Assembly (NCBI GenBank): GCA_012026655.1
Contig: JAAILG010001963.1
Coordinates: 1 to 59,461, forward strand
Direction of reading: 5' to 3'
Origin: Hydrolagus affinis
Lineage: Eukaryota
Length of the DNA stretch: 59,461 nucleotides
Below the pieces are notes generated by a model, which was given only the letters and a program-made list of their open reading frames with translations, did no database searches and was not told the origin of the DNA. Of the stretch, positions 1 to 59,461 are shown piece by piece. A program made the position numbers and the translations under genes. Position 1 is the first letter of the stretch. Each line of letters opens with the position of its first letter.

Positions 1-44
1 AAAGGCTTTTAATGCTGAACACCAGGGCTATTACTGTCTTGCAG

Positions 45-154
45 TTGGAATTGCTGGAGATTCGAAAACATCAAGAGGCTATGCGACAGAGCATGGAAGA
101 TCAACGCCAACAAGATCATGAGCATGAGTCCTCTGAGGAGATTCAGCAAGAAAA
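45..154 (+). CDS. SPTB: Beta-spectrin exon (end of last spectrin repeat / start of C-terminal linker)
   Basis: Acceptor gtcttgcag|, reads LELLEIRKHQEAMRQSMEDQRQQDHEHESSEEIQQE(K), donor aa|gtgagt (phase 2). LELLE.R matches the end of the last beta-spectrin repeat. Confidence 0.85.
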
Positions 155-1019
155 GTGAGTGTCTGTGCTTCATGTTTCATTCAGTGGTATAGCTAAATAA
201 GCAGGAAGGGAGACTTGCTTGACGTCAACCAGTTCTTCCCCTGGATTTGCACTTGCACTCAGATTAGGCTGCCTTTAGAAGTTGATCTCGTGGTAGCAAG
301 CAAAGATGATTCAATGTGGGTAACAATTGTATTAAATGCTACATCCTAAAGCCTGTTTTTTTTTAAAAAGAAGCAGTTTACATGCTGGATATCATGGCAA
401 CCTGTGGTCATTCATGAAAAGTCTCAATAAATAATAATACTTACATTGGATATTGCATCCTACATGTCAGGAGAACATCTCCTAATGCTTCATAGGATTC
501 ACAGTAAAGGGTACTGTACTTTGTAAGCAAGTGTTTGCCACAGATTTCCCTCTAGTTCAAGGTGGCTTTTTGTTTGCGTTAATCACATTTGGTAAGCGTG
601 ACTCAGACAAGTATTTGATTGTCTTGCTTAAATTGACTGAGCATTTGTATTCACAAACTGCATGAAAAATCACATGCATAAAATTTTAATAAATACAAAT
701 GCAATACCAGCGACCAAAGCTTCAAATCGTCCCCAGGGATTCCGTCATTATTCGGGGGATCCTGTTTGATGCTTTTACTCATCCACAGACATGTACTCTT
801 CAGTCATCAAAGCATAGTTGGGCTGATGAGGCAGGTTTGCAGTAGAGCTACAAAGAGCTTCTTCTCTGTTTTTGTGTATTATTTATGAGGTAACATACCC
901 AGCAGAAAGCCAAAAAATAATTCAAGATGAGATTTTCCACTTTTTACAGAGAGTAGCATACCCTGGGGAAAAAGCCAATGCTATTGCCGTACAAGTTAAT
1001 GATTCACTTTATCTTTCAG

Positions 1020-1098
1020 GACACCAGGAGAAGAATGGAAGAAAGAAGCCCAAGAGGCAGCAGAAACATCCCTTCACACAGTAGAAGAACAATCACTG
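1020..1098 (+). CDS. SPTB: Beta-spectrin linker exon shared by long and short isoforms
   Basis: Acceptor atctttcag|g completes AAG from the previous exon, reads TPGEEWKKEAQEAAETSLHTVEEQSL, donor |gtcagt (phase 0). Confidence 0.85.
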
Positions 1099-1152
1099 GT
1101 CAGTTACCAATCCAAATTCTGTCATAGTTCCCAGCGTTTCAAAGCATTGTAG
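1099..1152 (+). CDS. SPTB: Alternative short (PH-less) C-terminal extension by donor read-through
   Basis: In-frame continuation VSYQSKFCHSSQRFKAL*. Starts with VS like the human SPTB erythroid tail (VSLWSRL...) and the SPTBN1 short tail (VSYRSQ...). Confidence 0.65.
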   Translation, partial: VSYQSKFCHSSQRFKAL

Positions 1153-1424
1153 AGTACCAACCATTTTCTTCTGTGCACCACTTATTCCCTTTTGTTTCAT
1201 TCTTTTCATCCATCTCTCATGGGCTCGTTGTTGTATAATTTATGGATGTACAAATCAGGTCTAAACCAAACCAGAGTGAGTGTGTAATGCTTGAATGATT
1301 ACAGTGGAATATTTTCATACGTAGCTGGTATACCTATGTTGAACACTGTCTTGGTGGGATACTCTTTTAGTATGGTGTTGAGTTCCTGTGCCCATCAGAC
1401 AGCTGCCTGACTCAAACATTGTTA

Positions 1425-1570
1425 CAGTAGAACCCTGTAATAAGTGTGCTACTGTACTTTATAACATGAGGCTGCTGAAAAGGCGGTGTGACAAGTGATC
1501 TTGCCCATTAAAACTCTGGGTTGGAATTTTAAGGACTTGCTCCGACTTCATTATAACAAGTTTCTACTCT
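1425..1570. mobile_element. Degenerate pogo/Tigger-type MITE
   Basis: Left end TA-cagtagaaccctgtaataa; right end ttataacaagtttctactct is an imperfect inverted repeat of it. Confidence 0.4.
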
Positions 1571-2503
1571 CTTTATGAAGCTTCCACATTGCAGACAGAG
1601 TTGTTAATTGATTATTCACCTGATTGATGAATATTGATGTATGAACTCTGTGAGACTTTGGTGTAACAGCACTTCAGTTCTCTCCGTTCCCCCCAGTTAA
1701 GGAAAATTGACTTGACATTACAAGGTCGCTTAGTATATCCATGTACTGATAGCATTGAAAGTGAACAAATGATGGGATCTCTTATTGTATACATCCACGC
1801 CACCAACACTATAGAAACACTAACACCAATGATGCACCATCTTTGGGAAGAGTTACTCAAAGAAACCAAGAGCAATAGAATAAAACCAGAAAATGTGCCC
1901 GGAGCTGGATTGGTTTCAATCTGATTGGTATATCCTTTCAGACTTTTTAAAAAAAATTGTAGAAATTAACATAAGATATGAGTTAATTATAAAAGCATAA
2001 AGGTCATCTTCCAGTAGCAAAGCCACTGAACTGCCTGATGATTCTTAGTGCCCGTGTTACACATATGGTACATTGCATTTTAAAACTCACCGAAGTTTGT
2101 TAGGATTATAGAATGCTTCACACAAACAGCTAGCAAATCACACTTCAGGTAATCCCACTGGGATATAAAGACTGGTAGATACAATATAAAACGGTTGCTT
2201 GTTAAGCAGTTATGTTTACTGGGACCTTTGATGTAATAGTTGGTGAACAGATTTTGGTGGAGAATCCACTATTGAGATAATACCCTTCAAATTCCCATTC
2301 TCAGTCTGCTTTGATATTCCCTATCTAACTGTATGTAGTCCTGATTTGACTTTTGCTTTGACTTAACACATGTTAACATCAGTTTGTTCTTCTGTGTGGG
2401 GAGAGTAACACAAGCAAACTACTTCCTATGCGTGGATTCTTATAAAAGGCTGATTTCAATGTCGAAATTTGTGTCCGGTTTCATCTGACACATGCACATG
2501 TAA

Positions 2504-2823
2504 CTCCTGTAGCTCAGTGGTTAGAGCACTCGCCTTACAAATGTGAGACCTGTGTTCAGATCAGGGCGGATCAGAGCGAAACCTTGGGCAAGTTTCCTTA
2601 CTCCACACGCCTGATAATAATCTGTCCAAAAAAATCCCCACAATAATAAAAATTGATCATTTCAATCCAAGACTGTTTGTGGGACGCTGCTGTGCGCAAT
2701 TGGCTGCCACATTACTCTCACAAATATACAGTCAATTCACTTTACAGTATATTCTGTGAAGCACTTTGAGACGTCGATAAGATGTGAAAAGTGCTATATC
2801 AAACGCAAGGATTATTATTATTA
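2504..2823 (+). mobile_element. Full-length tRNA-derived SINE (Deu-like core, L2-type tail)
   Basis: A-box tagctcagtggttagagc, decayed B-box, core gggacgctgctgtgcgcaattggctgcc, tail gcactttgagacgtc...gaaaagtgctatatcaaa.gcaagga(tta)n. Many copies in the window. Confidence 0.9.
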
Positions 2824-4455
2824 CTTTTGTTTGAATGACTGGTTTGGATAGATTATTTAGAGACAGTTTGTTTGCTATCAGACAAATCGGCATGTTGCAT
2901 GCAACTGGTTATTTCTGTTCTCGTAGATTGTGCTTCCACTAGAGGGGCAGAAGAAAGTAGAGTATTTGATTGTTAGGTCAACACATAGTGTGATACATTG
3001 TTGTTCCCTGATATTTACCCTTCTGTTCTCATTGCTTCTCCCTTATAACAAGTCGGGAGCTATATTATTCTATACTGAAAATTCCTCACAGTTATTGAAC
3101 AGTTATTTTATTGAGATTTTTAAATATCTTTGCACATAAAGATCTTCTTGTTAATCTTTCCTTATTAAGGATTATCATTAACAAGTGTTATCTTGGGAAA
3201 ATGTATCACTTGCTCCAGTATTATTTTATGAATGTCATTTAGTAGCTTTGGAGTTGAACTTATATTGATAGCTAAAAATAGTCATGTTGTTTTAATGGGA
3301 TTTCACATTGTAGAGATTAAGTGAAAAATTCACTATTTTTAGATAGCATGTTAGACCCAATTGTGTGAATTTTTTTTTAAAAAAGTTAATTAAACACATT
3401 ACTTGTTAATTAACCTGTGTTAATTAACAATGAACAATTGGGCAACGTCTCAGAGCGCTTCACTGAGATTAATTTGAATCCTTTACTTGTTAATTAACCT
3501 GTGTTAATAGCATGTAGCATTCTTTTAACCTGTGTTAATTAACCTGTCTAAAGCTCTCCGAGATGTTACCCAATGCGCAGGACGCTAAATATAAATGCAG
3601 ATTGTGGTAGTTTAAGTGATGGGCCTTTATGAGAATCTTGCAAAGAGTAGGGAGCAAAAGAGTACACAGTCATATTGTAGACATTCTATCACAACGGGTG
3701 AGCCCAGTAATGAGTTCTAATGTTATTTACTGGTGTGGCACTGCACGAACCCTGCACAAAGTATTGCCAAAGTAGCGGAACGTTAATGACTCGTGTTCCA
3801 GAAATATAACCTGGGGTTTGAGGAATGCATCGACCTGGATTCCTAACCTAATTGAATGGAATATTGTACCATTAACTGAAAAGGGCAACGGAGGGGAATG
3901 CTGCAACACTAATTAATGTCAGGTTCAGTTGCACAGCTTTGCTTTAACACAAGGTGTCAGTGTGTTCCCTTTCCACGCATTGCAGACTGTGACGTGGGTC
4001 AGAACTGAGGGTGTGAACTGGTCCAGAAATAAGTGTTGCTGTTTGTGTTCTACAGGCTATAGGTTGATGTAGCCTGCGTACTTTTATATGATACACGTGT
4101 GCACAGTTCTGCAATATTCCTGTTGTGTCCTTTTTCTGTGCCTTTGGTATTTTGTTTTCCCACAAGGTCTTTCTCCTCTATATTTTTGTGTGTATCTGCA
4201 ATCTAGGCGCCGCGTTTCTTTTCATTTACTTTTTCTGATCTTTTCTTTTTCCAAATGTTTGAAATAAAGACCAGTCTTTTTATCCTCAAATTCTTTTTTT
4301 TGTGTGTGTATGTATTAAAAGCACCTTGTCCCCCCCCCACCGGCTGAGCTGAGTTGTTGGAAACTGAGTTTCGCTCTGGTGTGGCTCGCACTTGTGTTTG
4401 ATGTTGTGTAACTGTGCAGTATTTCAAAATGTTGCATTGCTTTATGGAAAATATA

Positions 4456-4611
4456 CAGTAAATCTCACATAGATCGCATCAGTTGGGACCATATATTTAA
4501 TGTGACTTCAGCAAAGTATGAATGATGACAAACGTGTATGGAATATAAACTCTGGAGCAGATTTACGAGATTATACAAACTATACAGATCAGACTTATTC
4601 GAGTTTCACTG
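4456..4611. mobile_element. Degenerate pogo/Tigger-type MITE
   Basis: TA-cagtaaatctc ... gagtttcactg-TA: CAGT termini flanked by TA. Confidence 0.45.
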
Positions 4612-5095
4612 TAAAAATGTGAAATACAAAAACTAAAAATTGCACCTTTTTCATAGAAGTGTCAACGTAGAGTGGGAAGGAGGGTTTCAAATCTATGCCA
4701 GTAATGTTCTGGGTATATTTTCTTTACAACATTTTGTACTATTAATATCTGAATAGAGCTCCCTCTGAGATCTCATATTTTGAGGCCAAAGAGCCCGAGC
4801 TAATCCAGTCATTGACCTATTTAATGTAATTTGGTAGCATTGTTTTGACTGTTACCTGTAAATCTTTAAATCTATTGCCAAGCGATTAGTCTTAGTGGGG
4901 ATGGTTTATGTATGTTATTCGGTAGCCGTGAATTGCACTCTGTACCTTAGGGATGCCCATGATATCTTTACTGCAGGAGAAAATGGTTGAAAGTTTTTTT
5001 TCCATTTCAATTCCTCATTCAGCCAAATGTTTAGTTGAGCTAATTGCACATTGTGGTGGAAGCGATTGAGAGTGTAGGTGTTAAAGTGAATCTGT

Positions 5096-5230
5096 TAATA
5101 ATAATCCTTGCATTTGATATAGCGCTTTTCACGTCTTCTAGACATCTCAAAGCGCTTCATAGAATATACAGTGAAGTGAATTGACTGAAAATATGTGGAC
5201 ATCACTTGACTGATGCAGATGTGGCAGCTT
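5096..5230 (-). mobile_element. 5'-truncated copy of the tRNA/Deu SINE
   Basis: Reverse complement of the SINE tail: (aat)n ccttgcatttgatatagcgcttttcacgtcttctagacatctcaaagcgcttca. Confidence 0.85.
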
Positions 5231-7002
5231 TTATAGGGTGTAGAGTCCCTCCTGAGATGTCGCACTTGCATATGGACATATAATATGCTTTTTACATTAC
5301 TGAGAAAGCTTGCGATGTTATGAACTGCCACCCCTTAAAGTGTACACAAAGCCGTAGTCTAACTTTCTTGTGCAGAGATTGAACCTAGCGGCCTGGACTT
5401 AGCAATTGAATCTACGTGGATGGATTTGTGGAATGGCCTATTCATATTGAAAGAATGTTTCATTCACTAAGGCATCAGTATTGTTTCATCAGAATTAAAC
5501 TGTATGTGTTTGCGCATGTGTGCATGCCAGACTGTGCATGCAGACAAAATGTGTGCCATTTGGTACAGGTTTATTGTTTGATTTCCTCTTCCCCCCACCC
5601 CACTATTGTGGCACTTTGTGGTGCAAGGAAAGTTTGAAGGAGCCAGTTGGGGTGGGATACGAGATATAAAAGGATGCAGCTGGCTCAATCCCTGCCTCTA
5701 TTATTACCAGCATTGTGTCTGTGTCAGCACCACCTGAGACTTGACACTAAGATGGGTCTGCCTTATGGTAGCACTCATATTCCACAGAGCTGTTAGTAGC
5801 AAATGGAAGCCAGATTTCTGAATGACTCTGGCCTCTATTTTCACTTTATCAGATTTAGTGTTACAAGCAAGGTTTCTGTATTTACAACACCCCCGAGGTT
5901 AGCTACAGATGTAGGTGGGAACTAGAATTAACTCCTTGTCTCTCTTGAGTGTTGCTTCGCTATTTTCTTGGCCTGCTTGGCAAAGAGATGAGTTTTAAAG
6001 TAGTTTAAAAAAAATCACTCTGGAGAGATCCTTGGCGCATAGTTGAGAGAGAGAGAGATGACATTGAAATTGTGAATTACGGAGGAAAAAGACAACGGGT
6101 CATTTTGGTTATAGAAATTCAACGTTTCATTTTACTCTGCTTGCCTCCCCTCTCTCAGTGATATGCAACGCAGGATTTCCAGCAGAAAGCTGGAACTTGG
6201 TGGCTCTGTGAAATTAGCCGCAATCATGCATGTCTGAATGTTGCTACTGCAACGGACACCTCCAAAGAGGTCTTGTAGAAAACGAGATAGATGGGAAGAA
6301 AACAAGCAACCCAAAACAAGATGGGTGGGAAGGGAGGGGGGGAAATGACTGCAAAAAGAAGAAAGAAAAAAAGCAAGAAAGACGTCAAGTAAAAAGTAAA
6401 ACCCAATGAGAGGATATGTATATTCTGACAGAGGATAAGAAAGGGAGAACTTCAAAGGATAAAAAGGAATGCGAATTTAATGTTATTGCTGTATATATAA
6501 ATACATTCCTGTATATAAACAGTAAAGTAAAATCAGATTGGCTGAGTATAGCACCTTCTGGCTAAGCCATTTGCCTTCATCTGGCCTCCTCCACTGTACC
6601 CGTTTGCCATTCCTATTTCTGACCAGTTAGGCATCCACCTTAGTTGGAGACTGACAATTTAATGTGTAATTCTAAGCAGTCTTGTAAATGAAAAGAAAAC
6701 ACAAGAATTTTGGAAAGCTTAGTTAAAAATAGAACATGTTGGAATAATACTTCAGGAATGATCCAGCTCTGTTGAATAGCCTTACTTGAAACATTAACCT
6801 GTCTTAGTAATGGACATTGCAAAACATCATTATTTTGAGCTTAAAAGTAATGATGAAAAGAAATATTTTCACACCTGTTAGCACTGAAAGAACAAGATCA
6901 TTAAACTAAAAATTACTGCTTGTTATTTGCTCTGTTAATGGAGCAACTCGTGTTCTCTTAATCCACTTCAGTCTTTTGCCTTGCACTTGAACATAAACAT
7001 GT

Positions 7003-7128
7003 GGAGGAGCAAATAATTACAGGGAAAGAACAGGGAATTGGGACCAGAGGAGCTAGCCCCTATGGAGAAGTTAGCACCAGCATAATGTCAATAGGCCAAA
7101 TGGTCTCCACCTATGTTATAATTTCTAT
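7003..7128 (+). mobile_element. Old CR1 LINE 3' end
   Basis: Degenerate CR1 3' UTR ending ggccaaatggtctccacctatgttataatttctat. Confidence 0.5.
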
Positions 7129-7485
7129 AATAAATATTGTGATGACATTCCACATTTCCCTTTGGACACTTTTACTGGCTTCGTTCACTCGTTATTGCAA
7201 CAGCAAGAATATGAAAGGAAATGATTTTGTGTAGGTTAAATATAATGGAAGGATATACAACAACAAGCAGGTTAATTGTGTGGCCTTTATGTATTTTTGC
7301 TGAACAATGATGTTTTTGAACTTTCTGACATTCGAGCTGTCAGGAAATTGAGCTTGTGCTGCCAGGAGATTCATTTGTTGGAATCAACAGTGACCCTTGA
7401 ATAAAGCACGTTATTTCTCTTGATTGCTTTGAGAAGGGAATTGTTGGGCAATTATGTACAATGCCATAATAGCTCCAACTGTTGA

Positions 7486-7650
7486 TGTTAATAATAATGA
7501 TAATAATAATACTTGCATTTGATAGCGCCTTATCTTGCCATTGAGACCACTCAAAGAATTTACAGAATATATTGTAAAGTGGATTGACTGCGTATTTGGG
7601 GGGGCGAAACTTGGCAGTTAATTGAGCACAGCAGTGTCTCACAAACCGTC
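7486..7650 (-). mobile_element. Diverged Deu SINE 3' half
   Basis: (aat)n cttgcatttgatagcgcc...ggcagttaattgagcacagcagtgtctcacaaac is the reverse complement of core plus tail. Confidence 0.75.
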
Positions 7651-7897
7651 GTGGGTTTATTAAATCACCCTGGTGTATGATACCGCCTTTTTCCTATTTT
7701 AAAGTATGATCTTTCTACGTTATGAATTTGTATTTTATTTCCATAATGTACAATATTATTTAAACATCAAATATATCATATTTCTTTCAATTTCTTACCT
7801 TTTTCTTCCTTCAAACCTCTTTACTTTTTTTCCTGTCTCAATTTATCAGTTATTCCAATTCCAAGTTCTAGGTCTGTAGCTATAGGAGAATATATTG

Positions 7898-8260
7898 ATA
7901 ATAATAATCCTTACATTTGGGATAGCACCGTTCACGTCAGGAGGATGTCCCAAAGTGCTTCATAGGATATAAGCGGAGTTAGTATGGTCTGTGGACAAAG
8001 AAGGTCTGCGGATCATTTGAGAGGGACTAAGCAGGAGGGAGTGGGAGAAAGTAGGTTGCTGGTGGTGGTGGGTGAGGCATGTGAGTATGAATGAAGAGAA
8101 AAAGTGGTGACTGAAGAACACTCACGAAGATAGCTTTGAGAGTTAGCCACATGGCAGGACACAGACAGGTCAGATTGGACAAATGAATCACATTCCTTAA
8201 CTAGGAACATTTCAAAGCAGAAGCAAAGGCATGGGCTTGTAAAAGGAATTATGGCAGCAG
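7898..8260 (-). mobile_element. L2 LINE / SINE 3' end fragment
   Basis: Tail ccttacatttgggatagcaccgttcacgtcaggaggatgtcccaaagtgcttca followed by purine-rich, degenerate L2-like sequence. Confidence 0.5.
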
Positions 8261-9399
8261 TATCTAGATTTTGATTTTTGACGTGTTGGTTTTAATTGGC
8301 AATTCTGTAGTGCTTTGTGCCCTGGACTTCCATTTGGTTATTTGTTTGGGGTTCCAGCCATTTGGCTGCAAAGATGTTCTTAATGATTCTTGATTTCAGC
8401 AGATGCTTTCCATTAGTGCTCTCATCAGGACTCCTCATGCCCAGACATGGCCAGATGTATATCACTCTCCTAAGCTTTAATTTGAAAGAAATGATTGCAA
8501 ACTGTTTCTGGGAATACACTTCCACAGTTGAAAGCTATTCACATATATTTACATGATTGAACTTCTAAGACTTTACTTCCGAACTATCACATTTTCAATT
8601 GGTTATTTATACACCATTAAGAGCACTTGCTGAAAAAATAATCTTTTGAGAAAAAGCTTTGATTACAACCCATGTCATTTAAAAGACAATACAATGTGAA
8701 ACTGCAAAGTTCATCGAGACTTAGCCTGTACAAGCATCAAATTTAAAGTCTTTGAACGAAGAATGGGCAGAATTAGGGAAAATTGTGGAAAATTCTTAAA
8801 TTCAGCCTTAATTTTATAAGGAAGCTACCTTTCCACATTTCTTTTTTAAAAAGAAATGCTGCCAAAAAAACAAAAATGAAAGTTACCTGTTCTTCAGCTG
8901 CTTCTGGTCGTGCAATTTAATGACCCTTGTTTTTTTGAAGAATTACAATATTATCCAGTGATCCACAGGATGTGAAACAAAAACAGTAAGTGCGAGGTGG
9001 GCGAAGGTGAGCTGTTTAGTTGCTCCACAAACAGGACTCTGCTGAGACTAATCATGTGCAGTACACACTGAGTAAAAGCTGACACTGGTATATTTGTACC
9101 ATACAGGAGCTATGTGCCTCTTGTGCAGAAGACACATGCCATTTGTATGGGCAAATGATACATATCAACTTTGTGATGCCACATCAGCCCCTAAGTCACC
9201 ATCATAGCTTGTCTTCCTTTCTAAACTTTCTCCTTGATTCCAATAAGTTGCCCAATCTGCACCATTCAAGTTGCAAACTCACATTTATCAGCTCATATGG
9301 TACCTGATGTGAACGAGTTGTTGGCTTTCACCTGGTGTGTAGTGCGTTTGGCAAGCGGGTCGGTGTTTCCTCTCTAGGAATTTTGTTCAATTGTTGTGG

Positions 9400-9640
9400 G
9401 GCAATGGAACTTGGGTACAATTTCCCTCTCCTCTGAGAACTTGATCTCATCCATTATGCAGCTGGCAGGAGAAGAGAGATGTTGCATGCTTTCCCAAGGT
9501 AGTGGGGGAGGAGAGAAAACCAAAAGGGAAGACACAATTTGTGTGCAATTGTATATCCAGAATAGGAAGTTGTATCCTGAGAATAGTCTGCCCTCTTGGC
9601 AATGGGGAGGTACACAACCTAGGAGAGATACTAAAAGGGG
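9400..9640 (-). mobile_element. Degenerate L2 ORF2 fragment
   Basis: Minus-strand frames give fragments like AKRADYS...L, resembling the L2 linker at 59130 (TAKSAFYSRIIL). Confidence 0.35.
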
Positions 9641-9961
9641 AAGGAGATTAGATGAAAACGTGGAGGCTAACATTACTTCTAGAAACTGATCTGCAAATGT
9701 TCCTTTTACTGTGCTTTTCTTATTCACCTTCCATTACTTTGCATGCAGCATGACTAAATAGAAGTTAACAGTGTTCTGACAAGATATTGATTTGTTGGGT
9801 ATTCAGTACTTTGTACACTATCCTTAATAATACAAATCTGTTTGATTCATCATTAAGGTGCATGACTCTGAGAGGTAACTTATAAATAACACGAGTTGCT
9901 GGTGTCATTTAAATTCTTAGCATTGGGGATTATTAATCTTGTTCTATAATTTTTCCATCAG

Positions 9962-10236
9962 GTAACGACATCAGAAACTCTTTCCGTCCTAGTAAATGGC
10001 ACTGACAGTCCAGAAGAAAAGACATTGGAGACTGAAGATAAATCGGAAATTGAAGAAAAACCTCGTGAAAAGGCCATGAGGCCCCCACCCTTGATATTGC
10101 CAGAACAGGGACCTGAGACATCTAGATTTGCATCTACACTGCCAGTGCTAACACCTAGAGACCACACTGCCCAATTGGAGGGATACCTGGGACGCAAGCA
10201 TGAACTAGATGGACCAAATAAGAAGGCATCCAACAG
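9962..10236 (+). CDS. SPTB: Beta-spectrin exon: linker plus start of PH domain
   Basis: Acceptor ttttccatcag|, phase 0, VTTSETLSVLVNG...AQLEGYLGRKHELDGPNKKASN(R), donor ag|gtgaat. EGYLGRKH.L.GPNKKASNR is SPTB-like. Confidence 0.92.
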
Positions 10237-10511
10237 GTGAATTTCTGCTTTCTAATTGTGTTCATCTCGGGGATGTAAATCTCCCCTCTGCCATGTGCTC
10301 TCAAAGCCCATGTAAAATGAGTTTGGTTAGTCTTGTACTAATTCTTGGTAGGCCTATAGGATAAGATGGCCCATACCCTAACAATAAATTGTCAGTCTCT
10401 GTTAATGAAAGAAATGTAAATTTTTTTTAAAATTCTGATTCAATTAGTTCTGAATATTTTTTAATTCACTTTTCGGTCTTTTCATCTCATGTTTTCTGTA
10501 TCAAAACCCAG

Positions 10512-10685
10512 ATCCTGGACTACCTTATATTGTGCCCTGAAGAAAGGAGAACTTAGCTTCTATAAGGACCCAAAGAACTGTAGCGCAGGTGTAACATACC
10601 ACGGAGCGGAACCTTTGAATCTGAAAGGTGCCACATGTGAAGTTGCTGCTGACTATAAGAAGAAGAAACATGTGTTTAAACTCCG
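10512..10685 (+). CDS. SPTB: Beta-spectrin PH-domain exon
   Basis: Acceptor cccag|a, SWTTLYCALKKGELSFYKDPKN...YHGAEPLNLKGATCEVAADYKKKKHVFKL(R), donor cg|gtgagt. Confidence 0.95.
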
Positions 10686-11658
10686 GTGAGTAGTTGCAAG
10701 ACAGATCCAATTGGAAGATTCAACACACTGCAAAGTGGTAGGTGTTTATTGCAATAGAATTTACACATATGAAGCACCTTTCACATCGGGAGGACGTCAC
10801 AAATTTCCAGAAATGATACCTCTTATGGACATTTATGAATTAGGTTGTATGTCACAAGTCCAAAAGTAGTGCTTAATCGAGCACTTTTAAACTTACACCA
10901 AACATCAACGGTTTGTTCTATATTTATGTTTCATTCATACAATTCATAATTTGAGCTACAAGGACAATAGTGTTGTAAAATCGATCTGGAATTGAATTTC
11001 TGTTGACCTGCTGATGCTATTGACCTGTAATAACTGCAATATATCAGAGATTCTCAATAGAGTGCAAATCATCATCTATTCTGTGAGTTCTATCCCTATA
11101 CATTATTTAGTCCATGGCATACACGTTTTGAGGTTACCATATAAATTTTTTTATAATAGATTGTGCTTGTGATGTCCATTTGATGTTGAGCGATGCAAAA
11201 TGCAAGTATTTTTTGCTAAATAATGGAATAGTTCCATCCCTACGGATGCTATTATTGTTGCATAGTTTTAACGTTTTTTGGAGATTTTTGACAAACATTT
11301 GACTGTAATTGATTTGTGCACAAGTTTGCAAGTCAGGGTTACTGTGCTGGAAAAATAGGAAAACAGTGCTGCAGGAGAAAACAGTGTTAAAGGTTAGATG
11401 ATTGGTAGCATCAGAGACTAGTCCCCATTATAACTGCTGTTAAATATGTCACTGAAATAATTTGGAATTTTTATACTCAGAATCAGATTATTTTTCACAA
11501 ACTGAGTGTATTTAAAAAAAAAAAAGTTTTCCATGTAACCTATTCAATTCAGGACCGAAATGTAAGAACATTATAAAACAGTGAATCAGTCAGGCAACAG
11601 CAGAGATATAAAGGCAAATAAGGAAGGTATATTTATTTTGAATGTTCCTTATTTATTT

Positions 11659-11751
11659 GGAGTTCAGGTACAGATCAACCATGATCTAATAGAATGGCAG
11701 GACAGCTTTGAGGGGCTGAATGGCCTTGTCCCATTCCTATGTTTCCTATGA
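11659..11751 (+). mobile_element. CR1 LINE 3' UTR fragment (intronic)
   Basis: gatcaaccatgatctaatagaatggcaggacagctttgaggggctgaatggcc...ttcctatg, similar to the tail at 53228-53320. Confidence 0.8.
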
Positions 11752-11820
11752 CTCAAGTTCAACTATAACCAATGCAGAAGCATCTGCTTTCAAATAATAA
11801 TGCTTGGGCTTGTATTGCAG

Positions 11821-11863
11821 ATTGAGCAGTGGAAGTGAATACCTGTTCCACGGCAAGGATGAG
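11821..11863 (+). CDS. SPTB: Beta-spectrin 43-nt PH-domain exon
   Basis: Acceptor tgtattgcag|a, LSSGSEYLFHGKDE, donor |gtgagt. Fills the PH gap and is phase-compatible on both sides. Absent from the ORF track. Confidence 0.93.
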
Positions 11864-12117
11864 GTGAGTAACTTGATTATTCCTATGTCTTTTTTTTAAA
11901 AAAAAACTCATGTATAAAATGCGAGTGAATGAGTTGCACACTTCAGATTTGTTGCTCGTAGAAAGCTATGGAATGCTTTTTTTCCTTGTGAATAATTTGC
12001 ATTTGTTGTTAGAATAGTATCAATCGAATGAAAGATATTGAAGTCCTTCACTACAGATCTACTGGGAATATAATCAGGGCACATTTTGTATTTTGAATGT
12101 CTCTTTTGTTCTTCTAG

Positions 12118-12309
12118 GAGGAGATGAATAACTGGATCCAGAATCTGACCGCAGCCATCGCGGAGAATGACGAACCACAGCTCCAAAGCGCAGGGCAAGG
12201 GGAGGTCAGGGCACATACCCTACCACTCCCACCCACCATTGCTCCTGAAACAAGTCCTGGCAAAAAGGACAAGGAGAAAAGATTCAGCCTTTTTGCAAAA
12301 AAGAAATGA
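12118..12309 (+). CDS. SPTB: Beta-spectrin terminal coding exon (long isoform)
   Basis: Acceptor ttctag|, EEMNNWIQNLTAAIAE...RAHTLPLPP...GKKDKEKRFSLFAKKK*. This is the characteristic beta-spectrin C-terminus. Confidence 0.95.
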   Translation, partial: EEMNNWIQNLTAAIAENDEPQLQSAGQGEVRAHTLPLPPTIAPETSPGKKDKEKRFSLFAKKK

Positions 12310-13620
12310 AAAGAGAAAATGTGGGGAGAAAAATGTCTCAGTGCCTAATTTAAAATTGGTGGCATTTCTTAAACTGCACCAAACAGGGGAAAATCAGTTA
12401 TTGTAAATGTAAATATACATTTCACCGTTATGGTGTGATGGGAAAGTAACTTTTTTAATTTACTTAATATGTGCCCATTTCAACCCATCCCAAAAATATG
12501 AATGACTATTTTTGAAGTGATTTTCAGTTTTAGATGTATCCTTTCCAATGTAGGTTCTTACGGTCCTTGTTACTGGCTGAGAAACATAGAATTAGCTCAA
12601 ATCGAACTTTGAAATTGGAGCTTTAAAAATCACAGCAGGTAGTCAAACACATTCTCTGTTTATTATTCAGCCATCGCATGTTACAGTACGATTATTTTGT
12701 ACAAGGCTGGTTGCACAAACAGTGGGACTCTAGTAAGGCTACAAAACCGTAATTAAATTAAATTGTTGCTACCAAAGAATGTTAAAAGTTATAGTTTTTA
12801 AAAAAAAAGTTTAAAAGTTCTAAGCAGAAGCCTAAATTTTCAAACCATAGTACAACAGGTTAGATAACAGTGTCAAATTGATAAATTACACGACAGATGC
12901 ATCTTGGAAGTGGTTAAGAGTGCCACGTTTGTACTGTAAACCCCTAAAGCTGAATGCATATACTCTGTACATGTTTGGCATGTGTTTTCTTGCACCTACA
13001 GTGTTTCCATAGATTGTTTTATGAGATTATCAAATTGAGAATTTTTTTATCGCACTTTGTATAAGTTTTCTCTTGAGACAAACTGCCTACACAAATTTAT
13101 TTGAGTTATTTTAATTCAGTCTTATTGGGCTGTTGCTTATACACAAAGGGCTCTTTTATATAATACACAACATTGCATTAAACAACACATTTGTTTCCAA
13201 GATATTAAACAATATTTTCAACCTGGTGCTCTTGGAATATAAGTGTTGCGGATGTTCTCAGTATTTTAATTGAATCAGAAGTCATAACTAGCAACCTGTA
13301 GAATCTGACATTTCTTTGTGTTCATTTTAAATTCACATACATACCCTCAAAAAACTTTTTTTCTATTTTTGTTTCAATCATAATGCTCATTTCTGTTATC
13401 TTTTCAGCCTGTTTGAATATTTTCATTTGACAGCTTGTGGTCTAAGTGAATGGCAGGGAAATGTGGCAAGCTATTGTGCTTTTAAAGTTTAATGTTTTAA
13501 TTTGGGGGGAGGGCGCTGGGGGGTGTTAATAAAACATTAAATTACCCAAATCTATGCATTGCCCCCTTTCCCCTCCTTATCAAATTATAATTCCTAATGA
13601 GGATTTCTTTAGATAATAAA
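12310..13620 (+). other. Putative 3' UTR of the long isoform with candidate polyadenylation signals
   Basis: AU-rich and repeat-poor. ATTAAA at 13177 and 13204, AATAAA at 13528 and 13615. The true end is unknown. Confidence 0.5.
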
Positions 13621-15244
13621 GTTTTACAACAAATTCTAGATTTATACTTTTTAAAGTATTTTTTCATACCTCATCATTTTCAGACTTACTCCAGAACTAG
13701 CACATTTAGGACTACCTTCAGTCTGTATGGATGGGAGGAAGCTCAGGCAGGTTTAAGTCTGACTCAATGTATTATTGGAGCTGTCATTAGATTGAAACCA
13801 TGGGCAGGTTCAGCCAGATGAGTTTCAGCCAGGATTAAGGGAAAAGGGTAGTTATGGAGGGAAGCCTTGTGATAATGGAGTTTGTTAATAATTAGGTATA
13901 ACTGGATCTTCAGTGAATATTTGAGATGCAACAATTACAACTTATTTGATACAATCTTTACGTACCTATATAGCTATGCCTGGATATCCGAGAGAGTTGA
14001 ATTTGATTTCCTATTACATTATAAACCTTCTTGGATATTCCTGAAATTAATTTGCACGTTGATAACTAGTAAATGATCAGTTATCATAAGCCGAAGATGG
14101 GTGAGATGAATGGAATAACATAAGTAACAAATGATCTGTAAACTATTTTAAAGATCTATGTCATTAGTGGCCTAACCATTTTAGATGACCTAAAAAATGA
14201 TCATAGAAATAACAAAGCAGCATAGATTCATATCATAAATTGAGAAATATTCAATAAGAAAATTTATTTTGCTGGTCACCACTGGTCATTGTGGTGCCTA
14301 GTTGTATTTATAGTTACAGTCCAAACTAGCAAGAGTCTTCAGTTCTCTGTCCCAAGATTGCATCTTAACTCCGATCTCCACATAAGAGTACCTTTGCATA
14401 ATCAGATCTCGTTTAGACTGACAGTCATACTTACCGTCACCAACGAAAGAATTGGGACTTTTTTCACATGGATTTGAATTCTGGTCCCAGTAAGGAAGAT
14501 GAAGTATACATAACCCTTTGTGTCATTCAGGCACCTTCAATGTTTATATTTCCAATACCACTTATTCTCATTAAAAGGTCATTTTGCTCACTCTTGTTAT
14601 CCTTCCCCCACTCAGAATCGGATTGAGTTTCTAAACACTTGAAGGTCTATATAGTGCTGAGTTACATTTGTCCTTGACTGATATAAACAAACAAGCGAGC
14701 ATCTCAGCTCTTTGTCAAGGACTCTTGCAAGAAGCAGAAGAAACACTTTTTGTAGTCTGCTTGTATGTTACCAAAGGCCAAGAGATGAAAGAGAACTTGT
14801 CCTACAAATGAAAGGAAGCTGAATTCCGACTCGACTTAATTGCTTTGATTCTCTAAAAGCCACAAATGAGTCACGGACGGTTGTCCAAACCAGTCTTCCA
14901 TAAAATCAAACCTTCAAATATGTGGATGCCAAATGTGGGGGTGGGGGAGGGAAAGCAAGAAAATACTGTTTTGTAAATGTGTAGGTTTTCTCCTGACACA
15001 TTTTCAAGCAAATTATTGCAAGTGCCATAAATTGCTGACTTGCCTTCTAATTGCTCTCTTGAGTTTGGCTGATTCTTTTGGAAATAGACACAACTCTGTA
15101 GTCCAGAGTGTATTTGTGGCTTCTATCTACAAGAGAGATTAAAATCTACCAAGCAATTTTTTTCTTATTTAGGGTCTGAAGACGATTTTTTTTCATAATC
15201 ATTGTACATACAATAAGGTGCACTTTAAATCCTTGGCTGATCAG

Positions 15245-15420
15245 AATGTCTTAGCTGGCTCCTTCTGTTCCAGTAAGCAATGCATGGACAAGTTGTGCAT
15301 TCTACATGATTGTAAGATGCAATGAGGTTTGGGTAAACTCTCTTACATTTCTCTCATTTACTTCTGGAAGGCCTTTGATTCAAACCTTCATGCTACCCTT
15401 GAAAAGAAGCTGGATGCATG
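15245..15420 (+). mobile_element. Degenerate non-LTR reverse transcriptase fragment (RTE-like)
   Basis: YFWKAFDSNLHATLEKKLDA matches the RT motif DF.KAFD..H..L..KL. It is preceded by a decayed AGF...C.D....L segment. Confidence 0.55.
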
Positions 15421-18400
15421 ATTGAATCCTGGATTTCAATTAATTGTGCACTGCAGTCTCAAGATCCTTGTAAGTCATCAAATCCTCAGCAAGCTCTCCG
15501 GGACGCTACCCTGCCTGAAGGGCAATATATATAATTGCAAGTTGTTGTTGTTGTTATCCTCAAAAGAAGAGTGATACAAGATTGCTCATGATTACCCATT
15601 CTACTTGATGCCTTCGTCACTGGTTTTTGTGGGTACAAAAGAAGGGCAGTTAGTTACAGATGAGTCTGACGGAATTATGGGACTGCTTGTTGTTGCTCGT
15701 GTCTTGTTGGAAGATCTTTACGGGCTTGGGACAATGAGACAACTGGTAAGGTATCTCCCACCTCAAGTGTCACACATTACAAAGTAGAAAATGCAAAGGT
15801 GCCAGATCCTGCTGTTGAATTGTATTGATATCTAGGGGTGGATATCAATTTAAGATCGGAAGCAATTTCCTGGAACTACAATAAAGATAAAGTTTCTCTA
15901 CTCAATTCAAGCAAAAGATGTGTCCAAACAATTCTTTAAAGAGTAGTAAATAACAACTGAGGAAGTATCATACTTCCAACTGTGGGTTATTGCTATATTT
16001 GGGAGAATGGTGCCAATGTACCATACTTTACAGTGAGTGGTGCTCATCATACCACAGGGTTGAAATTCCTAGGAATTCATATCCACCAAGCAAGAGCTTA
16101 AGACAGTTGTGACCAACTTGTAACTATCTTACTTGGGGATGGAGGTAAGTCTGATCTCTTGAGAATCATTGTGTCTGATGAAGAAAAGTGAAGCCAAATC
16201 AACTTTCCTTGGCAAACTCTGTGAACTGATACCTGACGTAAGTCGGACGGTGTAATTCTGAGATTGTCCATCCTAATCGGTTCATCAATGATTCTTGGAG
16301 GGGAAGGATATGTTGCTGAGAGCAATGATTTTTCCTACTTTGCACCTGATAAATCTGCAATCTGATATATCTGATTAGATAGTGTTCCTGGATGGACATG
16401 TACTAGATAGAAGTCACCATTGGTTTGATGGTGTGTGATGTTAGCTTCTTAAATTCCAATTTGGCACTTTAGGTTTCCTTATACTGATAAACACCTACAT
16501 TCTTCAGGCATAAAAAGCAGAGGCTATCCTCTCCAGGTAGTGTGTGTGCTCCAGGATTGGCAAACCACCAAATAGGAAACATCACAGTAATAACCTTTCC
16601 AGACTAAATATTTCAATATACAGTAATTATTTTTAACATAGAATCTGGTTTTAATTCTGTTCAATTGATATTACCAAAATAAGTAATTATTTGACTGGGA
16701 TCATAGTTGATAAATACACATTGAAAAACAACTTACAAGTGCACAATAATTCATTTTAAATCCTATTTGAAACTTAAATCAATTTAAAATGATTCTACTT
16801 ATACACTTATTGAGTGCTAAAGCGTGTTGTAATCCTAGAAACTTGAACCAATTGAAATCCTGGTGTACTTTGTGCTTAATATGGTTCTCCTCATCCAATT
16901 CAATCATTGATGTACATAAATAATCATCACAGTCCTAATCAGCTGCATGCTGATTTCAACATGTTATTCTACAGTTGTATAATTATAACACACCCCAAGG
17001 GGTAAAAAATGCAACATATGATGTGATAATAATCCTCGTCAAATCATGTTCCAACCAGTCAATAACTAAAGATTGAGCGCAGATGTGTGAACTCTTTGAA
17101 ATCGGAAAGGCAAATTTGTTTTTCCTCATCATGATCGCTTTAAACTCCCATCGTGGTTTTGATACAATCCTAGCTGCACTATTGCTCAATGATGTTGGAA
17201 TCAAACTAGATAGATCTAGCGTATATCCTTCTGTTCATTTAGAAACTATTTTTTGAATTAGGATCCTCTTTTCTGGGAAGAGGTGCAGGGTTTACAGCAG
17301 TTGCCTTCAAAGGTAGAGCAGTTTATGCTTTTATTGATTCACTTTTTTTGGTTTAAGTTTCATCTCTCATACTCTTACTCCTTTTTATCTTTTTGTTTCG
17401 TGCATTCGCCTTGGTTGTGGTTTGGAGAAAATTACCAGTGTTGAATATTTTTGGTGAACTTCTATTCACTGAGCACATGCAGGTGTAAGTCACACACTGG
17501 CACCTCTTTGTAAATCTAACCCTTGGAAAAACAATGACTCATGCTTCGTCTGTTCTGTTTCCTTTACGTGTACCTTTTATGTGAATTGGAGCACAATTCA
17601 ACGCACTTGTTCGAGATTTTGTTGAACGTAAGTTTCTAGAACTGATGGTGCAAATGAAATATGAGTTAATTTTTTATTGGTCAGCTGGATGTTTGATATT
17701 TGCAGAAACCCATCACTGTGCTTACAAATATCCAAACCAAGCTGAGATTTCCACTCATCCCACCTACACGTGGAAATCCCAGAGATGGGTTGTTGGAATG
17801 GAATGCGCACTCTCTCCCTGGAGGAACGCATCCTGCTTATCCTAATTCTGGAAAATATTAGGCGCAGGTTGGCAAGAGCCAAGGCTTGGGGACACCAGAG
17901 TGTGCGTTGGGGTACTGCTGGAGTTTAACCAGCTAAAACTGGTTTCCTCCTGAAAGGAAAAAGCTATGGGGCTACATTTGGAATCTTTACTGATTATCAA
18001 TGAAGCTGCTGTGATTTTTTGCTCGGAATACGAACTCTTTTGACCTTGTTTACATAATTTAGTTACAAATGACCATTCTCATATCTGTTTTCTAGATTAT
18101 AGTAACACTGCTGTAGTTAAAATCTCGATGAAAAGAATTCTTCTCTCTGATATTCTTGTATACTTACAGAACAGATTTTTGAAGTATTAATTTGGTCTTC
18201 CTATATTCCTTACAGATTCAGTGAAGAGTTGCAAGCAATATTTTTGTGTGGGTTTATATGGAACATCAAACAATAATCAAATCGGGTGTCAAATTAATTA
18301 ATTTTCCACTGGAAATAAGAACTCGAATCCCATGTGTGCCGTTATATGCAATTCTGGAACTGGGCATTATTCCAAATAAGCTCCTATTTTATAAGGAAAA

Positions 18401-19132
18401 CACAACAGTGAGAAAAACGTAGTGACTCAATAACCAGAATAGACTTGCAATAATTTACATTAATCAAATTGATCCAGCATTCACAGTCAATTTGAGGGAG
18501 TCATTGCATTCTGGAGAGTTCCCTAACACAATGGCAATAAAATGCAGTTTTCATATTCATGATCAGTGGCAGTCATTCCCGATAAGTAACTCCAGGTGCA
18601 CTTAGAAAACTAATGCAATTATCAAAAATAAAATGGTAGAGTGAAAATGGCCTAATAAATTACAGTTGACACAGCTTTATAAATGTGTTAACTCCCTGAC
18701 CAAACTTCTGGACTGTTTACTGATTTGTAAATATATAATACATCCATCCAGACAAATATAAGGTAGAGTATATTCTCAGTGAACATACATATGTACTCCA
18801 TGGATATTATAGATTGGGGCTGTTATTTAAGTAATTGTTCACTGTATCCAACAAGTTTAGTTAAGATCCCCTGAAATCAAGCCCGGTGTCACCCATCCAT
18901 CTTTATGAAGTGTTGTGAAATGTTCTCCTGTGTGAAAGCTGCCATATAAATGCAAGTTGTTGTTGTCTAGCAACCAGGAGAATGAACACTGGCTGATTTT
19001 CCCTACCAAACCCAGGTCCTCTGTGACCAATTTTAGTGCCACATCCTGAAATCAATTAACTCAAGATAAACCAGGAATCAAACCAGCAACTTCCTGGTCT
19101 GTAATGATTTGGTGGTTTTAGACACAAAACAA

Positions 19133-19260
19133 GACCATTGAGGGCAGCTGAGCAAGTATTTCTTTACAACGAGAGTCATCAATATCTGGAATGAGTTATA
19201 AGGAAGGGTGAGTGAGAACACTGAACACATTTAGAAAAACTTTGCTATTGTAATGTGAAG
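19133..19260 (+). mobile_element. Old CR1 ORF2 C-terminal fragment
   Basis: LSKYFFTTRVINIWNEL resembles the CR1 motif FF.QRV.N.WN.L. Confidence 0.6.
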
Positions 19261-21739
19261 GCTGCAGTGTTGGTATAGTGGAAAGAATGGGAACTGGGTT
19301 GAAGGGCTTTCTTCATCTGAATTGCCTTTTATCCATTCCACATGATAATATAATAAAGAGAATCTACCTTTGTAAGTGCATGTAAGACTTTAGTCAGGAA
19401 GAACCTTTGATGTTATTGATATCCATTTCCCCATTTTTAGTGGAATGCAAAGTCAATGCAGCTAAATCTTTTTATCTTTTGTTCAAGTCACATGTGGATA
19501 ATTCCCCAAGGTTAGATACTGAGGTTAGATGTATTAATGATAGCCAGACGTTGGTTATCATTCATAAACCTTTGTTCAATAATGTTAGTTCTGTCTTTAT
19601 GTTCTAGGGATAATAGTTACATAATACCAAGGGATTGATCACATTGTCCAAACTGGAGTTATCCAATGGATTTTAGCTATCTTGCCAATTCTGCCCTGGG
19701 TATGGGTTAATAGCAATAAAGCCAAACCTTCTGCATTTCACTTTAATCCAAGTTTGTGTGCTTCTCAGTGGCATTTAAGCTGCAAAGCAACAGGTTCACA
19801 GGACTCCTATGATGGAGCTGGTGGGGGGCAGGGTGTTACTCAGCCTGTATCCCATTATGACCCACAATTGCAACAGGCTTTTGCTCAATTAGTCCTCAGA
19901 ATATCAAAGGAAAAAAATTGTTCCTAAATTGCTACCTCTGTTGGTCTTCATTTCATTTTAATGCAGCTGATTCATAATCAGCCTAATTGCTGAGGAAATC
20001 CCTCTCAGATGGAGTTGCATTGCATTTTTTAAAAACAAATCTGGGAAGTGATAGCTTTGCAAAGAATCTTTTAATATTAATTGAATCCATGTTTTATTTA
20101 ATTATGTCAGTGTTACTATAATAGAGGTCAAGCCTTTTTTTCCACAAATGAAATGACAGTGCATGAAGGCATTGAGTACTTTTTCAATATATGATCTATA
20201 TGAAAAGAATTCAGTGTCCAATCACTTAGAACTATATAAAATATATATTCTGTACATATATACTGTACATATATATGCAAGTTTATTAGATTTTATTACT
20301 TTCTACTACCACTTCTTCCTCATTCTCCATTGAGATTTCAGTTAATGCCTGAATCAGACCATCTTGTGATTCAATTGCATCTTTCCCCCTTTCCATTGCC
20401 AAGCTTCACTCCCACGGATACACACAACTACTTTCTTCCAGGTCCAACATATACACCCTTGGCATTAATGCAAAGATGCCTTGTGGTACTTTGATTCATT
20501 TCAGGACAGAAATGTCTCTGAACTAATATTTTGTTCTAAAATGACGGGTGCAATTTTCTTTTTTTTTGACGCTTCCTAACAACAACAACAACAGCAGCAA
20601 CTTGCAGTTATATAACACCTTTCATGTTGGGAGGAGTTTTAAACCCAGCTCCCAGATTTATTGGAAGCTTTTGACTCCCCATCTTCTTAACACTTAATGC
20701 TTTAGGGTTTCTGTTTATGTTTCTGTTGTGAATGTTCACCTTGTCCTATGCTGCTCTGCAATCACAAGGTGGGGAGGATGGGAGCAGTTAAGGATAATAC
20801 ACACAGGGGACCTACCTCTCTGTGTAAGTGAATGCTCGATCAATGCTTGTCATTTTTATTCTCTCCTCCTTTGCACTATGTTCTCCAGCCCTCTGCCAGC
20901 TGCTGGGAATTGCATGAGAGTATTTGGGCTCTGATATTATGTGTGTGGCGGGCAGAAATGCCTGACTTCTGCTCATCATTTTGTCCTAATGGTTGCAAAC
21001 CTGCCATGTGGAAAATCGCCAGCAAATGCTCAATGTCCTGGGGCATTGCGAACTAGTGCTGTAATGGACTGTACCATACCAGCATCACCACAGTTCAATG
21101 TGAGCAGCTTTCTGCACGCAGAGCTTACGTTTTTTCAGTGAGCTCCAAGCCCTTCCTACGAGAATAGGATGATTTATCAGATCTTATATTTAACCAAGCA
21201 GCATTTTTTTTGGGGGGGTTGAAATACATTTGAAATGCAGACCCCTGCTTTTGTTTCTCCATCTGTCGATTGAATGAATGATGAGTTAAAGCACTTCTAA
21301 GTCCAGTATTGTGCATTACATTGCAAAGCAATGACTCCCTGAATCTTCTGGAGTGTTTCTATAATCTATTGGGGTCATAAATTAAAGTATATGTGACCAA
21401 ATATTACTCTGAAACAATATTTCCTTTTGTACGGTGTCTGTCCGGTACCTCAGTAACTGTCGTGTTGTATAATTCTGCAGAAAAAAAAGTTGGCTTTTCT
21501 TTTTATATTTGCTTGATTGATTTCAAAATAAATGTTTCAATGTTTGCATACAATTGGAAATGTTACTCATTTCGCAGTGTTATTGAGGGAGCTGTGTGAG
21601 TGGAGGCCACTGGAGGGTCTGATCTCAAACTGGTGTTCGTTACTGCAAATGTATTTACTGCAAATTGCTGAAAGAGTTTCACATCCAGCTTGAAGAAAAG
21701 TCAACAAAATCCACCCCAGGATTCCTCCTTGATCCCCTC

Positions 21740-22012
21740 CCCATGTCAGTACACTGCACCCATGCCCCTGTCTCGCCCTCTCCATCCAAATATCCCACAT
21801 GAAATCCCCGCTACCTATTCCTTCGATCCTCCCCAACATCACAGATGCCCCATACTTGCTGACAGCTTTCTTCATCTTGCAACACTTATCTCCCTCGCTT
21901 TCAAAACCCCCATCAACACCTTACTCCTCAGAAAACTACTCTTGACCCATTTAAACTCTCCCAACTCCCTACGCATCTCCAACCCTGCCCTTCTTATCCG
22001 ATGCCTTGGAAT
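21740..22012 (+). mobile_element. Degenerate L2 ORF2 (pre-RT) fragment
   Basis: Frameshifted match to MK.TC.LDP...AFKT.I.PLL.K..LDP...N.R.ISNLPFLS..LE (seen: AFKTPINTLLLRK...RISNP). C-rich. Confidence 0.7.
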
Positions 22013-24849
22013 ATGTTTTGACTGGCCAGTGGCTAATCACTCTTTATTCTGCATGTGATAATCTGCTGGATTGACCACCCCCATTCTATCAGGAACGAAG
22101 AGAAACCTGCCAAGAAGCGATTTCCCCCCCGCCCCCAACTAAAGGACTATCCTGTTTCTGAAGAGAATAATCAACATTTCCTTTTAGCCAAACTTCATAA
22201 CCAGAATCTGAGCCAGGAACATCTTTGTTTTTCTTCATGCAAAGTTATAATGAAATGTGCGCTGTTGACCTAATCTCTTTCCCTGTCTGAAACAACTCAA
22301 GCATGTTGTGCCTTTTGATTGCGAGACTATTTTGCTCAGCCACAAAAGCATAAAAATCTCAACGCTTGTGTCATCCATTGCCAAACCATGTGATGGGCTG
22401 AACACCCAACCTAGTCTGGCAGAACTAACTTCTTAGAAGTTGGGACACTGATGAGGAATGGACTATCCTGTTGGGCATTTACTGGAGATGATATCGGAAT
22501 GTGTTGATTTATTAATTGGCAGGAAAATGCTAAGTGCAAGCATTCCAGTAACTCCTACATTTAAAACCCTGGCAATATTTATAAAATGAAATCTTTAATT
22601 GTACAGTGGTGTAGTTTGTTATGAAGACAGATTGCAAACCATAATCTGATAAAACTGAACCGTGAAAGAAGTCAAGATTTGTTTTTCATTTCAGCAATTT
22701 TGAACTTTTACGTTACTGCCAGATCTTGGTCTTCGACATTCCCTGGAATGTCCATTGTATTGCCTCCCAAACGTCCCACAGTATTTGGGCATCAAAATAT
22801 CTGTGATTACTCTGTTACTCTTGCATGACAAATTAGCTGCGTTGTTTGCCTAGAAATATAGTCACTAGACTTTACAGTAAAATCCCTTAAAGTGGATGGA
22901 CATATTTCATTAGTATATTCTTTGTTAGTGTATTCTACTAGGGGTAGTGCAGTGTGCACTTTCCAAACAAAGATTTAGTAAAATGCCTTTGCCTGTAAGT
23001 TTGAGAATTTTTGAGCTCCCAAGTCTCAACACAGGTATAAAATGGTGTTTCATGCAATTTAGACCCCCAAAAGAATCACTGTTACTTTGTGGCACATGTT
23101 TTAAAACCCTACAGAGATGGGCAAACTTAAATAAGCAGATTTGATACAGTGAGAGGGAAAGGGACAAGTTATTCATTGTTTTTGTGGCCAATCAAACTGT
23201 AAATTGCTCTTTCTATTTCAGTATATTCTCAATTTAATTACAGGCATCTATTTTCCAGCAACGTAACACAGAGCGCTGGTTCACACTAAATAATGTTTGT
23301 TGACTACAATTTATTCTGTTTTTTTTAAATAGAAGCATTTAATTAAGTAATAATGACAAACAAAGTAGACATTCATCACATCCTTTCACAAGCCAAGGGC
23401 CTAACTCTGTGCTGGCATGAGCGAATTTTGTTCTTGTGCAGCTCATGATTGTTGGCACAGTTTATATTAGTTGTACTGTACTTTGCTTTTCCCTGAGCAG
23501 CTCAATTGTGCTTCTCGAGGCAGTCAAGTGGCTGCTGTGGTTGATCGGATATCAGCAAGGTGCTGATTTGTAACCATTAAGCTGCTAATTGACACCTGCC
23601 ATTACATGTTTTCTTCCAAAATTGGGCTACACTATTTAAAAACCTATCAATGAAAATATTTTAGAATAATGTGTTTCATGTAGCGACTTATGTCAAAACT
23701 TCTCTTGAATTTACCATAGAGTGCAGTGACTCAATCTTGTGAAAAATGTGACCTTTGATGTGCTAACTATTGAATGTTTGTGGAAAGTTGGTCTCTCATG
23801 AAACGTGATGCCAAACAGCAAAGCAAACAGATGGGCTTCAATAAGAATGACGGAAGATTTGACAGATATTGTACTCCAAACACAAAGCTGTGCAGGGATT
23901 TTACTGTATGACTGTTTGCAGAGGAAGGCTTGCGACCATGAAGGTTTGGTAAGTTTTTAAAACAGTCAACAGGTGGCAGCATGATCTGCATTACTAATAT
24001 TGGGACACTCAGCCATGGACTTAAAAGCTTAGTTATTAAACTGCTGGTGACTTGTCAAAAAAATTGAGGAGCGCTTTAAGTCTGCAAGTAATAATCTGGA
24101 TATTTGTTTTAATTTCAATGCTTAAAGAAGTTTTGAAGGGCAATGGAGAGGGGGAGGGTATTCTATTGAACAAACTGTCATTTCACAGTGCCTTGGGACG
24201 TCCTCCCAACGTGAAAGGCACTCTAGAAATGTGATTTTGTTATTGTGTTGGTGTTGGATGTAAACAAGTGACGTAAATTTGTGACACAAATGACGTCTGT
24301 TGCCTTTAACCGCCACCCCCCTCCCACCAAATGAATTTGCTAAATACATTTTGTAGATGGGTGTCTCTTGGATATAAATGTGTAAATGAATGCCTCTGTG
24401 TTGCTTTCAAAGCCACTGTGTGGTGTAAAAAAAACAGCTTCACAGATCTGAGCAGCTTGTGGTTTTGAACAGGTCTGTGGTCAATTTGTTGATTCAGGAT
24501 GCTTAGTGAATTTTTGATTCCCAATTGGGGCAACACTACGAACACTAGAACTGTCCCTAGTAATGAAAGGAAATATCTGTTACATTTCCAACTCCTGCTT
24601 GCTAGCCAGTAACTGCTGCTGGAAAATGCATGTACATGGATACAAATATGGTGTTGCTATTTGATTCTCTGTCTCTCTCTCTCTTATGCCAGCAATGGTC
24701 ATTGAACAGTGATGCAGGGCCATAACCTCACTGATTGCTTTTCCCTTTCCCCCTTCCTCCGCCCCCCACCAACCCCCTCCCCCCCCACTCCCTGCCATCC
24801 CGAATTCAATAGGCGCGGATGCTAATTTTGATGGCCCAGGATTACCTAC

Positions 24850-24905
24850 CTGAGATCAGGCAACTTGACACAGGCCGGAGATCAGGCCTGGGACTTTGGT
24901 GTGTG
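24850..24905 (-). mobile_element. Ancient SINE head fragment (related pieces near 19045-19100 and 56915-56945)
   Basis: Recurrent degenerate ctgagatcag.caact..gcacaggcc...cctgggac motif, the reverse complement of a B-box-like head. Confidence 0.4.
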
Positions 24906-27900
24906 CAATACACCAGCAAACAAATGGTCCTATTTTGTGCCGCTGGAACAAATTCGCCAGGGTGATCATCTGCTGATGTACATTTCCTGTTGAGTAACTT
25001 AATTTGATTAGAATGTTCTAAGATGCCGCTTGGTGTGAAGGGCAACGCAAGTTGTTGTTACTGAAGCAGTAACCGTCCAGCGCCTTGGGACATCCTCCTG
25101 ACTTGAAAGGCGCTATACAAGTCAAATTTTGTTGTTCTTGTTGTTGTTACCATTCAAAAGTCACACAGTTGAAAGAAAGTCCATCTAAAATATGGTGGCA
25201 ATAGGCCATTTTTGTGCTGTGTGCTTCTTGTATTGCTCATGAAGAACGACACAATACAGCATTTACACAGAGGATAGGTAGCTACATTTAGTTATTCACA
25301 CTGACCTCTAGAAAGCAATCAGTCTCCAGACTCCAGTTTGACGCATAATAATTTATTACTGAATGCCTTAGTTCTTCAGGTTCCCAGCAGACCCAATCTT
25401 ATGTTCAGTTTTTTTGAGGGGATGGTATTTCAATTACTTTTGTCTTTTGTTTTTTTGCCTATGCAAAATCTGGGGAATTGAAAATATTGAAGTAACCTTT
25501 TCTCCTGTAAACGTGTTTTAAATGTTTTTTTGTATTTGTTTTCCGGGGCTTGTATATACGCAGCTGACTTTTAAATTATTTCCCACAGCCTGCTGTTAAG
25601 ATAATAAAATACTTTTAGCACTGCGCATTTTGATCCATGATGTTTCACATTTTTCTTTACAACCTACATATGTGCAAGTCTTTGAAAGGGCTCAGCCGCA
25701 TTTTCTTTGAATATTTCTTTGAGTGTCTTCTTTATGATGTTCACACACTGAGCACTTTTGCAGTAACCACATGAGCGATGGCATTTTCCGCAGTCGTTCA
25801 CATACCGTAGGTCAAATTAAGTTGATCTCCAAATGCGCTATGTTGCTCACCCTTCAGATCTCCAGTTGGGTTTCCCAAGATGTTAATGTGGAACAGAAAT
25901 TTGCCTTGTACATTTTATTGATGTAAAATAAATATAAAGTGAGATGTTACATTTCCCGGCATCCATCATCTGCTATAATTATCTTTACAGGAATCTATGG
26001 CAACAGCAAACAAACAAGCTGCTACTGTATGCCTTAGACATCAAGCCAAAGGGTTGCAACCTAGTTTCTGTTTCCCTTCTCCTCCCCCACCGCCCCCACC
26101 AACCCACGACCCTCACCACCATATCCTTCAAAAATATTCTCAGATTGAAATATGAACAAACAAACCTATCCATTATACTTCATGATGCAGTCAGTTTAAC
26201 TTCTCCTTCCAACCCGTACACATTTCACAACAGATTCAGCATTCTTGCCCACGAAGACGAAAAACTGAATCCAAATATTTACACTTGGGTTCTGATCAGC
26301 ATTGGACCGTGAACGTTTGCATTAATTTTCATTCTCTCAATTATTGCAATTAAATAAAATCTCTCGGTTTACCTCCCAGCTGGATGGAGCGTGTGGCAAC
26401 AGGCCTTGGATTTTGTACCACCTCGTTTATCAAGCACGCCTGTCGGAGGTATTCTTGTCCCTCATCAGATGACAATTAAGCTGTTAATAGTTTCTCTTTT
26501 TTTTCTCAAACGTTGATCCAAAGAATGTTTTCATGGCAGATGTTGAACTCCAGGCTAAATTAGACACTATTTTATATCTATAAACATTAAAATAACTAGA
26601 CTACACCTGCTAGACTACACCCTGGAGCAAAATGGATCAGCAATTGCTGCAGTGATAGCAATCGCAGAATGACTTGCTCTTTTACCAAATGTAACTGGTT
26701 ACCTTTTCTTGCTCCTGCCCGCTACTCGAAAGAAAGAACTCTTAATATTATTGGGTTCATTGTTTTCTGATAATTGTAGTGAATGACTGTCTTCTTGGCT
26801 TTCTTTTAAGTTCAGAAAGGTGTGCTTTATTCACCTTAAAGATGAGAAGATTAAGAGGACACTTAAGAGAGCGGGGGGAGTGGAATTGATTTGGGCAGCT
26901 AGGACAGACATGGTGGACTGAATAGCCTCCTGTGTTGTAAGATTCTATGATAGTCATATTTTGTGGGCGAAACCACTTCCTTTTCTGAAATGTATAATGA
27001 GCCACTCTTTTGATGTCCTCTTGAAGTGAACAGTACTAAATAAATGTAAATTGCTGTGGTCATAGCGGCTTTGACAAGTCAAAATGGAAGGTTGTTTTAT
27101 TTTCAGTGTTATCAAAAGGTCACATTGAGCCTTTTGCATTATGTTTGCAATGGAATTTAGTATTTGAAAACTCCAGAGGCCTAACATTTCTCAGCTTTTT
27201 AGCCTGAAGGCTACAGTCTGCAAATTTATGGATTGTATGGAATTTTAAGAGTTTTTTCCTCTAAAATTCTGCAAAATCTTAAATGTTATAATGATTCTAA
27301 CATTCTAAAGTTAAGAGCATGAGGCGTCTTGAGTCTCAGCTGTCTCAGGGAAAGGCTACAGGGAACAGGGAAATCATCGGACTCCTTAAGCTAACACCGG
27401 TGCTTTTTGTACTGGTATAAAGTGCACTTTTTTGTGTGTGTAAGTACTGTTTGCCATTGACTTTAGTTTATATCTGGAACCTTGTCACTAGAAATGAACT
27501 CCATGCCATTGTGAAACCATACCTACATAGGTTCTTTGGTGGGTTCTTTGCTACTCTGGTGCTATAAATGTAACACTGTCAGCGCTGTTAGTCATGGATC
27601 ACTGTCGCGAGTTAGTGAACACAGACGACTGTGGCCAAGAAACCGACGCCATTTAGCTTTTTTGTACAAATTCTTCTTAAAATAAAAATTATGAATAGAT
27701 TCCTGTTTTCATTGTTGAGGGAGATTTTTACTTCTTGATTGAATCATTCTGGGATTGCAGAGAAAGTGTAATTTGTGATTTTTTTGGGGTGTTTGTGTGT
27801 GGCTAGCTGTCCACCATTTAACACCTCATTACATAGTCATGCTTATTACATAGTCATAGTCATCTCCTCTATAACTACTCAGTACATTTGCCACCAACTT

Positions 27901-29536
27901 GCCTTGCAACAATTTACCAGTAGATTATATCAGGACTATGTTATGGAGCACCACCAGAAGATTAAGACACTTAAACCACTTTGACACAAGATGTTAAGAA
28001 CACCCAAATCCGTTTTCCCATTGATGAGCACTGCTCTTCCCTGGAAGATTTGGCTTTTTAATGAAGGTTCATAAATATTCTCATTGATGTATTATTCATG
28101 ACCTCCCTGTAAGATGAAGTGGGTGGGTGGTGGGGGAGAAACACAACTCTAGAAATCTTATGTGTCAGACCAATATACCAGAGCAAAGTAGCCATTACAC
28201 AGGAATTATGCATGTAAATGAACATTTCATCAGGCTGTTTAACTTTACCTCTTAGGGCCCTTGAAGGTCATGTCTTCTTGAACCAAATCTAAGGTCCTGT
28301 CAACCATATGCCAGCCTGCAGCTTTTGTTAGACTGAGAGAAAAATAACCCCAGATCACCTGGGAATCTGATTCAGATCAGCATTATTTTGACACACAACA
28401 AAGATTGTGTTTTCCCATTTCACCGTCAGCTCAGATTAAAATGAATAATAATAGATCAGTCCCAACCTAGCAAATCCAGTCTGAAATAGGACTTGCTTGT
28501 CTAGTTTATGAAATTATCTGCTGCTCATGATCTTCCTATGCATCAAATCTGCCTCCAATTGTATGATGTGTGACATGTGGTTTGGATTTTACTACTTGTC
28601 TTTCTTTAACATGGACGCCATAAATTAACAGAAGCATATTTTGCAAAGACGCTCATTCCTACTATTATGCAATAAAACTGTATGGAATTGCATGGAAAAG
28701 ATTTATTTGGTGGGAGTATGTAGCACTCAGCAATGAATGAACCTCTCAATAGTTTACCAATATCATGGTTTACAATTGGAGGGAAAGCAGCAAATTCCTT
28801 TTTAGTGTAATTTCTTTCTAAACTGGATTTTACTTTTTGCTGTAAATATTGTGTTTGGCTCATAGACTTCATCTGAGTCAATCAAGAATAGACTTTAAAC
28901 TGTGGCGAGTGATAATTTTTACAAGGTGCATTTTGTACCCTCATAAGTTTCAAACTTATCAAAACATTTTTCAATTGAGGTCCAACTTTCTGCTGGCTGG
29001 AGATCAGGCAGATACTTGACTCCCTGTAGTTTTTAATTCATTGTTTTTAAACAACATAAATTCAACTAAAATCTGATCAATGTCTCCCAAGAAGCTCTGA
29101 CCCTTCTTTTACACCAAATGCTATTCTTCTCTCAACAATGTCTACCTGTTTGCAGCATTTTCAAACTTGTTGTTTGGTGCTTCATCAACATGTCTCAATA
29201 TTGCAAAAATAGACAGGCTGTCTGAAGGTTTATTAAAGATTAACATGAAAAGATACCTACTTCACCCTCATTATATAGTGGTCACATTATACATAATGGC
29301 TACACTCGTGGAGGAAATTCCTGTGAAGTACTTTGAAATGTTTGGATTTGAATGAAGCCTACAACAAATATTTGAATTGTCATTTATTGTTTGTCCCAAT
29401 TGGAAATTAAAAGTTCAGTGTGATGACTTTGAACAGTTAAAAAGCTATTTGGTGGACTTATTTTTGAATTTGTTGTACAATTTTTTTGCTACTTATTTTA
29501 ATCTTTGGAGATTAATGGCACAGACTGCTCCAAGTA

Positions 29537-29747
29537 CAATAAAAACCCGTTTATCTGGCATCCTCGGGACCTGGCTAATGCCGGTTAAAGCGCCCGCCAG
29601 ATATTCGGCTGAAAATGCAAAAAAAAAAAAATTGAATGCATTTTTCCAGATAAATTCTGGTTAATTGAATGCTGACCTTTTTTTTTTGCAATGCCGGTTA
29701 GACAGAAGTTAAGGTTGATCGGGTGCCGGATAAACGGGCTTTTACTG
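29537..29747. mobile_element. pogo/Tigger-type MITE, 211 bp
   Basis: 24-bp TIRs caataaaaacccgtttatctggca / tgccggataaacgggcttttactg, TA on both sides. Confidence 0.9.
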
Positions 29748-30120
29748 TATTTATTTACGGACTCTGCCATACCTTTATCCTCCATTATAATTCCTCCTGT
29801 CTCTGCCTGTAATGGACCCACATTTAGTTTTGCTAGCCTATTCCTCTCAATGTATTTATAAAAACTCTTACAATCTGATTTAATGTTCCTAGCTAGCTTG
29901 CCCTCATAATCCATTTTCTCACTCTTAATGACTTTTTGGGTTTTCTTTGTTGATCTCTAAAACACTCCCAGTCCTCAGGTTTGCTGCTCTTTTTGGCAGT
30001 TTTATGGGCCTTTTCTTTTAATTTTATCTTTCCCTAACTACTCTAGTTAGCCATGAATGAACTCAACCTTGTATCTTAATTCCACTTACCCACCCTAGCC
30101 CCACATCCCTCAATACCTTT
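29748..30120 (-). mobile_element. CR1 LINE fragments (ORF2 EN-RT linker 29748-30055; 3'-end piece 30060-30120)
   Basis: Minus strand WLTRVVRE...KPEDWECFRDQQRK...MDYEGKLARNIKSDCKSFYKYI...VGPLQAETGGIIMEDKGMAESVNKY is a typical CR1 ORF2 linker. Confidence 0.9.
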
Positions 30121-30123
30121 ATA

Positions 30124-31195
30124 CAGTAGAAGCCCATTTATCTGTGACTCAATGCACCAGCACTTCCGTATAACCGGCACGCCAAAAAAAGTCCCCATTC
30201 GATAAACCGGAACTTATCCGGAACAATAGCAGTGGAGCATTTGTAAATGCATAAATAATAACATAATAACAGAATATTATATTGGTACTTATTGTTAAAA
30301 CTACTCTCTTGCGCTTTTTACCTTTGCTGGCAGATGCTGCGCTTGAAGCCATGATGCTGCAGTTGAGATTTATAGTCCAGCGATTTATGCTTTACAGTCA
30401 TACTAGCGGCAAGCCAATAACGCTAGTCGATAACCTACATTGTCGCGCAGGTGCAGTATTTTGATTTGCCGCTAGTAGAGTCTAGGGCTTCGGCTTGCAG
30501 CTGGTAAAGTCGCACAACTTTAAAATCGCGCTGCCGTTTTTTTCACCCGCTCCATTTAAAAAAGAATCGCTGGACTGTAAACCTCAATCAGTAAAGGTGA
30601 GAAGCGCAAGAGAGTAGTTTTAACAATAAGTACCAATATAATATTCTGTTATTATCTGTTATTACTTAGTCTGGTGTGTATGGTGTGTGTAATAGTGGAA
30701 ACCTTACGGTGGCAACTGAAGCTATTACACTTTTTTTCTCTCTGTTTGGCATTTTTCTACACTCCAGAGGTTTGGCAACACTACGTGGACTCCCTGCAGG
30801 ATGTCCGACATCCAAACACATATGAGCCAATCTCTGGATCACATTGTAGGTCGAGAAGGGAAGTTGTTAGGAACAGAGGCTGAGGTTTGAAGGGGACAGG
30901 ATGAGGGAGATGTTGCTAGATTAATGTGTAGCTCACAGAATGGGTTGACAGTAGAGTTGGTGAGCACGGAATGTAGGAACACAGACATTGAGGTTATCCA
31001 CTGTAGCAGGAACTGTAAGATGAGGTTTAATCATTTCTGCTACGTCAGTCAGTGAGTGTGTGCGTGCATCCGTCAAAAAAAAATTATGCATTTTTTCGGA
31101 TAAATTCTGGTTAATCGAACTTGGACCTTTTTTTTGCGATGCCAGTTATACGGAAGTTACAGTTGATCGGGTGCCGGATAAACGGGCTTTTACTG
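30124..31195. mobile_element. Non-autonomous Tigger/pogo element, 1072 bp, with transposase N-terminal remnant
   Basis: TA-cagtagaagcccatttatc ... gataaacgggcttttactg-TA with ~100-bp imperfect inverted ends. Minus ORF MASSAASASKGKKRKRVVLTI resembles the CENP-B/Tigger N-terminus. Right end is near-identical to that of the 29537 MITE. Confidence 0.8.
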
Positions 31196-32159
31196 TATGT
31201 GGTTGCAGATTCCAAACTGCCAATTTTATGGCATGAACATAACAAATATATTAGCACATTTAGTGGTCTGCCAGTGACATTGCTGACCTTGGACTTTAAC
31301 AGATTTCTTTCTCTCTGTGGCTTGTTTGCCTTTTCTATTTTCGATTCCAACCAAATACAACTCCTATATTCATATAGGTCAGCCGCTGACTCCGATAAAA
31401 TTAAAATGGACTTTTAGTTTCCTCTTCTGGTTCATTGTTCAGTTTGATATTTCCTACAAAAGGAACCAGTTTGCAATTGATCAACTGTCAAATTGATGTG
31501 ATAAAATACAACATTTGGCATCATTGTGAAGTTTTATTAAATTTTATATATTATGTGTGAGTGTATAATTTTTAAATATATATATATATATAGATGTATA
31601 TACACTGTTTATATTTATATTTATTGATGTCTGCAGCCACTCATCCTGGGTAATATCCTTGTTACCAGGGAAGAGTATCTGTGCTGCATTTTATTTATAT
31701 ACTGACCAGAAGAGTGAGAACGTCCATTTCACACATGTGACAAAGTTTGTCAGTGACTGACTCTTGTTGTAGAAATGCAGGTTGAAATGTTTGCCATTCG
31801 TCACTGCTAATCACAGTGTCCCAAACTAATTTGAACATTCAGCCGTGCAGTTCCACGTGTTAGCTTTCTATTGCTTCACGTATTTATTGCTGAAAGTGCT
31901 GACAAAATCTTCTTATGATTCACTCTGCCTGGATTGTTTAAATAAAAGATTACTCCAATTGGAAAGTGTTGAAATGAACCTTTGGTTAATATTTAACTGA
32001 TGAATTCTGCACACTTCAGAATGAGGTTGAAAAATGTGCTTTTGAAAACCAAAAATCATGATCAGTGTAGTAACCTCAGGTTTGTAATACTGTAGTCACA
32101 TTTTAAATCTGAGTGTTGCTGCTTAATTTTAGTAATTACACCTTGCAAGCAAAACAAAT

Positions 32160-32411
32160 GGGTACGATTCCACGAAGGGCAAAACTGTGGGCAAGTTTCT
32201 ATACTCCACACACCTGATAATAATCCCTCAAGAAAAAAAAGATAATAAATTGGTCATTTCAATCCACGATTAATTGTTTGTGGGACACTGCTGTATGCGA
32301 TTGGTTGCCACATTTCACCCACAATTATGAAGTCAATTCATTTTACAGAATATTCTGTGAAGTAGACATCTAAAAGATAATGAAATGTGCAAAATCAAAT
32401 GCAAGGATTAA
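32160..32411 (+). mobile_element. tRNA/Deu SINE, head truncated
   Basis: gggcaagtttc...actccacacacctgataataatcc...gggacactgctgtatgcgattggttgcc...caaatgcaaggatta. Confidence 0.88.
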
Positions 32412-33232
32412 TTAAACAACTATTTGATTCAATAAAAATTGAATAAGATGTATATCTCTGAATGGAATTCAATTTGCAATGAATCCAGCGAGCGAAGTTC
32501 ATCTGAAATGATCCCATTTTCTGCTGAGAGTCATTACAATCCTACTGAAGGTATTTATTTTGAATGAGGAGAGATTACGCTTTTGGTGGAGAGTGATATT
32601 TACTTTTATCCCATTGATTACATTATATTTTATTGCTGACTGTGAGACATTCAATGGAAAGAAAGTTACTTGAAAGCAACATAAATCGAGCCACTTAATC
32701 AAAAGTAACCTTTATTAATCCCTGCAGCTTGGAGCATATATGAAGAAAACTGCATTTATACTCAAATTTTGCTCGGATTCAAACTCAAATCAGCGGCTTC
32801 ACAAGGAAGAGTCTATAGATATCAATTCCTGAAATGACACCAGAAGAGTTGATTATCTTGCATCCCCGATGAAACATCAGTAACTTCTGTGCAACAAGAT
32901 AGTTGTACTGGACTAGATCAAAAGTAAAGTGTCATGCATTGCCAGGGATACTGATAAGGTTATTCTGCTAGAACACTGTTTTGAGCCGGTGGCATATTTC
33001 AAGATGTTATATACAGTAAGGATCTGAAAGTGCCACTGAGGAAAATATAATGGCCATAGCTTAGATAGAGTGTCTCTATATTTAGCAATCAGGAAGGTGC
33101 AGATCACAGCTACTCCCTGTGTTCTGGGAAATTATATCATGTCAATCTCTGATTATAAATAACAGCCACATGTAATGTAGCCAAACCTGAGATTGATGCC
33201 AATATCTTTTTATATAGTATTTCTGATGCATA

Positions 33233-33525
33233 TAGTGGAACCCTGTTATAATGTGTTTTAATATACAGTAACATGGTTTCGCTTGTGCAGATAAAGGTCG
33301 GCTAGCCAGAATTTCTGTCTGAGTGCAATTACAACCGAGGCATTGCAGATAAATGGACATTATGGGAAACCTATGATCCAGAAATCAGACACCTTTTAGC
33401 ACGGGAAGTTGGCCTGCTTTCTGCACGTAACTGTGGAAATCCAGAGCAGCAATCATGCCTTGTGTTACAATGTTACTTGGGATTTTGTTGATCCCAACTA
33501 TCGTTTTTATAATAGGGCTCTGCTG
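33233..33525. mobile_element. Degenerate pogo/Tigger-type MITE
   Basis: TA-tagtggaaccctgttataa ... ttataatagggctctgctg-TA. Same TIR type as the element at 1425. Confidence 0.5.
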
Positions 33526-35457
33526 TATGTCGGCTATTTGATTTGATAAAAGAAAATTTCATGGGTAAGTGGTAGCAACATTACTGCATGGCCCACCAAA
33601 ACCCTCAGTGAGTGCAATGTGTACCCATGTATTGTACTATACTGTATATCAAATTACTTGTGCGTTTATGGCACCCAGCAACATTGATAAATGAGTCTCT
33701 CACACTAACCAGTATGCCACAAGTTAGTCTAATTTAATTGAAGTCAGGGATATATAAAATGAGATTCTGTTTTAGATAAACATGCAAATAGATTGAATTC
33801 AAAGTCAAGAATTCTTAACCAAGAGCTTGTGGCATATATATGCTTTTCTATATTCTACTGTCATAGAATTGGCAAGTCACACAGCATTATCTTGGAATTA
33901 AATGTGCGATTGAATTAGACAAGTTTCTTCAGCAGCTGGGAAGACTGCAGATGCCTTAAAGCAACTTCAGCTCCTTGACATATGAACCTGCTAACTGTCA
34001 GCTTTCAGCAGCTATGGGTGTTAATGTAAATAATTTCACAAAGCTGTCTGTTTTTCACTGTTGATTGCAATCAAAGAAAATAGATTTCATCCAAATATTA
34101 TTGCAATATGTCAAGTCACTAAAAGCTTCAAGAGTAAGGATAGACTGTTATCTTTTTAAAAAAAAATTGCCCGGGAGAGGGAGAGAGGGGTAGGGGGCGG
34201 TGAGAGCATTTTAAATGTGCCCTTTTATGGGTTTTTTTATTGGCATGTGTTTGTATAATTTTAGTTATCACCAAGAGGCAAGGCAGATTCCAGGTTATGT
34301 TTGGTGCAAGTTGAAGTCATGTTGGACCAATAGCTCCTTCTTCTCTACACAGATACAGCACTTGCGAATGGCTCAAAGTTGCTATGTGTTCATGGAAGAA
34401 CGTCTCAGTTACATTGTAAGGATCTGTTCCGTTTTTAGTCTGGAAGGGTTTGAGTTCTGCTTAGAGAATAGAAATAACTTTTTAAATAAGTTTTGAAAGA
34501 TTCAGACTATGCTCCAGGTCTCTGATATCCGATGTGTGTGTCTTCAGTGTTGTTACCTATATTCTTTGGCTCGTTTTCAATGGATGTCTTCACCGATCGT
34601 GTCTAGGTTGAATCTCTGCTCTGCTCCTTACACTGTCTTTTCATTTCATGGCATCATTCAGTGGTGCAGTTGTTTCTGCAAAAAGGGAGGAACAAAAACA
34701 CAATTTGCAATCTAAATTTCACACCGAGTTTCAATGACGGAGTGATCAGTTGTGAGGATTTTCAAAATAACATGTACGGTTAATATAATTTGCTTTTAAA
34801 CGGTTGGTTGGAAAGGATCGAGGCTCGATATTGATATTAGTTTAATCATGTTTCTTCACAGTTCCTGTTTGGATTATTTTACATATGAAGTGTAATGTGA
34901 TTCTTAATTAGTGACTAAGATTGAAGTTAGGCCAGTCAATTGTTTAGGAATTGGCTCTGTAGGGACAAATGGTACAATGGTTAGGCCTGATATGGCCCGA
35001 AGATTTCACTGGCAGTCATTGTAGTTGTCAAATGCATTAGCAGTTTCATTGCTAGCCTTTGACTGTGGATTGTGGTATTTTAATACCACTTCACAGGATA
35101 CCATCTTTAAATTAAAGGGGGTATAAATGGTGAAGAAGATGAACTGAACTAGTTAAGTACTTGAACTACAAATCATATCATCATTTTAGAAACTGTTGCA
35201 GATTATTACTGAAAAACTGAAGCCACAATCATATTTTCTGTTGATCACATTTAGTTTTTTCAAGAGGAAATGGCAGTCAGTTTGGATCATGGTTATAATG
35301 AGGTCCATATTCATATTCCTGGAAGTATTAAATTACCTGCTCACTGTGTTTGCTGATCTCGGAGTCCTGATTGAGATCAACAGCAAATTTGCACAAAAAT
35401 ATTTAATAATGCTTCTATTTGAGACTTCTCAGTACTTCACGGGATGGCAGAGTTGCT

Positions 35458-35556
35458 GTCAACAACAACAACAACAACTTCGATTTATATAGCACCCTCC
35501 ATGCCGGACGGGGTCTCAGAGCGAATGTAGGTGACTCCGTATTTGTAGGCAAACCT
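35458..35556 (-). mobile_element. L2-type 3' tail with (TTG)n end
   Basis: (caa)n cttcgatttatatagcaccctccatgccggacggggtctcagagcg. Close sibling on the + strand at ~51875-51929. Confidence 0.75.
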
Positions 35557-38053
35557 TCTTCTCAGGTCTATTAAATACGTTATTTTGGTAAAGTGGAATT
35601 CACCTTGCATTGGTTACTAATACCACCACTATTTAGTTAGATTACATAGATTAAACAGTAGGATCATTTTACTGCCTGTGTCGTGTGTCTCACATTTCCA
35701 ATGTGCATGCTTGCCAAGCAATGGGAAGTATTGAATAAAGGGCAACAGAGGACACTGATAAAGAAGGAGCTATTTTTTTCATGTTTATGGCAACATGAGG
35801 CAAGGTTTGCTTTCTAATTAGTTAAGTTTCCAAATAAGCATGTCCCCGTGTGATCAAATCTGTAACTGTAAAAAAAACAAAAAAAAATGTAAAAAAAAGT
35901 ATTGAGTTCAGCTTTGGAATCAGACACAGCTTTCCCCTCCTGGCATCTGCAACTGTCTCTGAAAAAAATAGGAATGCTTTGAGTTTGACATATGCCATCT
36001 GTTTGTGATCAGTATCATTTAATGACAATCTAAATCATTTAATCTGCTTTATTTTGAATAGTCTGTTAGGTAATTGTGTTAGCAAGGCCCTTGGTGTTTG
36101 AAACTAAAGCTACAAATCAAAAAATATGCAGAATAAATCCTTTACATCCAGAAATTAAGTATAAAATATAACTTCTTCTATGCCTGGGCAAGAGCGATTT
36201 GGGAGTGTAAGGGGAAATAGAGGTGGATATTGATGAATTATGCAGTTTGAACTAATTTGCACGTACAAGTTAGTCTTCGAAATGACAACTTTTACATTGC
36301 AAATCCAAAATCTGAGTATTAACTTCAGAGCCTGGAGTATAATTTACTAATGAGCACATCTTAATGAACTTTTCCCAAAAGATCACATTTTTATGCAAAT
36401 TCAGATAATTTATCTTTTACCCTCAGTCCCAAACTTATATGTAATGTATTATTTAATGTATGTTTCATGAACCATGTTGCACACTGCCCTCTTTGGACAG
36501 ATTGAATGGGTGGACTCCATGCCCTCTATCATGTATAGTCAGAGGCTGAGTGTTTGCTAGTCTACAAGGGGAATGCGGAATGACTCTCGCTATGATATTT
36601 CTCTCCCTTCTTGTAAGGAAGCATCTGGCCTCTGCTTTGCCCTTACCCACGGCACGATAGCTGAGAATGGAGGTCAGCCAGTGTATGGAAGATTCTCAAT
36701 GTAAATTCTTGCCCCACCACACCACCATGTTGTACACCATCCACTCTCTTGCACACCAACATGTCACACTTCAGAGGATAACAGCAAACCCCAGTGCTGA
36801 ATAAGGAATTTGACTCAATCATGAGTAATACAAATTGATCCAGGCACTATACCAGAGAGGCTTTGCTTGGGTAATGGACAATCAACTTGAATGTAATCTA
36901 GAAGGAATTCTAAGCAGGTAAACATCCAGCGTTATAATAATCGTTTCCAGACCCAACTAACAAGTTATAAAGTTTTATTTGCTGTTTACCAAATTTTTGA
37001 TAGGATTCTGCAAGATTTATCTAGTTGTCATTCAAGGAGTCAAGCGTCTTGCCAACCAGAGGTGAAGAAATAATTTAGTCACTTAATTTATGATATTGAG
37101 TGATTTTTTTTCTCATGTAAAAGTGCTATATTGAGGATGATAAGTCTTCATACCAATGAAAATCCCAAAGGAGCTTTAACCAGTGCCAAACAGATGGAGC
37201 AATTTGGCAATCCGACTGCTCTCTCACTGACTTGTTAAAACAAATCAAATTTTTTTCCTGAAACCTGTCACCTATTAAATGCAACACATTCTGAGGCCAT
37301 TTGTTTCAGTGCTACAATTGTACTGCTTTTGTTAAGACTGTTGTTTAGAGTAAAAAGGAAGAGTAACAGAAATTAACAGGTCAATGCCAAGCTCCTTCCA
37401 CGACGCAGATGTTAGCATTCAGAAAAACTTTAAAGAAATGTGCATTTTATAAGTCGGATCACATTCCAAGAGATGAGCTCAAATCTGGGTCATGGCTTTA
37501 GATGATTTGAAATCATTTTTTGTTTTTTGACGGTGACAGCACAAAACCAAGCTTTGTTTGGATTGAAATCAGATGAGCTGTGTTTTTATTTATTTTTTAT
37601 GTATGTATGTTTTTTAAAAATCAGCATCACATTCATTTGTTGAGTCAAAAAAAATCACACTGCCTGCTGAATGCTGACTAAGCCTCTCTGACATAATAAT
37701 TATAAAACCACCTCAACAACAAATTTAGATTTATATAGTACCTTTCACATCGGGAGGACGCCCATTGCCAGCAAAAGATATTTCATATTTTCTGATACTA
37801 TATTCATTGAGTGTTTAAAATTGTTAATCTTTCTAGATCTGGGCTTTAAGTTATGTGTACGTCTGTTGATGGATGTATGTGTACACAGGTGTATATATAT
37901 ATATATTTTAAATGTTATCGCCCCTGTGATAGCATGTAGGTGGGTGAACACTGAGGGCCTGAAAACATTTGTGATGGGAGGTAGGAGGGGTGTCAGCAAA
38001 TTTAATACGAAATAATTGTGCAAATAGTCAAAGCGCAGTCTTTGAGACCATTT

Positions 38054-38366
38054 AGTCCTGTAGTTCAGTGGTTAGAGCACTTGTCTTGCAAGCGAGAGAC
38101 CTGGGTTCGATTTCAGGCTAGGCAAAACCATGGGCAAGTTTCCTTACTCCATACGACTGATAATAATCCTTAAAAAAAAACAAGAATAAATTGGTCATTC
38201 GAATCTACAACTGTTTGTGGGACACTGTGGTGTGCAATTGGCTGCCTTGTTTCACCCACAAAATATAGTCAATTGATTTCACAATACTATATATCCTGTG
38301 AAGCACTTTGAGACATCTAGAAGACATGAAAAGCACCATAACAAATGCAAGGATTATTCTTATTAT
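38054..38366 (+). mobile_element. Full-length tRNA/Deu SINE
   Basis: agtcctgtagttcagtggttagagcacttgtcttgcaagcgagagacctgggttcgat (A and B boxes), then core and tail. Confidence 0.92.
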
Positions 38367-41300
38367 CTCCATGAATGGGGCGTTGTAGAAAGATAAGACA
38401 TATTTCTTCACGGATAGTGCTTTTAATAATAAAATGATTGTAAATGGAAGAAATCAAGCTTATGTTTCAAATTCGCACATTAGCTCCTGGAGAAAATGTA
38501 TCCAATTATAAGCTTTATGAATTATTTAGGAAATTGGTGTGTGTTAATTCAACGATAATAGAATACTTATAGAAAATATTGAAATATAATTCTTGCAGTT
38601 GATATAGCACAAGGTGGAGTGTGTTGGATTTACAGCCTGTGCTGGATTGTGACAAAAATTTGTAATGGATTGTAGTCATGTTTGTTACTTTAGAAAGTTG
38701 CGCAGTGTTGCTGGCTGGAGGCAGTTAGTGTGGCAGTGAATCAGCAGCAGTCTTGTTAAAAGAAAACACAGGCTTGTTATGGTAATGATGATTAAAAGAA
38801 TAATTTAGTGAAATGCCAGCAGCTGTACTAACCCAAGACATGAAAAGCCCTGATCCCTGGTCTTCATTTGTTTATTGCAGGGTATTTGGGCTGGAGGCAA
38901 AGGGAAAATAGTTTTATTTTATGAAAAACATACTTCAGAAAAAAGCTGTATTTCACAATCTGTGGAACAAATTTTTTAACTTGTTCAAACTAAATATTTC
39001 TTCATTAAAAACTTCTGTCCACAATTGCTCAAATGTGAACTAGTCTAACCGTGCAGTTCAAGTTTACTGTGGCCACCTTATATTTTTGTTCATAAGTGAT
39101 CTTAAAGTGTTTCAGAAAAAGGTGTCCCTTTTTATGACCAATATTTTATCCTACAAAATAGGGTCCAATCTATTTAAGTGGTGAGCAGAACTTGAGTCAA
39201 AGAGATTTGGGTTGAGGGAAAGAGTTAGATTTTCTCATAGCTGGCGGAAATCTTGCAGTGAGAACCAATGTATAACCATTTGTCACATTTTACCTGAAAT
39301 CCAGCAAGCTGCTTCAATATTAGCCCGAACTTTAGCTTCAGATCAGTTTTAAAGGATCAGCAATTAAGCAGCAACAATGCTTTTGCAGAGAATGCACAGG
39401 TAGGTCAGAAAGGTATCTTGCCACCATCCTCCTGCGTGATGTGTGAATGAAGTGGCAACATTGCAGTCTTTAAGCTCCACTGATAGATCCTTAACATAGG
39501 TATTACATATCTAAATTCCGCTCAGCCAGTGTTCACGCTCATAATGTGAAATTTGTCACTTCTCTCGATCTTTTGAAATGAATTTGAGGGGGCAGATTTT
39601 GCCATCTGATTCGGTCAGAATGGTGTTAGGAAGTAGCTGGAGAGGGAAAGGCCTTATATTAAGGGGGTTGTAAGGAATACAAATAAATCCAGTTTGTGGG
39701 TAAATGTTAGGATAATGAGAAAAGCTTCAAACCTTCTTGGATTCCCAGTGTATAACATAAGTCACTTTAAAACTGCTGGACAAAATGCCCGGAGTGTTTA
39801 TGGGTGGGAGTGGGTGAGTGGGTGGGCAGGCGGGCGGGGATGCACGCAAGAATGTACAGGATTGGAAAACTATATTATGGTTTCCAGAGTTTGCAAGAAT
39901 TAAATGGACAGAATAATAAATAGCAGCAACTTTTTTCCTGCTCCCTGATATTTCAGGATGTATCATCACATGCTGGTCTTCATTAGTTTGCACATTTCCA
40001 ATCACTGAACCAGGTTCAATGAAGCCTTTGAAATGAATCTTTTCCCAGTCCTTCGTTCTTGATCAAACTTTGTTTGTGCATTTTTGAACACTCAGTAACC
40101 AGTCGACTCCCGTTTTCTTGAACATACCTTTTCTCCACTTCTGTCCGTTTCATTCACAAATATTAACTGCAAAGTCTCTAGGCTGACTATCTTATTTCTT
40201 GCAATGTTTTCAGCCACAAACCCTCGCTGTTAAAATCCCTCATTAACCTATTGATTCCATTGAAAATAACCTTGATGAATAGTAATGCACAACACATATA
40301 CAAAACCAGATGTCAGTGGTATGCATCAGAAACTCAGGAATGCTCCTGCATGCTGAGAGACTTCTAAGTGGCAATCTAAACCAGACAGTTATATTAAGAG
40401 TCAGTAAGAAGCCAAGGAAAGAATATACAGGGAAAGTTCCTACCAAACACTAAAGAGAGGGCAACAGCAATTGTACATATCATTACAAATGTGTGTATAT
40501 ATAAATATGTTAATGATTCCTCGCACAGTTGCTCACATACAAAGATGTACTACAATGTGCCTTTTTTTTATATAAAAGAAAAAGAAATCTGGCACATCAT
40601 TTCTGAACCTTAGCAAGGGTCTCCCAGTCAACCGGTCGGATTCAGCAGCCACAACACTTAGCTTCATTGTATTTTGCTTGAATTTTGCATGAGTCCTTTG
40701 CAGCCCTAGAATTCTCCATCGAATGGCTTGGTGAGTATTGTCAAAGGTTTATGTGACGTTAAATGCCGATGGCATTTCAAACTCCAACCAGCATGGAACA
40801 AGATGCCACAGGCATATGTGCATATGTGCATCAGTGGGTAGATTGTTGAGAACACAGCCCTTTGCTCAGTATTTTTTTTTAATGATTTTACTGCTTTATC
40901 CAAAGGTTATTTGAATTATCATTAAAATCCTTGTTACAGAATTCTTCACTTTCTATTGTCAGTCATTAAGATATTCCCAAAACTAGATGAGGTTTCGGTT
41001 TATTTATTGCTTGCAGAAATGGACCACTGACTGAGGAGTTGGTGGCTATTTCTTCAAAAGAAGGTTTTCTGCCAAAATAATAATGGGTCAATTTACCAAA
41101 ACTGGAATTGTTATCCATTGGAATAGATTCATAAAAATGTATAGCGTAGCACAGAATGAGCATGTTTGGCCCAGCGAGTCTGATTTTTGTTTGGTAAATA
41201 GATGGGCCAAGTATCCTGTTAGCAAGCACTCATGACTCACCATCTGATCCATCCTAAATCTCACTTCTACACAAATAGAAATGCAGGAAACAGTGAGAAA

Positions 41301-43346
41301 TGGCTTAGAATCCTATCAAGGTCACTCCAGGGAGATGCAACCATTCTGGTTTCTTTCCTTCTTTCATGTTAAGATCTTCTGAATCTCAAATTTCAGGAAA
41401 TGAAGAGAGAGCTTGCATTTTATAGTATCTTTACCAAGTCTATTGCATCTTGGAAATGCTTCAAATGTCCTTAATTTGAAATGAAGCAATTCCTTATGTA
41501 CAATACAAAATACAATACAATTTACATTTATATAGTGCCTTGCACATCAGGAGGACATCCCAAGGTTGTGTCCCAACAATATTGGCTTTGAACCTAAGTT
41601 GGGGCTGGTAAACAAAAGCAGCACCCATTTGCATTGACAAGTATCTCATGAATAGTCATGAACTGAATTATTGATTTAATCTAGAGAATTGTTAGCCAGG
41701 ACACAGTCAGAAATCCCATTCTCTTTTTGAATGGTGGCATGTGATTTTTGTTCATTCTATACTTTGTTGAAGCGGTGAGTAAACGATGACTAGGATTTTT
41801 TTTGTTAAATAGCAGCATCATATTTATGCACAGAACAAACTTTACCCAAGTCTTAAATACATTCACAAATGTTCATAGTACATAATGTTTTCCTTTTCAG
41901 AGATTTTACCACCAATGTTTATCTCCTTTTTTCACCAGTGCTGTGATAACAGCCGTGGAAGAGTGTTTGATTACAGCATTATCAATCATTCGACAGCAAG
42001 ATATGATGTGGTTGTCTGATTTAAAGGAATTTTTGCTGAACCCCATTCTCAGAAGTATGATGGCATTCGCCCCATTGAATCACTCGAGGACCTTAATAAA
42101 GAATACTTTTTGTTTTGAATTTTTAATTTCAAAATACTCATTTATGATGTGTCAAAATGCCAATCGTTAAAATCTAGATAAGAATAAGAAATAAACATTG
42201 ACTTTGTAGACTAATTTTGCTAATTTCAGATAAATGTGCACTGGCATTTAAGACAGAACTGTGCAGACAGTGCCTTCAGGGTTGCAGGAATGATGTACAG
42301 TGAGCTCTAATTGCACAGACAGCTTTTTTTTTATTAAATCCCTGGGCAAATGACTTGGGTAATTTACAATAAGCTAAGTAAGTACCAAGGAGTTCAAAGG
42401 TCTTAGTATTGTGACAAGACAAGTCCATAATCTAGATATATTGTAAGATTTGTGTTCTGCTGCTTTCTGAGACTGGATTAGACGATAAACCCAAACAAAA
42501 CGCAAACTACCGTACTCCGGAATTTCACAAGTAACTGGGGCTGTTTCACAGCTGTAATTCAATGATGTATCTGTAAAGTAGCTCGTATTTCCCAGTTAAA
42601 CCATTCCCTTCCGATCAGCTGTCCCCGTTATACCCCCTGGCCTTGTTGTCATAATGTTGCAATAGGCTTACTCTTCCTGCCAATGATCCACATGAATTTT
42701 CTCTGCTAATCTAGGGAATATGGACACAAATGAAGTTTGCTCTTCCAGCAGACTGTATGCAAATAGAATATGTGAGTTGGTGCCAATGCAGCCACTTTAA
42801 AAGTAAAACTTAAATCTGACTTGTAAATTGCTAGAAGATTAAATAAAAAGTGTGGGTTGAAGGCACACGCTAATACTTTTAACCCACAATATTCCCAGCA
42901 TGTTTATTCAATTACAGTATATACCTTTATCAACTATTACAGCATCATTAACCATTTTGAGGTGTTTACAAATGTAAATTGGTAGTCATCTAAAAGGTTT
43001 AGGAAAACCTAAATCTTATTTTAATTGAAAAGAAGAGTGATCCACAATTAAAGGAAGGTGTAGGTGTATGTCTATAAGTGCGTGCATGTGTGTGTGTATA
43101 CTTGCGTGCTTGTATTGGAGGGGAGGTTGCCAGCTTTAGAAGATTCTGTGGGCAAAATTCTCCACCTGGTGACCACCTTTACACACCTTAAACTACTCGT
43201 ACAGTTAAGTGAAGAACATCAATCAGGACATTCAGATGCATTTAAATGCCACAGGGATTCCTCCTCCTGGATCTGGACTTCTATGTAGTATTTTGGAATG
43301 CTCAGCATTTGGCAAATTGATAAATTCAGTCTTCACATTGAAATTG

Positions 43347-43609
43347 GACCTGGGTTCGATTCCCTGCAGGGCGAAATCTTGAGCGAGTTTCCTTACTCCA
43401 CACACCTAATAATAATCCCTCAAAAAAAGAATGGATTGGTCATTCCAATCCAGGATTGTTTGTGGGACACTACTGCGGGAAATCGGCTGCCGCGTTTCAC
43501 CCACAAATGTACAGTCAATTCATTTTATAGCATATTCTGTGAAGAGCTTTGAGACGTCCAGAAGACGTGAAAAGTGCTGTATCAAATGCAAGGATTATTA
43601 TTTATTATT
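43347..43609 (+). mobile_element. tRNA/Deu SINE starting at the B-box
   Basis: gacctgggttcgattccc...ttccttactccacacacctaataataatcc...gagacgtccagaagacgtgaaaagtgct...(tta)n. Confidence 0.9.
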
Positions 43610-44636
43610 TAAATTGCTTTTCTGTAGAACTACAGGAAAACCGTCTGCAAAATTAAGGCTATATTTAAGATTTGACGGATTTGAGATGCTCAAAAATGCT
43701 ACGTAAATACAGTAAATCTTGACTCGGGTGAAATTCCTGACGCCCATTCTCTACCTACATAAATTGCCTTGTGCCAAGTATGGACTGGATTGACATTTAT
43801 GCCTCTTTTGAAGCCTTTTTAATAAGTTTGTGACTTTTTTCCGTTTGATTTGATGTGCCGATGGATGCTAAAAATTACCATTTGATGGATGTGGTTCACG
43901 AGGAGCCTGGCCTTGTGAAGTTTGGCTGCTATTTTCTTGGCCTTTCACTGTATGTCCCACCATGTTTTGAGCACCTAATAATGAAAGTCAAAATGAATTG
44001 AGGAGTTAGGCACAGAGAGGAAACTGCCAAGGTAGCAGGAGGCTGATTCCACTGAGGCAAAGGAGACTTAGGTTACCACGCAGGAACATTGATTGAAAAG
44101 TAGTATAAAGACATTGTCCACTTGTCATGTATGTTTCAAAGCATTTATCTCAAAGAAATATCTGTGCGTGAATGTACTGTGTTTTTGTTAATGTAATATC
44201 ATTTAGACTCATTCTAATAAAAGTTAGTCTGTGTGTTTTGTCTTCAAAATCCCCCAACTATTCCAGATATGTAGACATTCCCACTGTAGAACATTGTTTT
44301 ACAACTTTGCCCTTCTAAGTTCTCAAAATCAGCATTTCAGCTCACTTCAGACACATAATGTCTGGTCTTTAACTAACGGTTTAAGTAAACAAAGATAAAG
44401 TACAAAATACACAGTCACTACATTCTACAGTAAATCTGGCTAAGTACTTTTGAGACATTTCTATGATGTGATAAGGCACTATATCAAATGTGAGGACTAT
44501 TATTATAAGGTCTTCCTATCAATTGTCAAGCTACGTGTGGTAACTTTGAGATTTAAGGAATTTGTTCAGCTAGTTCATTTTTCAAGCTGAGGAAAATAAT
44601 TCCCAAGCATTTTTTTTACAAGAAAGAAAACATTTT

Positions 44637-44720
44637 TAAAGGTCATTAATCTGACACATTAATTCACTTTCCTCTCTCCATAAATGCTGCCTGACCTGAG
44701 TGTTCCCAGCGATTTCAGTT
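44637..44720 (+). mobile_element. Penelope-like terminal repeat fragment
   Basis: ctctccataaatgctgcctgacctgagtgttcccagcgatttc matches the right arm at 54700-54755. Confidence 0.55.
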
Positions 44721-44994
44721 TATTTATCTATATATATACTGTATATATATATAGTACTGTATATATAAAAAATACAGTGATCAGTACCATTACTTTCTGC
44801 TTTTTGAAGGAAGTACTTGGAGAGAGTCGGCGGCTTACAATTTATAAAATAAAATAAAATTGTAATTGAAGTTATAAATCCTTTTGATGGTGACAAATAA
44901 TTGTGAAACTGGGGCATTTTTTTTTTCGCTTTTACAGACTTGTCTGAAGATCAGCAAATTTCAACAAATAGAATCTGCCAGATGGAATTGAGAT

Positions 44995-45100
44995 GATAAT
45001 CCTTGCATTTGATGCAGCACTTTATCATGTCATCTCAATATCTCAAAACGCTTCGCAGGATATTGACTGTGAAGCGTAGTGACTGTATTTGTAGGGGAGA
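44995..45100 (-). mobile_element. SINE tail fragment
   Basis: ataatccttgcatttgatgcagcacttt...tctcaaaacgcttc. Confidence 0.7.
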
Positions 45101-46761
45101 CGAGCAGAGTTCCCACTTAAGCAATGATTGACAGTTTGAGGAGACAAATGAGTTGAGTTCCCAGACACTGAAACACGGAGAAGCTGAGAGTTATGAGTTT
45201 GTGTTATAGTTGTGGAAAGATTTTATATCTGTGTTGAGTATGAAGTGCGTGTGTGCCTGACATGTAATTAAAATACTGCAACACCAGCTGTCCCAGGAGA
45301 ATGCATAAGAATGTTTTGGTCTGGGAAAGGTTTGGCACAGACAGTCTCAGAAAAAACAATGGGAAATTGAAAAAGAAAGGTAAATTTTGCTGAGGTTCCC
45401 TATATGCTGCAATAAAATTGGGAATCAAGATGAGGAGAGGGAGAATTCCAGCTGAAATGCAGGCAACGAGTGTATGGACAGAAGTAGCAGAAACAGCTTA
45501 TAGACTGCTTTCAACCAAGAGCCATGCAGTTGTAGCTACTTAGCCTCCAGCGGTACCCCAACGCATACAGATCCCTGAGCTGTGGCTCTCGGAAACCTGT
45601 ATCTAATACTCTAATACCCAGAATTAGAGAAGCAGGATACGTCCCTCCAGGGAGCGAGTACACATTCCATTTCCAGACATGGGATTTTTCATAGGTAGGT
45701 GGCATTCATGAAACCCAGTCTAGATTGGATACTCTTATCCAATCTAAGAGTATCCTCATGTGCCAGCCACACTTCATCATTCCCGCCCTCATCTCCTGAG
45801 GTCGTATATTTGAGACTATTTTCCTTCGCGAGCTACATTCTCCTTCATGCTCCCACAACTTTGACTCTCTTTTCCAGTCATTATGCCTTAGTTACACTCT
45901 CCGCCATTTCCATTATCCTTCAAGCCATGGCAAGGATACACACACTAATCCTTGTACAACTGCTCTGTCTTTCAGACTCGAACAAAGGAAGGAAGGAGCA
46001 AGCACTGGTTGAAGTCTAGCAAATTAAAAGGCTGAGACCTGCCAGCTTGGTTTTAGCAAAAGGGTCATTGATTTAAAGACCTGGAGAGGAAGGTAGGAAT
46101 AGTGACTCACCATTGCAAGCAACAGAAAGAAAGATAAATTCATAAATAAGTTTCTAAACGCAACCAAAGTTAAAAGTTAAAAAGTTAGTATAGTATTGTA
46201 TTTCTAATCTACTAATATGGTTGAAGTAAAAAGCATTACAGCATTTTAAAGAGACCCTGATGCTTGTATGTGTTAGAAGGGAACCGTGGTATACAGGAGA
46301 GTGGAATAGGAGGTGTGACGGAATGTGTGGAGTATGAACATTGGCATGACTAGTTGGGTTGAATGGTTTGTTCATTCTATGTAATCCTCACCTGCCGACC
46401 GATTCTGGTTGGAACCGCTTTCAAAGGCAATTTTCTAATAGAATCTGTGTGAGGTTCAGGCCTCTGAATACTTGATAGATGGGGCTCAGTCTTGCTTGGT
46501 TGCTTTAGTCACTGAATCTGTTCTAACCGAATGTGGGGGAAACATGTACCAATTGCCTTATTTTGCAAGAACGGATTTAATCAAAGAACAAATGGTAACA
46601 ATAACTCAGCAGGAAGCCACAGCCCTGCTGGGCAAACATTGAACCAACAAATCTCTGATAATAAACATCAAGTGGGATAGAATACTGAGTCTGAGTTCTG
46701 AATAATTTCTGCAAAAAGTGAAAGTCTAAATTCAGCAAATTTGGTGAACCCAATAGTTGGG

Positions 46762-46885
46762 TGATACGGAGAGGGGTGGGGTGGGTGACATGGAGGGTGG
46801 GGGGTGGTGGGTAACACTGAGGGTGGGGGGATGGATGACACAAAGGGTGGGGGGTTGGGGTGTGCAGTAGGTGGTGTGGTGTGTG
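46762..46885 (+). repeat. Degenerate G-rich minisatellite
   Basis: Recurrent gggtga(c/t)a..gagggtggggg units with more than ten G3+ runs. Confidence 0.7.
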
Positions 46886-49498
46886 ATATGCTGACAGGGG
46901 GAGTAAGTTTGGTAGCATGGCTGCCAGGATCTGCAGACACAGAGAGATAGAGAAATAAATCAACGGAGATTTCCTTAATCCTAAAAGAGAAGCGACATCT
47001 CGCTGGTTGATTGCGACATAGAAACTGGGTCCTAGTGCTATATGCTATGCTAAACTTGAAAATTTAAACCCGCAGATTTAAATCGCGGATGCGCAAAACG
47101 CGGTTTGCGAGGGTTGTCGCATTTAGCAAACCGTGGATGCATGAGTTTCGTGGTTGGCAAGGTCACGGTTGGGGCGGGATACCTGTACTGTACACACTTT
47201 GGTGTATGCTTGTGTTAGACCTAATTTCAAGATGAAAAATGGGATTAAAAAAGAGTTGTTTTATACTGCTGACAAAGTAATCAACTTGCATAGCGTAGGC
47301 CATGGATTTCAATTGAGGATAGCTGTAAAAATGGAAATAAATGCGGATCCACATTTTCCAGTGACAGTGAAAACAAGACTGTGCTTGGAAAGCTAAAAAT
47401 ATCAATCAAATTCAGTTCAATAAACTCAAAAAATAAGGTAAGTCTGAATTTTTAGGTACTGTATCACTAAATTGAGTATTAGTAGATTTGTTTAGATGAG
47501 TTAAATAGATTACAAAGGTTGTATGCTACAGGCCCATAACGTTCTAGATCTTGCATGGTCACAGAGTAATAGTTTCCCTCTTTCTTTGAGTCTTGTTCTG
47601 TCTTTCATTCTTGCTGGAGATAACTCCTGTTCATGAATTGAGGGTTTAAAGAAAGTTCGACTTTCCCACTGTTGTTTTGAGGTTTTAGGCATGAACGGGA
47701 AGTGTCCCAAAGATGCTGCGTCTGACTGTCTCGACAAGATAGCAAACACTGGAGCAGATGGTTCATTCATTGCAGATGCCTTGCAAGGCAGTCTGTGATG
47801 AGGTAATGCATTTCAGTCAAACTTTAAATAGTGTCCAAATCTATAATTTCAAACACTTTGCAGAGTGTTTTCTTCTAATCCTCTCAAGTTAGGATAAATA
47901 TTTTCTGTAACAGATTTCCTACCTTACTTCTGTAGTAGGCTTAGGAATCAGTTCTCTTTCAAAGGAAGAAATGCATCTGTACATATATTTCTTCCCCCCT
48001 CCCACTTCCGCAATTTCTTGTAAATTAGCTGAAGGAATTTTGAATCCTCAAAGAGGATTTTCCACCTGCGATAAGTGAAACAAAAGCTAGGAGGAAAATA
48101 AGTCTGATGTATCAATGTCTCGATTCACCTGTTAAAGTTGTGGAATGAAGCTGAACACAGACCACACAGCACAAACGTGAATCAAAACTTTAATGTAATT
48201 CTCAGTTTGGTTTGGATACTCTTTAGCCATGATGATGGTTTCCGCTTGTGTCAGACACCCAGCTGACCAAAGGAAAAAAAACTTTTAATGTGTAAAGTAT
48301 ATTTTCATTTTTGACTTTCACTTTGATTTATTTTCATGTGAACAATCAATCTGAATGTAGCAAGCTGCAAAATCCAACATTTAATAGTATCTCATAAAAA
48401 TCAATGATTATTCTTCTTAAAAAAAATGATGAAAAAAATAAAACAAGTATAAAACGGAGAAGCGCTGCATAAATTGCATTATTTTATAGCTTTACATTCT
48501 GGCTGAACTTAGAGATCAGCTTAATTTAGCGCTGGTGATTTGAAAGATTTACTCTTGGCTCTATTTACCTTTCATTCAGTATTACAGTGACATCATTGTA
48601 CTGTGAGCATTGGACGTTCTCTCCTGGAAAACAGTCATTTCCCTCTCGTAGAGTTTCCAGCCTTCGTCTCACAAAGACCCCTTTTACATGCTGCCTCCTC
48701 TGTGGCTGACTGTTTTGCAAAAGCCTGTACCTGCATATCACTGGCCCCATTCTCTCTTCAGTGTCAGATTCCTCGCCAACCCAAAAACTTGCTCCATTAA
48801 CATTCTGTATTGATGTTTTTACAGTAGCCTCTGATTATACCTTTGCTCACTTCTGTATCCTGTGCTCACGACAGAAAGCCCAGAGGTCTTGTGCCAAGAG
48901 GCATGACTCAGTGCATTGAAAAAACAACAGGAGACTGGACTGCGGTTATCTTTAGCTACAGACCGAAATCCGGCAAGTAGATATACTTAAGAACACCAAA
49001 CATGCTCTCCTCCTGGTGATATAAAACGTATCCCGCCAACTGGTGCAATCACCCTCTTCTATTAATTTTCAGATTGACTCACTTGAGGAGATGTGTATTT
49101 CTTCATAAATACCAAGGATAAATAAGCAATGTTGCGGAGGAAACTGGTACAATAATAAAACACGGTTGTCCAAATACTGTAATGGCCCAAACACAAACAC
49201 TGTTTTTGTTGTTATTCCAGCCTTTATTCATTCTGTCCCGTTTCCATTGTAATTTCCTAGCTAGGTATATTTCTGGCTTCTGAATTACATTTGAATGCAG
49301 AGCACATATTGTGCATAATAAAGTTTGCTTGGAGTCGTTTGTAATGAAAGAACCCAGATAAACAGTAATGGTTGATGTAGTACAAAAACATGGTGGTGGC
49401 TGCTAACTAATGCGTGTAATCAGATGTGGAGGAAGAAAGGCCATTCAGTCCATTAAGCCCTGTTGTCTCACCAACTCAATAGAACCCACGATATTCTT

Positions 49499-50157
49499 AT
49501 TGTCATTTACATTGGGTGAGATCATTGACTTCAATAAAAGACTGAGCGTTCATTTTCTTGGCTCGTTTACTAACCTGTCTAATGTTCCTTTCAGCTAAGG
49601 TTTATGTGCTTTTCCAGTCTATATTTTCAAACCTGCATTGCTCTTCTGCGGCTAGTTGCAACTCTTGGCTTGATAGTCCAAGATTCTAGCATCGTAGGGA
49701 ACTATCATCTTCTGGACAACCTCCAATAATCTATATTTGTACTTATTCTCATAGCCATTTGGTATCAGGATGTAATGTGTCGTGAGACGAGCTCATAACT
49801 ACACAGGCTGTTTTGCATCTGTACGTTGCATATCGTTACATTTGGAGGATGAGAGACCTATTGGTTCAAACAACTGGGGTTTCTTACTGATCCCAAAAGT
49901 CTCTGTAAAACTGTCAAATTACACAAGTTTGACGTTTTGTTTCAGTGCCGCTCATGTGTAAACTTCAAATAGATTTGTGTAAAATAGAAACAGCTGAAAG
50001 CAATGACTGGACTAACAACTGAGCCCTTTTAATTAACACTGTAAATGTTGGCTTTCTGGCTTGCAGATGATTCATTAAAGTTTGGTAAATCAGCCAAAGA
50101 AAATGAATGCTCAGTGTTTTATTGAAGATAATGGTCTCATCCAATATAAGTGACAAT
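49499..50157. mobile_element. Unclassified element with ~75-bp imperfect inverted terminal repeats
   Basis: 49499-49574 is the diverged reverse complement of ~50080-50157. Confidence 0.6.
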
Positions 50158-50571
50158 TTAAAACTTCAAACTATCTGTAGATGAATGTATGTTAGCCACA
50201 TCAAGTTACCACCTGAAATAATAAATTACCTTTGAAAATTGTAGTACACAAACACATTTTTCTTTCAGCTTGGACATGTTAGAGGTATCTAAGATGTGAT
50301 GTTTACATTTGAAGTTCCATTTCTCAGAGGTCTGATAATCAGATACTTACGGATTGCCGCAACTTTGAAGAGATGGTTAGTTTCTAGTTTACAACCTTTA
50401 CATCATATTTGAACAATTTTGGCAGCCTTGAGCAAAACTCCTTAATTCATGGTCAACAGTGATCACGTGGGCATATGAATAAACATGTATTATCCTGCCA
50501 AACAAAGCACAACCATTGTATAACGTAATATAAATAAGTAATGCTGATGGATTCATTGTTTTCAAATCTGT

Positions 50572-50712
50572 CATAATAATAATAATCCTTAGATTTGATA
50601 TAGTACGTTATCACATAATTGAGATGTCTCAAAGCGCTTCACAGTAAAATAATACACTGCAAAGTGAATTGACGATACTGTATATTGTGGGCGAAATGTG
50701 ACACATAGCAGT
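50572..50712 (-). mobile_element. 5'-truncated tRNA/Deu SINE
   Basis: (aat)n ccttagatttgatatag...tctcaaagcgcttcacag...gtgggcgaaatgtg. Confidence 0.8.
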
Positions 50713-51332
50713 TGTCATTCTCTGTACTTTGAGCCATTGACAAATTTCAACATTATGATTTTAAGATAATAATAAAAAATATCCTTACCTTTAATATTGT
50801 ACCTTTCATGTCGTGAGAACACCTCAGAGTGCTTGCTAGGAATCATTGTTAAGTGCAGCGACTGTGTATTTTTGTAGGCAAACACAGGAAGCAATTTATG
50901 CATAAAGTAACCCATGGATGTGAAACACACTAATGAAACACAATAAATTGAAGCTCCAATTGCATTAATATGAGGGGGAGAATGGACCTTTAATTCAATA
51001 GAAAAAAACACACTAAATTTGGGGTTATTTAAATCTTGCTTCACACATTGTTTGCTTTGAAGTGGTGTATCTAATAGTAGCATTATATTTCTGATGATAT
51101 TTGACCTGATTTGTAATGTGGATGTGATGCGAATCCTGTCGTTTTTAAAAAAAATCTATAACTATTTTTTGATTACTGGATTTGTGCAATTTGCTTCACA
51201 AGCATTTACAAGGGGATGGATTGATTCAAAGAGCTTTTTGGCTTAGTCACATCTGTTAGTTTTGCCTCTCTTGGTTCAGTGGATGATGGTATTTTGTTGG
51301 AAGTGAAAAGTCAGCACATCTTGTTCAGTAGC

Positions 51333-51668
51333 ATGTGGCTCAGTGGTTAGAGCACTTGCCTTGTAAGCAAGAGAGCTGGGTTCAATCCCAGGTAGTGCGA
51401 AACCTTGGGTAAATTTCCTTACTCCACACACCTAATAATAATCCCTCCAAAAAAAAACAATAATAATTTGGTCACTCAATCCACAACTGTTTCTGGGACA
51501 CTGCAGTGCACAATTGTCTGCCACGTTTTGCACACCTACATACAGTCAAGTCGCTTTACAGTATATTCTGTGCAGCACTTTGAAACATGAAAGACGCTCC
51601 ATCAAGGTAATTTTGGTGTTGTTGACTAGAAGATATGAAAAGCGCTATATCAAATGCAAGGATTATTA
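51333..51668 (+). mobile_element. Full-length tRNA/Deu SINE with an insertion in its tail
   Basis: tggctcagtggttagagcacttgccttgtaagcaagagagctgggttcaatccc, then core and tail. Confidence 0.9.
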
Positions 51669-52956
51669 TGTTTGGAGTGGAATATTCTTCTTGTTGCACC
51701 TAGACTGGGTGGGCAGTGAAAATTATGTGTGTGTGGACTGTGTGGGTGTGTGTTTAAATCAGGAACATGTGCTTATCCTTCACTTTCCTTCTGAACTTCA
51801 TATGTATGTGAAATAATTAGATTCTAGGTGTTTAGATGTGCTGGTTCATTAGCGATTATCGTTACCGTTCATTACTGAGACGCCATCCGGCGTGGAGGGC
51901 GCTCTATAAATTGAAGTTGTTGTTGTTGATTATAGATGAGCTGAAACAACATTGACATACCAAATGCTATTAGCTATTAGCTACTATTCAATATTGGTTA
52001 CATGCTTGTACCGTTTAATGTCCTAATCGATTAATCTGATCTATTGAATAGTATGAATAATCCTGGCATGTGGTATTGGGCCTTAGATGTGGTGAGGGCA
52101 TCTCAAAACTCTTCACAGGATTTACTCTAAAGTGGAGTGACTGTGCATTTATGGTGGGTGAATCTATGAGTTAATGTTTGATTAGCTAGTTCCAATTCTG
52201 GCACAATTTTTGTGAGTAATCTGAGCAAATGTAGTTGAAGCGATATGTCTCAGAAGGGCATAACATTACTGCTTTGGGAACAGGAACAAAGGGTGCTTAC
52301 TTGGACGAACTCCTCTGTTCAGCTGGGTGGAAGAAATATGCTTTCAATCAAGCATTTGTTTTTTCCAAGCAGATGCACCAGTATACTGTAATTGTGCTTG
52401 AAGAGCTTTGTTGACTGAATTCAGTGAATAACAGTGTGAAGAGTGCTTGGTAATTATGTGCTTTTATCTTTCTGCGTACATTCATGTAATTTCATTTACA
52501 GGCAAAAAAATAAGCTTGATGCGTTCTTATTGCATTGGTCCAAATCAAATCTGTAGAAGCCACAGTGGGAGTCTGGTTACAATTGCCCGTACTCTATTTA
52601 CAATGCAAACTAGGCACCGATACAGTTGAAGAAAGAATTTATTATTTTCAGAAAACTTGTCCCAAACCGCCTGGTCTTCAGATCAGGATTGCCATTTTTG
52701 TCACTGTTTCAAGGTTGGATGTCCAAAACGTTATCATTGTGTGCACTGGCTCTCAGCACATCCCATCTGCTCATTATTGCAGGATGAGCGGATGGCTAGG
52801 AGCAAATGACGACTGAGTGATTCAAAAAATTATCACATTATTCTTTTATTTCTGGGATCTGAATTGATTGACGGAATTGAAGCTTGTGTTGTCTGCTTGC
52901 TTTATAAATGCTATACAAAACGATTTAGGGTAATGTCCATCTTGAAAACAAAACAC

Positions 52957-53320
52957 GTTGATAAAGTAGGCACTGAGGGACTGTTTCCCCTGGTAGGAGA
53001 GTCTATAACCAGGGGTCACAGTCTTAAAATTAAGGGTCAGCCTTTTAGAACAGAGTTGAGGAAACATTTCTTCACTCAGAGGGTAGTGAATTTATGGAAT
53101 TCACTATCCCAGAAGGCTGTAGATGCTCAGTCCTTGAACATTTTCAAGGCTGAGACTGATAGATTTTTTAAAAATAGAGGGATCTGGGGATATGGGGATA
53201 GGGCAGGTAATCAAAGTTAGGTGAGAAGATCAGCCATGATCTTATTGAATGGCGGAGCAGGCTCGAAGGGCCGAATGGCCTACTCCTGCTCCTAATTCTT
53301 ATGTTCTTATGTTCTTATGT
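52957..53320 (+). mobile_element. CR1 LINE 3' end (ORF2 C-terminus plus 3' UTR)
   Basis: VDKV..EGLFPLVGESITRGHSLKIKGQPFRTELRKHFFTQRVVNLWNSL...FKAETDRF, ending in (TTCTTATG)3, the CR1-type octamer tail. Confidence 0.95.
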
Positions 53321-54579
53321 CACAGTATAGCATTAAAATTGCCAATGTTGCTCCAAAAGTCATGAGGATTGTTTATGTGGACAAGAGACATCCAATACAA
53401 AGAGTAGGTTCTGGTCTGATGTTGAGTTAAGGCATATTGTTAAGATAAAACCAAATACTGTATACAGTATATGTTGTAGGTACTGTATAATAATCCTTGC
53501 CTTTCATGTCTGGAGGAAGTCTCAAAAGTATTTACAGGACTTACTATAAAGTGTAGTGACTGTGTATTTTATAACTGAATTTTCAAGATATCGGATCAAT
53601 GAGAAGGGTTACGATTGAGTGCCCAGAAATAAAATGTCCATTTGCTGAAACCAAGTTGCAGTGGCATAAAAGGATTTGCCCTGTCCCTTAAACCCCTGAG
53701 CATCAAAGGAAAGGAGCAAGGTTTTGTTTTAAAATATCAACGGCTACATTAATCATCTCAAATATCTCTAGGTAATCATAATAATTTCCAATCTTAAATC
53801 ATTGTCAGCGAATGAATTCTGTTGTCTGGGTTTCTTTCCAAAACAGTTAAAAATTCATACTTACCTACAAGTTGTATCTGGCTCTTTCAAGGTGTTAGAC
53901 CCTATAATTTTGGTGAGAATTAACATTCCGAAGAGCTGATGATGCTGAATTATTTAGTAATTTTAGAGTTATAGGTTTTTCTATATTTTGGTTTTTTTTT
54001 AATCATTTCGAGAGCGTGGCGTTTAGCAAAGGTTACTGTCAAGATCTAAGCATCTCCTAAGTTTAGATGTGTTATAAATGAGGTAAAGGTGTTATGGACA
54101 CTTTATTATGTCAGCAATTTCTCATTTTAAATTTAGGTTTTAATTAACCGTAAAAAGAAATCTTAAACCGGTGTTTACTTTACATTTGTGTGAGTTGTAT
54201 TTTGAGTTATTCTTACTGGAGACGCAGATTAATCTCTTGGAGACAGTCTGTTCAAAATTGTCTACATTTAGCACGCAAAATAATGCATTAAGTTATAGAA
54301 CAGACTCCAGCTGTGGACGGAAAACATTCAGTTTCCCATTTACACACAAAAATAAAATAGCTTTTTAAAACAAGAGGAGATTTTTATTGAATTAATGACT
54401 TGTGTCTGGAATGCCTACGAATACCTTTTAACACAAAGGCAACCAGAGTCAAATATTGTAACATCTTGATACTGAACTGAAATTTTTTTTGCTGAATATT
54501 ATTCACAGAAAATGTTCTCTAGGCTGGTAAGGCTTATTGAGAAGTGACATGAGGATCATCAGCCAGATGCAACTGAGTC

Positions 54580-54790
54580 AAAAACAGAAATCGATGGGAA
54601 TACTCAACAGGTCAGGCATGCTATGCTATTCTATGGAGAAAAGAAAGTAAATCAATGTTTCAGGTCCACAACCCTTCATTGTCACGTTGACACACTTTCC
54701 TTTCTCCATAGATGCTACCTGACCTACTGAGTGTTCCCAGCGATTTCTGTTTTTGCTTCAGACTTCCAGCATCTGCAGTGTTTTTCTTTT
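54580..54790. mobile_element. Inverted pair of Penelope-like terminal repeats
   Basis: 54580-54660 is a diverged reverse complement of 54684-54755, followed by cagacttccagcatctgcagtg. The motif recalls a common shark Penelope-type repeat. Confidence 0.6.
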
Positions 54791-55032
54791 TTCTTTGATG
54801 CAACAGTGTTTGCAGTTAGTTAGTGAGAGCTGGTGAGAAACCACATAATGTGAGCTGACTGTAATACATTAAACTGGCTTAGGAATGAAAAACAAAGTCC
54901 AGTGTTCTACTTTACAACAGTCAGTACTTTAACTGACTTATTAAAAAAAAGTAAAATTATCAGAACAAATAAGTAAGGAAATATGGAGAATGAAAGTCAT
55001 ACCTTGCATGGAAAAATTAACACATTTACAAT

Positions 55033-55345
55033 TTAGAGCACTCGCCTTGCACGTCTGAGGGCCTGGGTTCAATTCCTTGGAGGGTGAAACTTTGGGCAAG
55101 TTTCCTTCCTCCACACAGCTCTGTTTACCTAGCAGTAAGTAGAACTTGGTGTGTTAGTCAATTGGCGGATGCTTCTCCAAGGGTAATAATCCCTTTTTAA
55201 AAAAAACTGTTCACTCAATCTGTTTGTGGCACACTGTTTTGCCAATTGGCTATCATGTTTCACCCACAAAATATAAAGCCAATTCACTTTACAATATATT
55301 CCGTGAAACAATTTGAGAAGTCTCAATGATATGATAAGGCGCTAT
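55033..55345 (+). mobile_element. Diverged, interrupted tRNA/Deu SINE
   Basis: ttagagcactcgccttgcacg...ctgggttcaattcc...gggcaagtttcc, an ~60-bp insert, then core and tail. Confidence 0.85.
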
Positions 55346-56504
55346 TTATGTTGCTTTAGTAGGACTTGAACCAGGGGAATAAAATCCCACGAAGGTGGAT
55401 GAAGGAGAAGTGGTGGAGGAGGACGGGACAATGGCAATCCTTGCTGTTTGCAAATTTTCTGTTGAATTTGCCTACAACTACAATCACTATAGTTGACATC
55501 AAATCCTGTGAATTTCTTTGGGATACAGTTTGTCGATGTTATTGGCACTGTATCAAATGCAAGGGTGATTTTATTACTATTGGTAGTAACGTTTCACATT
55601 TCTGTTGCTTTTCAGTGGAACTCACCAGACTTTTCTGAACTTGAACATTTGAAAGGTGGCAGACGTCTTAGAGTTGATTGAATTTTATTAAACCTTTTGT
55701 TGAAAGCCCAAATGGCCAACAACCAATATTTGTGAAGCTATTTGATTGTAATGTTTAAATTGGCGTTTGGCGACTGTAATAAAAGAAATCAAATAAAGTT
55801 GCTGTGTACAAATCCCTCCATTGGGAGCATTTCACAAAATAACTATCAGTCATGACTGTAGCTGAAGGGCTTTTAAAGTACAGTACCCAAGAGAACAATC
55901 TTTCAGATTGTTAGGAATTTAATTATCTAGATTAGGCTCCTGAAAGTACAAGTAACAAAATTGCAACATTTCCTCAGAGCTTTCCATTTCTTTGAAGATA
56001 ATTGAATCTTTCATTTTCTAGTTGATGCCTTTCATGTGCAATTTAAACATACAAATCAATAGGAGAATTTGAATGTTGCTTTCAAACGAAGGTTGGCCTA
56101 CGCGTTTCAGCATAATGGAGTGAAAATAATTCTTTGGCGCTCAGTAAATGTTTTGAAATTCTGATTGCTGACCTTCGGACAGTATGATTGTAATCACGAA
56201 TCATCACATTTTCATGTTTTATTGTTTTGTAAACTTGGTTTCCAAAGAACTTCAAGGTTGTATACCAGTTTATGGATAGGCATTCCACCTGGGTCTAGAT
56301 TTTCTCTTTACTTAGCATTTCAGAGCATCCAGAATTTGACAATTTTTAAAATATGGCCTTAATTTTGAAGCTGATTTTCTGTAAACTTATAGAGTTTACA
56401 GAAACTCTATAACTTTAAAGTGAAGATTGAATTCAAAGAATTAACGTTCTTGACAGTGCTCTCTTTAAAAGTAGAATCAATGATTTTTCTAAATGTGAAA
56501 CATA

Positions 56505-56722
56505 ATTATTGGACAGCGCAATGCATATCAATCAAATATAATTCGATGGCTTGGGTTGCCAGGATACAGACTGCATAAATGAAGGAGACCGCAATAGAGG
56601 GGAACGGGAAGAGGTGATTAAAATGGGTGGAGGCTCATGTGGAGTATAACTACAGGCGCGGACTAGTTGTGCAAGTTGGATGGTTCCGTGCTGTGCAGTC
56701 TATGTAATTGTGTGTGTAATTG
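56505..56722 (+). mobile_element. Old CR1 3' end (related piece at ~46300-46385)
   Basis: ggaggctcatgtggagtataac...ggactagttg...gtgctgtgcagtctatgtaat. Confidence 0.55.
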
Positions 56723-58152
56723 AATGAGATAGAATCAATAAGATACGTATTCCGAATGATCCTGCTCTTTATTGCAACATATCCCAATCCTGTCCTCACC
56801 CACTCATCTTCTAGCAGGGGATAGGTACCGGTCAAGAGTTGAATTGCTGTCTCTCCCCCACTCTCCCCACACCCCGCCATTATACTAAGAGGCGATGGAA
56901 ACAATTGGAAATTTCCAGCTGAGATCAGGGAGCTCAGCTTAGGCCACCAAACCAACTTTCTATGTGCCAGATAGTGTCCTTATTTATTGGGCCTTTGGTG
57001 GAGCAGTACGAAGACATTTCAACAGATCTAAAACGATGTTCCTTTTAAACATTATTCTGATTGCTTCAGCTGCTGAGTTATCTGCTCTCTGAGTTGCTCT
57101 GCTACTCGCTCAGGCTTGATTCCCCCTTCCCCCCAGAAGCAGTTTACAAAACAGCACTTTGGCAATTGAACGTAACTCCTCTCTGTAGAACCTACTCCAA
57201 ATACTGTAATACCTTGCAAGGATTATTATATTATTATGCAAAACGTAGAGTTTAAAAAGTGCTTGGGAAAATATGGTTGAAAATATTATTCTCTTGAATC
57301 CGAATAAATACAGAATTATGAACCATACTGAAACCTAGAGCAACTTTACTTAAAGCAGAAATAGCTCTGTGTTACAAATGTACACAGGCAAATTTAACAG
57401 ATTAACTCACAAACTGGGCTGAAATTATTTAGTGCAACATTAATTTACTATGTGGTCATAGTGATGCAAAACATGGTGTCTCTTAAATTCCACAAAATAT
57501 TGAATAATATTTCTTCAATTTTAAAAGGACTTACAAACAGGATCCTTTATCTGTGTTAATCAGCAGTACATTGCCTTTGCTCATGAATTATGCTTCCAAA
57601 TATATATACTTCACTAGACTGGAAGGCATTCTATTCAAATGCAATTTACATTAATAACTGCAGAAATTTTCCCTCTCTTCTGTTTTATAGTATCTGCAGG
57701 TTATTTAGGCTGAGTGTTTTGCAATGAGAATGGGCACTTTTGCTTATTTGGCATTACATCTGATGTTTGCTTTTAAATGATAAATTCTGTCCGTTGTTTA
57801 TAACTCTATAGGTCTTTAGAAGTTGTATTTGCAAATTTCTGTGTATGTCTGTCAAATCTGTTTATCATTTGTGGCCAACGTTCAACACTTTCTTCCTGAC
57901 TGGCAGTTATACTTACACTGGAGATGAGCACTAGATACACAAATACATTTTACAGCAGACTGCCACTGTCTAATACGAAGATGCATCTGTCAAGTCTGAT
58001 GCCAATAATAGCATCTGGCCTTTGGATTAAAATGCACTTTGTTGAAGCATATATAGGAGTTAAGCATAAACATAGGAGTTAGAAGTTATACAGATTCAGG
58101 ATTCAATTGTCCAAATGGTATATCCTTCCTTTCCATTAAAAACGCACTAATG

Positions 58153-58298
58153 AATAATAATAATAATCTTTGCATTTGATAAAGCGCTTTTCACGTCTTC
58201 TAGAAGTATCAAAGCGCTTCACAGAATATACTGTAAAGTGAACTGACAGCATATATGTGGGCGAAACATGGCAGCCAATTGCACACAGCAGAGTCCCA
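58153..58298 (-). mobile_element. 5'-truncated tRNA/Deu SINE
   Basis: (aat)n ctttgcatttgataaagcgcttttcacgtcttctagaagtatcaaagcgcttcacagaatata...ggcagccaattgcacacagcagagtccca. Confidence 0.9.
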
Positions 58299-59129
58299 TT
58301 AGAATGATTTCTAATGCATGGTGGTTAAGCGATCCGGGACAAACCCCTGCTTGACGGGTGCTATATAAATACAAATTTATATTGTTGTTGCTGCTAATGG
58401 GAAAAAAAAGTTAGCCCAAATGTATTAACCAAAAGTGCATTAGCTATTAGTTTTAAAATCATTTGTAGATCTAATTTAACTCACAGCTTAATAAGAAGTG
58501 TTTTACTTAGAATAATGTAATTAACAAATGTGACTTGCAATTTAGATTTTTAGATGTCACCAAGTGCTTTAAAGAAGTTCACTTGAAACAGTGGTGAACT
58601 TCAACTCCTGTGAATACACATGTTGTATAAATTAAATGCTATGAAGAACAATGGATAATCTCCAAGAATAATTTTGTGAAATAATCAATTCTTTTAGGAC
58701 AAATAGCAGAGACACAGAAATGGAAATATACCAGACTACATTGCTCCATGATCAATATATCTGTAGTAAACTCGCCAAAAACCACCACTTGTATTCATTT
58801 GCATGCAACAGAGGTACAAAAAATTGTGAAAAATCAGAAAGATTATCAACGGGTTGAAACAAAAGAATTTGTGGCATAACTCACTTGATTATTTTAAATT
58901 GGTCCTTGGGTCAATGTTGATGAAGATACCTGTGTTTTTTCAGTCATAACTCAATGTTCATAACCTGGGTATCAAATCAGAAATGCTTTATCGTTTTAAT
59001 TATGGCAGATATGTCTTGAATATCACTAAGCAGCAATGTCAAAACAGTGACAAGTCAAGTGGAACACTGAGCTACACTGTCAAATGAGTTCAGTTCAGAT
59101 TCCCGAAAGTTATGCTCGAGAACTGATGT

Positions 59130-59435
59130 TCTTTGGCCAGGTCTGCCCTAGCCACCGCCAAATCAGCCTTCTATTCCAGGATAATCCTGGAAGCGAAGGA
59201 CAACCACCGCCTCCTCTTCGCCACCACCAACCAGCTCCTCCACCCCCCCCGCCTCGCTTCGCAGAACCTCTCCTCAAATGATCGGTGTGAGGAGATGCTG
59301 GACTTCCTTGAGTCCAAAATTGAGAGGATCCGCTCTGCGGTCTCCTCCCCCCACCTCTCCTCCACCTCCGCGCCCTCATCAATTACCCCAACCCCTAATC
59401 ACCCCCCCATTTCACACTTTCAACCCCACCATCCC
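59130..59435 (+). mobile_element. L2 LINE ORF2 linker fragment
   Basis: Open frame without ATG start: SLARSALATAKSAFYSRIILEAKDNHRLLFATTNQLL...CEEMLDFLESKIERIRSA is a typical L2 ORF2 linker. Confidence 0.85.
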
Positions 59436-59461
59436 GTTCTCAATCACAAAAATAATTACCT

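Follow-up and report, generated by a model that had tools for sequence, protein, structure and literature searches.

Beta-I spectrin without its PH domain commonly serves to illustrate RNA processing specific to red cells. The PH-less form is not known from the zebrafish and has for that reason often been tied to the enucleated cells of mammals. The start of a contig from the holocephalan Hydrolagus affinis raises the question of whether the form is far older. Our window is the entire contig (G000:C1963; 59,461 nucleotides). An initial annotation of it had proposed that a splice donor at 1099 can also be read through in frame, that the resulting transcript would lack the PH exons, and that this switch predates the split of cartilaginous and bony vertebrates. 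The kind of switch is already known from mammalian SPTB and SPTBN1, and no new mechanism is involved. What we add is RNA evidence from a holocephalan SPTB, a corrected end site for the short isoform, a turtle tail that matches, and figures that favour a single origin before the SPTB/SPTBN1 split.

On sequence comparison, the gene at the start of the window is identified as the 3′ end of holocephalan SPTB (beta-I spectrin), with all of its exons on the forward strand. Exon A (45–154) carries the end of repeat 17 and the start of the linker, has a phase-2 donor at 155, and is joined to exon B by RNA reads from a close relative (154 to 1020; fifty reads in library X2 and ten in X4). RNA loose ends before position 45 match a repeat-17 exon on contig C208859, which reaches 101 bits in a comparison with the beta spectrin of human erythrocytes (3lbx). 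Twenty-four more upstream exon matches lie on contig C991, and their order and identity suggest that they belong to the same gene. The actin-binding domain, spectrin repeats, and repeat 17 were all found upstream in this way, with the repeat-17 exon tied to the window by RNA. Contig C991 had no match above 40 per cent identity to gar residues 1424–1527 or 1987–2014, so these exons are divergent or missing there. The repeat-17 exon occurs on two near-identical 608-base contigs (C208859 and C208849), likely two alleles.

The common part of exon B (1020–1098) follows TTTCAG and ends in HTVEEQSL, a motif also found in ray-finned sptb and Callorhinchus SPTB (EEQ[ST]L in gar and teleost sptb). The switch donor, CTG/GTCAGT (1099–1104, with the G at 1099), is in phase 0 and matches the consensus at seven of nine positions, compared with eight of nine for each of the gene's four other donors in the window. 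The PH exons of the long isoform begin 8.9 kb beyond it. Exon C (9962–10236) encodes the linker's second half and the start of the PH domain, exon D (10512–10685) its core, which matches the beta-spectrin PH structure 1btn (E 1.9e-18), and exon E (11821–11863) a further part. Exon F (12118–13640), the last of the long isoform, carries the stop codon at 12307–12309 and a 3′ UTR reaching AATAAA at 13528 or 13615. Together, exons C to F make up 227 codons without a stop. At position 1073 in exon B, the window has T (Leu), and a DNA contig (X1) and the RNA of X2 and X4 have C (Pro, as in Callorhinchus); the T is either a private variant or an assembly error.

The description of the PH domain as SPTB-like held up. 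The PH region is 96 per cent identical to Callorhinchus SPTB, 68 per cent to sheep SPTB, 57 per cent to teleost SPTBN1-like, and 51 per cent to skate SPTBN4. A PH tree of twenty-three rows, none of them SPTBN2, groups the window and Callorhinchus with named SPTB sequences at a support of 88/85, which is below the threshold for a starred node. The chondrichthyan subgroup within it is supported at 96/93. The same genome has a separate, clear SPTBN1-like gene on contig C13645, which falls apart from the window among the SPTBN1-like rows, and an SPTBN4-like gene on C96038. This gives at least three conventional beta-spectrin PH genes (SPTB, SPTBN1-like, and SPTBN4-like) in a fragmented assembly, where such counts are lower bounds; the genome search matches included no SPTBN2-like copy.

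Read through from 1099, the frame continues for 17 amino acids, VSYQSKFCHSSQRFKAL, to a TAG at 1150–1152, so that the coding tail spans 1099–1152 and ends ahead of the PH exons. Each of these elements lies where the initial annotation had placed it. We used three stranded polyA RNA runs of the relative (X2, X3, and X4), which is mostly 95–99 per cent alike, with about 27–30 per cent of each run read. Sense depth in X2 is unbroken across 1098/1099 and covers the tail (mean 61.8 in bin 1067–1148, with seventy reads at 1073 and forty-seven at 1143). Fifteen reads in X2 and four in X4 are spliced from 1099 to exon C, whose first bases are the loose-end consensus of RNA reads at 1100; the joints between exons C and F are masked by repeat-derived rows. 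One donor in the linker after repeat 17 is therefore both spliced and read through in X2, as had been proposed.

The read-through signal has a clear beginning and end. The upstream intron (154–1020) has a depth of 0 in non-repeat bins of X2. From exon B to 2450 the sense depth is 37–93, and over a larger stretch the non-repeat bins up to 4347 stand at 46, 59, 22, 83, and 48. Depth then falls from 48 in bin 3917–4347 to 0.57 in bin 4348–4778 and stays at 0.3–5.7 in non-repeat bins across the rest of the 8.9-kb intron. The relative's RNA thus contains a last exon made by read-through, about 3.2 kb long. Between 5210 and 9950, non-repeat sense depth in X2 climbs as exon C is approached, starting at about 0.5 and reaching 5.7, as expected if the long intron is removed late. 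Repeats at 2505–2830, about 5096–5170, and 7365–8226 draw thousands of reads from both strands, and the copy at 2505–2830 lies inside the short 3′ UTR. We take these transcribed repeats to be SINE-like.

The balance between the two forms differed greatly among the runs. Depth over the long 3′ UTR (bins 12106–13398) was about 20–28 in X2, 14–19 in X4, and about 5 in X3, and depth over the short UTR was 0.2–1.4 in X4 and 0–0.5 in X3. With repeat bins excluded, the ratio of short to long UTR depth was about 2.1 in X2 vs about 0.05 in X4 and X3, a spread of about forty-fold. At the junction itself, X4 has three read-through and four spliced reads, which is less skewed than its UTR depths. The isoform ratio varies between libraries, and this does not imply erythroid specificity. 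All three runs are labelled single-cell, share one sample label, and give no tissue, so the variation between libraries cannot be read as variation between tissues.

Where the short exon ends is not where it had first been placed. The initial annotation had pointed to ATTAAA at 1507 and AATAAA at 1879 as poly(A) signals. Both are present, but with a joint frequency of about 1.2 per kb their occurrence is not above chance. X2 depth continues across each of them with no pile of ends (54.5 then 45.1 across 1507; 60, 39.4, then 62.5 across 1879), so neither is the main end. Because depth persists and then drops after about 4350, we set the end near 4263 (about 4270–4350). The AATAAA at 4263–4268 has U-rich sequence upstream and U/GU-rich sequence downstream, and given the depth drop and this context it is likely the short isoform's poly(A) signal, with ATTAAA at 4314 as the alternative. 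The libraries are polyA, the end of depth is sharp, and the signal is canonical; tailed reads were not visible in tables filled by repeat reads. The short 3′ UTR would then span about 3.1 kb (1153–4340), with its end placed to within a 430-base bin.

On DNA alone, the 17-amino-acid frame is of chance length: an open run of at least seventeen codons begins at 37 per cent of positions in this intron. The observation rises above chance because of the RNA and because of the similarity of the tail across species. Two full-length turtle ORFs end in SSL/VSYQF and are at least 99 per cent identical to turtle SPTB, and their contigs of 6.7–6.8 kb point to spliced RNA. The SPTBN1-like gene of the same genome (L005:5597–5514 of C13645, minus strand) has a 28-amino-acid read-through tail at the equivalent donor. 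This tail starts VSYRSQ, and nineteen of its twenty-eight residues are identical in the short SPTBN1 tail of a mammal-like record. When the donor of mammalian SPTB is read through, the three tails compared begin VSFMSR, VSFLSH, and VSSRSH. Beyond the VS imposed by the donor, the start is therefore VSYQ in turtle SPTB, VSYRS in SPTBN1, and VSF.S in two of the three mammalian SPTB tails. The 17-residue frame is not conserved beyond this start as a whole: tail length is 17 residues in the window, 5 in turtle, 20–22 in mammals, and 28 in SPTBN1.

We compared these starts with two nulls, 462 other GTNAGY sites and eighty-seven read-throughs of the repeat-17 donor of the family. At bases +7 to +21, the window and its own SPTBN1 are alike at ten of fifteen positions, which none of the 462 sites equalled, so the resemblance to SPTBN1 noticed earlier is indeed above chance. 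Residues 3–4 (YQ) recur at 0/462 GTNAGY sites and in one of the eighty-seven repeat-17 read-throughs. Over residues 3–10, the score with the rodent tail was equalled by 0.4 per cent of the GTNAGY null and 1.1 per cent of the repeat-17 null, and the opossum score by 1.7 and 1.1 per cent. The Tasmanian devil tail, which lacks the aromatic third residue, had a score equalled by 2.8 and 2.3 per cent of the nulls and by 8–36 per cent on shorter windows (p 0.02–0.36 depending on the window). The tails of two teleost models have scores typical of the null. All of these figures serve as guides and not as formal tests, because the score windows were picked after the tails were seen. Against DNA contig X1, the tail has one synonymous change (1143) in fifty-four bases, with about 40 changes in 2450 and at most two X1 changes unlisted; such near relatives are too close to say anything about constraint on the tail.

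Among the closest known systems, mammalian beta-I-Sigma1 (the short erythroid SPTB isoform) shares with the window the gene, the site within the linker that follows repeat 17, the phase-0 donor that is read through to a nearby stop, and the loss of PH. A VS-aromatic-x-S-basic start is common to the tails of rodent P0417, opossum P0538, and the window. The mammalian tails are 20–22 amino acids, whereas the window has 17 and a UTR of about 3.1 kb. In mouse Sptb, both forms are described as arising by splicing from within exon 32, and the short form as predominant in red cells and poly-phosphorylated (PMC11333264). The window tail has four serines among its seventeen residues (four Ser/Thr in all) and no acidic residue, compared with six to eight Ser/Thr and two acidic residues in the two 22-residue mammalian tails. 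With fewer Ser/Thr and no acidic residue, it perhaps does not share the poly-phosphorylated character. Short SPTBN1 (beta-II-Sigma2) also has a composite terminal exon at the equivalent donor and a VSY.S start, but it belongs to the other paralogue and has a strongly conserved 28-residue tail, which includes an RRT motif missing from the window tail. Its terminal exon contains a 5′ splice site and responds to CELF1 and ELAVL1 (10.1101/373704).

We then looked for the short form in other vertebrates. The listed chondrichthyan cluster members number sixty-eight, and sixty of these reach repeat 17, fifty-one with a PH domain and nine without. The proposed alignment of the tail across chondrichthyan SPTB found nothing to align, as a read-through tail is missing from all sixty listed models that extend to repeat 17, those of the Callorhinchus cluster among them. 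Among the members listed, all nine PH-less tails lack the initial V, so these elasmobranch tails are spliced to other last exons. RefSeq-predicted PH-less SPTB of sharks and rays (for example XP_062907902.1, XP_041069944.1, XP_059811064.1) comes from the orthologous gene and is truncated at the same boundary, with one model using a donor seven codons upstream of it. These tails are 0–29 amino acids long and mostly unrelated to each other or to the window tail. We found no counterparts of them behind an AG in the window intron (best scores 2–16). RefSeq names most elasmobranch SPTB orthologues 'non-erythrocytic 1-like', though the three in our tree group with SPTB; such orthologues can be missed in surveys based on names.

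For large clusters, the comparison covered fifteen of up to fifty-two members. Outside the cartilaginous fishes, no PH-less linker form was present among the listed sixteen amphibian, thirteen lungfish, bichir, and sturgeon, and seventy-nine gar and teleost members, with one listed teleost model ending at the repeat-17 donor. Among 120 ray-finned representatives, 119 have a PH domain, and the tail of the sole read-through model is unrelated. The sptb genes of zebrafish and other ray-finned fishes are orthologous and share the exon-B end motif, but the listed models retain PH. The zebrafish riesling paper (Liao and colleagues, 2000) is reported to have found that red cells of this fish do not splice PH out. 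A PH-less form with other last exons also occurs in one turtle model and one marsupial model. Read-through forms were seen in 0/15 listed ruminant members and 2/14 listed marsupial members. Since no listed ruminant member shows a short form that mammals do make, blanks in other lineages are weak evidence. In the literature listings and abstracts covered, no paper described a short isoform of SPTB from cartilaginous fishes or from turtles, which does not establish its absence from print.

Taken together, exon B is probably a composite terminal exon that is either spliced at 1099 or read through, with a switch likely inherited from the common ancestor of SPTB and SPTBN1. Long and short variants of beta-II spectrin and the vertebrate gene duplications have been described (PMC4016758). 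The age proposed for the switch, before the cartilaginous and bony split, is likewise likely, and the VSYQ of the turtle tail strengthens it. We consider it unlikely, though a real contender, that the short isoform arose independently in chimaera, amniotes, and SPTBN1, with the donor as a hotspot and the shared residues due partly to chance or to nucleotide constraint next to the splice site. Any truncation at this donor removes PH, and elasmobranchs, one turtle, and one marsupial model reach PH-less forms through unrelated last exons. Tail lengths of 5–28 residues, and the lack of amphibian or lungfish read-through and of any related ray-finned tail among the members listed, fit repeated origins as well. 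However, donor and phase are identical, and residues or bases beyond +6 match in two paralogues and three lineages. Annotation also overlooks read-through even in mammals, as the ruminant and marsupial counts show.

Less probable still is that the reads in the intron come from RNA left unspliced or cleaved too early, which would mainly cut the output of the long form and yield little stable short protein. The single-cell label, the low X2 depth that persists through the remaining intron, and the long, repeat-containing 3′ UTR all agree with such a reading. Yet the upstream intron has no signal, the signal in the exon is 10–100 times that of the rest of the intron, its abrupt end coincides with a canonical signal accompanied by a U/GU element, and the short form exceeds the long form in X2. 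A stop lacking a downstream exon junction is not expected to provoke junction-dependent decay. The resemblance to SPTBN1 is very unlikely to reflect paralogue misassignment or later gene conversion in place of descent: the 'non-erythrocytic 1-like' names, the SPTB support of 88/85, and a tree without SPTBN2 leave some room for it, but the genome has distinct SPTBN1 and SPTBN4-like genes (C13645 and C96038), the end of the linker agrees with that of sptb in gar and teleosts, and turtle SPTB shares the tail start.

In the mechanism that we propose, a slightly weak donor before an 8.9-kb intron would compete with cleavage and polyadenylation near the AATAAA at 4263, both roles being deduced from sequence and depth. 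When 3′-end formation wins, translation would end at 1152. The predicted short protein retains the actin-binding domain, the repeats, the ankyrin site, and the tetramer site and loses the phosphoinositide-binding PH domain. The PH domain is described as binding phosphoinositides, and red-cell beta-spectrin as having no PH and binding through ankyrin (PMC4107783). By analogy with mammalian red cells, the PH-less form would attach to the membrane via ankyrin, and the cell type preferring it would likely be erythroid.

A broader history can be offered tentatively, at somewhat less than even confidence: an ancestral read-through older than the SPTB/SPTBN1 duplication would still provide most red-cell beta-I spectrin of holocephalans and turtles, would have been lost in ray-finned fishes, and would have been replaced by spliced last exons in sharks and rays. 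If true, PH-less erythroid spectrin would be the ancestral state of jawed vertebrates, in nucleated red cells, and not a mammalian adaptation, and the zebrafish would be the derived case. The holocephalan read-through and the turtle and SPTBN1 tail starts would shift the origin to early jawed vertebrates and reverse the polarity. The listed Callorhinchus models lack the short isoform that we see in the RNA of the relative.

SPTB tails are short and divergent, which suggests that for SPTB, unlike SPTBN1, the loss of PH matters more than the tail sequence. Two minor similarities concern the tail itself. The nine bases at 1105–1113 (+7 to +15) recur exactly at +22 to +30 of the SPTBN1-like tail of the same genome (L005), a recurrence noticed after the fact, and the SPTB tail may derive from an ancestral tail of two units. 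Of the shark proteins compared here (P0502, P0499), the white shark model has a spliced PH-less tail that starts SSQR, the same as residues 10–13 of the window tail (1126–1137). This likeness was matched by eighteen of 2000 random peptides, in one of six tails tested (164 of 2000 for the basking shark tail), and may be either what is left of the old tail after a new acceptor arose in front of it, or coincidence.
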